From positions 70,595-134,594 of the forward strand of contig CAYVDD010000001.1 of assembly GCA_964450805.1 (NCBI GenBank): a stretch of 64,000 bases of DNA. The letters run 5' to 3'. The position numbers were made by a program, and so were the translations under genes. Positions 1-64,000 of the stretch are shown here, one piece after another. Source of the stretch: an uncultured Candidatus Saccharibacteria bacterium. GTDB lineage: Bacteria > Patescibacteriota > Minisyncoccia > Minisyncoccales > JANBVM01. The stretch's first letter is position 1, and every line of letters begins with the position of its first letter. The notes beneath the pieces were generated by a model. That model was given only the letters and a program-made list of their open reading frames with translations. It was not told where the DNA came from and searched no databases.

Positions 1-804
1 AAAAAAAGAACATCACAATTTAAAAGCAAGAAATTGTTGACAAAGAAAAAGCCTGAAAAAGGATTACTTTTGACTTTAAAGAAAAGAGCGGGTAGGGGAG
101 GCTCTGGAACAATTACTGTTCGTCATAAAGGAGGGGGAGTAAAAAGACGCTACAGAATTATTGATTTTGGACAGGAGAGAATAAATCAAAAAGGAAAAGT
201 GATTGCTATTGAATATGATCCATACAGAACTGCATTTTTAGCTTTAATTAAATATGAAGATAATAAAAAAGGATATATTTTAGCTCCAACTAATATTAAG
301 ATAAATGATGAGATAATTTGTTCTGAAAATGCTGAATTAAAAAACGGGAATAGATTGCAGTTGAAAAATATTCCTGTTGGAACAGAAGTATATAATATTG
401 AGTTAATGAAAGGTAAAGGAGGGAAAATAGTGAGGTCAGCAGGGACTTCAGCCAAAGTTTTAGCTCACGAAGGAAATTATACTAATCTTCAGATGCCTTC
501 AAGCGAGATTAGAAAAGTTCCAAAAGATTGTTTTGCTTCAATTGGTCAGGTTTCTCATCCTGAAAAAAGATTTGAAAAAATAAAAAAGGCAGGCAGAAAA
601 AGGCTTAAAGGCTGGAGGCCTACTGTCAGGGGAACAGCAATGAATCCTCCTGACCATCCTCATGGCGGAGGTTCAGGAGGAAAAGCTTCTATTGGTTTAA
701 AGTATCCAAAAACTCCATGGGGAAAGCATGCGTTAGGGGTGAGAACAAGAAGAAAGAAAAGATGGACAAAAAAATTAATTTTACAAAGAAGGAAAAAAAA
801 GTAA
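1..804 (+). CDS. rplB: 50S ribosomal protein uL2 (5' end cut by window edge)
   Basis: Frame 1 is open from nt 1; the track ORF starts at an internal TTG at 34. Motifs GGGVKRRYRIIDF and RGTAMNPPDHPHGGG are uL2 hallmarks. Confidence 0.95.
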   Translation, partial: KKRTSQFKSKKLLTKKKPEKGLLLTLKKRAGRGGSGTITVRHKGGGVKRRYRIIDFGQERINQKGKVIAIEYDPYRTAFLALIKYEDNKKGYILAPTNIKINDEIICSENAELKNGNRLQLKNIPVGTEVYNIELMKGKGGKIVRSAGTSAKVLAHEGNYTNLQMPSSEIRKVPKDCFASIGQVSHPEKRFEKIKKAGRKRLKGWRPTVRGTAMNPPDHPHGGGSGGKASIGLKYPKTPWGKHALGVRTRRKKRWTKKLILQRRKKK

Positions 805-842
805 TATTATAAGCACAAATAAAGCTAATAATTATAAATATT

Positions 843-1151
843 ATGACAAGAAGTTTAAAAAAAGGTCCATATATTGATGAGAAGCTATTGAAAAAGGTTA
901 AAAAATTGGAAGGGGATAAAACAAAGCCAATTAAGACCTGGTCCAGACGTTCTACTATTTCGCCAGAAATGATTGGTTATACTTTTTTAGTTCATAATGG
1001 AAAACAGTTTGTTTCAGTGAAAGTTAATGAAAGCATGATCGGTCATAAATTAGGTGAGTTTTCACCAACAACCAAATTTTTAAGGCATGGTGGAAAAATA
1101 CAGAGAGAATTAGAGAAGAAATCTACAGCAAAACCAGCAGAGAAGAAATAG
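843..1151 (+). CDS. rpsS: 30S ribosomal protein uS19
   Basis: [12 protein letters not shown]...HNGKQF...GHKLGEF; lies between rplB and rplV. Confidence 0.96.
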
Positions 1152-1170
1152 CTGTTAATTGTTAAAAATT

Positions 1171-1695
1171 ATGATTTCAACTGCTAAATTAAGATATTTA
1201 AGAATTGCGCCAAGGAAAACAAGATTAGTTGCTGATTTGATCAGAGGGAAGACAGTTAAAAAAGCTGAAAGTATTTTGGCTTTTACCAGAAAAGGAGCTG
1301 CCTTACCTATTGCAAAACTTTTAAAACAAGCAGTTGCTAATGCCAAGGATAGTTTTCAAATAGATGATAATAATCTTTATATTTCTAAGATTATAGTTGA
1401 TGAGGGAGCAAAGTATAAAAGACAGCTTCCTAGAGCCAGAGGCAGGGCTGATATAATTCTGAAAAAAACTTCCCATATTACACTTGTTTTAGATGAGATC
1501 GATAAAAAGAAGAAAAAACAAAAAATTAAAAAGAAAGAAAAAGTAAAAACAGTTAAAGAAGAAGTTTCGGAAGAGAAAGAAGAAGAGAAAAAAGAAGTGG
1601 TTGAGAAAAAGACAAGAAAGAAGTTTGAACCAGAAAAAATTAAATCTGAAAAACAAAAAGGTTTGAAGAGGTTTTTTAGAAGAAAAGCATTCTAA
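1171..1695 (+). CDS. rplV: 50S ribosomal protein uL22 with K/E-rich C-terminal tail
   Basis: ATG 1171 gives MISTAKLRYLRIAPRKTRLVADLIRGK, a canonical uL22 N-terminus; the track starts at TTG 1159. The last ~65 aa are a KKKKQKIKKKEK...-type tail. Confidence 0.93.
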   Translation: MISTAKLRYLRIAPRKTRLVADLIRGKTVKKAESILAFTRKGAALPIAKLLKQAVANAKDSFQIDDNNLYISKIIVDEGAKYKRQLPRARGRADIILKKTSHITLVLDEIDKKKKKQKIKKKEKVKTVKEEVSEEKEEEKKEVVEKKTRKKFEPEKIKSEKQKGLKRFFRRKAF

Positions 1696-1700
1696 AAATT

Positions 1701-2432
1701 ATGTCACACAAAGTCCATCCAAAAATATTCAGAATACAGAGGACAGAAGATTGGGAATCTCGTGGATTTTATGAAAAGAATTTTTCTTCATATTTAGAGG
1801 AAGATTTTAAAATTAGGAAATTTCTTAAAGAAAAGATGAAAAAATTGAGTGTGGGGAAAATTGAGATTGAAAGGTCATTAGGCAAGGTAAATATAATAAT
1901 TTCTAGTTCCAGACCAGGATTAATTATTGGAAGAGGAGGTGAAGGAATAGAAAAGTTGAAAAAAGAATTAATTAACAAGGTTTTAGGAAAAAAATATTTA
2001 ACAAAAACTAAAAAAGATAAAACTAAAACCCAAAGCAGATCAACCTTAAGGCTTGAAATTATAGAAATTAAAAACCCCTGGACTTATGCTTCTCTTGTTG
2101 CTCAGTTTATGGTCAGCCAGATTGAAAGAAGAATGCCTTATAGGCGTGTTTTAAAGCAGTCTTTATCTAAAGTTATGGCACAGAAAGAGGTTAAGGGAGC
2201 CAGGGTTGAGTTAGCTGGTCGATTGAATGGTATTGCAATTTCAAGAAAAGAATGGCTGAAACAAGGCCTTCTTCCAAGACAAACAATAAGAGCAGATATT
2301 GATTATAGCCATAAGATTGCTAAATGTAGTTATGGAGTAATAGGAGTAAAGGTTTGGATATATAAAGGAGAAAAATTTAAAAAACATGGCAATACTACAG
2401 CCGAGAAAAACAAAACACAGGAAAAGATTTAA
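1701..2432 (+). CDS. rpsC: 30S ribosomal protein uS3
   Basis: KVHPKIFR N-terminus and KH-domain [11 protein letters not shown]. Carries a K/T-rich internal insertion ([16 protein letters not shown]). Confidence 0.95.
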
Positions 2433-2796
2433 AGGAAGATCAAAAGGGATTGCTAAACGGGGCACTGAACTTGCTTTCGGTTCTTATGGTTTAAAGGCAT
2501 TGGAGGCCAGATGGATTAGTGCCAGACAGATTGAGGCAGCCAGACGGGCGATTATAAGATATTTAAAAAAAGGAGGCAAGCTTTGGGTTAGGATTTTTCC
2601 TGATAAACCAATAACATCAAAAGGAACAGAGTTTTCAATGGGCGGAGGAAAAGGTTCGGTTTCTCATTACTCCTGTTCTGTTAAGCCTGGAAGGATTATT
2701 TTTGAAGTAGAAGGAATAAAAGAAGAATTTGCTGTTAAAGCATTAAGAAAAGCAGCAGATAAACTGCCTATAAAAACCAAGTTTGTCAAAAAATAA
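2386..2796 (+). CDS. rplP: 50S ribosomal protein uL16
   Basis: [19 protein letters not shown]-terminus. Overlaps the rpsC 3' end by 47 nt. Confidence 0.95.
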
Positions 2797-2798
2797 TT

Positions 2799-2984
2799 AT
2801 GAAAATTGTGGAAATAAGAAAAAAATCAAAAACAGAATTAAACAACATGCTTCAAAGCTCAAGGAATAAACTGCGTGCTTTGCGTTTTGATTTAGCTTCA
2901 GGAAAAGTTAAGAACGTTAGAGAAGTCAGAAAGATTAAAAAAGACATTGCTAGAATATTAACCATATTAAAACAATCAAAGTAG
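2799..2984 (+). CDS. rpmC: 50S ribosomal protein uL29
   Basis: 61-aa helical protein in the conserved slot between rplP and rpsQ. Confidence 0.9.
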   Translation: MKIVEIRKKSKTELNNMLQSSRNKLRALRFDLASGKVKNVREVRKIKKDIARILTILKQSK

Positions 2985-2988
2985 ATTT

Positions 2989-3297
2989 ATGCCAAAAAAA
3001 AGATTAAAAGGCACAGTTGTTTCAGATAAAATGCAAAAAACAGTTGTTGTTAGAGTTGAACGTATAAAAACACATCCAAAGTACAGGAGAAGATATAAGA
3101 TCAGCAAGAATTATAAAGCCCATGACGAAAAGCAAATTTCCAAAATAGGGGATAAAGTTATTATTGAAGAGTGCAGGCCAATTAGCAGACATAAGAAATG
3201 GAGAATAGTAAAACAAGAAGCAGAAAGTAAGAAGCAAAAAAAAGACAATAAAAAACAAGAAGTAAAAGTTAAAAAAGCAAAAGTAAACAAAGATTAA
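2989..3297 (+). CDS. rpsQ: 30S ribosomal protein uS17 with K-rich tail
   Basis: KRLKGTVVSDKMQKTVVVRVERIKTHPKYRR; C-terminal KKQKKDNKKQEVKVKKAK tail. Confidence 0.94.
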   Translation: MPKKRLKGTVVSDKMQKTVVVRVERIKTHPKYRRRYKISKNYKAHDEKQISKIGDKVIIEECRPISRHKKWRIVKQEAESKKQKKDNKKQEVKVKKAKVNKD

Positions 3298-3303
3298 AAT
3301 CAT

Positions 3304-3675
3304 ATGATTCAAATGCGGACAGTGGTAAAAATAGCGGATAATGCAGGAGGTAAAATACTTCAGTGCATTCTTGTCTTAGGAGGCGGCAAAAGGCGTTACG
3401 CACGGCTTGGTGATGTTATTGTTGGAACAGTTAAGAGCGCTGATCCAAGAAAAGATGTTAAAAAGCATGATGTGGTAAGAGCAGTAATAATAAGACAAAG
3501 AAAAGAATATAAAAGGCTTGATGGTACTTATATTCGTTTTGATGATAATGCCTGTGTTGTTTTAGAGGGTAAAACCAAGAAACCAAAAGGAGGAAGGGTT
3601 TTCGGACCAATGGCAAGAGAGGTAAAAGAAAAAGGTTTTACTGAAGTAGCAGCTATAGCTCAACAGTTAATATGA
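3304..3675 (+). CDS. rplN: 50S ribosomal protein uL14
   Basis: MIQMRTVVKIADNAGGK...; ends in a TGA that overlaps the rplX ATG. Confidence 0.96.
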   Translation: MIQMRTVVKIADNAGGKILQCILVLGGGKRRYARLGDVIVGTVKSADPRKDVKKHDVVRAVIIRQRKEYKRLDGTYIRFDDNACVVLEGKTKKPKGGRVFGPMAREVKEKGFTEVAAIAQQLI

Positions 3676-3977
3676 AAATAAAAAAAGGTGATACAGTATT
3701 AGTTATTTCAGGCAAAAACAGAGGAAAGAAAGGTAAGATTTTAAAAGCTTTCCCAAAAGAGAGAAGGGTTTTGATTGATGGAGTGAATTTAAGAAAAAAA
3801 CACCAAAAACCAAGAAAAACAGGAGAAAAAGGTCAAATTATTGAAAAGCCTGCTCCTCTTAGTGTTTCAAACGTAAAACTGATTTGTCCAAAATGTAATA
3901 AAGCAGTAAGAGTAGGATATAAAATTACAGGCAATAAAAAATATCGCATTTGCAAAAAATGCAATAAACAAATATGA
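3672..3977 (+). CDS. rplX: 50S ribosomal protein uL24 with C-terminal CxxC..CxxC extension
   Basis: KOW motif KIKKGDTVLVISGKNRGKKGKI. The C-terminus reads CPKCNKAVRVGYKITGNKKYRICKKC. Confidence 0.94.
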   Translation: MKIKKGDTVLVISGKNRGKKGKILKAFPKERRVLIDGVNLRKKHQKPRKTGEKGQIIEKPAPLSVSNVKLICPKCNKAVRVGYKITGNKKYRICKKCNKQI

Positions 3978-4531
3978 TTGTTTTAAAAGAAAGATACAAT
4001 AAAGAGGTTATTCCAAAAATGATGGAGAAATTTGGTTATAAGAACAAGATGGCTGTTCCAAAGATTGAAAAGGTTGTGATTAATACTGGTTTCGGGAAAA
4101 TGATCAGCACCAAAACTTCTGATGAAAAGAAAAAAATAATAACTGCAATACTAAATGACCTAGCAGCAATTACAGGTCAAAAGCCTGTTTTAACAAAAGC
4201 AAGAAAGTCAGTTTCAGGCTTTAAAATTAGAAGGGGCATGCCGATTGGAGCAGCAGTGGTATTGCGCAGGAAAATGATGTCTGATTTTCTGGAAAGACTA
4301 ATAAATATAACGCTTCCTCGTTCACGAGACTTTCAGGGAATTGATAATAAATCAGTTGATAAAAGTGGAAATTTAACCATAGCTATTAAAGAACACATTT
4401 CTTTTTCTGAGATTTTACCTGAAAAAGCAAAACACATATTTGGTTTGGAAATAACAGTTATAACCACAGCAGGAAATAAAGAAAAAGGTTTGGAGTTATT
4501 AAAGTTGATAGGTTTTCCAATGAAAAAATAA
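3974..4531 (+). CDS. rplE: 50S ribosomal protein uL5
   Basis: [38 protein letters not shown]; conserved position. Confidence 0.95.
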
Positions 4532-4532
4532 T

Positions 4533-4718
4533 ATGCCAAAAAAATCCCAAATTGCCAGAGCAAAAAAGAAACCAAAGTTTAAATCACGAGTTGTTCGTCG
4601 CTGTTTTAGATGTGGAAGGAAAAGAGCTTATATGAGAAAGTTTGGTTTGTGCAGGATTTGTTTCAGGGAAATGGCAAATAAAGGTCTGATTCCAGGAATT
4701 AGAAAAAGTAGCTGGTAA
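4533..4718 (+). CDS. rpsN: 30S ribosomal protein uS14, zinc-ribbon (type Z) form
   Basis: 61 aa; [23 protein letters not shown]. Confidence 0.95.
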
Positions 4719-4765
4719 TCATTAGCATCTAGGTATAAACCTTATAGCTTAAATATCTAAGAAAC

Positions 4766-5152
4766 ATGGATACAATAGCAGACATGTTAACATTAATAAG
4801 AAATGCACAAGCTGTTTTAAAAGAAACAGTTGCTATTCCTTATTCTGAAATAAAGTTTGAGATTGCAAAGATTTTGAAAAAAGAAAATTTTATTGAAGGA
4901 ATTGAAAAAAAAGGAAGAAAAACTAAAAAATCAATTGAAATAAAATTAAAGTATGACGATAAAAAACCAGCTATATCCAGCCTTAGAAGAGTTTCCAGGC
5001 CAGGACAAAGGATTTATACTACAGCAGGAAAAATTAAGAAGGTAAGAGACGGTTATGGAATAACCATTATTTCAACCTCCAAGGGTTTGATGACTAATAA
5101 AGAAGCTAGGAAGAAAAATCTGGGAGGAGAAATTATTTGTGAAATATGGTGA
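4766..5152 (+). CDS. rpsH: 30S ribosomal protein uS8
   Basis: MDTIADMLTLIRNAQ N-terminus; conserved position. Confidence 0.95.
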   Translation: MDTIADMLTLIRNAQAVLKETVAIPYSEIKFEIAKILKKENFIEGIEKKGRKTKKSIEIKLKYDDKKPAISSLRRVSRPGQRIYTTAGKIKKVRDGYGITIISTSKGLMTNKEARKKNLGGEIICEIW

Positions 5153-5173
5153 TTTTTTTAAAATCTAAACATT

Positions 5174-5722
5174 ATGAGCAGAATAGGAAAAAAACCAATT
5201 AAAATACCAATAGGCGTAGAAGTAAATATTGATAAACGCAAAATTACAATTAAAGGTCTAAAAGGCGAACTCTCTCGTGAAATTAGGCCTGAGATTAAAG
5301 TTGAAGTTAAAGAAGGAAAGATTTTCGTTTCAATTAAAAAACAAACCAAACAAAGCAAAGCTTTTTGGGGATTAACCAGGGCTCTTTTAGCAAATATGGT
5401 TCAAGGAGTTGTTCATGGTTATGAGAAAAAATTAGAAATTCATGGTTTGGGTTATAAAGCTAATATAGAGGACGGAGAATTAGTGCTATCTGTTGGTTTT
5501 ACTCATCCTGTCAAAATAAAGCCGCCAGAGGGAATTGAAGTTTCAGTTGAAAAAAATATTATCACTGTTTCAGGTATTGACAAACAACTTGTTGGTTTGA
5601 TTGCTTCAAAAATAAGGAAAGTAAGACCAGCCGAACCTTATAAAGGAAAAGGAATCAAATATCAGGGCGAGCAAATTAGAAGAAAAGCAGGCAAAAAAGT
5701 TGCTACTACACCAGGAACTTAA
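5174..5722 (+). CDS. rplF: 50S ribosomal protein uL6
   Basis: [18 protein letters not shown]-terminus; two-domain length. Confidence 0.95.
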
Positions 5723-5733
5723 TTTTAAAAAAT

Positions 5734-6165
5734 ATGAGCAATATAAAAAAGAAAAGAAAACAAAGATTCAAAAGGCATAAGAAAATAAGAGCTAAGATTT
5801 CTGGAACAAAAGAAAAGCCCAGACTTTGTGTTTTTCGTTCAAACAAACATATTTATGCTCAGTTGATTAATGATAAAAATAATAAGGTTTTAGCTTCTTT
5901 GAGTGATTCAAAAATTAAAAAAACAAAAAAATCTTCTTCTGTGAAAGCTAAAACTGATGAAAAAAAAGTTAAAGATAAGTCAGGCAAACAGAAGAAAATT
6001 CTTTCTTCAAAAATATTAATAGCTTTTGAGCTTGGAAAAGCAGTTGCTAAAAAAGCTAAGGATTTAAAAATTACATCAGTTGTTTTTGATAGAGGAGGAT
6101 ATAAATATCATGGCAGAGTCAAAGCTTTAGCAGAAGGAGCAAGAGAACAAGGATTAAAATTTTAA
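5734..6165 (+). CDS. rplR: 50S ribosomal protein uL18 with K/S-rich internal insertion
   Basis: [18 protein letters not shown] and [28 protein letters not shown] ~45-aa insertion reads [29 protein letters not shown]. Confidence 0.93.
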
Positions 6166-6169
6166 TAAT

Positions 6170-6652
6170 ATGCGAAGACAAATAAACACAAGAAATATTA
6201 AAATTAAGCAGGAATTTGATTCAAAGCTTTTGGATTTGTCCAGGGTTTCGCATACACGGGCTGGTGGTAGAAAAATACGATTCAGAGTAGTTATGGTTGT
6301 AGGAAATAAAAAAGGAAAAGTAGGGGTAGCCAGCGCTTCTGGTCTTGATGTTGCAGCTGCTATTGAAAAAGCAACCCGACTGGCGAAAAAAAGAATTATT
6401 CAAATACCTATTGTTAATGAAACAATTCCTCATGAAGTTTTTGCTAAATTTAGTTCAGCCAAAGTACTGTTGCGGCCTCAGAAAAAAGGAAGAGGACTGG
6501 TGGCAGGAGGCACTGTAAGAGCAATCTGCTCTTTAGCAGGAATAAAAAACATTTCTTCTAAGGTTTTAGGCTCAACAAGAAACAAGCTTAATAATGCAAC
6601 AGCAATAATTAAAGCATTGAGCCAGTTGAAATTAAAAGAATCAAAAAAATAA
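6170..6652 (+). CDS. rpsE: 30S ribosomal protein uS5
   Basis: RVSHTRAGGRKIRFRVVMVVGNKKGKVG; conserved position. Confidence 0.95.
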   Translation: MRRQINTRNIKIKQEFDSKLLDLSRVSHTRAGGRKIRFRVVMVVGNKKGKVGVASASGLDVAAAIEKATRLAKKRIIQIPIVNETIPHEVFAKFSSAKVLLRPQKKGRGLVAGGTVRAICSLAGIKNISSKVLGSTRNKLNNATAIIKALSQLKLKESKK

Positions 6653-6657
6653 TAATT

Positions 6658-7089
6658 ATGCAGCTTCACGAATTAAAACCAAATCATAAAAGGAAAAAAG
6701 GGAAAAGAATTGGAAGGGGTGGAAAAAGAGGAACTTATTCTGGCAGGGGTGTAAAGGGCCAGAAATCCAGAGCTGGTCGTCAAATGGTTCCTTCAATCAG
6801 ACAATTGGTGAAAAAATACCCGAAATTGAGAGGGTATAGGTTTAAGCCTGTGAAGTCAAAGCCGGAAATTATTAGCCTTGAAACACTAGAAGAGAAATTT
6901 GAAAAAGGAGATATTGCTTCTCCAAAAATCTTGCTTGAGAAAAAATTAATCAGTAAAATAAAAGATAGAATTCCAGAGGTGAAAATTTTAGCAAAAGGAA
7001 AGCTGACCAAAAAACTGACTGTTAAGGATTGTCTGGTTTCAAAGTCAGCAAAGGAAAAAATTGAAAAAGCAGGCGGTTCAGTAGAATAG
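6658..7089 (+). CDS. rplO: 50S ribosomal protein uL15
   Basis: LHELKPNHKRKKGKRIGRGGKRGTYSGRGVKGQKSR. Starts 5 nt after rpsE, leaving no room for rpmD. Confidence 0.95.
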   Translation: MQLHELKPNHKRKKGKRIGRGGKRGTYSGRGVKGQKSRAGRQMVPSIRQLVKKYPKLRGYRFKPVKSKPEIISLETLEEKFEKGDIASPKILLEKKLISKIKDRIPEVKILAKGKLTKKLTVKDCLVSKSAKEKIEKAGGSVE

Positions 7090-7098
7090 TTTAAAATC

Positions 7099-8376
7099 AT
7101 GTGGTACGAAAAAATTATTCAACTATTTAAAATAAAAGACTTACGTAATAAGATTCTTTTTGTTTTGGGTATTTTTACTCTTTTTAGAATAATGGCAAAT
7201 ATTCCAATCCCTGGAATTAATCCTGAAAATTTAAAGATTTTTTTTGAGGAGTTTCAGGTTTTGGGTCTTTTGAATATTTTTACAGGCGGAGCTTTGGAGC
7301 GTCTTTCAATTGTTATGCTTGGCCTTGGCCCATATATCACTGCCACCATTATTTTACAGCTTTTAACAATGATTTTCCCTCAATTAGAGGAGCTTTCTAA
7401 AGAAGGTGGTGAAGAGGGAAAAAGAAAGTTTGAACAATACGGAAGAATCTTAACTGTTCCTTTGTCTTTGGTTCAGGCGTTTTCAATGCTGACCTTATTT
7501 TCAAGACAGGGAATAATTGGAGAACTTGATTTTTCTGCCAAGCTTAGCGCTATTTTAACTATTAGCGCAGGAGCATTGTTATTGATGTGGCTGGGAGAAC
7601 TGATTTCAGAAAAAGGTCTTGGTAATGGAGTATCGCTTCTTATTTTTGCCGGAATTATTGCTGATTTTCCAAGGAATATCGGGCAGATGATATCTACTTA
7701 CAAACCATCAATGTTTGGTTCTTATTTAATATTCTTTGTAATGGCATTATTAATTATTGCCGGAGTTACTTTAATTAATGAGGCAAGAAGAAATATTCCA
7801 GTTTCATATGCAAAAAGAGTTAAAGGTAGAATGGTTTATGGAGGTGCGTCTACTTATCTTCCTTTAAGTGTAAATCCAGCAGGAGTAATTCCTATTATTT
7901 TTGCTCTGTCAATTTTAACTTTTCCTTCAATGCTCACCAGTTTTATAAGCGGAGCAGGAGGAATCTGGGGAAGAATATCGCAGGTGATTGAGGGTTTTTT
8001 TAATAATATGTGGGCTTATGGAATTACATACTTTTCCTTGGTTTTCCTTTTCACTTATTTTTATACTCTTATTACTTTTGAACCAAAATCCATTGCTGAT
8101 AATCTTAAAAAAATGGGTGGTTTTGTTCCTGGAATCAGACCTGGAGAATCAACCGCTAAATTTTTAGATTTTACACTTAACAGAATTCTGCCTTTTGGAG
8201 CTTTATTTTTAGGGCTTATTGCTTTAATGCCGACAATTATTCAAATAGTAACAAATATTACTGTTTTTAGTTTTTTAGTAGGAGGAACTTCAATAATGAT
8301 CCTTGTTTCTGTAGTTTTAGAAACAATGAGAGAAATTGATTCTCAGCTGGAAATGAGGGAATACGATACTTTTTAA
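7099..8376 (+). CDS. secY: preprotein translocase subunit SecY
   Basis: 425-aa polytopic membrane protein with GINPENL and GLGPYITATIILQLL motifs; follows rplO. Confidence 0.96.
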   Translation: MWYEKIIQLFKIKDLRNKILFVLGIFTLFRIMANIPIPGINPENLKIFFEEFQVLGLLNIFTGGALERLSIVMLGLGPYITATIILQLLTMIFPQLEELSKEGGEEGKRKFEQYGRILTVPLSLVQAFSMLTLFSRQGIIGELDFSAKLSAILTISAGALLLMWLGELISEKGLGNGVSLLIFAGIIADFPRNIGQMISTYKPSMFGSYLIFFVMALLIIAGVTLINEARRNIPVSYAKRVKGRMVYGGASTYLPLSVNPAGVIPIIFALSILTFPSMLTSFISGAGGIWGRISQVIEGFFNNMWAYGITYFSLVFLFTYFYTLITFEPKSIADNLKKMGGFVPGIRPGESTAKFLDFTLNRILPFGALFLGLIALMPTIIQIVTNITVFSFLVGGTSIMILVSVVLETMREIDSQLEMREYDTF

Positions 8377-8384
8377 AAAGTAAA

Positions 8385-9077
8385 ATGAGTAAAGAACAAA
8401 TTATTATTATTTTAGGTGCCCCAGGCGCTGGAAAAGGAACTCAAGCAGAACTTTTAGCAGAAAGGTTTGATTTTTATCATTTAGAAACATCCAAAATTAT
8501 TGCAAGGAATTTAGCTGATATTAAAAAAGATGATTTTATAGAAGTGGATGGCAAACAATACTCTCTTTTTGAAGAAAAAAAAAGAAGAGATTCCGGGATT
8601 TTAATAAGCCCTCCTTTAATTACTTTTTGGGTAAAGAATAAAATTAAGGAACTTAAAAAACAGGGCAAAAGCGTGATTATAAATGGTTCTCCCCGTACTT
8701 TGTATGAAGGTGAAGAGTTAATTCCTTTTTTAAAAGAATTGTATGGGACTGAAAATATACAGATAATTTTAATTGAATTAAGTGAAAAAGATTCTCTTTG
8801 GAGGAATGAGCACAGGAAAACTTGTGAACTAATGCATCATACAATAATCTATAATGACGAAACTTCTAAACTTAGGAAATGTCCTTTTGACGGTTCAGAG
8901 CTTGTGTTAAGAAAAGATGATAAACCTGAAATTATTAAAATTAGATTAAAACAGTATAGAGAAAGAACTTTTCCTTTAGTTGAGTTTTTTAAAAAACAGG
9001 GTTTGGAAGTTAAAAAAATAAACGGTTCTCCTGCTCCAGCTATTGTTTTTGAAAACATTTTAAAGGTTTTGAAATGA
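8385..9077 (+). CDS. adk: adenylate kinase
   Basis: P-loop GAPGAGKGTQ and a LID segment with C..HH...CPFDG; follows secY. Confidence 0.9.
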   Translation: MSKEQIIIILGAPGAGKGTQAELLAERFDFYHLETSKIIARNLADIKKDDFIEVDGKQYSLFEEKKRRDSGILISPPLITFWVKNKIKELKKQGKSVIINGSPRTLYEGEELIPFLKELYGTENIQIILIELSEKDSLWRNEHRKTCELMHHTIIYNDETSKLRKCPFDGSELVLRKDDKPEIIKIRLKQYRERTFPLVEFFKKQGLEVKKINGSPAPAIVFENILKVLK

Positions 9078-9823
9078 TTCCAATAAAGACTGATTCAGAA
9101 ATTAAGGTAATGAGAGAAAATGGTAAAATTCTGGCTTCTATAATGAAAGAAATAAAAAACAGGGTAGAGCCAGGAATTACCACGAAAGATCTAGATGGGC
9201 TTGCTGAAAGCCTCATTTTAAAATATGGCGGCATTCCTTCATTTAAGGGTTATGATAACTTTCCAGCAAGTTTGTGTGTTTCAACAAACGAGCAGATTGT
9301 TCATGGGGTTCCATCTGAAAGGATTTTAAAAGAAGGGGATATAGTGTCTCTGGATTTAGGATTTTTTAAAGATGGTTTTCATAGTGATATGGCAATTACT
9401 GCAGCAGTTGGAGAAATTATTCCTGAAACAAACAGGCTTATTAAAGCAGCAAAAAAAGCTTTAAAACTTGGGATTAAAAAAGCGAAAATTGGCAATACTT
9501 TTGGCGATGTTTCAAATACGATTCAAAGATTTATTGAAGACCAGGGTTTTGTTATAATAAAGGATTTGTGCGGTCATGGAATTGGAGAAAATTTACACGA
9601 AGAACCGCAAATTTTAAACTATGGGAAAAGACACAAAGGTTTTGAAATTAAACAGGGCATGTGCTTCTGTCTGGAGCCAATGCTGGCAATGACAGGAGAA
9701 GGAAAGATTAAAAAATCTAATGATGGCTTTGGTTTTGAGACAGAAAATGGCTCCTTATCATCTCATTTTGAACATACAATAGCAATAACAAAAAAGGGGG
9801 CAGAAGTATTAACTATTTTTTAG
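9074..9823 (+). CDS. map: type I methionine aminopeptidase
   Basis: Pita-bread metal ligands in the conserved order (D..D..H..E..E), with HGIGENLHEEP; ATGA overlap with adk. Confidence 0.93.
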   Translation: MIPIKTDSEIKVMRENGKILASIMKEIKNRVEPGITTKDLDGLAESLILKYGGIPSFKGYDNFPASLCVSTNEQIVHGVPSERILKEGDIVSLDLGFFKDGFHSDMAITAAVGEIIPETNRLIKAAKKALKLGIKKAKIGNTFGDVSNTIQRFIEDQGFVIIKDLCGHGIGENLHEEPQILNYGKRHKGFEIKQGMCFCLEPMLAMTGEGKIKKSNDGFGFETENGSLSSHFEHTIAITKKGAEVLTIF

Positions 9824-9837
9824 ATATGATAAAATAA

Positions 9838-10575
9838 ATGAATATGTCAGAGGTGCATCTTTCAGTTGTAATACCTGCCTATAACGAGGAAAAGAAGCTT
9901 CCTAATACTTTGCCTAAAATCTATGACTATTTAAAAAAACAATCTTATAATTGGGAGATTTTAATAGTCAGCGATGGTTCAAAAGATAATACTGCTCAGG
10001 TTGTTAAAGATTTAAGTTCTCAAATTGAGAATTTAAGGTTAATTGATAATAAAGAAAATCACGGTAAAGGTTATGTGGTAAAACAAGGAATGTTATCAGC
10101 CAAAGGAAAATACAGGCTTTTTACTGATGCTGATAATTCAACTCCAATTGAACAAGTTGAAAAAATGTGGCCAGAGTTTGAGCAAGGATATGAGGTAATA
10201 ATAGGTTCACGCGATATAGAGGGTGCTAAATTAGCTGTTCCCCAGCCTTGGTGGAGAATAATAATAGGAAATGCTTTTAATCTGCTGGTTCAGATTATGG
10301 CTGGGCTTTGGGGGATTCCAGACACTCAATGCGGATTTAAAGGATTCACCAAACAAGCAGCAGAAGATATTTTTTCAATAACTAGGATTCCACGCTTTGC
10401 ATTTGATGTTGAGATGCTGGTGATAGCTAAAAAAATGAAATACAAAATAAAAGAAATTCCAATTCTCTGGGTTAATGATAAAAGAAGTTCAGTGAAATTT
10501 AAAAGCATGGTTAAAATGGCAATTGATTTATTTCAAATAAGATTAAATATGATTAAAGGCATTTATGAAAGGTGA
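9838..10575 (+). CDS. family 2 glycosyltransferase (polyprenyl-phosphate sugar transferase-like)
   Basis: VVIPAYNEE, DGSKDNT and the TDADNS DxD motif are typical of GT-A/GT2 enzymes. Confidence 0.8.
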   Translation: MNMSEVHLSVVIPAYNEEKKLPNTLPKIYDYLKKQSYNWEILIVSDGSKDNTAQVVKDLSSQIENLRLIDNKENHGKGYVVKQGMLSAKGKYRLFTDADNSTPIEQVEKMWPEFEQGYEVIIGSRDIEGAKLAVPQPWWRIIIGNAFNLLVQIMAGLWGIPDTQCGFKGFTKQAAEDIFSITRIPRFAFDVEMLVIAKKMKYKIKEIPILWVNDKRSSVKFKSMVKMAIDLFQIRLNMIKGIYER

Positions 10576-11611
10576 GAAGAAAACAAAATTTCCATCAGAA
10601 TTAAGATTTGACCTGGTTTCCAAGGACTGGGTCATTATTGCTACAGGCAGGGCAAGAAAACCAGGTTTTTATAAAAAAAGCAAGAGAGTAAAATCTGAAG
10701 TTTTTAAAAAAGACTGTCCTTTTCATAATCTTGAAACTCAAAAAAGACCGGTTTTAGCATATTACAAGGGTAAAGAGATTCTATTTAAAATTGGAGAGAT
10801 TCCTGAAAAATGGACAACCATTGTTATTCCTAATAAATATCCAGCTCTTCTTCCTTATTCAAAATTAGAGGAAAGAAAGGAAGGCAAATTTTACAAAACC
10901 ATGAATGCTGTTGGTTTTGCTGAGTTGGTTTTAATGAAAGATCATAAAAATCATTTTCCTCATTTTGAATTTTCTCAAATAAGAGAAGTTTTTGAAGTTT
11001 ATCAAAAAAGATATTTGGATTTAATGAAAAAAAAGTTTGTGAATTATATATCAATTTTTCACAATCATGGCATTGAGGCTGGTGCCTCGCAGTCGCATCC
11101 TCATTCCCAGATTATCACCACCCCTTTAATTGACCTTGATTTAAGAAAAGCACTTATAAATTCAGGTAATTATTTTAAAGAAAACAAGAAATGTATTTAT
11201 TGTGAGATGAATATCTGGGAAAGGAAAGTGAGAAAAAGAATTGTTTTTGAAAATGATTTATTCTTAGCAATCTGTCCTTTTGCATCAAAAGCAGCTTTTC
11301 AGGTCATTATTTCTCCTAAAAAACATTTAGCATATTTTGAAAAAATTAATGGGAATGAAAAAGAGCAGTTAGCAGAAGTTTTTGGAAAAGTAATGAAAGC
11401 CCTTTATAGAGGTCTGTCAGATCCTGCATATAACTTTTATTTGCATACTGCTCCTTGTGACGGAAAAGACTATCCTTATTATCACTGGCACTGGACAGTA
11501 CTGCCTAAAACAGCTAGTCCAGCTGGTTTTGAAATAGGAACTAGAATGGAAATTTCAACAATTGAGCCGGAAAAAGCAGCAGAGTATTTAAGAAAACAAC
11601 TGAAAAATTAA
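10565..11611 (+). CDS. galT: galactose-1-phosphate uridylyltransferase-like HIT-superfamily nucleotidyltransferase
   Basis: 348 aa; active-site SHPHSQI (HxHxQ), CIYCEM, and GalT-like two-half architecture. Confidence 0.75.
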   Translation: MKGEKKTKFPSELRFDLVSKDWVIIATGRARKPGFYKKSKRVKSEVFKKDCPFHNLETQKRPVLAYYKGKEILFKIGEIPEKWTTIVIPNKYPALLPYSKLEERKEGKFYKTMNAVGFAELVLMKDHKNHFPHFEFSQIREVFEVYQKRYLDLMKKKFVNYISIFHNHGIEAGASQSHPHSQIITTPLIDLDLRKALINSGNYFKENKKCIYCEMNIWERKVRKRIVFENDLFLAICPFASKAAFQVIISPKKHLAYFEKINGNEKEQLAEVFGKVMKALYRGLSDPAYNFYLHTAPCDGKDYPYYHWHWTVLPKTASPAGFEIGTRMEISTIEPEKAAEYLRKQLKN

Positions 11612-11631
11612 TTTAAGATTTTCTACGGGTT

Positions 11632-12312
11632 ATGAAAAAATTTATTATAGCAAACTGGAAATGCAATCCAACAACTCTGACTAAAGCAAAACAGCTTTTT
11701 AATTCAATAAAAAAAGGATTAAGAAATATTAAAAAAACTGAAATAATAATCTGTCCGCCTTTTATTTATTTAAAAGAAATAAATAAGTTACAAAAATCAG
11801 TAAAGTTAGGAGCCCAGAACTCTTGCTGGGAGGAAAAAGGAGCTTTTACTGGAGAAATTTCACCAGTAATGTTAAAGGATTTAGGCTGTGAATATGTTAT
11901 TTTAGGTCATTCTGAAAGAAGAAAATATCTTTCTGAGAATAATGATTTAATTAATAAAAGGCTGAAAAAGGCTTTTGAAAAAGATTTAAAGCCAATTTTA
12001 TGCATTGATAATGTTTCTCAAATTGAAAAGGGTTTAAAGGGAGTTGCAAAACAAAAAGTAATAATAGCTTATGAGCCTGTCTGGGCAATCGGCACTGGTA
12101 AAACTCCAAGTTTTCAACAGGCCAAATTATTTAATAATAGAATTAAAAAGATTGTAGGGGATAATGTTGCTGTTTTATATGGAGGTAGTGTTAATGCTGA
12201 AAATGTTGAAGGATTTATTGTTAAATCAGGTTTTAATGGGATTTTGGTAGGAGGAGCATCTTTAAAGCCAAAAGAATTTATAAATATAATTAAGATTGTT
12301 GAAAACTGTTAA
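11632..12312 (+). CDS. tpiA: triosephosphate isomerase
   Basis: IIANWKCN, GHSERR, AYEPVWAIGTG and YGGSV motifs. Confidence 0.94.
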   Translation: MKKFIIANWKCNPTTLTKAKQLFNSIKKGLRNIKKTEIIICPPFIYLKEINKLQKSVKLGAQNSCWEEKGAFTGEISPVMLKDLGCEYVILGHSERRKYLSENNDLINKRLKKAFEKDLKPILCIDNVSQIEKGLKGVAKQKVIIAYEPVWAIGTGKTPSFQQAKLFNNRIKKIVGDNVAVLYGGSVNAENVEGFIVKSGFNGILVGGASLKPKEFINIIKIVENC

Positions 12313-12343
12313 GGGTTGATTTTTTCACTCTATTTTTGCTATA

Positions 12344-12871
12344 ATGCAAGACATTAAGCTTATGAACAATATATCAGAAGGTCATTTTTATAATCCAAAT
12401 ATTGGAAATTTAAAATTCAATCAAGTTATTGATGAGATTTTTAATTATATAAGATCAGGACCAGAAAATTTTTATGACATTATTGTTGGCTGTGATTCTT
12501 CTTCTCAGGAAAGACCTCAGTTTCCTGTGGTAGTGGTTGTTTTGAGAAAAGGCGCTGGAGGCAGGTTTTTCTTCAAAAAAATCAATTATGATGATAGAAA
12601 ATTTTACACCTGGAAGGAAAGAATCTTGGAAGAAGTTTTAATATCCTGTGAATTGTCTTTAGAGCTCAGAGAAACTTTAAATAAAAGAATTAAAGAACTT
12701 GGAAGCGGATATAATTATCAGTTCCGCTACATTCATGCTGATATTGGAGAAAATGGTGACACAAAAGAAATGATAAAAGAGGTTGTTGGACTTATTAAAG
12801 GGAATGGTTTTGAAGCAAAAATTAAACCTGAAGCTTATGTGGCTTCAGCTGTTGCAGATAGGTATACTTAA
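12344..12871 (+). CDS. RNase H-like DUF458/YkuK-family protein
   Basis: HFYNPNIGNLKF...YDIIVGCDSS resembles the YkuK/DUF458 N-terminal pattern; recalled from memory, not searched. Confidence 0.55.
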   Translation: MQDIKLMNNISEGHFYNPNIGNLKFNQVIDEIFNYIRSGPENFYDIIVGCDSSSQERPQFPVVVVVLRKGAGGRFFFKKINYDDRKFYTWKERILEEVLISCELSLELRETLNKRIKELGSGYNYQFRYIHADIGENGDTKEMIKEVVGLIKGNGFEAKIKPEAYVASAVADRYT

Positions 12872-12875
12872 AAAC

Positions 12876-14732
12876 ATGAAATCTAAAGAAGTCAGGAAAA
12901 GGTATTTAGAATTCTTTAAATCCAAAAAGCATGCTGTTATTCCCAGCGCTTCGCTTATTCCAAAAGATTCTACTACTCTTTTTGTTGGTTCTGGAATGCA
13001 GCCGCTTGTGCCGTATTTGTTGGGAAAAAAGCATGTTCAAGGCACTCGTCTAACTAATTCTCAAAAATGTTTTCGGGCTGAAGACATAGAAGAAGTGGGT
13101 GATAACCGTCACACCACTTTTTTTGAAATGCTTGGTAATTGGTCTTTAGGAGATTATTTTAAAAAAGAACAGTTAACTTGGTTTTTTGAATTTTTAACAA
13201 AAGAATTAAAAATTAATCCAAAAAAACTTTATGTAACAGTTTTTCGTGGCAATAAAAACATTAATATTGATAAGGATAAAGAGTCTGTAGAAATATGGAA
13301 AAAATTATTTATTAATGCTGGAATTGAAGCAAAAGATATTGATTTTAGTGAAAAAAAAGGCATGCAGGATGGAAGAATTTTTTATTACGATGATACTAAA
13401 AACTGGTGGTCTCGTTCAGGAATTCCTAAAAATATGCCAATAGGCGAGCCAGGAGGGCCAGACAGCGAAGTTTTTTATGATTTAGGAGTTGATTTAAGGC
13501 ATCACGAAAAATCCTCCTGGAAAAATCAGGTTTGTCATGTAAATTGCGATTGCGGCCGTTTTGTTGAAATTGGAAACAGTGTTTTTATGGAATATGTAAA
13601 AACAGAAAAAGGTTTTGAAAAGCTGTCCCAAAAAAATGTTGATTTTGGAGGGGGATTGGAAAGAATAGCTTTAGCTGTTCAGAATAAAACCAGTATTTTT
13701 GAAATTGATGTTTTTATGCCTGTGATTGAAAAAATAAAAGAATTATCAAAAGGCAAGGAATATATTAAAAACAGCAAGGCATTTGAAGTTATTACTGACC
13801 ATATTAGAGGTATTGTGTTTTTAGCTTCTGAGGGGATTGTTCCTTCTAATGTAGAAAGAGGATATATTTTAAGAAGGCTTATAAGAAGAGCAATAAGATT
13901 TGGCAAGCTGATTGATATGCCTAAGAATTTTTTAGTTCCTTTGGCTAAACAAGTGATTGAGATTTATAAAGATGATTATTCTGAAGTTAAGTCAAACGAA
14001 GATAATATTTTGAAAATAATTAGTATAGAACAAAAAGAATTCAGTGAAATATTTGAAAAAAACAAGATGAAGGCTGAGAAAATAATTATAAAAGAAAAAA
14101 AACTTACAGGACTCGTTGCTTATGGAATATATCATACTTTGAGTATAGAGCCTGAAGAGAGTTTAAAAATAGCAAAAGATCATAATATTCCCATCTCAAA
14201 AGAAATCACTAAAGAGATTGAATACGCACGCAAGGAGCATCAAAAAATTTCTCGTGCCGGAGCTAAAAAGAAATTTGGAGGTATCGGCAAAGAGGCTAGT
14301 TATGAAGCTGTAAAACTTCATACTGCGACTCATTTACTTCATCAGGCTTTAAGAGAAGTATTAGGAGAGCAGGTTAAACAAATGGGTTCAGATATTACTC
14401 ATGAGAGATTACGTTTTGATTTTTCATATCCAGAGAAAATGACTATTCAGCAAATCAAAAAAGTTGAAGAAATTGTTAATGAGAAAATAAAACAAAACTT
14501 AGAGGTTAAAAAAAAGGAAATGAATTATTCTGATGCTATTAAATTAGGTGCTTTAGCGTTTTTCAAGGAAAAATATCCTGACAAAGTAACAGTTTATTCA
14601 ATAGGCGACTTTTCAAAAGAAGTTTGCGCAGGTCCTCACGTTAAAAAAACAGGGGAGTTAGGCAGTTTCAAAATCATCAAAGAAAAGTCTATAGCAGCTG
14701 GAGTAAGAAGAATAAAGGCAGTTATTGGATAA
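12876..14732 (+). CDS. alaS: alanyl-tRNA synthetase, short form without C-Ala domain
   Basis: ATG 12876 gives MKSKEVRKRYLEFFKSKKHAVIPSASLIP. The track ORF extends upstream across the previous gene. Editing-domain motifs HTATHLLH and CAGPHV are present. The protein ends at 618 aa. Confidence 0.93.
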   Translation: MKSKEVRKRYLEFFKSKKHAVIPSASLIPKDSTTLFVGSGMQPLVPYLLGKKHVQGTRLTNSQKCFRAEDIEEVGDNRHTTFFEMLGNWSLGDYFKKEQLTWFFEFLTKELKINPKKLYVTVFRGNKNINIDKDKESVEIWKKLFINAGIEAKDIDFSEKKGMQDGRIFYYDDTKNWWSRSGIPKNMPIGEPGGPDSEVFYDLGVDLRHHEKSSWKNQVCHVNCDCGRFVEIGNSVFMEYVKTEKGFEKLSQKNVDFGGGLERIALAVQNKTSIFEIDVFMPVIEKIKELSKGKEYIKNSKAFEVITDHIRGIVFLASEGIVPSNVERGYILRRLIRRAIRFGKLIDMPKNFLVPLAKQVIEIYKDDYSEVKSNEDNILKIISIEQKEFSEIFEKNKMKAEKIIIKEKKLTGLVAYGIYHTLSIEPEESLKIAKDHNIPISKEITKEIEYARKEHQKISRAGAKKKFGGIGKEASYEAVKLHTATHLLHQALREVLGEQVKQMGSDITHERLRFDFSYPEKMTIQQIKKVEEIVNEKIKQNLEVKKKEMNYSDAIKLGALAFFKEKYPDKVTVYSIGDFSKEVCAGPHVKKTGELGSFKIIKEKSIAAGVRRIKAVIG

Positions 14733-14756
14733 GTTCGAGTCCTACCTCCGGAGCCG
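14733..14756 (+). other. tRNA 3'-end remnant (T-loop + 3' acceptor strand), tRNA-Asn-like
   Basis: GTTCGAGTCCTAC-CTCCGGA-G-CC begins directly after the alaS TAA. It reads as T-loop, 3' T-stem, 3' acceptor strand, G73 and CC. No D arm or anticodon arm lies upstream. Confidence 0.55.
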
Positions 14757-14758
14757 TT

Positions 14759-14785
14759 AAGCCCGAGTCAAGGGCTCGGGTTTTT
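14759..14785 (+). terminator. intrinsic terminator hairpin (copy 1 of a 26-nt repeat)
   Basis: AAGCCCGAG-tcaaggg-CTCGGG + TTTTT. It matches 16908..16933 at 24 of 26 positions. Confidence 0.75.
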
Positions 14786-14788
14786 GGT

Positions 14789-14817
14789 TTGACAACAGAA
14801 AAGGGATAAGGTAGAAA
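14789..14817 (+). promoter_or_regulatory. candidate sigma70-type promoter for the 96-aa ORF
   Basis: TTGACA (14789-14794), 17 nt, TAGAAA (14812-14817). A separate TATAAT sits at 14827-14832. Confidence 0.4.
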
Positions 14818-14871
14818 GAGATAGATTATAATTAACAATAATTAAAATTAAAGAGTGATAAGTGATAAGAA

Positions 14872-15162
14872 ATGAATAAGGTTCAAGTTTTGGATTGGTC
14901 TTTTTTAGACGACCGAGATAAAGAAAAAGTAGAGACATTTAGAAGTTTCAAATTAAAGATAAAATTTGTGCGTGAAATTGCTCGGAAGAAAAAAGTTATT
15001 GGTCATAATCTTAAAGATATAGAAATCAACGGGATTGCTCCTGTTGTGGCTTATGTGTGTACTGGCTGTGATAGGTACGTGAGTGGTATGCCATACACAG
15101 ACGAACATGGCTGGCATCACTGTAGAATCTGTGGGGAATCTTTGGGTGACGTTAGGTGGTAA
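14872..15162 (+). CDS. small zinc-ribbon protein (96 aa), unknown function
   Basis: The C-terminus CTGCDRYVSGMPYTDEHGWHHCRICG has CxxC...CxxC. It has its own upstream promoter-like signals and a downstream hairpin. Confidence 0.6.
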   Translation: MNKVQVLDWSFLDDRDKEKVETFRSFKLKIKFVREIARKKKVIGHNLKDIEINGIAPVVAYVCTGCDRYVSGMPYTDEHGWHHCRICGESLGDVRW

Positions 15163-15201
15163 ATATATAAAGGAATTTTAGAAATAACAAAATTTTTAAG
15201 T

Positions 15202-15226
15202 GCGATAATCAATCGCCTTATTTTTT
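15202..15226 (+). terminator. weak intrinsic terminator
   Basis: GCGAT-aatca-ATCGC, then CTTA and T6. Confidence 0.45.
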
Positions 15227-15253
15227 AAAAAGCACCAAAAATAGATTTTAGTA

Positions 15254-15361
15254 TCGTCCAACCAAAGGGGTTTTGATCCTGAGAGCCTCCAATTCTTCTC
15301 TCATTTTTCTCCAATTAAAAGTTCTAAGTGTGTTCATTAGGGGGAGCTCGTAAAAATCGCC
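15254..15361. repeat. intergenic repeat family, copy B (with minus-strand 29-codon ORF 15248..15337)
   Basis: 15296-15361 aligns without gaps to 17345-17410 (51 of 66 identical). The shared 3' end is C[T/C]CGTAAAAATCGCC. A partial inner copy, CGTCCAACCAAAGGGG, lies at 15255-15270. The minus strand reads MNTLRTFNWRKMREELEALRIKTPLVGRY. Confidence 0.7.
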
Positions 15362-15376
15362 TTAGAGTCGGTTTTT

Positions 15377-15385
15377 TGATAGAAT
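15377..15385 (+). promoter_or_regulatory. extended -10 promoter (TGaTAGAAT) placing the transcription start at or next to the ATG
   Basis: TGATAGAAT ends 8 nt before ATG 15394, and there is no Shine-Dalgarno sequence between them. Confidence 0.45.
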
Positions 15386-15393
15386 AAATCAAT

Positions 15394-16074
15394 ATGGATA
15401 AAAATGTTATTTTAAGAGTTAAAAATTTAAATGTGGATTTTGGTAAGGAAAGAGTGATCGAAGATTTAAGTTTTGATTTAAAAGAAAAAGAATTGTTAGT
15501 GGTCTTAGGGCCAAACGGCGCTGGGAAAAGCACTCTTTTGAAAACCCTATTGGGTTTAATACCTTATCAGGGGAAAATACAATGGAAAAACAATGTCCAT
15601 AAAGGTTACGTGCCGGAAGAGTTTGTTATTCCCAGCAATCTTCCTTTAAACCTTAAAGAATTTTTTCAGTTTAAAAAAGATTCTCCTAAAGAAATTTATA
15701 AGACTCTTGGATGGGTGGGAATGAAAGCTTCAGAAAAATTTTTTAAAAAAAGACTGTACACTTTTTCTTCGGGTCAACTGAGACGAATATTGATCGCCTG
15801 GGCAATGTTTGATGAACCTAATGCTCTGTTTTTAGATGAGCCCATGCTATACATTGATATTCACGGCAGGGAAACAATTTATGACTCTTTAGTAAAGCTC
15901 TGGGGAACAAAGAGACAAAGTATTATTTTGGTTAGCCACGAAATAGGAGAAGTTTGTAAAAAAGCAGATAAAGTTTTAGCTCTGAATAAAAGAAAACTCT
16001 TTTATGGATCTCCAAAAGAAATTATTACTCCTCAAAATTTAGCTAAAATTTATGGATCTCCAATTTCTTTATAG
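15394..16074 (+). CDS. metal (Zn/Mn)-type ABC transporter ATP-binding protein
   Basis: Walker A GPNGAGKST, signature FSSGQLRR, Walker B LFLDEP. Paired with an ABC-3 permease. Confidence 0.85.
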   Translation: MDKNVILRVKNLNVDFGKERVIEDLSFDLKEKELLVVLGPNGAGKSTLLKTLLGLIPYQGKIQWKNNVHKGYVPEEFVIPSNLPLNLKEFFQFKKDSPKEIYKTLGWVGMKASEKFFKKRLYTFSSGQLRRILIAWAMFDEPNALFLDEPMLYIDIHGRETIYDSLVKLWGTKRQSIILVSHEIGEVCKKADKVLALNKRKLFYGSPKEIITPQNLAKIYGSPISL

Positions 16075-16816
16075 TTTAATAGTCGGTGTTGCTATTGGCG
16101 GAGTCGCGGGTTATTTAGGTTCTTTGATGGTTACCAAAAGAATGGCTTTGGTTGGCGATGCTTTAGGCCATGTTGCTTTGCCTGGCGTGGCTCTGGCCTT
16201 GATTTATGGATTTAATCCTTCTTGGGGAGCCATTCCCGCTTTATTTTTTGGAATCTTACTTATTTGGTTTTTTGAAATACGTACTAAATTGCCAATGGAA
16301 GCATTAACTGGCATAGTGTTTACAGCTAGCGTAGCAATTGCCTTTTTATTCTTGCCAGAAAGTGAAATTTCAACTGCCTTAATCGGTGATATTTCTGAGA
16401 TAAACATGATTGATACTATTGTTTCAGTGATTTTATCTTTGATCGTATTTCTGATTCTGAAAAGAATTTTTTCAAAGATGATTTTAATAAGCATTTCAGA
16501 GGACTTAGCCAGAGTGGAGCACGTTGATACAAAAAAATATAATTTCATTTTTTTGCTATGTATTGCTATTGTTGTGGCTTTAGGAATAAAGGTAACAGGT
16601 TCTCTTTTAATGGGCGCGTTGGTAATTACTCCAGCTGCTGCAGCCAGAAATTTTGCTTCTAATTTATTGCAATATTCTTTTGGAGCTTTAACAATTGGTG
16701 TCATTTCCTGCGTTTCTGGTATTTTACTCTTTAAATTATTTTTACTGCCAGCTGGACCTTTCGTTATTTTGACAGCCACCTTAATATTTTTAATATCATT
16801 AATTTTTAAAAGATAA
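16052..16816 (+). CDS. ABC-3 family metal transporter permease (ZnuB/MntB-like)
   Basis: 254-aa polytopic membrane protein with GDALGHVALPG and ITPAAAAR motifs. Overlaps the ATPase gene by 23 nt. Confidence 0.82.
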   Translation: MDLQFLYSLIVGVAIGGVAGYLGSLMVTKRMALVGDALGHVALPGVALALIYGFNPSWGAIPALFFGILLIWFFEIRTKLPMEALTGIVFTASVAIAFLFLPESEISTALIGDISEINMIDTIVSVILSLIVFLILKRIFSKMILISISEDLARVEHVDTKKYNFIFLLCIAIVVALGIKVTGSLLMGALVITPAAAARNFASNLLQYSFGALTIGVISCVSGILLFKLFLLPAGPFVILTATLIFLISLIFKR

Positions 16817-16861
16817 GAGACTGAGGAATTCTAATTTATTTAGGTTTTCTTTTATTTCTAT

Positions 16862-16900
16862 CCAGAGTTAATAGCTCTGAAGGCGTCCAACAAGGGGAGT
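16862..16900. repeat. intergenic repeat family, degenerate copy C
   Basis: It contains GCGTCCAACAAGGGGAG (16883-16899), identical to 17379-17395. The flanking ~20 nt resemble copy D. Confidence 0.65.
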
Positions 16901-16907
16901 TTTGTTG

Positions 16908-16933
16908 AAGCCCGAGCCAAGAGCTCGGGTTTT
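16908..16933 (+). terminator. intrinsic terminator hairpin (copy 2 of the 26-nt repeat)
   Basis: AAGCCCGAG-ccaagag-CTCGGG + TTTT, following the znuB-like gene. Confidence 0.75.
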
Positions 16934-16960
16934 GACTTTCTAACAACAACCCTGTAATAT
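16932..16960 (+). promoter_or_regulatory. sigma70-type promoter for the 64-aa ORF
   Basis: TTGACT, 17 nt, TAATAT. The 5' UTR has an AAGGAG/CTCCTT hairpin (16971-16988) and then the SD AAGAGGT before ATG 17023. Confidence 0.55.
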
Positions 16961-17022
16961 CTATCTTGCTAAGGAGGAAAAGCTCCTTTCTAATTTAATA
17001 AAGAAAAGAGGTTGTAAAAAAG

Positions 17023-17217
17023 ATGGGTAAAGAAAAAGCCACTAAGGCTATTTGTAAGGTTTGTGGGGGACCAATCGTTGAATTACTTGAGGTTGAACAT
17101 GATCCAAAGAGTGGGCCACCAGTTTATGGACCCGCTTCAAGGAGACAATTTAATGAGGTTAGTAAAGGGTTTCATTGTAAAAAGTGTGGAATCAAGTATC
17201 AATTCCCGCCCGAATAA
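17023..17217 (+). CDS. small zinc-ribbon protein (64 aa), unknown function
   Basis: CKVCGG ... CKKCG (CxxC-x38-CxxC). It has a good SD, a promoter and a downstream terminator. Confidence 0.65.
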   Translation: MGKEKATKAICKVCGGPIVELLEVEHDPKSGPPVYGPASRRQFNEVSKGFHCKKCGIKYQFPPE

Positions 17218-17256
17218 AAAAGCGGAAAAACTTTTATGGTTCATATAATCTAATCT

Positions 17257-17292
17257 ATCTCTGAGCACTCTTTTTCGGTCAGAGATTTTTTT
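17257..17292 (+). terminator. intrinsic terminator
   Basis: ATCTCTGA-(14 nt)-TCAGAGAT followed by T7. Confidence 0.7.
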
Positions 17293-17321
17293 ATTTTATA
17301 CTAATATTGTTGCACCATATA

Positions 17322-17410
17322 AGAGTCCCCAAATCCCGAAGATTTTCCCTAATTTCTCTCCAATCAACGGTTCTGAACGCGTCCAACAAGGGGAGCCCGT
17401 AAAAATCGCC
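17322..17410. repeat. intergenic repeat family, copy D (with minus-strand 32-codon ORF 17291..17389)
   Basis: See copy B. The minus strand reads (L)LDAFRTVDWREIRENLRDLGTLIWCNNISIK from TTG 17389, aligning with the copy B peptide. Confidence 0.7.
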
Positions 17411-17426
17411 TTTTTTAAAATATGAT

Positions 17427-17454
17427 TTGATTGTTGAGATTTATATGTTATATT
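17427..17454 (+). promoter_or_regulatory. candidate promoter placing the transcription start at ATG 17461
   Basis: TTGATT, 16 nt, TATATT, then 6 nt to the ATG with no SD. Confidence 0.4.
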
Positions 17455-17460
17455 GTGTTT

Positions 17461-17709
17461 ATGTTCATTGTAAAAAAAGAAGCGAAAGAGGTAGGAGAAG
17501 TGTCTTGGTCGAAATATTGTGAAAAAGTAAAGAGTGGAGTGGCGAAGAATAATGAATTAAATGAATTAGAAGTTTACGATATATTAGCAAACTATATTAT
17601 TTTTTCTGGTATTTCTATTGAAGATAAAAGGAGGTTGATTGAAGAACTACCTAGCAATAATTATCTTGCCGAATTTGTGTCGCTACAATTGATCCAATTT
17701 GAAATTTAA
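17461..17709 (+). CDS. hypothetical small protein (82 aa from ATG 17461; track ORF starts at TTG 17431)
   Basis: Open frame with no recognisable motifs. The start is chosen from promoter geometry. Confidence 0.45.
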   Translation: MFIVKKEAKEVGEVSWSKYCEKVKSGVAKNNELNELEVYDILANYIIFSGISIEDKRRLIEELPSNNYLAEFVSLQLIQFEI

Positions 17710-17777
17710 TTTAACCTTTTTAACAAGGTTTTTTCTTTTACCTTTTCAAAAATAAAAGATTTTTATATAATAGACTA

Positions 17778-19079
17778 ATGTCTAAAAAGATATTTGATAT
17801 TATACCTCCAGAGAATATAGAGAAAGATAAAAAGCCAGTTGCTAAAACCTTTAAGAAAAAGATTTCTGAACAAGAAGCTGTTGAACAAATAAAGGAAAAG
17901 GCTGATATCGTAGCTGTTAGTGAGAAGATTGAAAAGAAAGGTTTTAAGGCTGGACGGGTTATTATTCCTATTTTTATAGCTTTGTTTATTTTTGTTGCCT
18001 TTCAAATTTCAAAGGCTGAAATTGAAATATGGCCTAAAACAGAATTAGTTAATCTTGAAACAGAATTAACAATTGATGTTAATGCTGATAAAATTGATTT
18101 ATCTTATAAGACTATTCCTGCCCAGGTTTTTGAAAGTCAAAAAGTTCTTTATGAGGAATTCCAGTCAACAGGTGAAACTTTGAAAAAAGCAGAAGGAGTA
18201 ATAAGACTTTATAATGAATATTCAACCAAATCTGAAACATGGCTTAAAGGAACCAGGTTTGTATCATCAGAAGGCAATCTTTTTAAGTCAAAAGACAAGA
18301 TTATTGTACCAGGGGCTGAGCTTAAAGATGGAAAACTTATTGCCAGATACGTTGATGTTCCTGTGATTGCTGCTGAACCAGGTGAAGAATATAATATTGA
18401 ACCAAGTTATTTTTCAATATATGTTTTCAGGGGAACGCCAAGATATACTAAATTCTACGGAGAATCTTTAAATCCAATGACAGGTGGTGGAGAGTATCCT
18501 CAGGTGACAGCTAAAGACTTAGAGTCAGCAGAAGAGATTTTAGTTCAAAAAACTGAAAGTGCTTCTGAACTTGCTCTGGAAAATAAAATCCCAGATGATT
18601 TAATTTTTTTAGAAGATATTTTAAAAACAGAAATTTTGGAAAAATTTTCTTTAACTAAAGAGGGAGATGAAGTAAAAGATTTTGATTTTAAAGTAAAAGC
18701 CAAATCAAAAACTCTTTTGTTTAAAGAAAAAGACATTAAAAATTATATTAAACAGCTCATTCTTTCCCAGGATTCCAGCAAAAAGTCATTTTACGAAGAA
18801 AGTTTAAAAATCAACTATACTCTTCAAACCATTGATTTTGATTCAGGCAAAGCACTTATTTCTTTAAGCGTTTCAGTTGAGGTTTATTCTGATATTAACT
18901 TTGACCTTCTTAAAAGAGAGCTAAGAGGTAAATCCTTGGCTGGAATAGCTGTGTTTTTAGAGAGCCAATCAGAAATTGAAAAAGCAGAAGTTGAACTCTG
19001 GCCTTTTTGGGTTAAAAGTGCGCCTAAAAATATTGAAAAAATTGATATTAATTACAGCTTCATAAACAGTTCAATCTAA
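17778..19079 (+). CDS. membrane-anchored hypothetical protein (433 aa)
   Basis: K-rich cytoplasmic N-terminus, a single TM segment (VIIPIFIALFIFVAFQI), and a large extracytoplasmic domain. Confidence 0.7.
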   Translation: MSKKIFDIIPPENIEKDKKPVAKTFKKKISEQEAVEQIKEKADIVAVSEKIEKKGFKAGRVIIPIFIALFIFVAFQISKAEIEIWPKTELVNLETELTIDVNADKIDLSYKTIPAQVFESQKVLYEEFQSTGETLKKAEGVIRLYNEYSTKSETWLKGTRFVSSEGNLFKSKDKIIVPGAELKDGKLIARYVDVPVIAAEPGEEYNIEPSYFSIYVFRGTPRYTKFYGESLNPMTGGGEYPQVTAKDLESAEEILVQKTESASELALENKIPDDLIFLEDILKTEILEKFSLTKEGDEVKDFDFKVKAKSKTLLFKEKDIKNYIKQLILSQDSSKKSFYEESLKINYTLQTIDFDSGKALISLSVSVEVYSDINFDLLKRELRGKSLAGIAVFLESQSEIEKAEVELWPFWVKSAPKNIEKIDINYSFINSSI

Positions 19080-19090
19080 AAAAAACAGGG

Positions 19091-19119
19091 TTGACCAAAA
19101 TACGAGTATTTGGTAAAGT
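19091..19119 (+). promoter_or_regulatory. sigma70-type promoter upstream of infA
   Basis: TTGACC, 17 nt, TAAAGT. It ends 12 nt before GTG 19132. Confidence 0.55.
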
Positions 19120-19131
19120 AATCAATTACCC

Positions 19132-19353
19132 GTGGAAGAAAAGAAAAATAAAATTAAAAAATTTGGAATAGTTATAAAGGCTCTGCCTAGTGCCAGCTTC
19201 AAAGTGAAATTAGAAGACGGTAAAGAAGCTTTGTGTCATTTAGCAGGAAAAATGAGAATGTACAGGATTAAGATTCTGCCTGGTGACAAAGTAACTGTGG
19301 AGCTGAGCCCTTACGATGAAAAGAGAGGAAGGATTGTCTATAGAAACCGCTGA
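19132..19353 (+). CDS. infA: translation initiation factor IF-1
   Basis: [60 protein letters not shown]; GTG start. Confidence 0.94.
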
Positions 19354-19440
19354 CAAAAAAAAGTCAAAGAAACTAATAATCTTCTCGAATTTTCATTCGA
19401 GAATGTTTGTCATTTAAATAGATATATTAATTTAAATCAA

Positions 19441-19557
19441 ATGAAGGTAAAGTCATCAGTGAAAAAATTCTGCAAAGACTGCAAGGTTGTTAGAAGAAAG
19501 GGCCGGGTTTATATTATTTGTAAAAAGAATCCAAAACATAAACAACGTCAAGGATAA
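19441..19557 (+). CDS. rpmJ: 50S ribosomal protein bL36 (not in ORF track)
   Basis: Hand translation gives [38 protein letters not shown]. It sits in the conserved infA-rpmJ-rpsM position. Confidence 0.93.
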
Positions 19558-19619
19558 TTTAGACTATAGGTTTTTACGTCTATTTAAACCTAAATCTAAA
19601 TCCTTAAAAAATAGATAAG

Positions 19620-20009
19620 ATGCCAAGAATTGCAGGTATAAACATACCAGACCAAAAAAGAATAATTATTGCTTTAACCTATATTTACGGAATAGGTCGT
19701 TCTTTGAGTGAAAAGATATTAATAAGCGCAGGCATTAAACCCTCAACAAGAGCAAAAGACCTTAGTGCAAAGGAAATCAGTCGTTTAAAAGAGGTGATTG
19801 AAAAAAATTACAAAGTTGAGGGAGAAAAAAGAAGGGAAAAAATGGTCAATATTAAGAGATTAAAAGATATTGGATGCTGGAGAGGAATGAGGCATATAAG
19901 AGGTTTACCAGTAAGAGGCCAAAGAACAAGGACAAATACGCGCACAGTTAGAGGAAATGTCAGAAAAACAGTTGGTTCAGGCAGAAAAGCAGCTCCAGCA
20001 CCAAAGTAA
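19620..20009 (+). CDS. rpsM: 30S ribosomal protein uS13
   Basis: [27 protein letters not shown]-terminus. Confidence 0.96.
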
Positions 20010-20044
20010 TATAAAGCAGCATGCAAAATGCTTGATGTAAAATC

Positions 20045-20497
20045 ATGGGTAAGAAACGTGTAATAAAAAAAAGCAAAGAGGAATTATTAAAAGAAAGAGA
20101 TAAAATAGAAGCAGCAGTCAGAAAAGATGTTCAAATTAAAACTGCTCAAAAAGTTAGAGAAGCTAGACTTTATGTTTTTTCTTCATATAATAATACTATT
20201 TTAACTTTAACTGATCCTTCAGGACATGCTCTTTATTGGACTTCTGCAGGCCGGCTTGGTTTTAAAGGAACAAAAAAAGGAACTCCTTTTGCTGCTTCCA
20301 AGGTAGCAGAAACAATGGTATATGCGATTTATAAGTTAAAGATAAACAGAGTCAGAGTTTTTGTTAAAGGCGTTGGGTCTGGTAGAGAGTCAGCGATTAG
20401 GAGTTTAGCTGGCAGGAATTTTGATGTTGTTTCTATTAAAGATGTAACTCCTATTCCTCACAATGGTTGCAGGCCAAAGAAACCAAGAAGGGTATAG
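20045..20497 (+). CDS. rpsK: 30S ribosomal protein uS11 with N-terminal extension
   Basis: ARLYVFSSYNNTILTLTDPSGHAL...GFKGTKKGTPFAA...PIPHNGCRPKKPRRV. Confidence 0.95.
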   Translation: MGKKRVIKKSKEELLKERDKIEAAVRKDVQIKTAQKVREARLYVFSSYNNTILTLTDPSGHALYWTSAGRLGFKGTKKGTPFAASKVAETMVYAIYKLKINRVRVFVKGVGSGRESAIRSLAGRNFDVVSIKDVTPIPHNGCRPKKPRRV

Positions 20498-20502
20498 TTT
20501 TT

Positions 20503-21132
20503 ATGAAAAAAGTAGTTTGTAAAATTTGCAGAAGAGCAGGGGAAAAGCTTTTTTTAAAAGGTGAACGTTGTTTTTCTCCAAAATGTTCGATGATAAGAAG
20601 GCCTTATGCTCCTGGTCAAAAAAGCAAGAAAAGGAGACGTCCTCTTTCTGAATATGGTAAAGAATTAAAAGAAAAACAAAAACTTAAAAATTGGTATAAT
20701 TTAAAAGAAAAACAATTTAAAAACTACGTTAAAGTCTTGTTGGCTAAAAAAGGAAAAATGGAAGAGGCACCTTTGCTTTTAATTAAAACTCTGGAATCCA
20801 GGATGGATAATATAGTGTTTCGTTCAGGTTTTGTTTTATCAAGAAGAAAGGCGAGAAACTTGGTGTCGCACAGTTATTTTCTGGTTAATGGAAGAACAAC
20901 AAATATTCCTTCTCGTCAACTTAAAAAAGGAGACGTTGTTTCTTTAAAACCTCAAAAATTAAAAAAGAATATTATTAAGGAATTCAAACAATTAATGAAA
21001 AAGCAAAAAGTGCCAAGTTGGCTAAAATTGAACAAAGAAAAATTAGAAGTAAAAGTAATTGGTGAACCAACTTTAGAAGAAGTGGCTCCACCAGTAGATA
21101 TATTATCAATATTCGAGTTTTATTCGAGATAA
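20503..21132 (+). CDS. rpsD: 30S ribosomal protein uS4
   Basis: ATG 20503 gives MKKVVCKICRRAGEKLFLKGERC (the track ORF starts 36 nt earlier). An S4 domain is present. Confidence 0.94.
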   Translation: MKKVVCKICRRAGEKLFLKGERCFSPKCSMIRRPYAPGQKSKKRRRPLSEYGKELKEKQKLKNWYNLKEKQFKNYVKVLLAKKGKMEEAPLLLIKTLESRMDNIVFRSGFVLSRRKARNLVSHSYFLVNGRTTNIPSRQLKKGDVVSLKPQKLKKNIIKEFKQLMKKQKVPSWLKLNKEKLEVKVIGEPTLEEVAPPVDILSIFEFYSR

Positions 21133-21210
21133 CATTAGCTTGTTTGATGTGTTGGAATAATAAATTAGATATTCTAATATTTCAATACTTCTGCATTCTA
21201 ATAAATATAT

Positions 21211-22008
21211 ATGATTCCACTACCGCCTAAAATAAAGATTATTAAGAGACAAAAAAACAAAGCTATATTTGAAATAGAGGCTCTTTATCCTGGTTATGGA
21301 ATAACAATTGGCAATTCTCTAAGAAGGGTGCTTCTTTCTTCTTTGAGCGGAGCTGCGATTACTCAAGTGAAAATTAAGAATGTTTCTCACGAATTTTCGA
21401 CAATTCCAGGCGTTTTAGAAGATGTTGTTAATATCATGCTTAATTTGAAGCAGATTAGGTTTAAAATTTTATCTGAAGAGCCTCAAAAAGCTGTTTTAAA
21501 AGTAAAAGGTAAAAAAGATGTGAAAGGCTCTGATTTTAAACTGCCAAGTCAATTAGAGTTAATTAATAAAGATTGTCATATTGCAACTTTAACAGAAAGT
21601 AAATCAGACCTGGAAATGGAAATTAAAGTTGAAAAAGGAATAGGCTATGTACCAAGAGAATTGAAGAAAAAAGAAAAACAGGAAATCGGAACCATTGCTT
21701 TGGATGCAATCTTTACGCCAGTCAAAAGAGTTTCTATCAGAGTAGAAAACATGAGGGTTGGCGAAAGAACAGATTTTGACAGGTTGTTTTTGGAAATAGA
21801 AACTGATGGAACAATTTCTTCAGAAGATGCGTTTTCACAGGCTTCAGAAATCTTATTCAAACATTTTGATTTGTTCTCTAGATCTTTTGTTACTGTTAAA
21901 GATAAAAAAGTGCAAGAATTAAAAGAACAGGATAAAGAAAAAACCAGTAAAAAGGAAAAGAAAGTAGAAAAAAAAGATGAAAAAAAGAAAAAAAGGAAGA
22001 AAGCTTAA
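21211..22008 (+). CDS. rpoA: DNA-directed RNA polymerase alpha subunit, N-terminal domain only plus K/E-rich tail
   Basis: GITIGNSLRRVLLSSLSGAAIT..HEFSTIPGVLEDV is the alpha-NTD. The protein ends at 265 aa with KDKKVQELKEQDKEKTSKKEKKVEKKDEKKKKRKKA. Confidence 0.92.
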   Translation: MIPLPPKIKIIKRQKNKAIFEIEALYPGYGITIGNSLRRVLLSSLSGAAITQVKIKNVSHEFSTIPGVLEDVVNIMLNLKQIRFKILSEEPQKAVLKVKGKKDVKGSDFKLPSQLELINKDCHIATLTESKSDLEMEIKVEKGIGYVPRELKKKEKQEIGTIALDAIFTPVKRVSIRVENMRVGERTDFDRLFLEIETDGTISSEDAFSQASEILFKHFDLFSRSFVTVKDKKVQELKEQDKEKTSKKEKKVEKKDEKKKKRKKA

Positions 22009-22327
22009 TAGAGAGAGTAGTCAAAGAAAAGCTCTTTTAAGGTCTTTAGCTAGAGAGCTTTTTTTAAGAGGAAAGATTAAAACTACTTTAGCCAAGGCTA
22101 AAGAGGTTTCAGTTTTTGCCCAAAAGCAAATCACTAAAGCAAAGAGTGCCAGTCTCAGTTCTAGAAGGCTTTTAGCTAGAAATTTTTCAAGAGATATAGT
22201 AAAAAAAATAATTGATGAAATTGCTCCAAAGTATAAGCAGAGAAAAGGCGGCTATACAAGAGTTATTAAGCTTGGGCCAAGGAAATCAGACGGGGCAAAA
22301 ATGGCAATAATAGAATTAGTTAAATGA
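21977..22327 (+). CDS. rplQ: 50S ribosomal protein bL17
   Basis: KKGRKLNRESSQRKALLRSLA; overlaps the rpoA tail by 32 nt. Confidence 0.94.
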   Translation: MKKRKKGRKLNRESSQRKALLRSLARELFLRGKIKTTLAKAKEVSVFAQKQITKAKSASLSSRRLLARNFSRDIVKKIIDEIAPKYKQRKGGYTRVIKLGPRKSDGAKMAIIELVK

Positions 22328-22686
22328 TTATACAACGTAAAACCCATACAATTGATGCAACAGATCAATCATTAGGAAGGCTGGCAACCAGGATTGTTTT
22401 ATTTTTGCGTGGAAAACAAAAACCAGATTTTTTTCCTCATAAAGACATGGGTGATTTTGTTATTGTTAAAAATATTTCAAAAATGAAAATTACTGGCAGA
22501 AAAATGGAGCAGAAGAAATATTATAGGCACTCAGGTTATATGGGTGGATTAAAAGAAACTTCTTTGAAAAAACTTTTTAAAGAAAAGCCTGATGAGGTTT
22601 TAAAAAAAGCTGTTTCAGGAATGCTTCCAAAAAACAAACTAAGAGTTAATCAGTTAAAAAGATTGAAATTTGAAAAAAATGATTAA
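22324..22686 (+). CDS. rplM: 50S ribosomal protein uL13
   Basis: IDATDQSLGRLATRIVLFLRGKQKP...YYRHSGYMGGLKE. Confidence 0.94.
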   Translation: MIIQRKTHTIDATDQSLGRLATRIVLFLRGKQKPDFFPHKDMGDFVIVKNISKMKITGRKMEQKKYYRHSGYMGGLKETSLKKLFKEKPDEVLKKAVSGMLPKNKLRVNQLKRLKFEKND

Positions 22687-22694
22687 TTAATATT

Positions 22695-23231
22695 ATGCCT
22701 AAAGCTAAAAAAACAAAAGTTAAAAAGGAAAAAAAGGCTGGGAAAAAGAGAAAGTCAACAAAAAAGAAAGTTAAAAAAGAAGCCAAGAAGAAGATAGATA
22801 AAGGAGTTAAGAAAAAAACAGAAAAAGAGGAAACTGCTGAAACCAAGTATTATGAGACAGTTGGAAGAAGAAAAAGAGCAGTGGCCAGAGTTAGAATTTT
22901 TACAAAAGGAAAAAGAGATTTTTTAATTAATAACAAGCCTTTTAAAGAATATTTTCCAAGCCACGAACTTCAAAAAACAGCCTCAGCTTCTCTGGAGAAA
23001 ATGAAGTGTCTTGATAAATTCAATGTTTCTGTTGTTGTAAGAGGAGGTGGATTAAATGCTCAATCTGAGGCAGTGCGTCATGGGATAGCAAGAGCTTTAA
23101 TGCTTTTTAATCCTGATTTCAGGAAAAGATTAAAAAAAGCAGGATTTTTAAAAAGAGACTCAAGAATGAGAGAGAGAAAGAAGCCAGGTTTGAAGAGGGC
23201 AAGACGAGCGCCTCAGTGGAAGAAGAGATAG
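22695..23231 (+). CDS. rpsI: 30S ribosomal protein uS9 with ~50-aa K-rich N-terminal extension
   Basis: GRRKRAVARVRI...VVVRGGGLNAQSEAVRHGIARAL...RARRAPQWKKR. Confidence 0.94.
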   Translation: MPKAKKTKVKKEKKAGKKRKSTKKKVKKEAKKKIDKGVKKKTEKEETAETKYYETVGRRKRAVARVRIFTKGKRDFLINNKPFKEYFPSHELQKTASASLEKMKCLDKFNVSVVVRGGGLNAQSEAVRHGIARALMLFNPDFRKRLKKAGFLKRDSRMRERKKPGLKRARRAPQWKKR

Positions 23232-23268
23232 CTAATATAATTAAAGGAAATGAAAATTTAAAACAAAA

Positions 23269-23294
23269 ACTGTCTGATAATATAGGCAGTTTTT
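23269..23294 (+). terminator. intrinsic terminator after rpsI
   Basis: ACTGTCT-(8 nt)-AGGCAGT + TTTTT. Confidence 0.75.
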
Positions 23295-23383
23295 AATTTA
23301 TTTCTTTTATTCTTTATGAATTCTTTTTTGAAGTTTCTAATTTTTAGGAAACTCAAAAAAAAATAGAATAGAAGAAGAAAAAA

Positions 23384-23680
23384 TTATTTGTTTTTTATCT
23401 TTTTTTCATATCTTTTTTCCTCGTTTTTTAAAAAGGCGAGGTGATTGTTTAGAATCTGGAGAGCTTTTTTTCTCTCCTCTTTTTCCAATGCACTAAAAGA
23501 AGGGGTTTTTTTAATTTCTTCTAATGCTTTCTTTATATGGGCGATTTCTTTTTTTATCGTTTTTAAATATTCCACTTCTTCTTTTAAATGTTCTGTTTCC
23601 GACATATATTTATTAAACAAAATGAAACCAAATATGTCAACATATACTTTTGCTTTTGAATAAAACCTAAAATTTGACAA
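23384..23680 (-). CDS. hypothetical coiled-coil protein (start uncertain; internal Met gives ~72 aa)
   Basis: Charged heptad-like sequence EHLKEEVEYLKTIKKEIAHIKKALEEIKK. No recognisable family. Confidence 0.45.
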   Translation of the reverse strand: MSNFRFYSKAKVYVDIFGFILFNKYMSETEHLKEEVEYLKTIKKEIAHIKKALEEIKKTPSFSALEKEERKKALQILNNHLAFLKNEEKRYEKKIKNK

Positions 23681-23765
23681 AATAAGTGTGATAGATATAT
23701 ACTTAAATTACTTTCTGTAGGAACTCAGAAGGAGGTCGGTAAATTTAATAATTTTTTCAAAAAAC

Positions 23766-24074
23766 ATGACAAACAAAGTTTATGTAGGAAACCTTTCTTT
23801 TAGCACTACTGAAAATGTTTTAAAAGATTTGTTTTCCCAGGCTGGAGCAGTGGAATCTGTTTCTATTATAATGGATAAATTCTCTGGCAGGTCAAAAGGA
23901 TTTGGATTTGTGGAATTTTCTTCAGAAGAAGAAGCGAAAAAAGCAATAGAAATGTTTAACGGAAAAGAATTGGAAGGAAGAAATATTGTTGTAAACGAAG
24001 CCAAACCAATGGAAAAAAAGCCTTTCAGGAAATTCTCTGGTAATGACAGGGGATTTGATAAAAAAAATTTTTAA
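23766..24074 (+). CDS. RRM-type RNA-binding protein
   Basis: RNP2 VYVGNL and RNP1 KGFGFVEF. Confidence 0.92.
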   Translation: MTNKVYVGNLSFSTTENVLKDLFSQAGAVESVSIIMDKFSGRSKGFGFVEFSSEEEAKKAIEMFNGKELEGRNIVVNEAKPMEKKPFRKFSGNDRGFDKKNF

Positions 24075-24104
24075 GAAAAGACTGGAAATCTAAACAAAGA
24101 ACCT

Positions 24105-24136
24105 AAAAACAGGACAGGTTAAGACTGTCCTGTTTT
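24105..24136. terminator. bidirectional intrinsic terminator between convergent genes
   Basis: A 10-bp stem AACAGGACAG/CTGTCCTGTT flanked by an A-run and a T-run. Confidence 0.8.
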
Positions 24137-24156
24137 CTTAAAGAGCGGGTTAGCAG

Positions 24157-25431
24157 TTATAATATGATTTTTTCAGAAACAAATAAATTTCCTCTATCTA
24201 ATAGATAGAATTTCCTTGCTTTAATATTTAAAAAAACTTGAGGATTTTCAACCATCATCATATCAATGATATTTATTCTGTCCCTGTTGTCAATTTCAGT
24301 AATTTTTAAAGCATTGTCAGTGATTAAAACCAAATAATTATTATTTATCCAATATATATCCCTTATATTTTCTGAAAGCCTGGCCAGAAAAATAGTTTCT
24401 TTAGCTTGTACTCTTGGTTGATGTGTTTGCTCTTCTAAAAAGAAAATCTTTATTTCTGAACTAGAAAGATATGCAATTTTATGTTTATCAGGAGAGATTT
24501 TTAGAAAACTTGTGTCTTCAGAGAATTTCTCAAATATTTCTTTATCCTGATTTAAAAGATAAAGGGTTTTTTCTTCCTGCAAGAAAATTGTTCTGTTAAA
24601 TATATACAGCTTATATTCAGTTTCCTGTTTTACATTAAAGGGTTTATTTGTGATTTTTTCCTTTGATGATAAAGATTCATTAGTTTTATAAACATAGCCT
24701 GAATTATCAAGATAATATATATATCCATTCACAATTTCATAAGTCAGGCTATTTTCAATAAGAGGCTGGGGTGCTTTTGCTTTTGTTAAGAACAAAGGAA
24801 CTTTATCAATATCAATCTTAAAATAATTGATTTGTTCTTTAATTGCAGTCTGAATAAAGAGGTTATTATTGTCAGTAAACTTTAAATCAATCAGCTCAGC
24901 AGCATCTTTATCAAAATCAGTTTCTTTTAAAAGATGACTTTTTACGTTTTTTTCCAGGTTATATGATTTAAGATTCCAGGTGTTTTTATCCTCTTCTTTT
25001 ATTACAGCTCTTTTTTTGTCTTTTGAAAACCAAATATCTTTAACACCAGTGCTTATAAGTTCAAGGCTCGGGTCTTTTGGAAAAAGAACAATGTTTTTGG
25101 CTTCGACAACCTGTTTTTCTTTTACTTCCAGGTTTTTCTCCCAAGTATAATAGTTTTGTTTCTGCACCTTAATATTGTATGTTTTGGGCAGCAGATTTTC
25201 AATTAAAGTGGAACTGAAGAAAAAGTCTGTTTTTGCAGCTAGGTTGTCGTCTAAATAAACCTCTACTTGTTTTGGGTTTATTGTCTTAATAAAAAGACCA
25301 CCTGTTTGAGTCAGTTTTTTGTTCTTAAAATCAATCCTATAACCCTGTACATAAAGGGTTAATATCGGAGCAACTGCTACAAAAATAGAGAAAAAAATCA
25401 AAAATAAAATCCTTCTGGTTATTTTTTTCAT
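24157..25431 (-). CDS. membrane-anchored protein with PEGA-like domain and repeat-rich C-terminal region
   Basis: An N-terminal TM segment is followed by VEVYLDDNLAAKTD...YNIKVQKQNYYTWEKNLEV, which resembles a PEGA fold. Divergent from mreB. Confidence 0.55.
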   Translation of the reverse strand: MKKITRRILFLIFFSIFVAVAPILTLYVQGYRIDFKNKKLTQTGGLFIKTINPKQVEVYLDDNLAAKTDFFFSSTLIENLLPKTYNIKVQKQNYYTWEKNLEVKEKQVVEAKNIVLFPKDPSLELISTGVKDIWFSKDKKRAVIKEEDKNTWNLKSYNLEKNVKSHLLKETDFDKDAAELIDLKFTDNNNLFIQTAIKEQINYFKIDIDKVPLFLTKAKAPQPLIENSLTYEIVNGYIYYLDNSGYVYKTNESLSSKEKITNKPFNVKQETEYKLYIFNRTIFLQEEKTLYLLNQDKEIFEKFSEDTSFLKISPDKHKIAYLSSSEIKIFFLEEQTHQPRVQAKETIFLARLSENIRDIYWINNNYLVLITDNALKITEIDNRDRINIIDMMMVENPQVFLNIKARKFYLLDRGNLFVSEKIIL

Positions 25432-25551
25432 TGTTAATATTATTAGTTATATTCTGTTTAAATGCAAGTTTTTTTAAGCAGTTCAAGTTTGCAAAATTTA
25501 GCAGTTTAACTTATACTAAAACTGAAACTTAGAGTATTTATTTTTTAAAAT

Positions 25552-26556
25552 ATGAAAATTGGTATTGATTTAGGAACTTGCAATTCAGTTATTTTTTTAC
25601 CTAACAAAGGAGTAGTTTTACAAGAGCCATCAGTTGTGGCAATAGCTTTGGTTGAAAATAGAGTCCTGGCTGTAGGGAGAAGGGCAAAAGAAATGATGGG
25701 CAGGACCCCTGACAATATTAAAATTTACAAGCCTTTGAAAGACGGAGTAATTGCTGATTTTAAGGTAACCCAGGCAATGCTTAAGTATTTTATTGATAAA
25801 ACCATAGGACATTTTAGGTTTTTTAAACCTGAATTAATGGTTGGCGTTCCAGCAGGCATTACCTCAACTGAAAAAAGAGCCATTATTGAGGCAGGATTAA
25901 ATGCTGGAGCAAGGGAGGTTTATCTGGGGAAAGAGCCGATTTTAGCAGCTATTGGAGCTGGTGTTCCAATTGATAGTTGTTCTGGAAATATGGTTGTTGA
26001 TATTGGTGGAGGGACAACTGAAGCAGCAGTAATATCTTTAGGGGGTATTGTTAATTTTCATTCAATAAGAGTGGCAGGTGATAAGATGGATTTAGCTATT
26101 TCTGATTTCATTAAAAAGAAATACAATTTATCTATTGGAGAACAAACTGCAGAAGAAATAAAAATTGAAATAGGGACTGCTCTGCCTGACAAAGAAAAAA
26201 CAGAGAGAAAAATGGAGATCAGGGGAAGAGATATAATTATGGGTTTGCCTAAAAATATTATAATTTCCTCAAATGATGTTTGTGAGGCAATATCTTATAT
26301 TCTTAAAGAGATTATTCAGGCAGTTAAATTAGTGCTTCGCAATACGCCTCCTGAACTTTCAGCTGACATAATTAATAAAGGAATGATTCTGACAGGAGGG
26401 GGAGCATTGCTTAGAAATCTGCCCCAGTTAATTGAAAAGTCAGTCGGAGTTCCAGCCGTTTCTGCCGAAGAATCTATGCTCTGCGTGGCTAAAGGAACAG
26501 GTTCAATAATGGCAAATCTTGATATGTATAAAAAAAGTATAATGAGCAAGAAATAA
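25552..26556 (+). CDS. mreB: rod-shape/actin-like protein MreB (paralog 1)
   Basis: IGIDLGTCNS, EPSVVA, VVDIGGGTTE and LTGGGALLRNL. Confidence 0.92.
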   Translation: MKIGIDLGTCNSVIFLPNKGVVLQEPSVVAIALVENRVLAVGRRAKEMMGRTPDNIKIYKPLKDGVIADFKVTQAMLKYFIDKTIGHFRFFKPELMVGVPAGITSTEKRAIIEAGLNAGAREVYLGKEPILAAIGAGVPIDSCSGNMVVDIGGGTTEAAVISLGGIVNFHSIRVAGDKMDLAISDFIKKKYNLSIGEQTAEEIKIEIGTALPDKEKTERKMEIRGRDIIMGLPKNIIISSNDVCEAISYILKEIIQAVKLVLRNTPPELSADIINKGMILTGGGALLRNLPQLIEKSVGVPAVSAEESMLCVAKGTGSIMANLDMYKKSIMSKK

Positions 26557-26614
26557 GGTATAGGTGATTAGTATCAATGGTCTGGTGTCTAAGCCCTATA
26601 CCTTTAACCTTAAA

Positions 26615-27463
26615 ATGATAATTGGTCATAAAAAACAACAGGAATTTTTAAGAAAAATGGTTGAGTCAGAAAATATTCCCCATGCATTGCTTTTTACTGG
26701 CAACGAGAAGCTTGGGAAAAAGAAAATAGCTTTTAAGTTAATTTCTTCTATTTTTAAGGAAAATATCTTTCAACACCCAGACTTTAATTTAGTTATTCCT
26801 GAAGAAAAACAAATTCAGATTAATCAAATCAGAGATATTAATTGGAAGCTTTCTTTGAAGCCAGTTAAAGCACCACTTTTATCAGTTGTTATTGACCAAG
26901 CCCATTCAATGACAAGACAGGCCCAGAATTGTTTTCTAAAAACTTTAGAAGAACCTAAAACCAGGGCTTTATTAATTTTAATTACAGAATATCCTAACTA
27001 TCTTTTACCAACCATTATTTCAAGGTGCCAGAGAGTCAAGTTTTATCCAGTAGAAAAAAAAGAAATCAATAATTATTTAAAAACCCAAAACTTTAAACAG
27101 GAACAAATTAAGGAAATAAGTCATATTTGTTTAGGAAGGCCTGGAGTTATGATTGATTTTTCTCAAAACCTGAAAAAACTGGAAGAAAGACAGGAAAAGG
27201 TGAAAGAACTTGTTAAAATAGTAAAATCTCCGATGTCCCTGCGCTTTAAATACGCAAAAGAATTGTCAGAAAACGATGATTTAAAAGAAACTTTGCTTGT
27301 TTGGTTGTCTTATTTTAGAAGAAACTTAATATCTAATCCTGATAATTCTTTGATTTCTAAAACAAAACACATTCTTAATAATATCCAGCGGACAATTTTT
27401 TTACTTTCTACAACAAACGTTAATAAGAGATTAGCTTTAGAGGTGTTAGTACTGGAACTTTAG
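26615..27463 (+). CDS. holB: DNA polymerase III delta' subunit
   Basis: ATG 26615 gives MIIGHKKQQEFLRKMVESENIPHALLFTGNEKLGKKK, followed by SRCQRVKF (the track starts at GTG 26564). Confidence 0.85.
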   Translation: MIIGHKKQQEFLRKMVESENIPHALLFTGNEKLGKKKIAFKLISSIFKENIFQHPDFNLVIPEEKQIQINQIRDINWKLSLKPVKAPLLSVVIDQAHSMTRQAQNCFLKTLEEPKTRALLILITEYPNYLLPTIISRCQRVKFYPVEKKEINNYLKTQNFKQEQIKEISHICLGRPGVMIDFSQNLKKLEERQEKVKELVKIVKSPMSLRFKYAKELSENDDLKETLLVWLSYFRRNLISNPDNSLISKTKHILNNIQRTIFLLSTTNVNKRLALEVLVLEL

Positions 27464-27470
27464 TAAATTT

Positions 27471-28046
27471 ATGATAGAAGATAAGATATCATATAAAGAT
27501 ATTATTGATAAAATAAAACCTGAGCTTGATAAGGCAATTGCTTTTTTAAATAAAGAACTGCAGAAAATAAGAACAGAAAGAGCTTCTCCTTCTTTAGTGG
27601 AAAACATTGAAGCTGATTGTTTTGGCAAGAACTTTCCTTTAAAACAATTGGCAACAATAAGCGTTCCCAAGCCAAGAGAAATTGTGATTCAGCCTTGGGA
27701 TAAGTCATATATTGAGGAGATTGTTAAAGCTTTAGAAAAAAACAGCAGTATTGGAGCGTCTCCGGTTGTTGATAAAGATATAATCAGAATCCATTTGCCT
27801 TCTCTAAGCGAGGAATTCAGAAAAGATTTAATACGTTTTACTTCTGAAAAACAGGAACTGGTTAGAAAAACAATAAGAAGATGGAGGGATGAAGCTTGGG
27901 GTGAAATACAGGAAGCAGAAAAAGAAAAGAAAATAAGTGAAGATGACAAGTTTAAAGGGAAAGATGAACTGCAGGAATTGATAGATGAATATAATGAAAA
28001 GATTGAAAAGATAATAGAGGCAAAGAAAAAAGAGATAGAGAGTTAA
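27471..28046 (+). CDS. frr: ribosome recycling factor
   Basis: RTERASPSLVENIEADCFG...ISVPKPREIVIQPWDKS...IRIHLPSLSEE. Confidence 0.93.
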   Translation: MIEDKISYKDIIDKIKPELDKAIAFLNKELQKIRTERASPSLVENIEADCFGKNFPLKQLATISVPKPREIVIQPWDKSYIEEIVKALEKNSSIGASPVVDKDIIRIHLPSLSEEFRKDLIRFTSEKQELVRKTIRRWRDEAWGEIQEAEKEKKISEDDKFKGKDELQELIDEYNEKIEKIIEAKKKEIES

Positions 28047-28060
28047 TTAATAAATCTTTT

Positions 28061-29140
28061 ATGGTTATAACAATTATTATTGCTTTTTTCAGTCTTATAG
28101 GTTTAATAACTCTTCATGAGTTTGGTCATTTTTTATTTGCCAAGAAGTTTGGCGTTAAAGTGGAAGAATTTGGTATAGGTTATCCACCAAGATTATTTAG
28201 TAAAAAAATAGGAGAGACGATTTATTCTTTAAATCTTATACCATTTGGAGCTTTTGTAAGACTGCCAGGTGAAATTGGAAAAAAAGACGACCCAGAAAGT
28301 TTTTCTAGACAGCCAATTAGAAAAAGGATTTTAATTATTTTAGGAGGAGTACTGTCTTTTTGGGTAATTGCAGCAATAATATTTGCTGTTGTTTCTGCTC
28401 TTGGTGCTCCAGTGGCAATTGATGATAATACTGATGGCAGTTTAATTGAACCAAAAGTTCAGATTGTTGGTGTGGCTAAAGATTCACCAGCTCAGATTGC
28501 AGGGTTAAGAGTTGGCGACACTATTAAGGAATTATCTTTTTTAAATGTTCAATTGGTTCCAGAAAAAACAAAAGAGATTCAGGACTTTACTAATAATTAT
28601 TTAGGTAAGGAAATTAATTTAACAATTGAAAGAGGGAAAGAGGTTTTTAAAATAACTTTAATTCCCAGAGTTTCACCGCCTCAGGGACAAGGAGCTATGG
28701 GAGTTGCTTTAGTTAGAACCGCAGTTAAAAAATATCCTTTACATTTAGCACTCTGGCAGGGGATTGTAACTACAGGCAATTTAACTGAGGGTATTGTTAG
28801 TGGTTATTTAAAAGCTATTAAAAATGTTTTTGTGGGAGAGCCTTCTGGAATTCAGATGACAGGTCCAGTTGGAGTTTTTCAGATGCTGTCCCAGGCTCAG
28901 GAATTAGGAATTAATTATTATTTAAGTTTCTTAGCCATGATTTCAATTTATTTAGCTGTCTTTAATTTGATGCCAATTCCAGCTGTGGATGGAGGAAAAT
29001 TAATGTTTTTGGCAATTGAAGCGATAAGGAAAAAGCCTGTTTCTGAAAAGGTAGAACAAAACATTACAGCAGTTTTTTTTATGCTGTTGATAATATTAAT
29101 GGTTTTTGTAACAATCAATGATATTTCCCGCATATTTTAG
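28061..29140 (+). CDS. rseP: RIP metalloprotease RseP (site-2 protease, M50)
   Basis: HEFGHFLFAKK zinc site, a PDZ-like middle region, and NLMPIPAVDGG. Confidence 0.92.
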   Translation: MVITIIIAFFSLIGLITLHEFGHFLFAKKFGVKVEEFGIGYPPRLFSKKIGETIYSLNLIPFGAFVRLPGEIGKKDDPESFSRQPIRKRILIILGGVLSFWVIAAIIFAVVSALGAPVAIDDNTDGSLIEPKVQIVGVAKDSPAQIAGLRVGDTIKELSFLNVQLVPEKTKEIQDFTNNYLGKEINLTIERGKEVFKITLIPRVSPPQGQGAMGVALVRTAVKKYPLHLALWQGIVTTGNLTEGIVSGYLKAIKNVFVGEPSGIQMTGPVGVFQMLSQAQELGINYYLSFLAMISIYLAVFNLMPIPAVDGGKLMFLAIEAIRKKPVSEKVEQNITAVFFMLLIILMVFVTINDISRIF

Positions 29141-29145
29141 AAATT

Positions 29146-30387
29146 ATGAAACAATCAAAACTTTTAGCTAAAACTAAAAAAACAATATCAAAAGACATTG
29201 CAGCTATTAGCCACAAATATCTGATTCAGGGTGATTTTATTGAGCAGTCAATCAGTGGAGTCTATAGGTTTTTACCTTTGGGCTTTAGAGTTTTGAAAAA
29301 TATTGAGAGAGTTATTAGAGAGGAAATGAATAATTTAGGCGCTCAAGAGATATTTTTACCAACTTTTCAGGATAAAAGACTTTGGGAAGAGACTGACCGC
29401 TGGGATAATTTTGACCCTCCTCTTTTTAAGCTTAAAGATAGACATAATAAAGAATTAGCATTAGCTCCTACTCATGAAGAAGAAATGGTTGATATTGCCA
29501 GGAAAAGAGTTGAATCTTATCAAGATCTGCCATTTTCTCTTTTTCAGATTCAGAACAAATTTAGAAATGAAATTCGATCCACTGGAGGGCTTCTAAGAAC
29601 AAGAGAATTTATGATGAAGGATTTGTATGATTTTCAGTTGGATAAAAAAGGCTCATTTGATTTTTATAAAAAAGTAAAAAAAGCGTATCTAAAGATTTTT
29701 AAAAGATGCGGATTAAAGGTGGTCTGCGTTGAAGCAAGTTCTGGAAGTATTGGAGGTAGTCTTTGCCATGAATTCATGCTTTTATCAAAAATCGGTGAAG
29801 ATAAAATTTCAGTTTGTAAAAAATGTAATTATGCGGCAAATATTGAAGTGGTTAAAGATGCAAAAAAGTGTGCTCACTGCAGAGGGTTATTAGAAACAAA
29901 AGAATCAATTGAGCTTGGTCATATTTTTTATTTAGGAACAAAATACAGCAAAGCCATGAACTTGTATTATCAGGATAAAAATGGCAAAGAAAAACTTGTT
30001 TCAATGGGTTGTTATGGAATTGGTCTTGGCAGGTTGATGGCAGGAATTGTTGAAACTCATAATGACAAGGATGGAATTATTTGGCCCAAAGAAATTACTC
30101 CTTTTGATATTCACTTGATTGCAGTTGAGAATATTAATAATGTGGTAAAGGCATCAAATAAATTATATAAAGATTTAGAGGAAGTAGGAATTGAAGTGTT
30201 GTATGATGATAGAGAGAACAGATCAGCTGGAGAAAAATTCGTGGATTGTGATTTAATTGGAATTCCAACAAGAATTGTAGTTTCTGAAAAAACATTAAAA
30301 AAGAATTGCGTTGAAATAAAAAAAAGAAAAGAAAAAAAAATAAGATTAGTAAAAATCAATAAATTAATAAAATGTTTGAAAGCTTGA
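29146..30387 (+). CDS. proS: prolyl-tRNA synthetase, minimal form (INS domain replaced by a small CxxC..CxxC element)
   Basis: Class II motifs FRNEIRSTGGLLRTREFMMKD and GCYGIGLGRL; 413 aa. CKKC...CAHC at aa 224-245. Confidence 0.9.
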   Translation: MKQSKLLAKTKKTISKDIAAISHKYLIQGDFIEQSISGVYRFLPLGFRVLKNIERVIREEMNNLGAQEIFLPTFQDKRLWEETDRWDNFDPPLFKLKDRHNKELALAPTHEEEMVDIARKRVESYQDLPFSLFQIQNKFRNEIRSTGGLLRTREFMMKDLYDFQLDKKGSFDFYKKVKKAYLKIFKRCGLKVVCVEASSGSIGGSLCHEFMLLSKIGEDKISVCKKCNYAANIEVVKDAKKCAHCRGLLETKESIELGHIFYLGTKYSKAMNLYYQDKNGKEKLVSMGCYGIGLGRLMAGIVETHNDKDGIIWPKEITPFDIHLIAVENINNVVKASNKLYKDLEEVGIEVLYDDRENRSAGEKFVDCDLIGIPTRIVVSEKTLKKNCVEIKKRKEKKIRLVKINKLIKCLKA

Positions 30388-30392
30388 ATTTA

Positions 30393-31436
30393 ATGCTTAA
30401 AAAATTTCTCCAGCAATTTTCAGAAGATATTGCTGTTGATCTTGGCACTGCTAACTCTGTTGTTTATGTTCATGGCAGGGGAATTGTGATTCAAGAGCCT
30501 TCTGTCGTGGCTATTAATAATAAAACTGGCCAGATTTTAGCAATAGGACTTGAAGCTAAAAAAATGGTGGGCAGAACTCCTTCTCATATTGTTGCTACAA
30601 GACCTCTGCGGGCAGGAGTGGTTTCTGATTTTGAGGTTACAGAACAGATGTTAAAGTATTTTATTGAAAAATCACGGGAGAAAAAAATGGTCAGGCCAAG
30701 GTTAATTGTTGGGATTCCTTCTGGAGTTACAGAGGTAGAGAAAAAAGCAGTTATTGATGCATCTAAATTAGCTGGAGCAAGAGAAGTGTTTTTAATTGAA
30801 GAGGCAATGGCTTCTGCAATTGGTGCCAGGCTGCCTGTTCAGGAGGCAGGGGGTAATTTACTTGTTGATATTGGTGGAGGGACAACTGAAGTAGCAGTAA
30901 TTTCATTAGGAGGAATTGTTTTGTCAAGAAGTTTAAGAGTGGCAGGAGACAGACTCAATGAAGATATTATTCGTTTTGCCCAGGAGGAATATAAATTACT
31001 GATAGGCGAGAGAACAGCAGAAATAATTAAAATTACTATAGGTTCTGCTTATCCTGTGAAAGAAAAAAAAGAGATGCCAATGAGAGGAAGAAATCTTATT
31101 ACAGGTCTTCCTGAGGAAGTTATAGTTTCCAATAAAGACATTAAAAGAGCAATAGAAAAATCTGTTACAACCATTCTTAATGAAATAAAAACAGCTATTG
31201 AAGAGACTCCGCCAGAGTTATTGGCTGACATAATGACTAAGGGAATTTATCTTGCAGGAGGTGGTTCTCTTCTGCAAGGTTTGGATACTTTAATTCAAAG
31301 AGAAACAAAAATCCCAACAAAAATTATTGAAGATCCAATAACCGCAGTAGTTAGAGGAGCTGGTATGGTTTTGGAAAATTTAAACGATTTAGAGGAAGTA
31401 TTGGTGGAGACATGGGAACTTGAACCACCAAAATAA
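30393..31436 (+). CDS. mreB: rod-shape/actin-like protein MreB (paralog 2)
   Basis: IAVDLGTANS, EPSVVA, LVDIGGGTTE and LAGGGSLLQGL. The start is set at ATG 30393 (track 30372). Confidence 0.92.
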   Translation: MLKKFLQQFSEDIAVDLGTANSVVYVHGRGIVIQEPSVVAINNKTGQILAIGLEAKKMVGRTPSHIVATRPLRAGVVSDFEVTEQMLKYFIEKSREKKMVRPRLIVGIPSGVTEVEKKAVIDASKLAGAREVFLIEEAMASAIGARLPVQEAGGNLLVDIGGGTTEVAVISLGGIVLSRSLRVAGDRLNEDIIRFAQEEYKLLIGERTAEIIKITIGSAYPVKEKKEMPMRGRNLITGLPEEVIVSNKDIKRAIEKSVTTILNEIKTAIEETPPELLADIMTKGIYLAGGGSLLQGLDTLIQRETKIPTKIIEDPITAVVRGAGMVLENLNDLEEVLVETWELEPPK

Positions 31437-31442
31437 AAATCA

Positions 31443-31730
31443 ATGATCAGTAAAGAAGAAGTAAAACACATAGCTAAATTAGCAAGAATTAAATTAAGAG
31501 CTGAAGAGGTTTTAAAGTTCCAGAAAGAACTTTCTTTGATTTTGGATTATATTGAGCAGCTTAAAGAAGTTGATGTTTCAAAAATTGATTTAAAAAAAGG
31601 CTTGACAAAATTTCAGGGAATAACAAGGCAAGACAAAGAAACTCAAAAGTCAATTAAGCAAAGTTCAAAGCTGATAGATTTAGCTCCTGATAAAAAAGAT
31701 AATTACTTTAAAACAAAAAAAATTTTATAA
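31443..31730 (+). CDS. gatC: Asp/Glu-tRNA amidotransferase subunit C
   Basis: ISKEEVKHIAKLARIKL..EE...F..EL..IL.YIEQL; precedes gatA. Confidence 0.9.
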   Translation: MISKEEVKHIAKLARIKLRAEEVLKFQKELSLILDYIEQLKEVDVSKIDLKKGLTKFQGITRQDKETQKSIKQSSKLIDLAPDKKDNYFKTKKIL

Positions 31731-31754
31731 TCCTCCAATAAATTGAGGATAACT

Positions 31755-33170
31755 ATGGATTTGACTAATCTTACAATTAAACAAGTTCATCAAGGGTTGC
31801 TTGATAAAAAATTTTCTGTTTTAGAATTAACAAAAACTCATTTAGAAAAAATTAAAAAGCAAGATAAAGATATTAATGCTTTTTTAACGCTCTGTGAAGA
31901 AGAAGCTTTGAAAGAAGCAAAAAGAATTGACAAAATGATTTTTTCTAAAAAAAAGATTCCCTTGTTTGCTGGGACCCTTGTCGCAATAAAAGACAATATT
32001 TTAGTTGAAGGCGTAAAAACCACTGCTGGCTCTAAAATTCTAGAAAATTATATTGCTCCTTATAATGCTACCTGTATAAAGAGATTAAAAGAACAGGGAG
32101 TAATTATTTTGGGTAAAACAAATTTAGATGAGTTTGCAATGGGTGCTTCAACAGAAAATTCTGCTTTTGGACCAACTAAAAACCCGAAAGATTTAACCAG
32201 AGTTCCAGGAGGTTCTTCTGGCGGCTCAGCTGCTGCTGTGGCTAAAGGCTTCTGTCATTTTGCTCTAGGTTCTGATACAGGGGGTTCAATAAGGCAGCCA
32301 GCTTCATTTTGCGGTGTGGTTGGTTTAAGTCCGACTTATGGAGCAGTATCGCGTTATGGTTTAATTGCTTTGACATCTTCTCTTGACCAGATAGGACCAA
32401 TAGCAAAAACAGTAGAGGACTGCAGAATTGTTTTCAATATTATTAAAGGAAATGACGAAATGGATTCAACAAGTGCGGCAACTGAATTACTTATTGAATC
32501 AGACATTAAAACAGTTAAAGATTTGGTTATTGGTATTCCTAAAGAATATTTTATTGAGGGAATTGATAAACCAGTGTTAAAATTAGTAAAGGATGCAATT
32601 CAAAAATATGAAAGATTAGGGGCTAAAATTAAAGAGATTAGTCTACCTTTAACAAAATATGCTTTATCTTGTTATTATATAATAAACCCATCTGAAGCTA
32701 GCGCTAACTTAGCTCGTTATGACGGCATTAAATACGGGTATTCAGTTGATTCAGATGACTTATTAGGAGTATATTTGAAAAGCAGGGGACAGGGTTTTGG
32801 GGACGAGGTAAAAAGAAGAATAATAATAGGCACTTTTGCTCTGTCTTCAGGTTATTACGAGGCATATTATTTAAAAGCTCAAAAGGTAAAGGAAATGATA
32901 AAAAAAGATTTTGATAAAGCTTTTAATGAAGTTGATGTTATTTTTACGCCAGTAGCTCCTACGCCTGCTTTTAAAATAGGCGAAAAAGCTCAGAATCCTT
33001 TGGAAATGTATTTAGCTGATATTTTTACTGTATCAGTTAAACTGGCAGGAATCCCAGCAATTTCAGTTCCTTGCGGTGAAACTAATGGTCTGCCAGTAGG
33101 ACTTCAGATTATTGGAAAATCTTTTGAAGATGATAGAATTATTAAGATAGCAGAGTTTTTAGAAAAATAA
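31755..33170 (+). CDS. gatA: Asp/Glu-tRNA amidotransferase subunit A
   Basis: Amidase signature GGSSGGSAAAVA...GSDTGGSIRQPASFCG. ATG 31755 (track TTG 31743). Confidence 0.94.
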   Translation: MDLTNLTIKQVHQGLLDKKFSVLELTKTHLEKIKKQDKDINAFLTLCEEEALKEAKRIDKMIFSKKKIPLFAGTLVAIKDNILVEGVKTTAGSKILENYIAPYNATCIKRLKEQGVIILGKTNLDEFAMGASTENSAFGPTKNPKDLTRVPGGSSGGSAAAVAKGFCHFALGSDTGGSIRQPASFCGVVGLSPTYGAVSRYGLIALTSSLDQIGPIAKTVEDCRIVFNIIKGNDEMDSTSAATELLIESDIKTVKDLVIGIPKEYFIEGIDKPVLKLVKDAIQKYERLGAKIKEISLPLTKYALSCYYIINPSEASANLARYDGIKYGYSVDSDDLLGVYLKSRGQGFGDEVKRRIIIGTFALSSGYYEAYYLKAQKVKEMIKKDFDKAFNEVDVIFTPVAPTPAFKIGEKAQNPLEMYLADIFTVSVKLAGIPAISVPCGETNGLPVGLQIIGKSFEDDRIIKIAEFLEK

Positions 33171-33173
33171 TTT

Positions 33174-33686
33174 ATGACTTTAGAAACCATTGTTCAGTTT
33201 ATTTTAAATCCGGTTTTCCCTGTTAATTTTTTAATATTAAAATTTATTCTTATAGTCTTAAGCTTACTTTTAACAGGGTTTATTATTTTTGCCTTGATTA
33301 AGACTGATTGGCTTCATCAATTAATGTTTTGGGACTGGATGGAATTTCTTAGTTATAAACATCATGGTTTGGCAGCTATCAATAAAAGATGGGTTAAAAT
33401 TAGACAGAAATCCCGCACCAGCGAAGCTGAGGCAAGATTGGCAATAATTGAAGCTGATGCTTTACTCGATGAAATATTAAATACAATGGGGTTTAAAGGC
33501 AAGGTTTTAAAAGAAAGACTTGAAGTTTTAACTCCTGATATTCTTGAAAATCTTGAAGAGGTTAGAGAGGTTAATGAGGTTCGTTCAAGAATCATTCAAG
33601 ATCCGAATTATTATCTGGATTTAACGTCTGCTCATAAAATCTTGGATATTTATGAAAAAGCTTTGGAGAATCTTCAAGTACTTTAA
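33174..33686 (+). CDS. hypothetical membrane protein (170 aa)
   Basis: N-terminal hydrophobic segment(s) followed by a helical soluble part; no known motif. Confidence 0.6.
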   Translation: MTLETIVQFILNPVFPVNFLILKFILIVLSLLLTGFIIFALIKTDWLHQLMFWDWMEFLSYKHHGLAAINKRWVKIRQKSRTSEAEARLAIIEADALLDEILNTMGFKGKVLKERLEVLTPDILENLEEVREVNEVRSRIIQDPNYYLDLTSAHKILDIYEKALENLQVL

Positions 33687-33687
33687 A

Positions 33688-33716
33688 TTGACTTTAAGGA
33701 TAAAAATAGATAGAAT
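33688..33716 (+). promoter_or_regulatory. sigma70-type promoter for the tRNA cluster
   Basis: TTGACT, 17 nt, TAGAAT. It ends 12 nt before the first tRNA. Confidence 0.6.
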
Positions 33717-33728
33717 AAGGATCATTGA

Positions 33729-33799
33729 CGCGGTGTAGAGGAGTAGTACCTCGCCAGTCCCATAAGCTGGAGGCCCTGGTGCAATTCCAGGCACCGCAA
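33729..33799 (+). tRNA. tRNA(CAU), initiator-like (C1xA72, A11:U24) but atypical
   Basis: Manual cloverleaf: CGCGGTG-TA-GAGG-AGTAGTA-CCTC-G-CCAGT-CCCATAA-GCTGG-AGGC-CCTGG-TGCAATT-CCAGG-CACCGCA-A. No CCA is encoded. Confidence 0.7.
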
Positions 33800-33815
33800 C
33801 AAGGTTTTAAACAAA

Positions 33816-33887
33816 GCCGGTGTAGCTCAACGGTAGAGCAGTAGCATCATAAGCTATGGGTCGGGGGTTCGATTCCCTTCACCGGTA
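33816..33887 (+). tRNA. tRNA(CAU): elongator Met or Ile2 (lysidine) type
   Basis: GCCGGTG-TA-GCTC-AACGGTA-GAGC-A-GTAGC-ATCATAA-GCTAT-GGGTC-GGGGG-TTCGATT-CCCTT-CACCGGT-A. Several G.U pairs are present. Confidence 0.8.
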
Positions 33888-33893
33888 CTCTCG

Positions 33894-33968
33894 GGGGACG
33901 TAGTGTAGCCTGGTTAACACGCTTCCCTGTCACGGAAGAAATCGCCGGTTCAAATCCGGTCGTCCCCG
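33894..33968 (+). tRNA. tRNA-Asp(GUC)
   Basis: GGGGACG-TA-GTGT-AGCCTGGTTA-ACAC-G-CTTCC-CTGTCAC-GGAAG-AAATC-GCCGG-TTCAAAT-CCGGT-CGTCCCC-G. Confidence 0.9.
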
Positions 33969-34010
33969 CAATTGTATAAAATTGCATATATTTTTATTTA
34001 ATTGTATAAA

Positions 34011-34034
34011 TTCGAGCAAAGGCTCGGATTTTTT
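34011..34034 (+). terminator. intrinsic terminator after the tRNA cluster
   Basis: CGAGC-aaag-GCTCG, then GA and T6. Confidence 0.65.
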
Positions 34035-34103
34035 ATTTTAGGTGTTATACTTAAAGTTGAATCCAGGCTGATTGGATACATAGTCGCTCCGCGGGGTTTT
34101 AGG

Positions 34104-34132
34104 TTGACAAGATTTTAAATAGTCTCTATAAA
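34104..34132 (+). promoter_or_regulatory. near-consensus sigma70 promoter
   Basis: TTGACA, 17 nt, TATAAA. A strong SD, AAGAGGTGAGG (34159-34169), follows. Confidence 0.6.
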
Positions 34133-34172
34133 TTAAGTGGTAATTAAATTTTAAAAAAAAGAGGTGAGGTAA

Positions 34173-34475
34173 ACGCCGAAAAAGAAAAAATTAGAAAGTG
34201 AAAAAGTTAGAGAAATTGTAAAGACTGAAATAAAAATAGAGAGGAATGAGTTCAGCGAGCAAACTGCAATTATAATACCTTATTCTAATGGAGAGATAGA
34301 TAAGCTGTGGCATAAATCTGTAGCTGCTCGTCTTCTTGAATATAATTATTCTCAAGAGCAAGCAAAATTTATTTTAGAGGGATGTAAGTCTTTTTTAGAG
34401 ACGATTGATAAAGTTCCTCCAACATTTAAGGGAATAATTGAAGAGCTCGAGGAAAGCATAAGAAAAATGGAGTAG
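34173..34475 (+). CDS. hypothetical 100-codon ORF without a canonical start codon (possible ACG start); absent from the ORF track
   Basis: The frame is open from the TAA at 34170-34172 to the TAG at 34473-34475 and has no in-frame ATG/GTG/TTG near the 5' end. ACG 34173 lies about 6 nt after the SD core. Two hairpins follow, one of them a terminator. Confidence 0.45.
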   Translation, partial: TPKKKKLESEKVREIVKTEIKIERNEFSEQTAIIIPYSNGEIDKLWHKSVAARLLEYNYSQEQAKFILEGCKSFLETIDKVPPTFKGIIEELEESIRKME

Positions 34476-34501
34476 ACTAAAACTCAGTCTAATTCTATTA
34501 A

Positions 34502-34524
34502 GCCTATTATTAGGCGTTTTTTTT
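34502..34524 (+). terminator. intrinsic terminator
   Basis: GCCTA-ttat-TAGGC, then G and T8. Confidence 0.8.
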
Positions 34525-34588
34525 ATTTGGAACAAAATAGGGGATTAAAGCCCGAACTTTCAGGTCCTATGGTTGAACTCTAGTCTTA

Positions 34589-34597
34589 TGGTATAAT
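34589..34597 (+). promoter_or_regulatory. extended -10 promoter (TGgTATAAT) placing the transcription start at ATG 34605
   Basis: TGGTATAAT ends 7 nt before the ATG, with no SD. Confidence 0.5.
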
Positions 34598-34604
34598 AAA
34601 TAAT

Positions 34605-35222
34605 ATGAAACAAGTGATTTCAAAAAAAGAACTCAATGAGTTAGAAGAAAGATTTAAAGGAAAAGAAGAAAGAGGACTACCATTCAAAAGTGAAGCAACA
34701 TATATTCTTAAAAAAGAAGGAGAAAAGGGGTTGAAAAGATTAGAAGATACTATGGCAGGACTTGGTTACCCTATAAAGTATGAAGAAGTGAAATTAACTA
34801 ATTTTTACCCAGCAATCATTGAAGTTCTTACTTTAATCTCTATTAAAAAACTTTTTAATTATGATGATAAGAAGTTTCAGGAAATAGGGGAATTTTCTGT
34901 TAAGCTTCCTCAGGTTATCAGAACAGTAGCCGTTATGAGGAAATATTTTTCTCCTTCTAAAGAATTACTTAACAGGATAACTTTAAGGATTTGGAGAAAC
35001 TATTTTTTGTGGGGAGACCTTACAATACTAGAGTATGATGAGAAAAAAAAATACGCAATTCTGATAATTAAAAATTATCCCAATCATCCACTTAACTGTC
35101 AGGTAATTACAGGAGGTATTCGCGCTGTGTTTAAAGTAGTAATAGGAACTAAAACAACCTGTAAAGAAACAAAATGTACTCATCGAAACGATGACCACCA
35201 TGAATTTTTAATAAAGTGGTAG
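34605..35222 (+). CDS. hypothetical protein (205 aa), possibly a ligand-binding regulator of the adjacent ABC exporter
   Basis: Soluble protein with a C-terminal Cys/His cluster (CKETKCTHRNDDHHE). No family was recognised with confidence. Confidence 0.6.
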   Translation: MKQVISKKELNELEERFKGKEERGLPFKSEATYILKKEGEKGLKRLEDTMAGLGYPIKYEEVKLTNFYPAIIEVLTLISIKKLFNYDDKKFQEIGEFSVKLPQVIRTVAVMRKYFSPSKELLNRITLRIWRNYFLWGDLTILEYDEKKKYAILIIKNYPNHPLNCQVITGGIRAVFKVVIGTKTTCKETKCTHRNDDHHEFLIKW

Positions 35223-35234
35223 TTTTTATAAATT

Positions 35235-35996
35235 ATGCCGTTATTAAAGCTCCACAACTTATCTAAAACTTATACTGATGGCACCTTAGCTATAGACAAT
35301 TTAAGCTTGTCTATAGAAAGAAATCATCTTATTGGATTAGTAGGTCCTAATGGTTCTGGTAAAACAACTATTATGCGGATGTCATCTGGACTACTTCAAC
35401 CTACTAAAGGCAAAATAATAATAGATGGTTTAGATTTGAATAGAAACTTATCGAAAATTCAAAAAAAAATTGGTTATTTACCTCAACAAACTGCTTTATT
35501 TTTAGACTTAACAGTTTACGAAAATTTACGTTATTTCGGTACCATTTACGGGATTTTTAATAGCAGGTTACTCAATCAACAAATTGAAAAATTATTAAGC
35601 GTATTTGGTCTAAGGAACTTAGTAAAAACAAAAGTAGAAAAGCTTTCAGGAGGTTTTAAAAAAAGAACGGCTATAGCTGCTAGTTTATTACATGATCCAG
35701 AAATTCTTATTCTAGACGAGCCAACATTAGGTCTTGATCCAGTTATTAGAGTTGAATTTTGGAAACTATTTAAGAATTTTAAAAAACAAGGTAAAACAAT
35801 CTTTATCAGCAGTCATTACATGGAAGAAGCGGATAATTGCGATAAAATAGCGATTTTAAACAATGGAAAATTATTGGCTTTTGCTGAGCCGGACGAACTC
35901 AGGCAAAGGATCTTTAAAGATATTTACTATAAAAAGAACAAAAAGGTTAAAATTCCTTTTGAAGACGTTTATTTAAACTTATTTCCATTGAAATAA
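35235..35996 (+). CDS. ABC transporter ATP-binding protein (ABC-2/DrrA-like)
   Basis: Walker [10 protein letters not shown], signature LSGGFKKR, Walker [12 protein letters not shown]. Confidence 0.9.
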
Positions 35997-35997
35997 T

Positions 35998-37071
35998 ATG
36001 AAGAGTTTAAAAGTTATTTTCCAGAATTTAGTTGCAGAATTTTTAATCCTTATAAGGAGACCAGCTGGTTTACTTTTTGCCATATTTCTTCCTACTTTGG
36101 TTTTAGTAGTGATTGGAGTTTCTTTTCCAGGTGAATTTTTAGACATAGTCCATTCACCAATAATAATTATAGAAGATGAGAATAATCAAATATTGGTCAA
36201 TTCTCTTAAAGAGAAAATTTCTCCTGAAGACTTTGATCTGACCATAAAAAAAGGGGACCAATCTATTTTAGAGGAACTTGTTAAATCTAAAAAATACTTG
36301 CTTGGGATTTATCCTAAATTAACTCTTCCTGATAAACCGCCTGAAACCATAATTGTAGTAGATAATTCTAATCCTTCTGCCAGAGATCCTGTTTTAGCAA
36401 GATTAATGTCTCAAATACAAGAAGAAAGCGATTCTTTACTTGTTAAAAAAGAAATTTATGAAGATGATTTAAGATTCCTTGATTATTTATTTCCAGGCAT
36501 TATTGGTTTAGGGATAATGTTCTTTTGTCTTAGCTTAGCTTCGATAGGAATAGTAAGAGAGAGAGTTTCAGGAAGCTTAGAAAGAATTCGTAGCTCTCCT
36601 CTTCCTCTTTGGATTTTTTTAATTAGCAAATATATAGCTTATATTATCCTAGCTGCTATATCTGGGATACTTATTTTAATGGCTGGGAAGTTTTTATTTA
36701 ATATACCTATTGCTGGATTTATATGGTTGGTGTTATTCCTCGAGATCCTTACTGCCACCCCATTTATTGGCTTAGCTCTTGTGACTTCTACAGTAGCGAA
36801 GTCAGAGTTTGAAGCTCAGGTTATTGTTTTTTTCATTACTCTCCCTTTGATTTTTATATCTGGAGTATTCTTTCCAATTCAATCTATGCCTGATTATATA
36901 CAAAAAGTGGTAAAGCATTTTCCTTTAGCTTTCTCAGTAGAAGCTCTGAGAGATGTAATAATTAGAGGAATGGAATTGTCTGATATATTGCCAGCTATTA
37001 TTGCTCTTATTGTTTATTCTTTTGGATTTTTTATTCTGGCTGTGTTAATTTTTAAAAAAAGAGAAAAATAA
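35998..37071 (+). CDS. ABC-2 type transporter permease
   Basis: N-terminal TM segment, a large external loop, and a C-terminal 5-TM bundle. Tightly coupled to the ATPase gene. Confidence 0.85.
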   Translation: MKSLKVIFQNLVAEFLILIRRPAGLLFAIFLPTLVLVVIGVSFPGEFLDIVHSPIIIIEDENNQILVNSLKEKISPEDFDLTIKKGDQSILEELVKSKKYLLGIYPKLTLPDKPPETIIVVDNSNPSARDPVLARLMSQIQEESDSLLVKKEIYEDDLRFLDYLFPGIIGLGIMFFCLSLASIGIVRERVSGSLERIRSSPLPLWIFLISKYIAYIILAAISGILILMAGKFLFNIPIAGFIWLVLFLEILTATPFIGLALVTSTVAKSEFEAQVIVFFITLPLIFISGVFFPIQSMPDYIQKVVKHFPLAFSVEALRDVIIRGMELSDILPAIIALIVYSFGFFILAVLIFKKREK

Positions 37072-37190
37072 TACAAAAATTTTGACTTGATTTTAATTAA
37101 ACCAGGCCAATCTAAGCTTGTCCAAACTTTATTTTGGGCATTGTGAAGATATTGGGTCATAAAGAAAAATTGACATTTTCTTTATATATT

Positions 37191-37237
37191 TGACAAGAAT
37201 TTTTAATGAATTATTCTATATGACAAGAACTTTTAGT
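37191..37237 (+). promoter_or_regulatory. direct-repeat candidate operator upstream of the PRTase-like gene
   Basis: TGACAAGAATTTTTAAT (37191-37207) and TGACAAGAACTTTTAGT (37221-37237) match at 15 of 17 positions, 30 nt apart. The second copy contains the palindrome AAGAAC-ttttA-GTTCTT. Confidence 0.35.
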
Positions 37238-37264
37238 TCTTTTAAAAAACAAGAGGTTTAAAAA

Positions 37265-37999
37265 ATGAAAACTGATATTTGTAGTTTAAACAAAAAGCAA
37301 TTATTGGAATTAAATCCTGAAGATATAGATTTTTTATTAAGCAAACAAGAGATTTTACATATTTTTAGGGAGTTAGGCGCTTTGTGGCTTTATAATTATG
37401 GAGCTGCAAAAAAAGGAAAAGTAGGTCTGCATGCTGAGCTGAAATCAGGTCGTTGTAGTGATGGCTTTCTTAATGCTAAGGTTGCGCTTGTATATAAAAA
37501 GATTTGTAGATTATTCGCTATGCAAGAAGTATTAAGATTTAAAGAATTGTTTATCGATAAACCTGAGTATGTGGTAGGAATACCCAGTGGTGCTACTAAA
37601 CTTGGCGAATATGTTGCAGAATTTCTTGGGGTTCAGCTTGCAGAAATGGTGAAAAAAGATAATGATACTATAGAAATGATTACTCAAGCTCAGATAGGGC
37701 AGACAATAATGTTTGCGGAAGACTTTTCTACGCTTGGCACAGGATGTAGAGAAGCAATCAAAAGCGCGATAGCAAAGGGTTGGATAGTACTTCCATATTT
37801 ATTGACAATCATTAATCGTGGAGGTTTAAAATTTATTAAAACACTAGATTACGGTTCAATTGAAATTGTTTCAGTTGCGGAACACCGCATTAATGATTGG
37901 AATCCGGAGGATTGTCCCCTTTGTAAATTAGGCTCAAAAAGAATTAAACCAAAAGCAAGCAAAAAGAATTGGGAAAATATAATGAATTCACAATTTTAA
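37265..37999 (+). CDS. phosphoribosyltransferase-like protein (OPRTase-like fold, divergent PRPP loop)
   Basis: HAELKSGRCSDGFLN, VVGIPSGATKLG, IMFAEDFSTLGTG (versus the usual VEDVxTTG), and C-terminal W.PEDCPLCKLG. Confidence 0.65.
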   Translation: MKTDICSLNKKQLLELNPEDIDFLLSKQEILHIFRELGALWLYNYGAAKKGKVGLHAELKSGRCSDGFLNAKVALVYKKICRLFAMQEVLRFKELFIDKPEYVVGIPSGATKLGEYVAEFLGVQLAEMVKKDNDTIEMITQAQIGQTIMFAEDFSTLGTGCREAIKSAIAKGWIVLPYLLTIINRGGLKFIKTLDYGSIEIVSVAEHRINDWNPEDCPLCKLGSKRIKPKASKKNWENIMNSQF

Positions 38000-38027
38000 A
38001 ATTCACTTTTTAGTGAGTTTTTTTTAT
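38000..38027 (+). terminator. intrinsic terminator between the PRTase-like gene and pheS
   Basis: AATTCACT-tttt-AGTGAGTT followed by a T-run. Confidence 0.75.
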
Positions 38028-38066
38028 TCACAGCCCAGCTTGATTTTGAGCTATTTTTAAGCTAAA

Positions 38067-39104
38067 ATGAACATAAGGAATATGGCTAAAATTATGCTCA
38101 AAACCCTTGAAAAAAGGGCTAAAAAAGAGATTAAAAACAGTAAAAATCTCAAAGATTTAAATAGTGTTTATAAGAAGTATTTGGACAAACAAGGTGAATT
38201 GTCTCAGGTTTTGCGTTCTTTAAAGAAAATATCAAAAACAAAAAGAACAAAATTAGGCAAGGAAGCAAATGAACTGAAGCAAGTTTTAAAAGAAGAGATT
38301 GAGAAAAAAATAAAAAAAATTAAAGAAAAAACTATTAAAAAGGCTTCTGAAAAAGAATGGATTGATGTTACAGTTCCTGGTAAAAAGCCTGTTTCAGGCC
38401 ATTTACATCCTTTAACTCAAGCTAAAAGAGAAGTAGAAAGAATCTTTCAGTTAATGGGCTTTTCAATAGTTGAAGGTCCTGAAATTGAAACTAGTTGGTA
38501 TAATTTTGATGCTTTAAATATTCCTAAAGACCATCCAGCTAGAGATTTATGGGATACTTTTTATTTGAAAAATAGAATGCTTTTAAGAACTCATACCTCG
38601 CCTGTTCAGGTGCGGTATATGCAGAAAAATAATCCTCCTTTGAGAATTGTTGTGCCTGGCCGTATTTTTCGTCATGAAGCAACTGATGCTTATCATGAGT
38701 TTAATTTCTATCAAGTTGAAGGTTTAATGATTGATAAAGACATATCAGCTGCTAATTTCAGAGCAATTATCCAGGAATTCTACAGGCAATTTTTTAAAAA
38801 ACCAGTAAAAATCCGCATGAGGCCGAGCTATTTTCCTTTTGTTGAACCAGGCTTTGAAATTGACATGACATGCACAGTTTGTTTGGGCAAAGGATGTCCG
38901 ACTTGCGGCAGAACTGGCTGGCAGGAAATGATGGGAGCTGGAATGGTTCATCCTAATGTTTTGAAAAACTCTGGGTTAAATCCTAAAAATTGGCAGGGTT
39001 TTGCTTTTGGAATGGGTTTGGAAAGACTGGTAATGATGAAATATAAGATAAATGATATCAGGTTGTTTTATAAAGGTGATTTAAGATTTTTAAAGCAGTT
39101 TTAA
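38067..39104 (+). CDS. pheS: phenylalanyl-tRNA synthetase alpha subunit
   Basis: HPLTQ, FDALNIPKDHPARD, RTHTSPVQ, FRHEATDAYH and GFAFGMGLERL. Confidence 0.95.
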   Translation: MNIRNMAKIMLKTLEKRAKKEIKNSKNLKDLNSVYKKYLDKQGELSQVLRSLKKISKTKRTKLGKEANELKQVLKEEIEKKIKKIKEKTIKKASEKEWIDVTVPGKKPVSGHLHPLTQAKREVERIFQLMGFSIVEGPEIETSWYNFDALNIPKDHPARDLWDTFYLKNRMLLRTHTSPVQVRYMQKNNPPLRIVVPGRIFRHEATDAYHEFNFYQVEGLMIDKDISAANFRAIIQEFYRQFFKKPVKIRMRPSYFPFVEPGFEIDMTCTVCLGKGCPTCGRTGWQEMMGAGMVHPNVLKNSGLNPKNWQGFAFGMGLERLVMMKYKINDIRLFYKGDLRFLKQF

Positions 39105-39105
39105 T

Positions 39106-41133
39106 ATGTTATTTTCATATAATTGGTTACAATTATTTTTTAAAAAGAAATTACCAAAACCAGAAAAACTGGCAGAGACTTTATCAATGCATTTTTTTGA
39201 AGTTGAAGAAGTAGAGAAAAGCCAAAATGACTGGACCCTTGATATTGATGTTCTGCCTAACAGGGGAGGAGATTGTTTTTCTCACCTAGGAATAGCAAGA
39301 GAAATTTCAGCTATTTTAGGTTATAAGCTTGAAATTCCTAATAAAGAGCCTGAAGAAATAAAGGATAAGACAAAAAATTTTATAAAAGTTAAGGTGAGAA
39401 GCAAGAAAGATTGTCATAGATATACAGCTAAAGTTATTACTGGCGTTAAAGTTGCTTCTTCACCTAGCTGGATTAAAGAAAAGTTAAGAGCCTTAGGCTT
39501 AAAACCAATTAATAATATTGTTGATATTACAAATTATGTGATGTTAGAAACTGGACAGCCTTTGCATGCTTTTGATTTGGATAAAATATCTCATAGAAAA
39601 ATAATCATTAAACGAGCTCAGAAGGGCGACAGGATTACAACTTTGGATGATGAAAGATATGGTTTGGATAAAAACATTCTAGTTATTGCAGACAGTAAAA
39701 GACCAATAGCTATTGCAGGAATTAAAGGAGGAAAAAAAGCAGGGATAGATAAAAAAACAAGAGATATTGTTTTAGAGTCAGCTAATTTCAATGCTAAAAC
39801 TGTGCGTAAAGGTTCTAAAACAATAGATTTAAAAACAGATGCTTCCTGGAGATTTGAACATGGAATAGATTTGAACTTAACTGAAACTGCAATTAAAAGA
39901 GCCAGCTATTTAATACAGGAACTGGCTAAGGGTAAAGTTTGTGAAGGATTAGTTGATTTTTATCCTAAAAAACTTGTAGCAAAGAAAATTAAATTAGATT
40001 TAAACTATACGCAGAGTCTGTTAGGAATAAAAATTCCTGCTTCAAAAGTTAAAAGCATTTTAAAAAATTTAGGATTTGATATTTCAAAAACTTCAACATC
40101 TCAGTTTCTGGTAAAAGTTCCAACATTCAGATTAGACATTTTAATACCAGAAGATTTGATTGAGGAGATTGGAAGGGTTTATGGTTATGACAATATTCCT
40201 TTGGCATTTCCGGAAACAGCTTTAATCCCAGCTAAAAGAAATTTAAATATTTTTTGGGAGAACAGAGTAAAAGATATATTAAAAGATTCTGGGCTTATTG
40301 AATCTTATAACTATTCTTTTGTTAGTGAAAAACAAGGAGAAATATTTGGATATAATATTTCTAATATGATAGAGCTTGAAAATCCTTTGAGCGCTGAATA
40401 TCAGTATTTAAGACCAAGTTTAATTCCTAACTTATTAAAAATTTTAAAAGAAAATCAGAGATTTTTAAAAGATATTAAAATGTTTGAACTAGGCACTATT
40501 TTTAACAAAGGCAGGATAGCTGAAAAAAGAATGTTAACAGGTGCTGTCAGTGGTGATGCTTTTTATGAAACAAAGGGAGTGATTGATTTGCTTTTGAATA
40601 AATTAGGCTTAAGTAATGTTTGGTATGATGAATATAAGGCTACACCAGAAGAGTCAAAAAGTTCTATCTGGCATCCTAAGAGATGCGCTGAGATTAAAGT
40701 CGGACAGGAGGAAATTGGGTTTTTAGGAGAGATTTCTCCGAAAATTATTGAACAATTAAAGCTGAAGTCAAAAGTGGTAGTTTTTGATTTTGATTTTGAA
40801 AAATTACAAAAATCAGCTTCAGAAGAAACTGAATTTCAGCCGATTTCATCTTATCCTGCTGCAGTAAGAGATATAGCAGTTTTAGTGCCTAGAGAGGTTT
40901 TGGTTGAAACTGTTTTAAATAAAATTAATACAGCTGGAAGAGGATTGATAATTGATGTTGATTTATTTGATATTTACGAAGGAGAGGAAATGCCGGAAGG
41001 AAAAAAGAATTTAGCTTTCCATATTATATATCAAGCTCAGGACAGAACTTTATCTTCTAAAGAAATTGAAGAAATTCAAAATAAAATAATTAAGGCTTTG
41101 GATGCAGATCCAGAGTGGGAAGTAAGAAAATAA
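39106..41133 (+). CDS. pheT: phenylalanyl-tRNA synthetase beta subunit, lacking the N-terminal OB-fold tRNA-binding module
   Basis: FSYNWL N-terminus, then directly LDIDVLPNRGGDCFSHLGIARE. B3/4, B5 and FDX-ACB-like regions are present. 675 aa. Confidence 0.92.
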   Translation: MLFSYNWLQLFFKKKLPKPEKLAETLSMHFFEVEEVEKSQNDWTLDIDVLPNRGGDCFSHLGIAREISAILGYKLEIPNKEPEEIKDKTKNFIKVKVRSKKDCHRYTAKVITGVKVASSPSWIKEKLRALGLKPINNIVDITNYVMLETGQPLHAFDLDKISHRKIIIKRAQKGDRITTLDDERYGLDKNILVIADSKRPIAIAGIKGGKKAGIDKKTRDIVLESANFNAKTVRKGSKTIDLKTDASWRFEHGIDLNLTETAIKRASYLIQELAKGKVCEGLVDFYPKKLVAKKIKLDLNYTQSLLGIKIPASKVKSILKNLGFDISKTSTSQFLVKVPTFRLDILIPEDLIEEIGRVYGYDNIPLAFPETALIPAKRNLNIFWENRVKDILKDSGLIESYNYSFVSEKQGEIFGYNISNMIELENPLSAEYQYLRPSLIPNLLKILKENQRFLKDIKMFELGTIFNKGRIAEKRMLTGAVSGDAFYETKGVIDLLLNKLGLSNVWYDEYKATPEESKSSIWHPKRCAEIKVGQEEIGFLGEISPKIIEQLKLKSKVVVFDFDFEKLQKSASEETEFQPISSYPAAVRDIAVLVPREVLVETVLNKINTAGRGLIIDVDLFDIYEGEEMPEGKKNLAFHIIYQAQDRTLSSKEIEEIQNKIIKALDADPEWEVRK

Positions 41134-41177
41134 TTATCTTCATAACAAGACTTTTTACTTATTGATTTAAAACGACC

Positions 41178-43187
41178 ATGCCTAAAAAGAAAACAAAAAA
41201 AATAATAAGATCAAAAAAGACTAAAAAACCTAAAAAGGCGAAAAAAGCTATAAAAAGAAAAAAGGTAATTAAAGCAAAAAAACCTAAGTCAGGTTATACT
41301 GCTAAGGATATTTTTGTATTAAAAGGATTAGAACCTGTCAGGAAAAGACCAGCAATGTATATTGGTTCTACTGGTCCAGAGGGCTTGCATCATTTAATTA
41401 AAGAAATTGTTGGAAACAGTATTGATGAGGCAATTATGGGTTATTGTAATAATATTAAAGTCTGGCTTTTATCTAATAGAAAAGTCAGGGTTGAGGATAA
41501 TGGCAGAGGAATCCCTGTTGATAAACACGCTCTGACAAAAAAATCAGCTCTTGAGACTATAATGACAACTCTTCATGCTGGAGGAAAGTTTGGAGGAAAG
41601 GCTTATGTTACCAGCGGAGGTCTTCATGGGGTTGGTATCTCTGTTGTTTGCGCTCTTTCTAAATATATGAGAGTTGAGGTTTGCAGAGATGGTTATAGAT
41701 ATGCTCAGGAATATGTCAGAGGCAAGAAAAGAACTAATTTAAAGGAAATAGGCAAATGCAGAGGCAGCGGAACAATAATCACCTTTGAGCCTGATGAACA
41801 GATTTTTAATACAGTAAAACTTAATGAAAAGAAAATACTCAATTATCTTCGCCAGCAGGCATATTTAACAAAGGGAGTAAAAATTAGCTTTTTTGACCAA
41901 AGGATCAAACCTCATAAAACTCATACTATTTATTTTGAAGGAGGAATAGTTTCTTATGTTAAATATTTAACGAGAGCTTCAACACCTATTAATCAAAGTA
42001 TTTTTTATTGTTCAGGTGAAAAAAATGGAATTTTAGTTGAGGTAGCTCTTCGTTATACTGATGAACTTGAATATTGTGAAGAGACTTTTGCCAATAATGT
42101 TCACACCCAAGAAGGCGGTACTCATCTAACTGGATTTAGATCAGCTTTAACAAGAACTTTTAATGATTACGCAAAAAAGAATGGTTTTTTAAAGGAAAAT
42201 GATAGTAATTTTACTGGAGAAGATACAAAAGAGGGTTTAACAGCAGTGGTTTCAATAAAAATTAAAGACCCCCAATTTGAAGGCCAGACAAAATCAAAGC
42301 TTGGTAATTCTGAAGCTAAACCAATAGTTGAACAAGTGGTTAGCGAAGCTTTAGCTGACTTCTTAGAAAGAAATCCAAATGACGGCAGGGCGATTATTTT
42401 AAAGTTTGCTTTAGCTCAAAAGGCAAGAAAAGCTGCCAAGGCTGCTAAAGATACGATTTTAAGGAAGAGAATTCTGGAAGGTTTGTCTTTGCCTGGAAAA
42501 CTGGCAGACTGCGCTTCCAGAGACCCAGAAGAATCAGAGATATTTATTGTTGAAGGAGAGTCAGCCGGCGGATCGAGTCGTCAGGCCAGGGACCGTCATT
42601 TTCAGGCAATCCTGCCTCTTAGAGGTAAGATTTTGAACGTAGAAAGAGCCAGGCTTGATAAAATATTAAATTCTAAAGAAATTAAATCATTAATTATTGC
42701 ATTGGGAACAGCTGTTTCAGATGATTTTAACATTGAAAAAGCCCGTTACCATAGAATTATCATAATGTGCGATGCAGATAGTGACGGAAATCATATAAAA
42801 ACACTGCTATTGACTTTATTCTACCGTTACTTTAAACCTTTAATTGAAAGGGGGTATTTATATATTGCTCAACCGCCTTTGTATAAGATTCAGTCTGGTA
42901 AGAAAATGGGATATGCCTATACAGAAAACCAGAAGATAAAGATTTTAAAAGAATTAGGAAAAACAAGCAGTGCTTCTATTCAAAGGTATAAAGGTTTGGG
43001 TGAGATGAATGCAGGGGAGCTGTGGGAAACAACCATGGATCCTAATAACAGGATTCTGCTTCAGGTTAGCGTTGAAAATGCAAGGGAAGCAGACAGAATC
43101 TTTGATATTTTAATGGGTAAAGAGGTTTTACCAAGAAAGAAATTTATTCAATCCTATGCTAAACAAGTAAAGAATCTTGACGTATAA
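41178..43187 (+). CDS. gyrB: DNA gyrase subunit B with K-rich N-terminal extension
   Basis: GLEPVRKRPAMYIGS, GGLHGVG, EGESAGGS and PLRGKILNVE. The first ~38 aa are KKKTKK-type. Confidence 0.94.
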   Translation: MPKKKTKKIIRSKKTKKPKKAKKAIKRKKVIKAKKPKSGYTAKDIFVLKGLEPVRKRPAMYIGSTGPEGLHHLIKEIVGNSIDEAIMGYCNNIKVWLLSNRKVRVEDNGRGIPVDKHALTKKSALETIMTTLHAGGKFGGKAYVTSGGLHGVGISVVCALSKYMRVEVCRDGYRYAQEYVRGKKRTNLKEIGKCRGSGTIITFEPDEQIFNTVKLNEKKILNYLRQQAYLTKGVKISFFDQRIKPHKTHTIYFEGGIVSYVKYLTRASTPINQSIFYCSGEKNGILVEVALRYTDELEYCEETFANNVHTQEGGTHLTGFRSALTRTFNDYAKKNGFLKENDSNFTGEDTKEGLTAVVSIKIKDPQFEGQTKSKLGNSEAKPIVEQVVSEALADFLERNPNDGRAIILKFALAQKARKAAKAAKDTILRKRILEGLSLPGKLADCASRDPEESEIFIVEGESAGGSSRQARDRHFQAILPLRGKILNVERARLDKILNSKEIKSLIIALGTAVSDDFNIEKARYHRIIIMCDADSDGNHIKTLLLTLFYRYFKPLIERGYLYIAQPPLYKIQSGKKMGYAYTENQKIKILKELGKTSSASIQRYKGLGEMNAGELWETTMDPNNRILLQVSVENAREADRIFDILMGKEVLPRKKFIQSYAKQVKNLDV

Positions 43188-43221
43188 CAACTACTAATAA
43201 TTAAGAATAAAGACAGGTATT

Positions 43222-43425
43222 ATGCCAAATATAGGCGCCATATTTAATAAAATAGACAGCTTTTTAAAAGAGGTTAAAGCTGAGATTAGAAAAGTTAACT
43301 GGCCAACAACTAAAGAAACAATAATATATACTTTGATTGTACTTGGTGTTTCTATAGTTACAGCTATATTTTTAGGTGGAATAGATTATCTGTTCACAAG
43401 TTTTTTAAATAAATTTATCATTTAA
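43222..43425 (+). CDS. secE: preprotein translocase subunit SecE
   Basis: 67 aa; VKAEIRKVNWPTTKE plus one TM segment; precedes nusG. Confidence 0.88.
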   Translation: MPNIGAIFNKIDSFLKEVKAEIRKVNWPTTKETIIYTLIVLGVSIVTAIFLGGIDYLFTSFLNKFII

Positions 43426-43429
43426 AGTT

Positions 43430-43975
43430 ATGCCAAAGCAAAAACTGCCGCAAAAAAGAAATTGGTATGTGCTCCATACCTATTCCGGATACGAAGAATC
43501 AGTTGCTAAGAATCTTAAGCAGAGAATTGACTCTTTGAGTATGGAAGACAAGATTTTTAATGTTATTGTTCCTAAAGAGCAAAAAATAAAAATTAAAGAT
43601 GGAAAAAGAAAAATAATTAAAGAAAAGATTTATCCTGGCTATGTTTTAGTTGAGATGATTGTTACTGATGATTCCTGGTATGTTGTCAGAAACACACCCA
43701 ATGTTACTGGATTTATTGGCGCTGGGACAACTCCGATTCCAGTTTCAAAAAAAGAAATTGATTCTTTAATGGAAAGAATTGAAGAAAAAGAACCTCAGTA
43801 TAAAATTGATGTTAAGCCTGGTGATTTGGTAAAGATTACTGACGGACCATTTAAGGATTTTGACGGAAAAGTTTCAGAAATTGACGAAGAAAAAGGAAAA
43901 GTAAAGGTGTTAGTAAATATGTTTGGCAGAGATACACCAGTTGAACTAGACTCGCTTCAAATTAAAAAATTATAA
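43430..43975 (+). CDS. nusG: transcription termination/antitermination factor NusG
   Basis: [18 protein letters not shown] domain and KOW motif [18 protein letters not shown]. Confidence 0.94.
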
Positions 43976-43977
43976 CT

Positions 43978-44400
43978 ATGGCTAAAAAAATAATCGCTAA
44001 AATCAAATTACAGATTCCAGCAGGCAAAGCTACGCCAGCTCCTCCAGTAGGGCCTGCATTAGCGCAGTATGGATTAAATATCCCTGATTTCTGTAAGAAG
44101 TTCAATGATATGACATCTGAACAGCAGGGCTCTATTGTGCCAGTGGTTCTTACGATTTTTGAAGATAAAACCTATAGTTTTGAAATTAAAAAACCTTTGG
44201 TTTCTGAACTGCTTAAAAAAGCAGCTGGGATTGAAAAAGGTTCAGGCCAGCCCGATAAAGTAAAAGTTGGAAAAATTAGTAAATCTCAGCTTAAAAAAAT
44301 TGCTGAGCAGAAAATGCCTGACCTTAACACTGAAGATATTGAGGCAGCAATGAAAATTGTTGAAGCAACTGCTAAGAATATGGGGATTGAGATTGAATAA
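43978..44400 (+). CDS. rplK: 50S ribosomal protein uL11
   Basis: [26 protein letters not shown]. Confidence 0.95.
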
Positions 44401-44410
44401 TATTTTATCT

Positions 44411-44890
44411 ATGTTATTTTCAAAAATCAATTCAAAAACAAGCATAATTATTTTAATGATTTTCTTCATAGGAAGCTTGTTTTTCATTGAAACTAGTTTT
44501 TTAGCAGTTGATAAGGAAATAGATAATTTAGTTCTCAGTCAAATTGCTGTTGATCAGGACCGTTTTAAAGGACCAGATTCTAAAGTAACTTATATTATTA
44601 ATTTTGGAAAAGAAACCAGTTTGATTAAAGAACAAATGTTTATTTTAGAAGATTCAACTGTTTTTTCATTACTTCAAGACTTGGCTCAAAAAAATCAATT
44701 TCAAATCGAAACCACTTATTATGAGGGAATGGGTATTTTAGTTGAAAGTATTGACAGGATACGAAACGGGATTGATGATAAATATTGGCAATATTGGGTT
44801 AATAATGAACTACCAATGATTGCAGCTGATAAGATGATTCCTAATAGTGGTGACAGTATTGAATGGAAATTTGAACCTGTTTCTTTTTAA
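44411..44890 (+). CDS. secreted/membrane-anchored DUF4430-like protein
   Basis: ATG 44411 gives a signal or anchor segment. The C-terminal YWQYWVNNELPMIAADKMIPNSGDSIEWKF resembles the DUF4430 (transcobalamin-like) motif; recalled from memory. Confidence 0.5.
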   Translation: MLFSKINSKTSIIILMIFFIGSLFFIETSFLAVDKEIDNLVLSQIAVDQDRFKGPDSKVTYIINFGKETSLIKEQMFILEDSTVFSLLQDLAQKNQFQIETTYYEGMGILVESIDRIRNGIDDKYWQYWVNNELPMIAADKMIPNSGDSIEWKFEPVSF

Positions 44891-44894
44891 TTTT

Positions 44895-45461
44895 ATGGCT
44901 ATTATCTCAAGAAATTACATTAAAATACTTTCAGCAGCTCTAGTTATTTTTTTTGGAGCTGTTTTTCGTATTTTTTTGAATAAATATTTCCATATTCCAA
45001 ATTTTGAAGCTGTTACAGCCCTTTCTTTGTTATCAGGAGTGTTTTTTAGAGGAACTTATAGTGTTTTAATTCCTTTAAATATCATGTTTTTTTCTGACCT
45101 TTATTTTGGAAACAGTGCCATTTATTTTTTTACCTGGTCAGCTTTTGCTTTGATTGGGATTTTTGGTAATATATTAAAAAGAAATTCAAAACACCTGCAT
45201 CTTAAAAGTACAGCTCTTGGAGTTTTATCAGTTCTGTTTTTTTACGCTTGGACTAATTTTGGCTGGTGGTTAATCTCAAACATGTATTCAATGGACATGA
45301 TGGGCTTGATTGAATGTTATCTGAGAGCAATTCCTTTTTTAAAAAATCAATTACTTTCAGTTCTGCTTTTTGTCCCCAGTTTTTCTTTAATTTTTTCACG
45401 AGTATTTATTTTTTTGAAAAAACATGAAAAAAAACTAAAGATTAAAATATCTTTAAGTTGA
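44895..45461 (+). CDS. polytopic membrane protein (ECF S-component-like)
   Basis: ATG 44895; about 5-6 TM segments; adjacent to the DUF4430-like gene. Confidence 0.5.
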   Translation: MAIISRNYIKILSAALVIFFGAVFRIFLNKYFHIPNFEAVTALSLLSGVFFRGTYSVLIPLNIMFFSDLYFGNSAIYFFTWSAFALIGIFGNILKRNSKHLHLKSTALGVLSVLFFYAWTNFGWWLISNMYSMDMMGLIECYLRAIPFLKNQLLSVLLFVPSFSLIFSRVFIFLKKHEKKLKIKISLS

Positions 45462-45469
45462 ATAAAAAT

Positions 45470-46006
45470 ATGAAACATAAAACGCAAAAAATTATTTCAG
45501 ACTATAAGAAATTAAACGAAGCAGTTAAAGCTCACAGAGCTCTTAAGAAAAAAATAGTTTGTACTATTGGTTCCTGGGATATGCTCCACATTGGTCACGT
45601 TCGTTATTTAAGTATGGCAAAAGACCTTGGTGATATTTTAGTAGTTGGAGTTGACAGCGATAAGGCTATCAGGATTTACAAGAATAATCCTTTAAGGCCA
45701 GTTATTCCTCAGGAAGAAAGAATGGAAATGTTAAGCTATCAAAGCTTTGTTGATTATGTTGTTTTAATAGATGATGTTGATAAAAAAGGACACTGGAAAA
45801 TGAATTTGATAAAAGCAATAAAACCAGATATTTTTGTGGCTAGTTCAGGGGAAAGCTATCCAACAGAACAGCGAAAACAAATAGCTAAATTCTGTAATAA
45901 TCTTAAAGTTTTAAAACGTCAGGCAAAAAATACATCAACTACTAATATAATAGAGAGAACAGTAAAAAAACGCCTTGAACATATTTTAAATAATTTCAAA
46001 TCATGA
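45470..46006 (+). CDS. cytidylyltransferase-like (HxGH) nucleotidyltransferase
   Basis: GSWDMLHIGHVRYL...VVGVDSD...RPVIPQEERMEML resembles the TagD/RfaE-II/RibL class. Confidence 0.75.
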   Translation: MKHKTQKIISDYKKLNEAVKAHRALKKKIVCTIGSWDMLHIGHVRYLSMAKDLGDILVVGVDSDKAIRIYKNNPLRPVIPQEERMEMLSYQSFVDYVVLIDDVDKKGHWKMNLIKAIKPDIFVASSGESYPTEQRKQIAKFCNNLKVLKRQAKNTSTTNIIERTVKKRLEHILNNFKS

Positions 46007-46446
46007 AGAGAAAATTCGTGAATTTGAATTTTGCTAAATCAAAAAACTATAAAAATGTTTTAAAAATTATTGAAAAAACAGGGAAGTGTCCATTTTGTAA
46101 GGAAAATTTTAAATATCATAAAAAATCAATACTTAAAAGAGAAAAGAATTGGTTTATTACTGAAAGCAGCTGGCCCTATGAAAACACTAAGTGGCACTTT
46201 CTGATTATTTCAGAAAAACATAAAGAAGATTTTATCCAGTTAACTTCTCTTGATTTTAGAGAAGTTTCCAAATTAATAAAATGGACAATAAAAGAATACA
46301 AAATAAAAGGAGGAGCTTTTGGGTTAAGGTTTGGTGATGCAATCTATACTGGTTCCACGGTTAATCATCTTCATTTTCATTTAATAGTACCTGAAATTAA
46401 TAAAAAAACTAAAAAAACCAACATAGTGCATTTTAATGTTGGTTGA
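46003..46446 (+). CDS. HIT-family nucleotide hydrolase/transferase
   Basis: Histidine triad VNHLHFHLIVP plus N-terminal CPFC. Confidence 0.8.
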   Translation: MKRKFVNLNFAKSKNYKNVLKIIEKTGKCPFCKENFKYHKKSILKREKNWFITESSWPYENTKWHFLIISEKHKEDFIQLTSLDFREVSKLIKWTIKEYKIKGGAFGLRFGDAIYTGSTVNHLHFHLIVPEINKKTKKTNIVHFNVG

Positions 46447-46454
46447 TTTAGATT

Positions 46455-46928
46455 ATGGAAAAAATTCAATGGCCCACCCATAATGTAATAATGGTTTCTA
46501 TTGCTTTTTGTTTTAATAAGAAGAAAGAGCTTCTACTGGTAATGCAAAAAGACAGAGATTATTGGTCTCCACCAAGCGGTGAAGTAGAGAAAGATGAAGA
46601 CCCTCTTCAAGCTGCTATAAGGGAAACAAAAGAAGAGATAGATTTGGATGTTAGGAATGTAAAAGCCTTGACACCGATTATAAAGTGGGAAAGTGAATAT
46701 CAGGATGCAGTGCTTGTCTTATTTCATTTTCTTTGCGAAATAACAGGAGGAAAAGTTAAATATATGAAAACTTCTGAACCTCAATATGATGTTATTGACC
46801 ACAAATGGATAAGTTTAGATGATATTTTAAAAAACAAGATTAAAATTGCTCCCAATGTCCTGCATTTAATTGATGAATTAAAAGATAATTTAAAATATTT
46901 TGAAAATGGCAAAATCATTGAGCACTAA
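46455..46928 (+). CDS. Nudix hydrolase
   Basis: Nudix box GEVEKDEDPLQAAIRETKEEIDL. Confidence 0.85.
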   Translation: MEKIQWPTHNVIMVSIAFCFNKKKELLLVMQKDRDYWSPPSGEVEKDEDPLQAAIRETKEEIDLDVRNVKALTPIIKWESEYQDAVLVLFHFLCEITGGKVKYMKTSEPQYDVIDHKWISLDDILKNKIKIAPNVLHLIDELKDNLKYFENGKIIEH

Positions 46929-47793
46929 GAACATTTTAATTATTGGTGAATTTCCGGTTATTCATAAAGGATACATTGATTTTTTTAATAAGATTTTAAA
47001 AGAATCCAAAGCCATTTTTTATCTGGGCTTTTTAGACAGTAAAATTGTCAAACAGATGACAAAACTTGAGCCAGATATTAGAAAAATACCTGCCAAAGAA
47101 ACAAAGAAAATTATTAATGCTTATCTTCCAGTAAAGAAATTTATTTCATTGAATAAGGACAATTTTCTTGAATTGATAAGAAATACAAACTTTCAAAAAA
47201 TAATTATCTTAAAAGGTGAAAAGAGTGAGGATTTTGCAAAACATTATTTAACTGATGATAAATACAAAAAGCGTATTAAATATTATGATATCAGGCTGAA
47301 GTGGAATGATAATAAAGTAGCTAATTTTAAAAGAAGAAATTCTAAAGTTTCCAGAGCTGAGTTAATAAAGTATAAGAAATTTATAAAACAAGCATTTGAG
47401 CAGGCTCAGAATTCAAAATGCTGGTGGCGTCAAGTAGGAGCAGTTCTGGTTAAAAAAAATAGTGTTATTCTAAAAGCGTTTAATGAGATGATGCCGAGTA
47501 ATGATGAGTGCTATAAAATAGGATGTGTTAGAGATGATATTACTCCAGGCAAATTATCAGAGATTTGCAGTGTTTCTCATGCTGAAGCCTCTATTATTGC
47601 TCAGGCAGCTTGTAAGGGTATATCTCTAAAAGATACTGTTATATATATAACTCATTTTCCTTGTCCAGCTTGTGCCAAATCAATTGCTTTGTCTGGAATT
47701 AAAAAAATAGTTTATTCTCAGGGCTCAGCTGTATTTGACGGAGAAAGAGTAATGGCAAGTCGCGGACTTGAAATAATTAAAATTCCGCGCTAA
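46900..47793 (+). CDS. dCMP deaminase with ~150-aa N-terminal extra domain
   Basis: The C-terminal half has VSHAEASII ... HFPCPACAKSI (CMP/dCMP deaminase zinc site). The N-terminal half is unassigned. Confidence 0.8.
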   Translation: MKMAKSLSTKNILIIGEFPVIHKGYIDFFNKILKESKAIFYLGFLDSKIVKQMTKLEPDIRKIPAKETKKIINAYLPVKKFISLNKDNFLELIRNTNFQKIIILKGEKSEDFAKHYLTDDKYKKRIKYYDIRLKWNDNKVANFKRRNSKVSRAELIKYKKFIKQAFEQAQNSKCWWRQVGAVLVKKNSVILKAFNEMMPSNDECYKIGCVRDDITPGKLSEICSVSHAEASIIAQAACKGISLKDTVIYITHFPCPACAKSIALSGIKKIVYSQGSAVFDGERVMASRGLEIIKIPR

Positions 47794-47840
47794 AGTAAAG
47801 AACATATAAAATTTAAAAATACATAAGGATATGAAAAAGA

Positions 47841-48404
47841 ATGTCAGAAAAGAAAAGGAAGCCAATATTGGCCGATTTGAGTCCCGTTTTCGGGAAAAGG
47901 CAATACATGCCGATTGCATGTTATTTATTCGGTAATGTAATAATACTTGATCTCGAAGACGAATCTTTCTTCTTATGCTTAACAGAAGATAGAAAAGAGA
48001 GTAATATTTGGACGCCTTTTGGAGGCGAAATAGAATATTTCGATTGTGAACAATTTCCCGAGGGAGCAGCTAGAGAAGTGCTGGAAGAGTCGGGAGTTGC
48101 AATGAACCCTAAAAATCTAATATTTTTGGATTCAAGAATTGTCTATCCAATGCCTGAGAACGATTATTACGTAGGAGTAACTATGGTAATTAATAGTTAT
48201 CTTTACATATTAAAGCGAGAAGATTCCATTCCGTCAATAGAAGCTCAAACTCCAGAAGATGAATGTAATGTAATTGATATAAAGAAATTTCCTCTTTCAA
48301 AGCTGCGTGAGCCTATAAATGAGTGGGAAATTAATGTATTTTCCAATTTCGAAAAAACCCTAAAAAAATTAGGAAAATATGTCGAAAAAAACTTAGAAAG
48401 ATAA
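47841..48404 (+). CDS. Nudix-like hydrolase (divergent)
   Basis: GGEIEYFDCEQFPEGAAREVLEESGV approximates a Nudix box. Codon content looks G/C-richer by eye than the neighbours. Confidence 0.6.
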   Translation: MSEKKRKPILADLSPVFGKRQYMPIACYLFGNVIILDLEDESFFLCLTEDRKESNIWTPFGGEIEYFDCEQFPEGAAREVLEESGVAMNPKNLIFLDSRIVYPMPENDYYVGVTMVINSYLYILKREDSIPSIEAQTPEDECNVIDIKKFPLSKLREPINEWEINVFSNFEKTLKKLGKYVEKNLER

Positions 48405-48465
48405 TAATTTTGTTATCTTCTTTTTTATTTGGGATAATTACGAAATTCTCTTATAATAAAGCTAT

Positions 48466-49911
48466 ATGAAGAATAATAAAAATTGGCCAATCTATTCAAA
48501 AGATAACTTGATTTTAGGTAATCCTGAAAAAGAAGTTGCTATTGTAACTTTATGGACACCAACAAAAAAAATTACTGAAAAGCTAGATAAAAACCTTTTT
48601 TCTGTAGCTGGCCAGCTCTATTCTAAAAGCGGCATTAATTACATTATCAGGAATATTTTAGCTAATCCATTGATACATTATTTGGTTGTTTGCGGTCAGG
48701 ATCTTTCAGGTTCAGGCCAAGCTCTGATTAATTTCTTTAAAGAAGGCATTGATGAGAATTATAATATTATAGGCAGTGATTTTGCTTTAATTCATAAAGA
48801 AATACCAAGTCAGGCTTTAGAGCTTGTTCGTAAAAATGTTCAAATAAAGAATTTAATAGGGGTTAGAGAAATAGAGAGAATAAATAAAGAGTTAAAAGCT
48901 TGTTCTCTAGTTGGCAAACCATTTGCTAAACCTCAGACATTTGCCAGCCATAAAGAAAAAAAATCCCTGTCTTTTCCTGCTGAACAATCTGTTTTTAAAG
49001 TAAGGGAAAAATATATTGCTCCTGCTTGGTTTAGAATTTTGAAACTGATTCTAAAATTTGGAGCAGTTAATAAAAGCTGGTATGGAAATGAAGTCAGAGA
49101 GATTTTTAATATTGCAGCTGTGGTTAGTAATGAAAATCCTCTTAAACCACGAATGTTTCCTTTTTTACAGGTTAGCAGGGAGGATATTAAAAAATATCAG
49201 TCAAACATTATGAAAGGAGATAAGGGAGATGAAATATATAGTTATGGAGAAAGGCTTTGGAATTACAGAGGGATAAATCAAGTAGAAGATGTAATAATAC
49301 CTTATTTAAAGAAATATCCTAATGACAGGGCTTCATTAGCTGTAATATTTGATATGACTCATGACCACAAGGCTTCCCGGTCTCCCTGCATGTGTCTGGT
49401 TCAGGCTACGACTTTAAATAATAAACTGAATTTAACTGCTTATTTTAGAAGTCATGCTATATTTTCAGGATGGGTTTTAAATGCATTTGGTCTTCGTCAG
49501 CTTCAGCAATATATTGCTCAGAAGCTGTCAAAAAAAACAGGCCTTTTAACAATTTTTTCTAATTGCGCTCATATTTATGACAATGAATTGCCAGCAGCTA
49601 AAAAAATCATTGAGAAATACAGTTCTGAAAAACTAGATTATTCTCCTGATCCTCGAGGTTACTTCGTTATTACTATTGAAGGAAAAGAAATAATTCTTAA
49701 ACATTATTCTCCTGAAAATCAATTTCTGCAGGAATTTCGCCAGAATGGTTTGATAGAGAAGGCTGCTATTAAAATGTATAATAAATTAATTTCAGCTGAA
49801 GCTATTTCTGAAGTTTCTCATGCTTTTGATTTGGGTGCTGAACTCCAGAAAGCTGAAATTGCTGTAAAAAATAATTTAAAATATATTCAGGACAAAGAAT
49901 TATTATTATAA
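48466..49911 (+). CDS. ThyA-family thymidylate synthase-like enzyme with ~170-aa N-terminal extra domain
   Basis: The C-terminal half has YGERLWNYRG, SPCMCLVQ (catalytic PC), YFRSHAIFSGWVLN (aligns to E. coli YQRSCDVFLGLPFN) and CAHIYDNE. Confidence 0.75.
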   Translation: MKNNKNWPIYSKDNLILGNPEKEVAIVTLWTPTKKITEKLDKNLFSVAGQLYSKSGINYIIRNILANPLIHYLVVCGQDLSGSGQALINFFKEGIDENYNIIGSDFALIHKEIPSQALELVRKNVQIKNLIGVREIERINKELKACSLVGKPFAKPQTFASHKEKKSLSFPAEQSVFKVREKYIAPAWFRILKLILKFGAVNKSWYGNEVREIFNIAAVVSNENPLKPRMFPFLQVSREDIKKYQSNIMKGDKGDEIYSYGERLWNYRGINQVEDVIIPYLKKYPNDRASLAVIFDMTHDHKASRSPCMCLVQATTLNNKLNLTAYFRSHAIFSGWVLNAFGLRQLQQYIAQKLSKKTGLLTIFSNCAHIYDNELPAAKKIIEKYSSEKLDYSPDPRGYFVITIEGKEIILKHYSPENQFLQEFRQNGLIEKAAIKMYNKLISAEAISEVSHAFDLGAELQKAEIAVKNNLKYIQDKELLL

Positions 49912-49975
49912 TCAAACAGGAAATTTTTTAGAAAGAGAAAATAAGTACAGAAGATATTTTTACATTAAAGAGATT

Positions 49976-50004
49976 TTGACAAATTAAGCTTCTTTAGATA
50001 TGGT
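49976..50004 (+). promoter_or_regulatory. sigma70-type promoter for the NYN-domain gene
   Basis: TTGACA, 17 nt, TATGGT. The SD AAGGGGTGA lies before ATG 50038. Confidence 0.55.
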
Positions 50005-50037
50005 TAAATATAGTTATTTACAATAAGGGGTGAAAAA

Positions 50038-50586
50038 ATGTCTGAAGAAAAATATGGAATTACGGTTGTGTTTTTTGATAAACCCAATATGGATTTTGTT
50101 GAAGAAGCTCTTGGTGGAAAAATAAATCACGACAAGTTCTTCGCATTTTTAGCTGAAAATGAAAAAGAAAAAGAACTGCACGTTCGGTTTTACTGGCAGA
50201 ACAACGATTCGATTTATGGAAAACATTTAAAACAATTGAGGGTGAAGTTACAAGCCCAGGGAATAAGATTTATATCCGTTGAAACAGAGAAAGATGTGGA
50301 CATAACAATGATGAACGATATGTTCACTATGTTATTTGATGTAAATAACAATTCTCTAAGACCAGAAAAGATCATACTCTGTTCTGGAGATAAAGCTTTC
50401 AGTATTATTCTTGGAGCAGCAAAAAGACGCCTTGGCATTTCAATTACAATAATAAGTGGAGTAAATCAGTGTGCAGAAGTTTTAAAACAAATTTTCAAGG
50501 ATACTATTTTTATTGAAGATATGATAAATAATAATAAAAACTTAATTTTAGATTCTTTAAACTCAAACTCAATCTCAATCGAATAA
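50038..50586 (+). CDS. NYN/LabA-like (PIN-related) domain protein
   Basis: VVFFDKPNM...DVDITMMNDM...ILCSGDKAFSIILGAAKRRLGISITIISG matches the NYN pattern (D..N, D, SGDxDF). Confidence 0.65.
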   Translation: MSEEKYGITVVFFDKPNMDFVEEALGGKINHDKFFAFLAENEKEKELHVRFYWQNNDSIYGKHLKQLRVKLQAQGIRFISVETEKDVDITMMNDMFTMLFDVNNNSLRPEKIILCSGDKAFSIILGAAKRRLGISITIISGVNQCAEVLKQIFKDTIFIEDMINNNKNLILDSLNSNSISIE

Positions 50587-50639
50587 AGGGTTAATACCCT
50601 ATTTTTTTATTTTTCCACAAGCTGTGTTAAAATAGAAAA

Positions 50640-51257
50640 ATGTTAAAAAACACTAATAAAGGTAAATTTATTGTATTTGAAGGTCTTGATGGTTCAGGCC
50701 AGACAAGCCAGACCGGACCTTTAAAGGATTTTTTAGAAGAAAAAGGATATGATGTTTTAGTTACAAAAGAGCCCACTTTAAAATCTGAAGCTGGTAAGAA
50801 ATTAAGAAAAGCATTAGATAAAGAGATAGAGATTACTTCTAAAGAACTACAGCAGTTATTCACTCAAGACAGAAAAGAGCATTTAGAAAATACAATAATC
50901 CCTACTTTAAAACAGGGAACAACAGTAATTTGTAACAGGTATTTTTTCTCTAGTTTTGCTTATGGAACAGCTGAAGGTCTTGATTTAGAATGGTTGATTA
51001 ATATTAATGATTCATTTTTAATGCCTGACATTACTTTCCTTTTAAAAGTAAGCCCTGAGATTTGTGTTCAGAGAATTGCAGATAGAGGAAGAAAAATAAC
51101 TCTTTTTGAAAAAAAAGAAAAATTGGAAAAAGTTTGGCAGGTATATAAAACATTGCCAGAGCGTTTTGAGAATATTTATATTATTGATGGCGAGAAATCT
51201 ATTGAGCAAGTTTTTGAAAACATTAAAAAAATAATTATTGATAAATTTAATTTATGA
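50640..51257 (+). CDS. tmk: thymidylate kinase
   Basis: FIVFEGLDGSGQTSQ P-loop and a DR(Y/F) region. Confidence 0.9.
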   Translation: MLKNTNKGKFIVFEGLDGSGQTSQTGPLKDFLEEKGYDVLVTKEPTLKSEAGKKLRKALDKEIEITSKELQQLFTQDRKEHLENTIIPTLKQGTTVICNRYFFSSFAYGTAEGLDLEWLININDSFLMPDITFLLKVSPEICVQRIADRGRKITLFEKKEKLEKVWQVYKTLPERFENIYIIDGEKSIEQVFENIKKIIIDKFNL

Positions 51258-51925
51258 CCAAATTAACAAAAGAAAAAATAACAAAAATTATTGATCATAC
51301 TAATGTTAATCCTAAAGCTGATATTAAAGACATTAAAAAGCTTTGTGATGAAGTTAAAAAATATGGCTTTGGAGGAATTTGTATCAGGCCTGAATGGGTA
51401 AGTTTTGTAAAAAAAGAAATAAAAGGATTTGATGTTAAGATTGTGGTTTTAGTTGATGAACCAATAGGGGATAGTCCTCATAAAAAAAGGCTGGAAATTT
51501 GTAAGAAAATTAAAAGAGATGGAGGAGATCATATTGACATTGTAAACTCAATTCCTGATGTAAAGCACGGGCATTGGGATAGGGTTTTAGCGGATTTAAA
51601 GCCAATTTGCGGTATTTTACCCACTAAGGTGATTATTGGCTCAGGTTATTTAACAGATGATGAAATTGTTAAGGCTTGTGGGATTGCTAAAAAAGCAGGA
51701 GCATTTTGCGTTAAAACTGCTACTAGCAAAGACCCGCTAGAACATCGTGAACTGAAAGAGAAATTCTACCATCTTAGATTGATGAAGAAGTCAGCTTCTG
51801 GTTTGCTGATTAAAGCATCTGGGAAAATAAAGACTTTAAAGGATTTAAAGGAAGCAGTAAAAGCAGGTGCTAATATTATTGGAACTAGCTCTGGCGTTAA
51901 GATAATGAGAGAACTTAATAAATAA
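51254..51925 (+). CDS. deoC: deoxyribose-phosphate aldolase
   Basis: IDHTNVNP, ICIRPEWV, GADHIDIV-like, VKTATS and IKASGKI (class I aldolase lysines). Confidence 0.8.
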   Translation: MTKLTKEKITKIIDHTNVNPKADIKDIKKLCDEVKKYGFGGICIRPEWVSFVKKEIKGFDVKIVVLVDEPIGDSPHKKRLEICKKIKRDGGDHIDIVNSIPDVKHGHWDRVLADLKPICGILPTKVIIGSGYLTDDEIVKACGIAKKAGAFCVKTATSKDPLEHRELKEKFYHLRLMKKSASGLLIKASGKIKTLKDLKEAVKAGANIIGTSSGVKIMRELNK

Positions 51926-51928
51926 CTT

Positions 51929-53395
51929 ATGGAATCCAAACTTCAAGCAGTAATAGGCCTGGAAATACATGTGGAATTAAGCACTAATTCTAAAATGTTT
52001 TGTTCATGTAAGAATGATGCTGATGAGAAACATCCGAATGTTAATATTTGTCCAACATGTACTGCCCAACCAGGGAGTCTTCCTGTAATAAATAAAGAAG
52101 CTGTCAGGTATGTTATAAAAACAGGATTAGCTTTGCATTCTGAAATTGCTGAAGTTTCAAAATTTGACAGGAAAAACTATTTTTATCCTGATCTACCTAA
52201 AGGATATCAGATTTCCCAGTATGATATGCCAATTGCTCAAAAAGGAGAGTTAAAGTTCAGAGTTAAGAGTTTGGGTCCTAAAACCGTAAGAATAACCCGT
52301 GTTCATCTTGAGGAGGATACTGGCAGTTCAGTCCATCTTAAAGAGGAAAACTACAGCTTGGTTAATTTTAACAGAGCAGGTATTCCCTTAATGGAATTAG
52401 TCACAGAGCCTGATATGAATTCAGCGTTAGAAGCAAGGAAATTCAGCCAGGAGCTTCATTTGCTTTTGCGCTATTTAAATGTTTCTGAGGCTAATATGGA
52501 AAAGGGTCAGTTAAGAATTGAAGCAAATATTTCAGTTAAGCCCAAGAATTCAAAGCAGCTGGGAACAAAAGTAGAAATTAAAAACCTTAATTCTTTCAGA
52601 GTTGTAGAAAAAGCCATTGATTATGAAATAAAAAGACAAACAAAATTATTAAAGTCAGGTAAAAAAATTGTTCAGGAAACAAGAGGCTGGGATGAAAAAA
52701 AAGGAGTGACAGTCTCTCAGCGTGAAAAAGAACAAGCTCATGATTACCGTTATTTCCCAGAGCCTGATTTACTGCCCTTAGTGTTTGATAAAGACGAGAT
52801 TAATAAAATTAGGGCTGAAATTCCTGAACTTCCTTTCAATAAAAAAGCAAGATTATCTGAAGAGTATAAAATAGATAAAGATAGTGTTGAATTCTTTGTT
52901 TATAATAAAGATTTAGGGGAATATTTTGAAAAGGTAGTTTCTGAATTTGAACCTAATCTTGCTAAAGACAAGCTTAATAGTTTGATAAATCTGGCAGTGA
53001 ATTATATTATCACTAATCTTCAAGCTTTATTAAAAGAAAAAGGTGTTGAGGGTGAGGATTTTTTAATTACTCCAGAGAATTTTGCTGAATTCATTACTTT
53101 AATTGAGAATAAAACAATACTAAGCAAGGTTGCAAAAACAGTGCTTTTGGAAATGTTTCAAACGGGCGCTGATCCTTCAAATATTATTGAAGAAAAGGGT
53201 TTAAACTTAATGAAAGATAAGGGTGAGATTACAAGTATTGTAAAAGATATAATTTCAAAAAATCAAAGAGCAGTATCAGATTTTAAAAAAGGAAAACAAA
53301 ATGCAATCCAGTTTTTAATAGGTCAGGTAATGGCAAAAACAAAAGGAAGAGTAGATCCTAAAACCGCAGAAAAAATCTTAAAAGATAACCTATAA
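51929..53395 (+). CDS. gatB: Asp/Glu-tRNA amidotransferase subunit B
   Basis: VIGLEIHVEL....MFCSC, DRKNYFYPDLPKGYQISQ and NRAGIPLMELVTEPD. Confidence 0.95.
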   Translation: MESKLQAVIGLEIHVELSTNSKMFCSCKNDADEKHPNVNICPTCTAQPGSLPVINKEAVRYVIKTGLALHSEIAEVSKFDRKNYFYPDLPKGYQISQYDMPIAQKGELKFRVKSLGPKTVRITRVHLEEDTGSSVHLKEENYSLVNFNRAGIPLMELVTEPDMNSALEARKFSQELHLLLRYLNVSEANMEKGQLRIEANISVKPKNSKQLGTKVEIKNLNSFRVVEKAIDYEIKRQTKLLKSGKKIVQETRGWDEKKGVTVSQREKEQAHDYRYFPEPDLLPLVFDKDEINKIRAEIPELPFNKKARLSEEYKIDKDSVEFFVYNKDLGEYFEKVVSEFEPNLAKDKLNSLINLAVNYIITNLQALLKEKGVEGEDFLITPENFAEFITLIENKTILSKVAKTVLLEMFQTGADPSNIIEEKGLNLMKDKGEITSIVKDIISKNQRAVSDFKKGKQNAIQFLIGQVMAKTKGRVDPKTAEKILKDNL

Positions 53396-55549
53396 GAATG
53401 CTTTTATGAGTTTTTCTGCTTGAGAATAGTTTTTAATCCAGTTAATTGTTTTGTCTTTTTTAAACCAGGTCATCTGGCGTTTAGTAAATTGTATTGTATG
53501 TTTTTTTATATCCTTTTTAATCTCTTCTTTGTTTTTATTTTCAAGCCATTCAGAATAGCCAATGGTTTGAAGCAGGGGGGAAGTTCCATATTTTTTTGTT
53601 AATTTCCTGACTTCTTTTTCAAGTCCAAGTTCAAACATCTTGTCAGTTCTTTTTGAAATTCTTTTTTCTAATTCTTTTTTCGGTAATTTTATTCCAATTT
53701 GCAGAATATCAAAAAGAGAAGCTTGTTTTTTTCTTTGAATCCAGAATGGTTTTTTTGTAATTCTACAAACCTCAATTGCCCGCACTAATCTTCTTTTATT
53801 ATTTTTGTCAATTAATTCAGCGCCTTTGGAGTCTAATTTTTTGTAAATTTTAAATAATTCTTTAGTATTTTTTTTCTCTAATTGCTTCCTTAACTTTTTA
53901 TTTGGTTTTACTTTTGGAAAATCAACATTATCAACAATTGATTTTATGTATAAACCTGTTCCTCCAACTAAAAATGGTAATTTCCCTTTTTTATAAATTT
54001 TTTCTATTGTTTTAATTGCTTTTTCTTTGTAGAGCGCCACATTAAAATCTTTATTTAGAGCAAGAAAATCAATTAAATGATGGGGAACTGCTTTCATTTC
54101 TTTTTTGGTTGGTTTAGCAGTTCCAATAGCCATTTCTTTATAAATTTGCCTTGAGTCAGCTGAAACAATTTCTCCATTAAATTTTTTCGCCAATTTAATA
54201 GCTAAATTTGTTTTGCCAGTTGCAGTGGGTCCTAAAATTACAATCAGTTTTGGTTTACTGAGAATTCCTTCAAGCCCCCAAGATAAATCTTTTGTAATTT
54301 TTACTTTTATTATTTTACCTGTTAAACTCTTATTCTCGCTCTGTATTTTTACTGTTTTATAGGTTCTGGTTTTTCCAAACAAGAACCTTTTTTCATGTTT
54401 ATTTATCAATACTTTAACTTCTTTTCCAACATATTTTTTATTGTTTTCTAAAGCAGTTTTTTCAAGAATTTTTGTTAAAACAAGCCATCTGATATGCTTT
54501 TCTTTTTTGGAAATGTTGTCTTTTAATCCTAATGCCTTTGTGTGAGGCCTGGGAGAATATTTGGCAATATATGCCATATCAAATTTCATTTCTTTGAATA
54601 ATTTAACTGTGTTCTGGAACTGGCTTTTAGTTTCAGATGGAAAACCAACAATAACATCAGTAGACAAATTAATGTCAGGGATTTTTTTTCTTATTTTTTT
54701 AACTAAATCTTTATAGTTTTTTACTGTATAACTGCGGTTCATCTCTTTTAAAATTTTATTATCTCCGGATTGAACTGGAAGATTGAGATATTCTGTTACT
54801 TTTTTAAGTTTAGCCATTGTATTAATTAATTCGTTTGAAAAATCTTTGGGATTTGGAGATGTGAATCTTATCCAGAAATCAGCATTGATATTATTAATCA
54901 TTTCTAAAAGCTTTGAAAAGGTTATTTTAGAATTGGCAGGGGATTTATAGTCATTAACATTCTGGCCTAAAAGCCAGATCTCTTTAATATTATTTTTAAC
55001 TGCTTTTTTTACTTCATTTATTATTTCTTTGTGATCTCTGCAGATTAAAGGACCGCGAGTAAAAGGAACTATACAATAAGCACAGGAGTTATTGCAACCA
55101 GATGATATTGGAATTAAAGCTGAAAAGTTACTAATTCGTTTTGGTTGTATTTTAAAATATTGGTTATCTTGTCTTAGCAAGGGTGGCCATAATTCTGATA
55201 AAAATCCAGCTTCAAAATACTTTGGCCATTGAGGTAAGCTTTTAATATTTAAGACCAAATCAAATATTTTAATAAATTTTTTATGGTCTTTTTTTGAAAT
55301 ACAGCCAGTTAAAATTGTTTTTAACTGCTTGTTTTTTTTCTTTAGTTTTTGAAGCTTTAGACTAAGTCCATGGATTCTGTTTACTGCTGATTGTCTTACT
55401 GAACACATGTTAACCACTATCAAATCAGCTTTATTCTTGTTTAAAGCTTGTTCATAGCCTTGGCTTTGTAGTAAATGAGCAATTCGTTCTGAATCAGATA
55501 TGTTTAGCTGACAGCCGTAAGTTAAGATAAAGTATTTTTTAGTAATCAT
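53390..55549 (-). CDS. fusion protein: MiaB (tRNA-i6A37 methylthiotransferase) + MiaA (tRNA dimethylallyltransferase)
   Basis: aa 1-~433: TYGCQLNISDSE, radical-SAM CNNSCAYC, and a TRAM domain. aa ~434-719: ILGPTATGKT...SADSRQIYKEMAIGTAKPT...VPHHLID...GGTGLY. One uninterrupted ORF of 719 aa. Confidence 0.88.
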   Translation of the reverse strand: MITKKYFILTYGCQLNISDSERIAHLLQSQGYEQALNKNKADLIVVNMCSVRQSAVNRIHGLSLKLQKLKKKNKQLKTILTGCISKKDHKKFIKIFDLVLNIKSLPQWPKYFEAGFLSELWPPLLRQDNQYFKIQPKRISNFSALIPISSGCNNSCAYCIVPFTRGPLICRDHKEIINEVKKAVKNNIKEIWLLGQNVNDYKSPANSKITFSKLLEMINNINADFWIRFTSPNPKDFSNELINTMAKLKKVTEYLNLPVQSGDNKILKEMNRSYTVKNYKDLVKKIRKKIPDINLSTDVIVGFPSETKSQFQNTVKLFKEMKFDMAYIAKYSPRPHTKALGLKDNISKKEKHIRWLVLTKILEKTALENNKKYVGKEVKVLINKHEKRFLFGKTRTYKTVKIQSENKSLTGKIIKVKITKDLSWGLEGILSKPKLIVILGPTATGKTNLAIKLAKKFNGEIVSADSRQIYKEMAIGTAKPTKKEMKAVPHHLIDFLALNKDFNVALYKEKAIKTIEKIYKKGKLPFLVGGTGLYIKSIVDNVDFPKVKPNKKLRKQLEKKNTKELFKIYKKLDSKGAELIDKNNKRRLVRAIEVCRITKKPFWIQRKKQASLFDILQIGIKLPKKELEKRISKRTDKMFELGLEKEVRKLTKKYGTSPLLQTIGYSEWLENKNKEEIKKDIKKHTIQFTKRQMTWFKKDKTINWIKNYSQAEKLIKAFL

Positions 55550-55565
55550 ATTCTTTGTATAACAT

Positions 55566-55589
55566 AAAAACAGCCTTATTCAAGGCTGT
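55566..55589 (-). terminator. intrinsic terminator after the secreted-protein gene
   Basis: ACAGCCTT-attc-AAGGCTGT, with a T-run on the minus strand. Confidence 0.75.
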
Positions 55590-55605
55590 TCTTACTTTGT
55601 CTGAT

Positions 55606-57393
55606 TTATTGATTAGCTTCTGATGATTGTAGTTTTAACTGTATCTGTTGTTGCCAGGTCGCTTTCAAATTAGTGGCGCATGCAGATACTTTTTCCCATC
55701 CTGTTGGTACATCACAGGGAGTGGGGAATTCCTTACATTCTCCTGTTCTTGGGTTTTTTGCTGGAGTGATGACCTGAATGCACACTTCAGGCTCTGCGCA
55801 TGTTGGGATTACGCATTTGTTGTTAACACATTTTGAGACTGTTCCCGGACAGCGGGATAAAGGGCAGTCAGCATCTTCAAAGCATTCATATGAGGTTCCA
55901 GGCTGTTTGCAGTAGCTGTATGATTTGCTTACTCTTACTTCTTCCAGGCCTGCACAACAGAGCTGTTCAGTTGAGCCGAGCAAGGGATTTCTGTTGACTT
56001 TTTCTCCTTCTTTAACACAAGCCAGTTCAGTTTTACATTCCCCTCTGTATGAAACCTCTATTCCTGCTTTTTTTGCCAAACAGATATTTCTGTAAGTCTT
56101 ATTATCTTTGCCACATACTGGAGAATCAGCGTTTGTGCAGATAAGCTCAGTTATCGTACTTACGGTTGACTGGAACCCGGCTCTTATTTCTATAATTCTG
56201 ATTGCATTCTGGGTAAGAGACAGAGCTGACGTTGCTTGAGCGTATGCTTTGGTATAATTCTTCTCGTCAAAATATCGTTTAGCCAAGGTCAATTGTTCTT
56301 CAGCCTGCTCTATTAACCTGAACACTTCTGGCATTTCTGTGTTTGTAGTGTCTTTTTGAATAACAAGATTTTTAGCTTTTTCCAAAGCAGCTGCTGCTTT
56401 GTCAATTTGGTCCTGAGCCTTTTGTTTTGTTATTGTATTCTCGTATCTGTTTTCTATTCTCTGGACCTGTTTCTCTCTTGCCTGTTCAACCACAGCCTGC
56501 AGTTTTTCTGAGAGCTCTGTTCCTTCAAGAGCATTTAAAATGTTTAGCTGTTTGACTTCATTGCCGCTGATTTTTTCAACATATTCCTGGAAATTTTTTT
56601 GTTTTTCTTCAGGAAGGTTCTCCAATGTTTCCCTTAAGGTATTGAGAACTGCTTCTTTTGTTTCCTCAACTTTCTGTTGTACTTCTTCAGGAAGTTTTTC
56701 TTTAAGGCTTTCAAGCAATTCAAGATTCTTGAATTCTTTGAAATCGCTTCCTTTTATTTCCTTCAAATTCTTTTCCAGCCTTTCAGTAATTTTTTCTTTG
56801 GCTTCAAGCTTCTGCATTACTTCTCCGAACTGTTCCAGGTGTTGTTCTCTTGTTTCTAGTATTTTTGCATAAACTTCTTCAGAAACCTGTTCTTCAAGTT
56901 TCTGAAGAATTGTCTGGTGAAGGACTTGATGCTGGGTATATTTGTCCAGGAACTTTCCTACTTCTTCATTTTCCTGGGCAGTGGCTCTTATTCTTTCTGC
57001 AAATGTTTTTACTGTCTTAACTTCATCTTCATAATTTTCAATAGCACTTTGTATTGCTTGGGTGCTTTTTTTTCTTTCAATCATTGCTTTCAATTCTATT
57101 AGTTTTTCATTACTGAACTTTTCTTTTAACTCTGTTTTTGCTACTGGATCAAAAGTAAAAAATGACTGAATATTTCTTCCCAGGTTTTTGAAAAAATAGA
57201 ATGGGCTGTCGGGCAAAATTGTTGGGGAGCTCACCCCTAGATCAGCTGGCTGGATGTTTTCATCTAAATCTATGTATTGCTGGGCTTCCTCAGAGATTGT
57301 GATTGATTCATCTTGAGCACTGACAAGACCAGCCGTCATTACCAAAGAAAAAATTACCAGACTAATAATTGAATATTTAGTTAATTTTAACAT
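55606..57393 (-). CDS. secreted coiled-coil protein with C-terminal Cys-rich region including a Kazal-like domain
   Basis: Signal peptide MLKLTKYSIISLVIFSLVMTAGLVSAQ, then PDSPFYFFKNLGRNIQ and a long E/K/Q helical region. aa 419-453 read CTNADSPVCGKDNKTYRNICLAKKAGIEVSYRGEC. Confidence 0.8.
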   Translation of the reverse strand: MLKLTKYSIISLVIFSLVMTAGLVSAQDESITISEEAQQYIDLDENIQPADLGVSSPTILPDSPFYFFKNLGRNIQSFFTFDPVAKTELKEKFSNEKLIELKAMIERKKSTQAIQSAIENYEDEVKTVKTFAERIRATAQENEEVGKFLDKYTQHQVLHQTILQKLEEQVSEEVYAKILETREQHLEQFGEVMQKLEAKEKITERLEKNLKEIKGSDFKEFKNLELLESLKEKLPEEVQQKVEETKEAVLNTLRETLENLPEEKQKNFQEYVEKISGNEVKQLNILNALEGTELSEKLQAVVEQAREKQVQRIENRYENTITKQKAQDQIDKAAAALEKAKNLVIQKDTTNTEMPEVFRLIEQAEEQLTLAKRYFDEKNYTKAYAQATSALSLTQNAIRIIEIRAGFQSTVSTITELICTNADSPVCGKDNKTYRNICLAKKAGIEVSYRGECKTELACVKEGEKVNRNPLLGSTEQLCCAGLEEVRVSKSYSYCKQPGTSYECFEDADCPLSRCPGTVSKCVNNKCVIPTCAEPEVCIQVITPAKNPRTGECKEFPTPCDVPTGWEKVSACATNLKATWQQQIQLKLQSSEANQ

Positions 57394-57466
57394 GATTGAG
57401 AACTGTAAACAGATAAAATAGAATTAAACCAAATAATGTTAGTTTAATCTGTTAAACCTGTTTAGG

Positions 57467-59254
57467 CTAAATATATTTTTCAATTTCTATTTTTGCTTTT
57501 TTAATGAATGCTGTCAATTTAATTTTCCCCAAATCTTTTCCTTTTTTTCTGATTCTGACAGACCTTGATTTCAACTCCTCATCTCCAACAACCAATAAGT
57601 AGGGGATTTTCTGAATTTCACCATTCCTTATCTTTTTTGAAACAGTTTCATTTTCATTTTTGAGAACATATCTGAAATTATTCTCATTCAGTTTTTCAGC
57701 AATTTGTTTGGCATACTTGTTGTGCTTGCCTGAGACTGGAATTACCCACATTTGTTCAGGCGCAAGCCATAAAGGAAATAATCCTTTGTAGTGTTCAATT
57801 AAAAGGCCAATGAATCTTTCATATGATCCAAAGAGAGCTCTGTGCAGCATGTAAGGTTCTTCTTTTTCTCCTTTTTTATTTATGAAGCTCATGTTAAATC
57901 TTTTTGGCAGATTAAAATCAAACTGCAGAGTAGAGCACTGCCATTCTCTTCCAATAGAATCTTCAACTTTAAAATCAAGCTTTGGTCCGTAAAAAGCTGC
58001 CTCACCTTGTTCTCTGATGCACTTGAGTTTTTTCTCTTTTACAATTTCTTCCAGAACTTTTTGGCTGAAATTCCATCCTTTGTCATCGCCAATATATTTT
58101 TCTTTATTCTTTGGATCCCTTAGGGATAAATAAATGTTGTATTTTTTAAATCCAAAAGATTTGAATATGTAGACAATGAAATCAATAACCCTTTTTAATT
58201 CTGCTTTAACCTGGTCTTTGGTGCAGATAATATGTGCATCATCAATAGTAAATCCTCTTACCCTTGTTAGTCCAAACAATTCTCCTGATTTTTCATATCT
58301 GTAAACAGTTCCTGATTCAGCCCATTTAAGAGGAAGTTCTTTGTAGCTTCTGATTTTTGAATTGTATACCAGAACATGAAAAGGGCAGTTCATTGGCTTT
58401 AAAATGTATTCTTCTTTGATTTTGGGTTTTGCTCCTTTTTTTGCTTCAGCCAAGCTTTGAGTTACTTCCAAGGGGGGATACATGCTGTCTGCGTAGAAAT
58501 CCCAGTGTCCTGATTTTTCCCATAGTTTTTTGTTCCCAATGTGGGGAGCTCTTAACAACTGGTATCCTTTTTTTAAATGCTCATTGTTCCAGAAATCTTC
58601 AATAATTTTAAACATTAAAGCTCCTTTAGGCTGCCAGATAGGAAGGCCTAACCCTGCCAAAGGGTCAATAATGAATAATTCCATGTCTTTTCCAATTTTC
58701 CTGTGGTCTCTTTTTTTGGCTTCCTCTGAGGATTTAAGGTGTTCTTGTAATTCTTTTTCAGTTTTAAAGGCAGTTCCATATATTCTGGTCAGCATTTTAT
58801 TCTTTTCATTACCGCGCCAGTAAGCTCCAGCTACTGACAAGAGCTTGAAAGCTTTTATTTCCTTGGTTGATTTAACATGAGGGCCACTGCACAAATCAAC
58901 AAACTCATCTCCTGTTCTATAAATCACTGCTTTTTCTTTTCTTTGTTTTATTTCATCCAGCCATTCTTGTTTATAGGGATTATTTGGAAAGAGTTTTCTG
59001 GCCTGTGATACTTTTAAAACCTCTTTTTTAAAAGGCAAATCTTTTTTAATAATTTTCTGCATTTCTTTTTCAATCTTCGGAAAATCCTTCTCACTTATTG
59101 TTTTACTGTAATCAAAATCAAAATAAAAACCATCTTCAGTGGCAGGCCCCATTGCCATTTTAAGACCAGGGTAAAGTTTTATCATTGCCTGGGTTAGAAT
59201 ATGTTCAGCGCTGTGACGCATTGCTTTTAAATTGTTGTTTTCTTTTTTAGCCAT
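57467..59254 (-). CDS. thrS: threonyl-tRNA synthetase lacking the N-terminal TGS domain
   Basis: Starts at the editing-domain motif MRHSAEHIL. Class II core FGLTRVRGFTIDDAHI and an anticodon-binding domain follow. 595 aa. Confidence 0.94.
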   Translation of the reverse strand: MAKKENNNLKAMRHSAEHILTQAMIKLYPGLKMAMGPATEDGFYFDFDYSKTISEKDFPKIEKEMQKIIKKDLPFKKEVLKVSQARKLFPNNPYKQEWLDEIKQRKEKAVIYRTGDEFVDLCSGPHVKSTKEIKAFKLLSVAGAYWRGNEKNKMLTRIYGTAFKTEKELQEHLKSSEEAKKRDHRKIGKDMELFIIDPLAGLGLPIWQPKGALMFKIIEDFWNNEHLKKGYQLLRAPHIGNKKLWEKSGHWDFYADSMYPPLEVTQSLAEAKKGAKPKIKEEYILKPMNCPFHVLVYNSKIRSYKELPLKWAESGTVYRYEKSGELFGLTRVRGFTIDDAHIICTKDQVKAELKRVIDFIVYIFKSFGFKKYNIYLSLRDPKNKEKYIGDDKGWNFSQKVLEEIVKEKKLKCIREQGEAAFYGPKLDFKVEDSIGREWQCSTLQFDFNLPKRFNMSFINKKGEKEEPYMLHRALFGSYERFIGLLIEHYKGLFPLWLAPEQMWVIPVSGKHNKYAKQIAEKLNENNFRYVLKNENETVSKKIRNGEIQKIPYLLVVGDEELKSRSVRIRKKGKDLGKIKLTAFIKKAKIEIEKYI

Positions 59255-59304
59255 ATTATTTTTTACCTTAATATTTTATTATATTTTTTTTTAACATATT
59301 AAAC

Positions 59305-59366
59305 AAAAAACCTCTTTTTCTAGAGGCTAATTCTTAAGCAATTGAAAGGCTTTAAGATTTAGCCTC
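59305..59366 (-). promoter_or_regulatory. antiterminator/terminator switch of a putative thrS attenuator
   Basis: GAGGCTAAaTCTTAA (59366-59352) pairs with TTAAGAaTTAGCCTC (59337-59323). This competes with the terminator CCTCT-agaaaa-AGAGG + T6 (59326-59305). Confidence 0.6.
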
Positions 59367-59414
59367 CTAAAAAGAAGTTGTAGTAGAAGTTGTTGTAGAA
59401 TTATTAAAATTCAT
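59367..59414 (-). CDS. putative thrS leader peptide MNFNNSTTTSTTTSF
   Basis: ATG AAT TTT AAT AAT TCT ACA ACA ACT TCT ACT ACA ACT TCT TTT TAG. Six of 15 codons are Thr, and the stop codon abuts the antiterminator 5' arm. Confidence 0.55.
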   Translation of the reverse strand: MNFNNSTTTSTTTSF

Positions 59415-59423
59415 TGTATTTTT

Positions 59424-59452
59424 ACTTTAAGATTTTTTAAAAACCTTGTCAA
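59424..59452 (-). promoter_or_regulatory. sigma70-type promoter for the thrS leader
   Basis: On the minus strand: TTGACA (59452-59447), 17 nt, TAAAGT (59429-59424). The ATG lies 9 nt downstream. Confidence 0.5.
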
Positions 59453-59455
59453 TGA

Positions 59456-62400
59456 TTATGCTTCAAGGATTTCTTCAATATCCTCGCAGATTAATTTTGG
59501 AGTAGCACTTCTGTTGCTAATTTTTCCAGAGACAAAGACTATTTTGTTTTCTTTAAATAATGTTGGTTTTTTTTCAATCATTGATGGAAATACTACTACT
59601 TCAATTCTGTCAGATAAATCTTCCAGAGTCATAAAAAGCATTGGTTTGCCAGTTTTAGTAATAATTTTCTTAATTTTGGAAATTATGCCTCCTATTTTTA
59701 CATTCCTGCGCGACAGGGAAGCATCAAGATTTGCTATCTGAACAGATTTTTTTTCTAAAATAGCCTTATAGTCTTCTAATGGATGAGAACTGACAAAGAG
59801 ACCTAAAAGCTCTTTTTCCCAGCTTAATTTTTGGCTTTTTTTTGCTGGTTCTACATTTTCAAAACGAATTTTAACTTCTGCCGCTGTTTGTGTTCCGTCA
59901 AAAAGCCCAATCTGGCCATTTGACCTTATTTTTTGATTTTCTTTGTTCCAGCTTAAAAGTTTTTCTAAATTGTGGAGAAGCTGATTTCTTTCTGTAAACT
60001 TATCAAAAACCCCTGCCTTAATAAGACTTTCCAGAGACTTTTTATTCAAATCTTTTGAGTTTATTCTTGAAATAAAATCATTAATTGACTGAAAAGGCCC
60101 ATTATTTTTTCTCTCATCAACAATTGTATTAACAATACCTTCGCCTACATTTTTTATTGCAAATAATCCAAAGCGCATTTGTTTTTTGTGGGGAATTACG
60201 CTGAAGTTTCTCCAGCTTTCATTAATATCAGGAGGCAATACTTCAATTTCCATTTTCCTGCACTCATCAATCAAAAACCCAATCCTTTCTACGTCTGCTT
60301 TTTCTGAAGTTAAAAGAGCTGACATAAATTCAACTGGATAGTGCGTTTTTAAATATGCTGTTTGATAAGCGATCATAGAATAGGCACAACTATGACTTTT
60401 ATTAAATCCGTAACGGGCAAAAGGCAGAATCCATTCCCAGATTTTTCTGGCAATATTGTCTTCTATTCCATTGTTTTTCATTCCTTCAATAAGTTTTTGT
60501 TTTTGCTCCAGTAATAGTTTTTTAATTTTTTTACCAACAGCTTTTCTTAAAACATCTGCCTCTGGCAGGCTGAAACCAGCTAACTTTTGAGCAATCAGCA
60601 TTAGACTTTCTTGAAAAACTAATAAACCATAGGTTTCCTTTAAAATTTCTTTTAATTTAGGGTGTAAATATTCAATCTCACTTTTCCCTTTTTTCCTGGC
60701 AATATATTCAGGGATTAAAGAAATAGGACCAGGCCTGTAAAGTGCAAGCATAGTAATAATGTCTTCAAACTGATCAGGTTTTAATTGCTTTAAATATCTT
60801 TGAAAACCTGCTGATTCTAATTGAAACACTCCGACTGTTTTTCCTTTTTGCAGTAATTTATAAGTTTGCCTGTCATTTAAAGGAAGATTTTCAATATCAA
60901 TCTTTTTTTTGTGTATTGCATAAATTCTAGCCAGTGTATCTTCAATGATTGTTAGGTTCTTTAATCCCAAAAAGTCCATTTTTAATAATCCCAAATCTTC
61001 AACAGAATGCATTTCATATTGAGTAACAATATTATTATCATTTTGAGTAGGGTGCTGCAAAGGAACAACATTATCCAGTGGCTTGGCTGAAATTACTATT
61101 CCACAAGCATGGGTAGAAGCATGGCGCGCTACTCCTTCTAATTTTTTAGCTAAATTAATCAGTTTCTCAGCTTTAGAATCTGTTTCATAAAGTTGGCGGA
61201 ATTCAGGGATTTTTGCCAGAGTTTCGTCCAGATTATGTCCAAAAGGAATCATTTTTGCAATCTGGTCGCAGTAGCTGTAAGTATAGTTAAGAGCTCTGCC
61301 AACGTCTCTTATAACAGCGCGTGCTGCCATTGTTCCAAAAGTAATTATTTGAGCAACTCTATCTTTGCCGTATTTTTCAGATACATATTCAATAACTTCA
61401 TCTCTTCTTCTGTCAGTAAAGTCCAGATCAATATCAGGCAGTTCGTTTCTTCCAACATTTAAAAAACGTTCAAAAAGAAGGTTATATTTTAATGGATCAA
61501 TACTGGTAATATTTAAGACATAAGACACTAAAGAGCCTGCTACGCTTCCTCTGCCAGGACCCACCACAATTCTTTTTTCTTTTGCCCAGTTCACAAAATC
61601 CTGGACAATTAAAAAATATGATGAGAAACCCATTTTTTCTATCATCTCCAGTTCATAATTCAATCTATCCACAATCTCTTTTTTAACCAAAGGACCATAT
61701 TTCTTTTTTAGCCCTTGTTTGCAAAGTTTTTTTAGATACTGATGAGGGGTTTCATTGTTTGGTGTTTGGAATTTAGGAAGTTTAATTTCACCAAATTTAA
61801 ATTCAAAATTGCACTGCTCAGCTATTTTTAAAGTATTTTCAATGGCTTCTGGAATATCTTTAAACTCTTCTATCATTTGCTCTGGTTTTGTTAAAGAAAA
61901 GTCATCAGCTTTTATTGTTAAGCGTTCAGGATCATTAGGGTCAGCGCCAGTATTGATAAGCATTAGAGTGTCCTGAGCATCAGCATCCTCTGGTTTTAAA
62001 TAATGTGAATCATTTGTTGCTACTAATGGAATCTTTAATTCTTTTGAAAAAGAAATTAGAGCTTCGTTTACTTTTTTTTGTTCTTCAATATTTGGATGAT
62101 TCTGAACTTCTAAATAAAAATTATTACTGCCAAATATCTTTTTGTATTTTAAGGCTGTTTGTTTTGCTTCTTTAATTTTATTTTGTAAAATCAATTGAGG
62201 AATTTTTCCATTTAAACATGCTGATAGTCCAATTAGTCCTTCTGAGTGTTTTGCCAACAGCTCTTCATCAATTCTTGGCTTGTAATAAAACCCTTGTAAA
62301 TGAGCCTTTGTCAGTAATTTAACCAGATTTTTATATCCTATTTCATTTTTAACTAAAAGAACTAAGTGATAGATTTTGTTATCAATATGTGCTCTTTTCT

Positions 62401-62629
62401 GATGCATGTCTTCATAGGCAATGTATGCTTCACAACCAATAATTGGTTTTATTTCTTTTTTCTTTGCTTTTTTAAAAAATTCAACTGCACCATAAAGCAC
62501 GCCATGGTCAGTTAAAGCAATAGAATCCATGCCTAATTTTTTTGCATAATCCAAAAGCTCATCTATTTTTGGTAGACCATCTAAAAGAGAGTAGTGGCTA
62601 TGGACGTGTAGATGAACAAATTTTGACAT
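59456..62629 (-). CDS. dnaE: DNA polymerase III alpha subunit
   Basis: PHP domain FVHLHVHSHYSLLDG, the polymerase core, and an OB fold; 1057 aa. Confidence 0.95.
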   Translation of the reverse strand: MSKFVHLHVHSHYSLLDGLPKIDELLDYAKKLGMDSIALTDHGVLYGAVEFFKKAKKKEIKPIIGCEAYIAYEDMHQKRAHIDNKIYHLVLLVKNEIGYKNLVKLLTKAHLQGFYYKPRIDEELLAKHSEGLIGLSACLNGKIPQLILQNKIKEAKQTALKYKKIFGSNNFYLEVQNHPNIEEQKKVNEALISFSKELKIPLVATNDSHYLKPEDADAQDTLMLINTGADPNDPERLTIKADDFSLTKPEQMIEEFKDIPEAIENTLKIAEQCNFEFKFGEIKLPKFQTPNNETPHQYLKKLCKQGLKKKYGPLVKKEIVDRLNYELEMIEKMGFSSYFLIVQDFVNWAKEKRIVVGPGRGSVAGSLVSYVLNITSIDPLKYNLLFERFLNVGRNELPDIDLDFTDRRRDEVIEYVSEKYGKDRVAQIITFGTMAARAVIRDVGRALNYTYSYCDQIAKMIPFGHNLDETLAKIPEFRQLYETDSKAEKLINLAKKLEGVARHASTHACGIVISAKPLDNVVPLQHPTQNDNNIVTQYEMHSVEDLGLLKMDFLGLKNLTIIEDTLARIYAIHKKKIDIENLPLNDRQTYKLLQKGKTVGVFQLESAGFQRYLKQLKPDQFEDIITMLALYRPGPISLIPEYIARKKGKSEIEYLHPKLKEILKETYGLLVFQESLMLIAQKLAGFSLPEADVLRKAVGKKIKKLLLEQKQKLIEGMKNNGIEDNIARKIWEWILPFARYGFNKSHSCAYSMIAYQTAYLKTHYPVEFMSALLTSEKADVERIGFLIDECRKMEIEVLPPDINESWRNFSVIPHKKQMRFGLFAIKNVGEGIVNTIVDERKNNGPFQSINDFISRINSKDLNKKSLESLIKAGVFDKFTERNQLLHNLEKLLSWNKENQKIRSNGQIGLFDGTQTAAEVKIRFENVEPAKKSQKLSWEKELLGLFVSSHPLEDYKAILEKKSVQIANLDASLSRRNVKIGGIISKIKKIITKTGKPMLFMTLEDLSDRIEVVVFPSMIEKKPTLFKENKIVFVSGKISNRSATPKLICEDIEEILEA

Positions 62630-62710
62630 AATTAAATCATTTTACTTTTTCTACTAATGATGGTCAAATTTACACTTTTTTAATTTATAATTTTCAATAT
62701 AATTAAAATA

Positions 62711-63358
62711 ATGAGATATCCAAACCTTTCTGAAGAAAAAAAATTGTGGAAAAAAGGGCTTAAAGTGATTGTTGGTTTAGATGAAGCAGGACGAGGATCA
62801 TTGTCTGGTCCAGTAGTTGCTGGTGCAGTAATTGTCCGGCCTAATAAGTATTTAACTGTTAAATCATTTAATGATTTAAAAATCCGTGATTCTAAAAAAC
62901 TCACACCAAAAAAAAGAGAAGAATTGTATGAAATTTTAGCAGTTCATCCAGAGATAGAGTGGGCAACAGGTAAAGCTTCAGAGAAAATTATTGATAGAAT
63001 CAATGTTTTAGAAGCAACGAAATTAGCAATGAAAAGAGCAGTTAGAAATCTTGAGAAGAAATTAGGGAAAAAACAGATTGGTTTTTTAATTTTAGACGGG
63101 AGAATAAAGCTTGATTTGGATATTCCTCAGAAATCAATTATTAAAGGTGATGATAAGGTTTTTTCATGCGCAGCAGCTTCTATTATTGCAAAAGTAAGAA
63201 GGGATAGACTAATGAGAAGACAGCATAAAAAATACCCTCAATATGGTTTTATTAACCATAAAGGCTATGGTACAAAAAAACACATAGCTGTATTAGCAGA
63301 ATTAGGACCTTGTAAGATTCACAGGAAAAGCTTTAAACCAGTAATAAAATATAGTTAA
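62711..63358 (+). CDS. rnhB: ribonuclease HII
   Basis: VGLDEAGRGSLSGPVVAGAV and DSKKLT motifs. Confidence 0.92.
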   Translation: MRYPNLSEEKKLWKKGLKVIVGLDEAGRGSLSGPVVAGAVIVRPNKYLTVKSFNDLKIRDSKKLTPKKREELYEILAVHPEIEWATGKASEKIIDRINVLEATKLAMKRAVRNLEKKLGKKQIGFLILDGRIKLDLDIPQKSIIKGDDKVFSCAAASIIAKVRRDRLMRRQHKKYPQYGFINHKGYGTKKHIAVLAELGPCKIHRKSFKPVIKYS

Positions 63359-63373
63359 ATTGATAATTTCTAC

Positions 63374-63402
63374 TTGCAATTTCCATAAATTTAGTTTAAA
63401 GT
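63374..63402 (+). promoter_or_regulatory. sigma70-type promoter for rpmF
   Basis: TTGCAA, 17 nt, TAAAGT. The leader contains the hairpin CTAACC-atgt-GGTTAG (63418-63433). Confidence 0.5.
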
Positions 63403-63448
63403 TACAAAATTAGCCATCTAACCATGTGGTTAGTGAGCCATTTTTATT

Positions 63449-63739
63449 ATGGCTGAACCAAAGAAAAGAGGAACAAAATCAAAGAGAGACAAGAGAAGAC
63501 TTCATATTTTTTTAAAAGAACCTAATTTAAGCAAATGTCCAAAATGCGGGGTTTTACGTTTATCTCATAGCGCTTGTTTGTCTTGTGGTTATTATAAGGG
63601 CAGGCAAGTTATTGATGTTTTTGCTAAATTAGATAAAAAAGAAAGAAAAAAAAGAGAAAAGGAAATTCAGTCTAAAGAAGAGGCTGAAAAAACTTCTGCC
63701 AAGAAATCATTGGATTGGAAGTCTTTATCTAGAAAATAA
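63449..63739 (+). CDS. rpmF: 50S ribosomal protein bL32 with K/E-rich C-terminal extension
   Basis: MAEPKKRGTKSKRDKRR...CPKCG...CLSCGYYKGRQV, followed by a KKERKKREKE tail. Confidence 0.9.
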   Translation: MAEPKKRGTKSKRDKRRLHIFLKEPNLSKCPKCGVLRLSHSACLSCGYYKGRQVIDVFAKLDKKERKKREKEIQSKEEAEKTSAKKSLDWKSLSRK

Positions 63740-63771
63740 TTATTAATAATTCAATCTTAACAATTTAATTT

Positions 63772-64000
63772 ATGGCTAGTCGTCATCTCTCACGTTCAAT
63801 AGCAATGCAGTCATTATATGAGTGGGATTTTTCCGATAAAGAATTAGATTTAAATGATATTGTTGAGAGAAACCTTGAGGAGTTTGGCCCTGGACTGGAA
63901 GATAAAGGTTTTGTCTGGGAGCTAGTGACAGGAGTGATTAAGCACCTCAAGAAAATTGATGCTATTATTAAAACAGCTGCCCCTCAATGGCCAATTAATC
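63772..64000 (+). CDS. nusB: transcription antitermination factor NusB (3' end cut by window edge)
   Basis: Hand translation from ATG 63772 gives MASRHLSRSIAMQSLYEWDF. The frame is open to the window end. Confidence 0.8.
   Translation, partial: MASRHLSRSIAMQSLYEWDFSDKELDLNDIVERNLEEFGPGLEDKGFVWELVTGVIKHLKKIDAIIKTAAPQWPIN

Follow-up and report, generated by a model that had tools for sequence, protein, structure and literature searches.

The window analysed here (the whole stretch of DNA, 64 kb in length), from a member of the Patescibacteria with a very small genome, carries on its minus strand a single open reading frame encoding a fusion of the tRNA-modifying enzymes MiaB (N-terminal) and MiaA (C-terminal). 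According to the listing of open reading frames, it comprises 719 aa, starts with ATG, and has zero internal stops (Table 1), in agreement with the initial annotation, which had not given the strand. All motifs quoted there (TYGCQLN, NMCSVR, CNNSCAYC, GPTATGKT, DSRQIYKEMAIGTAKPT, HHLID, GGTGLY) were found in the translation, and the junction (..WGLEGILSKPKLIVILGPTATGKT..) was placed, as proposed, in one frame and without a stop at about nt 54250–54265. The domain and motif content of the reading frame is far beyond chance. A promoter and terminator scan around the gene returned sites no more numerous than in shuffled sequence.

Table 1. Features of the miaB-miaA fusion gene (positions in the window; aa, residues of the predicted protein).
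Feature	Position	Strand	Basis and remarks
Whole miaB-miaA fusion ORF	53390..55549	-	ATG 55549–55547, TAG 53392–53390; Logan contig L084 identical
MTTase/UPF0004 domain, MiaB N-terminal, aa 5–97	55259..55537	-	Pfam; auxiliary-cluster cysteines C13, C49, C83
Radical-SAM domain, aa 146–317	54599..55114	-	Pfam; CxxxCxxC = C152/C156/C159; aligns with B. uniformis MiaB 7mjv
TRAM RNA-binding domain, aa 371–429	54263..54439	-	Pfam 29.7 bits, cut-off 21; weak score, faster-evolving
Junction LSKP, aa 430–433	54251..54262	-	MiaA strand beta1 follows closely on the last TRAM strand
MiaA (tRNA dimethylallyltransferase) domain, aa 434–706	53432..54250	-	Profiles and alignment; P-loop G440–T447
MiaA insertion ("swinging") helical domain, approx. 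aa 541–612	53714..53929	-	Model helices 551–606

The N-terminal half was matched by the MiaB equivalog model TIGR01574 (NCBIfam; 375.6 bits, cut-off 355.3) over residues 5–428, and Pfam recovered the UPF0004, radical-SAM, and TRAM domains in the order of the MiaB family, in line with the MiaB hallmarks (Cys motifs, radical-SAM motif, TRAM) given in the initial annotation. An identity as MtaB (303.9 bits) or RimO (247.5 bits) was rejected, as both models scored below their cut-off of 357. At the sequence level, the half aligned end to end with Bacteroides uniformis MiaB (7mjv; 36–37% identity over the full length), and the corresponding part of the predicted structure was superposed by Foldseek on solved MiaB structures with a TMt of 0.87–0.90 (7mjw/7mjy: TMt 0.88–0.90, rmsd 2.4–2.7 Å). 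The fusion thus shares with B. uniformis MiaB (PDB 7mjv–7mjz; TIGR01574) the three-domain layout and the six cluster cysteines, which are invariant in 39 aligned fusions (C13 being absent only from N-truncated rows). It differs from the solved enzyme in that the C-terminus of its TRAM runs on into a complete MiaA after about four residues, and in that this TRAM is weakly conserved, several relatives having none.

The C-terminal part had been described as a complete MiaA, which is confirmed by matches to the MiaA equivalog TIGR00174 (NCBIfam; 269.7 bits, cut-off 148.65; residues 435–706) and to Pfam IPPT (aa 468–699, E 7e-72) as well as by the retention of key residues. It aligned end to end with 3d3q, 2qgn, and 2zm5 at 31–38% identity, and its best superposition was with tRNA-bound E. 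coli MiaA (3foz; TMt 0.85, rmsd 2.6 Å; Foldseek, predicted model). By alignment to 2zm5, T442, K446, D465, and R634 correspond to E. coli T19, K23, D42, and R217, and all four are invariant across the 39 fusions. In the E. coli enzyme, D42 is the catalytic Asp of the DS motif. The P-loop, which in MiaA binds the pyrophosphate of DMAPP, fits GPTxxGK[ST], and its G440 is likewise invariant in the fusion alignment. P-loop, Asp base of the DS(x)xxY motif, R217-equivalent Arg, and helical insertion domain (in E. coli MiaA, the clamp on the anticodon stem-loop) are common to the fusion and to stand-alone MiaA (E. coli 2zm5/3foz, S. epidermidis 3d3q, B. halodurans 2qgn; TIGR00174). In contrast to the stand-alone enzymes, the MiaA of the fusion has no free N-terminus, strand beta1 beginning four residues past the TRAM.

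An overlooked stop codon or an indel at the junction, by which two genes or a pseudogene would appear as one, had been named as one way in which the fusion could prove false, and separate ORFs do occupy the corresponding position in some related MAGs. This explanation has a negligible probability: an independent Logan assembly of SRR14802572 is identical over 6,160 nt (the gene plus 2 kb per flank), and at least 120 distinct clusters at 90% identity share the MiaB-MiaA architecture. The latter came from the proposed search for the same domain order elsewhere, belong to Nealsonbacteria and Paceibacterota at 50–81% identity, and include complete Nealsonbacteria genomes; intact orthologs are present in complete genomes and in four independent data sources. 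In comparison with an 81%-identical ortholog, dN/dS was 0.105 in each catalytic half and 0.218 in the TRAM; both halves are under purifying selection and the reading frame is kept, which also argues against a pseudogene. The same data bear on the idea that one half is catalytically dead and acts as a mere tRNA-binding or chaperone module, e.g., MiaA as an anticodon-loop clamp for MiaB. Variants without a TRAM (see below) suggest that RNA binding can come from the MiaA part; nevertheless, a dead half is very improbable, given the invariant cysteines and MiaA residues in the fusion alignment, the equal constraint on the two halves, and the fact that MiaB requires i6A as its substrate while the 64 kb of the window showed no second miaA.

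We therefore regard the ORF as a predicted, genuine bifunctional enzyme for the modification of tRNA A37 (i6A, then ms2i6A), with a probability of roughly 80% for this reading. The C-terminal MiaA domain would transfer dimethylallyl from DMAPP to the N6 position of A37 on tRNAs reading UNN codons, yielding i6A37, and the N-terminal MiaB domain, which as a methylthiotransferase of the radical-SAM type has two [4Fe-4S] clusters, would then add a methylthio group at C2 to give ms2i6A37. Because A37, flipped out, has to be taken up by each of the two enzymes, the tRNA would have to move between the sites, the anticodon loop being released by MiaA before it is bound anew by MiaB. What the fusion would then offer is obligatory 1:1 co-expression and a second site that is locally concentrated (a proximity hand-off, with no tunnel). 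In this way prenylation and methylthiolation may be physically coupled, with a possible kinetic benefit. That MiaA and MiaB act one after the other is textbook knowledge; no association between the two is known.

An organisational analogue is MnmC of gamma-proteobacteria, which acts on the wobble uridine and, like the fusion, combines in a single chain the domains for two successive steps on the same tRNA nucleotide. In both proteins, the domain for the second step is N-terminal; in MnmC, this is the methyltransferase, followed by the FAD oxidase of the first step (PMC3648344). Folds, chemistry, and target (U34) are unrelated, so that the likeness implies no homology. Other bacteria have unfused orthologs of the MnmC domains (PMC3648344, PMC3527978).

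The second-enzyme-first arrangement pointed out in the initial annotation is explained by an old gene order. In Clostridia, the cluster miaB-mutS-mutL-miaA was found, in other Patescibacteria and in Coriobacteriia miaA directly follows miaB as a separate gene, and in Omnitrophota the order is miaB-TPR/SPOR-miaA-hflX. The usual context of a stand-alone miaA is mutL-miaA-hfq (compare locus L054). The unfused operons and the Clostridia cluster thus have the two genes, strand, and order of the fusion, and differ from it by the stop codon or frame change that parts the two proteins in unfused pairs. This gene order shows the origin of the fusion, with the second enzyme at the N-terminus because the ancestral order was miaB...miaA; the adjacent genes would have been joined via loss of the stop codon and the intergenic space.

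Such a route also raises the alternative that the fusion is a neutral by-product of genome compaction, i.e., two independent enzymes on one chain after loss of the stop codon between translationally coupled genes in a streamlined AT-rich genome, without kinetic or regulatory benefit. The genome is small and has 32% GC, many unfused pairs overlap or lie a few bases apart (some being parted by one stop codon), and close relatives mix fused and unfused pairs. In a crude neighbour-joining tree without support values, used as a basis for this point only, fused and separate forms interleave, from which it follows that the fusion is easily gained or lost and may bring little advantage. The authors of the MnmC structure, with active sites about 45 Å apart, also arrived at a probable release of the tRNA between the steps (PMC3648344). 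Against a neutral origin stand the retention of the fusion over sequence divergence of 50–81% identity and the properties of the junction. The linker is almost constant in length in the alignment of fusions, and the AF2 model (pLDDT 88.7, pTM 0.74) has strands at E425–430 and E434–439 with a pLDDT of 92–93 over the junction. Since the linker of about four residues is near length-invariant and predicted with high confidence, the join looks rigid in the model rather than like a casual tether. An Omnitrophota-like lineage has a further, TRAM-less fusion with the same domain order, which is of independent origin and represents convergence. Together with the losses of RNA-binding modules described next, these observations leave the neutral explanation as a minority possibility.

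The TRAM is missing from some relatives, in fusions such as P0038 and in separate miaB genes such as that of L006 alike, and in the fusion P0137 the TRAM is kept and the MiaA insertion domain is lost. The loss of one or the other module in several fused lineages is a hint that RNA binding is common to the two halves. A link between TRAM loss and an adjacent miaA was considered and weakened by the Omnitrophota, in which a TRAM-less MiaB has miaA one or two genes downstream. A more far-reaching and rather doubtful proposal is that the fusion and adjacent TRAM-less miaB/miaA pairs form an integrated machine, in which common RNA-binding elements (TRAM and/or MiaA insertion domain) would hold the tRNA body while the anticodon loop passes from the MiaA to the MiaB site without release. 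If this were true, fused or adjacent forms could shed the TRAM repeatedly, and P0137 the MiaA insertion domain, and the machine would be the first processive, non-dissociative two-step modification of one tRNA nucleotide.

The distribution of the fusion is narrow. Both halves occurred together in about 18 of 1.84 billion representatives at 50% identity, and the reverse order (MiaA, then MiaB) was absent from the best 150 of these 1.84 billion. A scan of genome contigs yielded one true fusion (L001) in the 80 loci kept among the matches listed, a sample unfit for estimating the fraction of species with the fusion. Full-text literature searches returned no published description of a MiaB-MiaA fusion, in line with the earlier remark that the architecture appeared undescribed. 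It is not unseen, because fusions are plentiful in public databases, where they bear the name of one enzyme only, MiaB or MiaA. Each half is a well-known enzyme of an ordinary type, and the fusion represents neither new chemistry nor a new pathway. The value of the fusion lies instead in being a natural, conserved, rigid-looking system ready for asking if sequential modifications at one nucleotide are physically coupled, a test that is widened by the relatives lacking one RNA-binding module. For annotation, hundreds of entries bear the name of a single enzyme ("MiaB" or "MiaA") where both activities are predicted, and their correction bears on how the tRNA-modification capacity of reduced genomes is scored.

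With regard to substrates, the window (64 kb of a genome of roughly 636 kb) contains no UNN-reading tRNA, its tRNA genes being tRNA-Met (two copies) and tRNA-Asp; the relative L046 carries tRNA-Trp and tRNA-Tyr with A36-A37-A38.

The fusion gene is a single open reading frame without internal stops, in which every motif quoted in the initial annotation for a MiaB-MiaA protein is present, and the junction is read without a stop or frame change, as had been claimed (single frame at about nt 54250-54265, WGLEGILSKPKLIVILGPTATGKT). The HMM scan proposed there detected all four Pfam domains and both NCBIfam equivalogs (see table), and the MtaB and RimO models (NCBIfam) scored below their own cut-offs on this ORF. 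The gene is convergent with gatB, with the stop codons overlapping by 6 nt (window 53390-53395).

Locations of the fusion gene, its domains, and related features
Feature	Location	Strand	Details
MiaB-MiaA fusion gene	window 53390-55549	-	719 aa, ATG to TAG
UPF0004	aa 5-97		Pfam
Radical_SAM	aa 146-317		Pfam
TRAM	aa 371-429		Pfam
IPPT	aa 468-699		Pfam, E 7e-72
MiaB equivalog TIGR01574	aa 5-428		375.6 bits, cut-off 355.3
MiaA equivalog TIGR00174	aa 435-706		269.7 bits, cut-off 148.65
Last TRAM strand	aa 425-430		AlphaFold2 model
MiaA strand beta1	aa 434-439		AlphaFold2 model
gatB	window 51929-53395	+	
tRNA cluster	window 33729-33969	+	two tRNA-Met(CAU), one tRNA-Asp(GUC)
ThyA-type fusion ORF	window 48466-49911	+	481 aa
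DUF5667 protein	window 55606-57393	-	595 aa
TGA between miaB and miaA, Coriobacteriia	L008 4637-4639; L011 7504-7506		
miaB-mutS-mutL-miaA, Clostridia	L054 5968-13295		confirmed by Pfam
Fusion P0038	L082 6001-7923		no TRAM
Fusion P0149	L081 55-2217		no TRAM

An assembly artefact, against which the initial annotation had advised a check, does not account for the fusion: the exact protein occurs on two contigs, a 636-kb NCBI contig and one from run SRR14802572 assembled independently by Logan, the latter with 0 mismatches to the window in 6,160 nt (gene and 2 kb on either side). In a search of 5.8 billion proteins, the same domain order was recovered in at least 120 separate clusters at 90% identity, all with both halves (640-763 aa, 50-81% identical; sources NCBI, JGI, ENA, and Logan), with source names Patescibacteria, Paceibacterota, Nealsonbacteria, and Minisyncoccales, and including complete Candidatus Nealsonbacteria genomes. 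A profile search found parts of both halves in only about 18 of 1.84 billion 50%-identity representatives, with stand-alone MiaB as the next score level, and the MiaA-then-MiaB order was absent from the best 150. The small number of representatives and the Patescibacteria-type source names mark the architecture as phylogenetically narrow, although it is real and conserved. In comparison with the CP179889.1 ortholog (81% identical), the Nei-Gojobori dN/dS estimate was 0.105 in both the MiaB core and MiaA and 0.218 in TRAM (approximate ratios, because dS is about 1), and neither half is decaying.

Both halves align end-to-end with solved structures, residues 4-428 with Bacteroides uniformis MiaB (7mjv, E 2e-74) and residues 430-707 with MiaA of S. 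epidermidis, B. halodurans, and E. coli. In an alignment of 39 fusions, the radical-SAM cysteines C152, C156, and C159, the auxiliary-cluster cysteines C49 and C83, and the MiaA residues G440, T442, and K446 (P-loop), D465/S466, and R634 were invariant, and C13 was absent only from N-truncated rows. T442, K446, D465, and R634 correspond to E. coli MiaA T19, K23, D42, and R217, residues with catalytic roles in the E. coli enzyme.

An AlphaFold2 model built on the fusion alignment had a mean pLDDT of 88.7 and a pTM of 0.74; with the larger module making up 60% of the chain, this pTM is consistent with a fixed arrangement of the halves. The predicted TRAM and MiaA strands are separated by about 4 residues, pLDDT is 92-93 throughout the junction, and linker length is near-invariant among aligned homologs; the halves join end-to-end without a spacer, which suggests a fixed arrangement. 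The modeled MiaB part matched 7mjw/7mjy (TMt 0.88-0.90) and the MiaA part matched tRNA-bound E. coli MiaA 3foz (TMt 0.85, rmsd 2.6 Å), with a worse fit to apo MiaA structures (rmsd 9-10 Å). No solved chain spanning both halves was found in a structure search with the model.

The second-enzyme-first arrangement noted in the initial annotation was borne out and is explained by gene order, since miaB precedes miaA. In other Patescibacteria (L002-L005, L010, L012, L028), miaA directly follows miaB on the same strand as a separate ORF; a stop or frame change divides some pairs, others overlap, and gaps reach about 430 nt. At the Coriobacteriia loci L008 and L011, from two different genomes, the two genes are in-frame with a single TGA between them, read-through of which would yield a MiaB-MiaA fusion. 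Clostridia carry miaB-mutS-mutL-miaA on one strand (about 15 further loci with a roughly 5-kb miaB-miaA gap among the matches listed), which ties miaB to the classical mutL-miaA cluster, and Omnitrophota (L085, L087, L089) carry a conserved miaB-TPR/SPOR-(MFS)-miaA-hflX cluster. The collapse of an old miaB...miaA cluster ended in this fusion. Fused and separate forms interleave in a crude neighbour-joining tree, and fusion or fission therefore occurred more than once. Omnitrophota MiaB is itself often fused to TPR/SPOR domains (P0293, P0300, P0301, and others).

Several fusions lack any TRAM (P0038, P0116, P0132, P0138, P0145, P0149); such proteins, found on several independent contigs, start MiaA 8-30 residues past the radical-SAM domain, and P0038 is syntenic with the window gene (dnaE-thrS-fusion-gatB-deoC). 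Separate TRAM-less miaB genes immediately followed by miaA were found in four genomes among the matches listed (L006, L007, L009, L013). TRAM has thus been lost repeatedly, in fusions and in separate miaB preceding miaA. P0149, P0289, and P0347, TRAM-less fusions, have a MiaB half nearest to Omnitrophota MiaB and therefore probably represent an independent fusion event; GC content of the P0149 contig is 48% vs 32% in the window. Conversely, P0137 (660 aa, ENA; on only two contigs) has kept TRAM, whereas the insertion ("swinging") domain of its MiaA half is missing (profile positions 541-601). These losses hint that RNA-binding elements can be shared between the halves, a hint weakened because Omnitrophota also have TRAM-less MiaB with miaA one or two genes away. 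Domain-swap work has also suggested that TRAM acts as a clamp that grips RNA non-specifically (PMC2952846).

The fusion protein is most likely a bifunctional A37 enzyme, in which the MiaA domain would convert A37 to i6A37 with DMAPP and the MiaB domain would then produce ms2i6A37, following the sequential pathway summarised in a published abstract. Both sites would require the same flipped-out base, and the anticodon loop would therefore have to move between them. The gain would be 1:1 expression and proximity; tRNA hand-off without dissociation is possible. The known bifunctional tRNA enzyme MnmC likewise has its second-step domain N-terminal; its active sites are about 45 Å apart, and the tRNA probably dissociates on its way from one to the other (PMC3648344). 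In the relative L046, tRNA-Trp(CCA) and tRNA-Tyr(GUA) with A36-A37-A38 adjoin miaA; no such tRNA-Trp or tRNA-Tyr occurs in the 64-kb window, whose clustered tRNAs include no MiaA substrate.

The literature searched contained no description of a MiaB-MiaA fusion, in agreement with the initial annotation, and databases name these proteins MiaB alone or MiaA alone. Both enzymes and the pathway are already well known and no new chemistry is involved; a specialist would find the fusion mildly surprising, and it is a useful system for testing whether sequential tRNA modifications are coupled.

In the interval from thrS to the fusion gene, the window encodes an apparently secreted DUF5667 protein with a long coiled coil and a Cys-rich C-terminus matching Kazal inhibitor domains; this gene is missing at that position in the syntenic L082. 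A further ORF, with MtrA-like, thymidylate-synthase-like, and PterinBD/DUF4346 domains, is an unusual ThyA-type fusion with neighbours of the nucleotide-salvage type (NUDIX, NYN, tmk, deoC-like).

Follow-up and report, generated by a model that had tools for sequence, protein, structure and literature searches.

A regulatory element that most likely raises the expression of the threonyl-tRNA synthetase gene when charged threonine tRNA is in short supply, as judged from its sequence, its conservation in relatives and modelling of its RNA, lies between dnaE and thrS in the 64-kb stretch of DNA of an ultra-small, Nealsonbacteria-like CPR bacterium analysed here (hereafter called the window). We propose that it is a ribosome-mediated (leader-peptide) transcription attenuator that links thrS expression to how much charged tRNA-Thr is available, a reading to which we assign a probability of about 0.7. 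The mechanism is a textbook one; the target gene, thrS, and the CPR lineage are new for attenuators of this kind.

Anatomy of the dnaE-thrS spacer

The features of the locus, in the order of transcription, are the following.

59456..62629, minus strand: dnaE, upstream gene encoding DNA polymerase III alpha, from the ORF listing and Pfam domains PHP, DNA_pol3_alpha, finger, HHH_6 and OB
59447..59452, minus strand: −35 box TTGACA of candidate promoter P1, from the sequence and a promoter scan, invariant in 8/8 distinct spacers
59424..59429, minus strand: −10 box TAAAGT of P1, 17 nt past the −35 box, from the sequence and the promoter scan (10/12 matches)
59367..59414, minus strand: leader ORF 'thrL', ATG + 14 codons + TAG, encoding MNFNNSTTTSTTTSF, from the sequence, with equivalents in seven other distinct spacers
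59376..59396, minus strand: putative regulatory Thr codons ACA ACA ACT (TCT) ACT ACA ACT, from the sequence
59369..59379, minus strand: segment 1, AACUUCUUUUU (from the end of the last Thr codon through the Ser and Phe codons to the second base of the stop codon), from the minimum free energy (MFE) fold and the RNAalifold consensus
59352..59366, minus strand: segment 2, 5' arm of the putative antiterminator, GAGGCUAAAUCUUAA (DNA GAGGCTAAATCTTAA), from the sequence and the fold, beginning directly after the stop codon
59323..59337, minus strand: segment 3, 3' arm of the putative antiterminator, UUAAGAAUUAGCCUC (DNA TTAAGAATTAGCCTC), from the sequence and the fold
59305..59326, minus strand: predicted intrinsic terminator CCUCU, loop AGAAAA, AGAGG, U6, from the sequence, also listed as terminator-like by a scan
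59278..59306, minus strand: putative additional promoter P2, with TTGTTT at 59306-59301 (in overlap with the U-tract) and, after a spacer of 17 nt, TATAAT at 59283-59278, read from the sequences
57467..59254, minus strand: thrS (threonyl-tRNA synthetase), the gene proposed to be regulated, from its ORF, Pfam domains tRNA_SAD, tRNA-synt_2b and HGTP_anticodon, and homologues found

The stop codon of the dnaE-like ORF occupies positions 59458-59456, and the ATG of thrS is at 59254. The initial annotation had placed all elements on the minus strand between these two landmarks, and each position matched exactly. The promoter that it described (TTGACA-17-TAAAGT at 59452-59424) agrees with the sites listed above and is conserved in 8/8 spacers, and its 15-codon mini-ORF with six Thr codons, 9 nt past the −10 box, is base-exact. 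The helix between 59366-59352 and 59337-59323, said to start at the leader stop codon, was found as a 15-bp helix. The terminator, CCTCT/AGAGG followed by T6, shares CCTC with the antiterminator helix as proposed, and the terminator scan detected it as well.

The leader ORF runs from the ATG at 59414 to the TAG at 59369-59367, and its Thr codons are grouped in two runs (59396-59388 and 59384-59376). Thr makes up 6 of the 15 codons, compared with 4.3% in the proteins of the window. Searching the 64-kb window in its six frames yielded only two seven-codon stretches with at least five Thr codons, one of which is the thrS leader. Elsewhere in the intergenic regions of the window, we found no other amino-acid-run mini-ORF of interest. 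No leader ORF was found at two other aminoacyl-tRNA synthetase (aaRS) loci of the window, alaS, which directly follows the previous gene, and pheS/pheST, which is preceded by a plain terminator.

ORFs of 20 residues or more that overlap the element are absent from both strands. The leader ORF of 15-20 codons and the terminator are missed by gene finders and could enter the annotations of these genomes. The neighbourhood of the element comprises dnaE, thrS and a gene for a DUF5667 protein, with no modification or transport genes adjacent. A RiPP- or graspetide-type precursor was also considered and rejected, given the lack of modifying enzymes in the vicinity and of conservation of the peptide.

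Conservation of the leader in relatives

Protein searches and contig look-ups provided relatives whose ThrRS are 63-83% identical to that of the window. Together with the window, they yielded eight distinct dnaE-thrS spacers (window, L161, L015, L162, L167, L168, L169 and L170). A scan of genome contigs returned one close relative, L015, at 79% identity, and nothing above 60% identity was found in metagenome contigs. By their ThrRS, the closest relatives bear Nealsonbacteria names (CPR). The upstream gene is dnaE wherever Pfam domains were recorded (L165, L168 and L169); in the other relatives it is unannotated, and dnaE was deduced from the aligned 3' end. As the relatives were found through thrS, the linkage of the element to this gene is conditioned on the search.

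All eight spacers harbour TTGACA, TAAAnT, an ATG 6-9 nt past the −10 box and a terminator with T5-6. The presence of a Thr-rich mini-ORF and of the alternative pairing upstream of thrS in relatives had been set beforehand as a test of the element, and both are kept in 8/8 spacers. The leader peptides (MNFNNSTTTSTTTSF, MNFSNFITTTTTTSF, MNFHNSITTTTTTSF, MLRISKQFNTTTTTSF, MLRNLKQLNTTTTTSFLKG, MLSINRKLNTTTTTSFRQG, MLNIIRKLNTTTTTISFEGG and MGKIKKNLTITTTTTTSF) are encoded by ORFs of 15-20 codons, whose lengths and N-terminal parts vary while the Thr run stays. This run comprises 5-6 codons that differ mainly at their third positions (ACA/ACT/ACC, never ACG). It is followed in all eight cases by (I)SF and then by a stop codon, which lies 0-2 nt before the 5' arm of the helix formed by segments 2 and 3 (helix 2:3) or inside that arm; in three members, the C-terminus of the peptide is extended by 3-4 variable residues. 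The maintenance of the Thr run with varying third positions fits selection on codon identity rather than on the peptide or on an RNA seed. Mean pairwise identity is 0.70 in the leader and 0.52 at the four-fold degenerate sites of the adjacent thrS, which points to purifying selection on the leader.

A 12-nt 'tandem repeat' (ACAACAACTTCT / ACTACAACTTCT, 11/12 identical) had been flagged in the initial annotation as a unit that might change copy number without respecting the frame. The frame is kept in all eight spacers, among which the copy number of this unit does not change. We rejected the idea of a slippage-prone, frame-breaking unit, since no length difference separates this leader from its closest counterparts, L167 and L170, which read ITTTTTT at this place.

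The leader family is narrow. A covariance model (R1), run on the window and on the first 172 of 173 loci, retrieved its training sequences and their antisense hairpins and no additional copy. Scanning 147 thrS upstream regions for Thr-rich mini-ORFs yielded two hits, L015 and, in L156, an unrelated candidate. None of the loci whose ThrRS are at most 62% identical to that of the window carries the leader-peptide element: the structured leader of L171 and L172 is a different one, the spacer of L173 measures 32 nt, and L002 and L004 lack one.

Candidate promoters and predicted translation start

Promoter-like sites are not enriched in the window, whose GC content is 32% (24 found versus 29.9 expected); the P1 call rests on conservation and not on a single match. 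In the relatives, the −10 box reads TAAATT or TAAACT; TAAAnT is kept in 8/8 sequences, with a spacer of 16-17 nt. Because the leader ATG is located 9 nt past the −10 box, the mRNA would be leaderless or have a 5' UTR of 1-3 nt. The mini-ORF has no Shine-Dalgarno sequence, and an SD-like motif is found for only 8 of the 70 genes of the window, i.e., SD-less starts are normal for this genome. Several real genes of the window, including dnaE, have −35 and −10 boxes with an ATG 6-9 nt past the latter. The promoter-to-ATG geometry of the leader ORF matches theirs.

The candidate promoter P2, which the initial annotation had missed, ends 23 nt before the thrS ATG. Its TATAAT box is present at an equal offset in six of the eight spacers and absent from L167 and L168. 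The promoter scan did not list it, because its −35 box matches at 3/6 positions only. Being located past the terminator, P2 would bypass the switch in these six members and lower its leverage, and this weaker candidate promoter probably provides basal thrS expression in most members. In L167, the terminator is 25 nt before the thrS ATG, with no promoter-like sequence between them; without such a bypass, all thrS transcription of that member would have to cross the terminator.

A plain intrinsic terminator of dnaE, with thrS transcribed from its own promoter P2 and with the mini-ORF and P1 arising fortuitously in an AT-rich spacer, would account for part of these data. The TTGTTT-17-TATAAT candidate that follows the terminator in 6/8 sequences and the lack of enrichment of promoter-like matches are compatible with this explanation, as are the MFE and consensus folds, which both consist of one long hairpin that extends to the U-tract (see below). 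We nevertheless regard it as very unlikely. It does not predict a perfect, invariant TTGACA and a preserved TAAAnT box between the dnaE stop codon and the terminator in 8/8 sequences, nor the retention in all of them of the leader start codon, its reading frame and the Thr run in spite of synonymous variation and differing N-termini. The conservation of the leader above that of the thrS four-fold sites and the great rarity of Thr-rich codon stretches in the window also argue against it. Finally, P2 is missing in L167 and L168, and in the former the terminator is 25 nt away from the thrS ATG.

Alternatively, P1, the short ORF and the terminator might form an independent small unit that is merely next to thrS and produces a Thr-rich micropeptide or an sRNA of ~110 nt with a CU-rich single strand that acts in trans. 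Such a unit would be complete, P2 could serve thrS on its own, and terminated attenuator RNAs act in trans in other bacteria, as exemplified by rnTrpL (PMC6614838). However, the peptide is unconserved outside of the Thr run and the SF residues, with a variably extended C-terminus in three members, and no modification or transport genes are adjacent. Third-position changes such as those of the ACN run would break up the seed of an sRNA, and in L167 the expression of thrS would require read-through. This explanation, which we hold to be unlikely, also leaves unaccounted for why the Thr-codon run matches the gene for the Thr-tRNA synthetase. A trans role of the terminated RNA would be compatible with the cis role proposed here.

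RNA folding

The 163-nt leader has a predicted folding energy of −34.7 kcal/mol, compared with −19.7 +/- 3.4 kcal/mol for dinucleotide shuffles (z = −4.5), none of the 200 shuffles being as stable. In both the MFE fold and the RNAalifold consensus, obtained independently, helix 2:3 is nested within a helix 1:4, forming one long hairpin that reaches the U-tract. The terminator consists of CCTCT (59326-59322), AGAGG (segment 4, 59315-59311) and T6 (59310-59305), and the last 4 nt of segment 3 (CCUC) are part of its 5' arm. Segment 1 pairs with segment 4 and with the first U residues of the tract. The initial annotation had missed this pairing of the Thr-Ser-Phe codons (ACCUCUUUU) with the 3' arm of the terminator. 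The 'antiterminator' helix 2:3 is thus also the upper half of the long hairpin, the lower stem of which is made of the last codons of the ORF and the terminator 3' arm. Since the untranslated RNA folds into a long hairpin abutting the U-tract, it is predicted to terminate transcription, not to allow read-through. This default fold, a long hairpin and a U-tract after dnaE, looks like a plain terminator.

A stable 1:2 pause or protector hairpin, which would synchronise ribosome and polymerase, was found in neither the MFE nor the consensus fold, and only a weak CYUC/GRGG pairing of 4-5 bp is conceivable. Such a hairpin belongs to the trp-type layout and is not a defining feature of ribosome-mediated attenuation.

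The nested hairpin is paired in 88% of the cells of the alignment, compared with 36-62% when the partners are slid. The nine consensus pairs of segment 1 are formed in 72/72 cells, with only two changes, from C to U, that keep a G-U pair; the TCT TTT of this segment is invariant despite the availability of synonymous codons. Four pairs of the nested hairpin change on both sides, which was equalled by only 2 of 500 shuffles. In helix 2:3, a compensatory change from A-U to G-C is found (CUAA/UUAG versus CUAG/CUAG), and L168 has a helix of differing sequence, GGUUAGCU/AGCUAACC, at the equal place. The five pairs of the terminator stem are kept in 40/40 cells across the eight sequences, with one C to U change that retains a G-U pair. 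As this stem is essentially invariant, covariation cannot be read from it. With eight related sequences, four double-sided changes and an invariant terminator, covariation support is thin overall.

Proposed mechanism and ribosome-masked folding

We propose that P1, just past dnaE, directs the synthesis of a transcript starting at the leader AUG or within ~3 nt of it, and that translation of the leader begins without a Shine-Dalgarno sequence, like that of many genes of this genome. On an RNA devoid of ribosomes, helix 2:3 would fold and segment 1 (ACYUCUUUU) would pair with segment 4 (AAAAGAGG), and the resulting long hairpin at the U-tract would cause termination. A ribosome that has reached the stop codon would cover segment 2, leaving segments 3 and 4 to form the short CCUCU/AGAGG terminator, with the same outcome. 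If Thr-tRNA is scarce, a ribosome stalled on the Thr run would cover segment 1 and leave segment 2 free. Helix 2:3 would then hold the CCUC of the terminator and segment 4 would have no partner, allowing RNA polymerase to read into thrS. Transcripts of dnaE that run into the element would be ended by the same terminator.

The effect of a ribosome on these structures was calculated in silico by constrained partition-function folding at equilibrium, with footprint edges 7, 10 and 13 nt past the A-site codon. In six of the eight sequences, the terminator 3' arm is freed only when the A site is within a window of 2-3 codons on or next to the Thr run. It is not freed at earlier codons, at the last one or two sense codons, at the stop codon or without a ribosome. 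With the 7-nt edge, the freeing positions are the last two Thr codons and the next codon; the width of the predicted antitermination window depends on the footprint assumed. In these six sequences, the masked folding agrees with the initial proposal that a stall on the Thr codons favours the antiterminator and a ribosome at the stop codon favours the terminator. The mutual exclusion of the two helices, also part of that proposal, is clear in 6/8 sequences and weak in L161 and L168, because there helix 2:3 overlaps the terminator 5' arm by 1-3 nt only and a stem of 3-5 bp can still form.

T-boxes and other RNA families at thrS

An Rfam search (cmscan) of positions 59100-59600 at E ≤ 10 detected neither a T-box (RF00230) nor a Thr_leader (RF00506), only chance miRNA, sRNA or unrelated matches, and that of the whole window at the gathering score returned three tRNAs only. 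The UGGNACC-type bulge motif of T-boxes is absent from the thrS leader sequence. Both results agree with the initial annotation, in which no T-box motif had been seen. By inspection, an E. coli-type thrS operator was not recognized either, as the loops vary among the relatives and a conserved anticodon-like triplet is absent.

These analyses bear on the idea that the RNA binds tRNA-Thr or ThrRS directly, either as a degenerate array of T-box-like specifiers or as an operator of the E. coli type that mimics the anticodon arm of tRNA-Thr, with no need for translation of the ORF. The ACN repeats are complementary to tRNA-Thr anticodons, T-boxes occur at the equal position in more distant relatives, and E. 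coli ThrRS autoregulates its synthesis through an mRNA operator (mentioned in PMC2965389). Yet the absence of any T-box or other family match at E ≤ 10 and of the bulge motif, and the variable hairpin loops devoid of a conserved NGU triplet, make direct binding extremely unlikely; it would also leave the conserved ATG, frame and stop position without a role. In the window, 46 nt separate the end of the hairpins from the thrS ATG; at this distance or more, they are unable to occlude the ribosome-binding site.

Among more distant Patescibacteria, the thrS leader of L001 matches RF00230 with E = 1.8e-9, below the gathering score, and L003, L005, L006, L082 and L090 have T-box motifs at thrS, at the motif level only. 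The nearest outgroups, L171 and L172, show by eye a UGGAACC-like motif and a terminator, with no Rfam T-box match at E ≤ 0.1, and for this reason we claim a T-box for L001 only and consider the others at the motif level. Exchange between T-boxes and leader peptides at aaRS genes is a known pattern (PMC2965389). The presence of a T-box in more distant Patescibacteria and of a putative leader peptide here matches this pattern. We lean slightly towards a scenario in which a Nealsonbacteria-like CPR clade swapped the thrS T-box of other Patescibacteria for an independently evolved, leaderless, SD-free, ribosome-sensing attenuator, which would be off by default through a nested 1:4-around-2:3 hairpin instead of a 1:2 protector.

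Comparison with known systems

Like thrL of E. coli (RF00506), the element proposed here has a run of Thr codons as its sensor and, downstream of it, an intrinsic terminator with which another helix competes. E. coli thrL, which includes Ile codons as well, acts on the Thr biosynthesis operon thrABC and not on thrS. The pheST leader of E. coli is SD-led and has the classical 1:2/2:3/3:4 layout, unlike the present element, in which segment 4 is the partner of segment 1 and the ORF is predicted to have little or no 5' UTR. pheST is the classical aaRS attenuator (PMC1262725). The two have in common a leader ORF with cognate codons, alternative antiterminator and terminator hairpins, an aaRS gene as the target, and read-through in response to stalling at low levels of charged tRNA, which is the response proposed here; they differ by the amino acid, the gene and the phylum, with no sequence relationship.

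In Streptomyces, attenuators were described before leuS and trpS (PMC1262725), and RNA-seq-based annotation of S. lividans reported leaderless leaders before leuS, trpS and alaS, as well as a 'thrL' before thrS (PMC8079986). These systems resemble the present one by their leaderless leader peptides before aaRS genes, one of them proposed for thrS. However, Thr occurs only twice in MKRVRPFLETTPGFVPAR, the thrL peptide of S. lividans, and the authors of that study did not find a clear rho-independent terminator (PMC8079986), whereas the element described here combines a canonical terminator with 5-6 Thr codons and is supported by comparison among relatives, in AT-rich DNA of an unrelated phylum. 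In Bacillus hisS paralogues, His leader peptides replace T-boxes (Naville and Gautheret 2010, PMC2965389), which similarly represents a switch between T-box and leader peptide within one aaRS gene family in related organisms, for another amino acid and in another phylum.

Leaderless short ORFs with poly-Cys stretches are reported to serve as Cys-responsive attenuators in mycobacteria (bioRxiv 10.1101/834739). As described there, they too are leaderless first-cistron short ORFs in which a run of codons for a single amino acid senses its supply; their targets in Cys metabolism and their phylum are different, and an intrinsic terminator may not be used. The thrS T-boxes of Firmicutes and of L001 share with our element, as we propose it, the regulated gene, the tRNA-Thr charging signal and terminator read-through as the output. 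T-boxes sense uncharged tRNA by RNA-tRNA pairing, in leaders of ~200 nt or more with conserved motifs, whereas here these motifs are absent and the proposed sensor is the translating ribosome.

Implications

Control of thrS is otherwise known to involve the T-box in Firmicutes and a translational operator in E. coli. CPR/Patescibacteria, with their tiny genomes and small number of regulators, are generally said to take up amino acids instead of making them; from general knowledge of CPR genomes, we take the lineage of the window to lack amino-acid biosynthesis as well. To our knowledge, gene regulation in these bacteria is almost unexplored. If our interpretation is correct, no leader-peptide attenuator would have been described in CPR before this one, and none with clear comparative support on thrS; the element would also add an example of T-box/leader-peptide exchange at an aaRS gene. 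With 110 nt and a nested hairpin predicted to be 'off by default', it represents a compact design that may be reused in synthetic circuits. A conserved Thr-codon leader before thrS offers a concrete mechanism, readable from sequence, that would imply leaderless initiation and coupling in uncultured organisms, and it would provide direct evidence that they use coupled transcription-translation for amino-acid sensing.

Anatomy of the dnaE-thrS spacer

The initial annotation had noted a Thr-codon mini-ORF and alternative hairpins between dnaE and thrS and had proposed ribosome-mediated attenuation of thrS. Its observation is confirmed: we read the minus strand of 59150-59600 base by base, and the promoter, mini-ORF, helix arms, terminator and gene ends all lie at the coordinates that it had assigned.

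Features of the spacer (all on the minus strand), with basis
59458-59456, minus: dnaE stop codon; sequence reading
59452-59424, minus: promoter, TTGACA (59452-59447), 17 nt, TAAAGT (59429-59424); sequence and pattern scan
59414-59367, minus: mini-ORF, ATG (59414), 14 further codons, TAG (59369-59367); peptide MNFNNSTTTSTTTSF
59366-59352, minus: helix 5' arm (segment 2), GAGGCTAAATCTTAA; sequence reading
59337-59323, minus: helix 3' arm (segment 3), TTAAGAATTAGCCTC; sequence reading
59326-59305, minus: terminator, CCTCT-AGAAAA-AGAGG then T6; sequence and pattern scan
59306-59278, minus: second candidate promoter (P2), 3' of the terminator, TTGTTT (overlapping the U-tract), 17 nt, TATAAT; sequence
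59254, minus: thrS ATG; sequence reading

By Pfam, the element is flanked by dnaE and thrS, and the gene next downstream codes for a DUF5667/Kazal protein. The promoter scored 10/12 in the pattern scan, which also found the terminator. Promoter-like matches were not commoner than in shuffled sequence (24 versus 29.9), so that one such match alone proves nothing.

A predicted nested hairpin in the leader RNA

The leader RNA is far more structured (-34.7 kcal/mol) than its shuffled versions (-19.7 +/- 3.4; z = -4.5). Two mutually exclusive hairpins had been proposed; the minimum-energy structure is instead a single long hairpin with the 'antiterminator' helix 2:3 as its upper part. In the lower stem (1:4), AACUUCUUUUU (59379-59369), which extends from the end of the last Thr codon across the Ser and Phe codons to the UA of the stop, pairs with AAAAAGAGGUU (59319-59309), i.e. 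the 3' arm of the terminator and the first two U residues. As the base of this hairpin adjoins the U-tract, RNA devoid of ribosomes is predicted to terminate. Taken at face value, this could simply be a long dnaE terminator, and that reading served as the main rival for testing. The hairpin also scores on the plus strand (59311-59379; covariance model and terminator scan), because its nearly palindromic stem is mirrored there; with dnaE and thrS both on the minus strand, nothing points to a function on the plus strand.

Conservation of the leader among relatives

A scan of genome collections with ThrRS yielded a single close relative, L015 (Candidatus Nealsonbacteria, CP179889.1, 79% ThrRS identity), and a metagenome scan returned none closer than 60%. 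Through a protein search we found relatives at 83, 79, 72, 65, 64 and 63% ThrRS identity and took the DNA from their contigs, giving eight distinct spacers 5' of thrS, the window included. The gene upstream is dnaE wherever Pfam domains were recorded (L165, L168, L169).

All eight spacers harbour the promoter (invariant TTGACA, 16-17 nt, TAAAnT), a mini-ORF ATG 6-9 nt 3' of the -10 box, five to six Thr codons and then (I)SF, a stop codon that lies within the 5' arm of helix 2:3 or 0-2 nt 5' of it, and a CCUCU/AGAGG terminator with T5-6. Loss of the Thr ORF in relatives, which would have spoken against the proposal, is thus not seen. Neither is frame-breaking variation of the 12-nt unit: the nearest leaders are equal in length, and comparison with them indicates that the 'repeat' arose through substitutions.

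Leader peptides of the window and of related thrS loci (L-numbers)
Window: MNFNNSTTTSTTTSF
L167: MNFSNFITTTTTTSF
L170: MNFHNSITTTTTTSF
L161: MLRISKQFNTTTTTSF
L015: MLRNLKQLNTTTTTSFLKG
L169: MLSINRKLNTTTTTSFRQG
L162: MLNIIRKLNTTTTTISFEGG
L168: MGKIKKNLTITTTTTTSF

The Thr run is constant among these peptides; the N-terminal halves and ORF lengths (15-20 codons) vary. Within the run, third positions vary among ACA, ACT and ACC and are never ACG, a codon also rare in this genome (30/832 Thr codons). The nucleotides of the following TCT TTT are invariant despite available synonymous codons, and the codon before them shows two changes, ACC to ACT (window) and ACC to ATC (L162), both C-to-U and both keeping a G-U pair with segment 4, the terminator 3' arm. 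Substitutions of this kind would be expected with the Thr run acting at the codon level and the Ser-Phe triplets under constraint at the RNA level.

Over 164 alignment columns, mean pairwise identity of the leaders is 0.70, as opposed to 0.52 at four-fold degenerate third positions of thrS for the same genome pairs; the spacer is therefore, judging by these identities, under purifying selection. In the nested 1:4 plus 2:3 structure, 88% of cells pair, versus 36-62% with partners slid by 1-3 columns, and four pairs changed on both sides, matched by only 2/500 column shuffles. RNAalifold recovered the same nested hairpin from the alignment alone, with nine 1:4 pairs kept in 72/72 cells. Compensatory changes had been anticipated in both helices. 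Helix 2:3 shows one clean step, from CUAA/UUAG (window) through CUAA/CUAG (L170, A-C mismatch) to CUAG/CUAG (the rest), and L168 has a helix of other sequence at the same place (GGUUAGCU/AGCUAACC). The terminator stem offers none, since it is kept in 40/40 cells and is invariant save for one C-to-U change leaving a G-U pair. The evidence from covariation is genuine but limited by the small number and the relatedness of the sequences.

The window ThrRS (57467-59254) is nearest to that of L161 (83%), but its leader (59301-59452) is nearest to those of L170 and L167 (85 and 82%), whose ThrRSs are only about 65% identical to it. Such discordance hints at recombination with breakpoints inside thrS or close to it in this clade. 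CP179889.1 and CP179890.1, both complete Nealsonbacteria genomes, have approximately 1.5 kb in common at 99-100% identity (L015:1950-3450 and L165:450-1950). The shared stretch takes in the dnaE 3' end, the complete leader and the initial ~450 nt of thrS; on either side the two genomes are about 80% identical or cannot be aligned, and their ThrRSs are 79% and 64% identical to that of the window. The block reflects either recent recombination or an assembly chimaera. L168 harbours an imperfect 20-bp hairpin between terminator and thrS (L168:1416-1500; CCCAGTAGAGAAATTTCGAC ... GTCGAAATTCTTCCACTGGG), absent from the other members, and the dnaE of its contig contains an intein with a LAGLIDADG domain.

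Ribosome-masked folding

Each leader, from its AUG through the terminator stem, was folded with bases up to 7, 10 or 13 nt past the A-site codon kept single-stranded, and we computed the equilibrium fraction of structures with the terminator 3' arm wholly free. In six of the eight sequences this fraction, an equilibrium value that depends on the footprint, is ~0 at early codons and without a ribosome, rises to 0.35-1.0 in a three-codon window (peak 0.75-1.00 in each), and falls back to ~0 at the stop and at the final sense codon or two (Ser and/or Phe, by footprint). The three-codon window lies inside the Thr run with the 10- and 13-nt edges; with the 7-nt edge it takes in the final two Thr codons plus the codon after them. 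For the window sequence, the computed energies are -29.8 kcal/mol for the nested hairpin without a ribosome, -15 to -20 kcal/mol for helix 2:3 alone with a stalled ribosome and -8.0 kcal/mol for the short terminator with a ribosome at the stop. The proposal that stalling favours the antiterminator and that a ribosome at the stop codon favours the terminator is thus borne out by the model in these six sequences, but exclusion is weak in L161 and L168, where helix 2:3 overlaps the terminator 5' arm by just 1-3 nt and a shortened 3-5-bp stem can persist.

The comparative and thermodynamic evidence supports the attenuator model, with these refinements, at a probability of roughly 70%.

Translation start and promoters

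The mini-ORF lacks a Shine-Dalgarno (SD) sequence, and only 8/70 long ORFs of the window have an SD-like motif. In several window genes the start codon lies 6-9 nt past the -10 box of a -35/-10 pair (e.g. starts 17778, 43430 and 48466), and the mini-ORF shares this leaderless layout, as does dnaE (TTGACC-17-TAAAAT-9-ATG). Many window genes carry a -10 box 6-9 nt 5' of the start (17778, 34605, 43430, 48466, 62629 on the minus strand, and 62711). These arrangements suggest that leaderless or SD-independent initiation is widespread in this genome, which has 32% GC.

P2 is present in the window and five other members and is lacking in L167 and L168. It probably provides basal thrS transcription and lowers the leverage of the switch. 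In L167 a deletion leaves the terminator 25 nt from the thrS ATG. Every thrS transcript there has to cross the terminator, an argument for read-through being normal and required rather than accidental.

T-boxes and other leaders

Rfam returned no family for the element, even at E <= 10, hence neither T-box nor Thr_leader, in agreement with the initial annotation, which saw no T-box motif. At the gathering score, the whole window yielded three tRNAs only. When the window and the first 172 of 173 fetched loci were searched with a covariance model of the eight sequences, no further copy turned up, and alaS and pheST in the window have no leader.

Elsewhere, the Falkowbacteria locus L001 gives a hit to the T-box model with E = 1.8e-9, which falls short of the gathering score, and L003, L005, L006, L082 and L090 harbour specifier (..CUACCAACC..) and GGUGGAACC motifs. 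The nearest outgroups, L171 and L172 (62%), share a conserved structured thrS leader with a UGGAACC-like motif (L171:1155-1500, L172:1058-1500; GCCUAACCACC ... GUGCCCAGAAAU ... GAGUGGAACCA ... UUUUUGGGC). It is T-box-like by eye, though without Rfam match at E <= 0.1, and may represent a divergent T-box class. L002, L004 and L173 are devoid of a leader.

An unrelated metagenome contig (L156:1601-1720, ThrRS 48%) carries an SD-led mini-ORF, MNSKIKNLLTTTTARVFAVFM, then CCTCGCGAAAGCGGGG and T6, followed by a 68-aa ORF and thrS with a promoter-like site of its own. Masked folding freed its terminator at Thr codons 3-4 only; it may be an independent Thr leader.

Two ORFs of the window have composite domain architectures. 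A 719-aa ORF (53390-55549, minus strand) combines UPF0004, Radical_SAM and TRAM (MiaB-type) domains with a MiaA-type IPP transferase domain, apparently joining in one protein two enzymes that act consecutively in tRNA A37 modification. The other, of 481 aa (48466-49911, plus strand), is an unusual fusion of MtrA-like, thymidylate-synthase-like and PterinBD-DUF4346 domains.

Relation to known attenuators

Leader-peptide attenuation upstream of an aminoacyl-tRNA synthetase gene is established for E. coli pheST and predicted for Streptomyces trpS and leuS (PMC1262725), and a leader peptide is predicted to replace the T-box in Bacillus hisS paralogues (PMC2965389). RNA-seq re-annotation of S. lividans reported leaderless leaders before leuS, trpS and alaS, and a 'thrL' before thrS; the thrL peptide contains just two Thr residues, and a clear terminator is lacking (PMC8079986). 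In mycobacteria, leaderless poly-Cys ORFs are described as attenuators (bioRxiv 10.1101/834739). Our literature search turned up neither a case of leader-peptide attenuation in CPR bacteria nor an attenuator with a clear Thr run on thrS.

The element would work like known leader-peptide attenuators and is homologous to no curated family. It differs from them in its lineage, its leaderless start and the 1:4 pairing that replaces the 1:2 protector. Though no surprise to attenuation specialists, it would be of interest mainly on two counts: as one of the few regulatory mechanisms that can be read from sequence in CPR bacteria, and as a further exchange between T-box and leader peptide.
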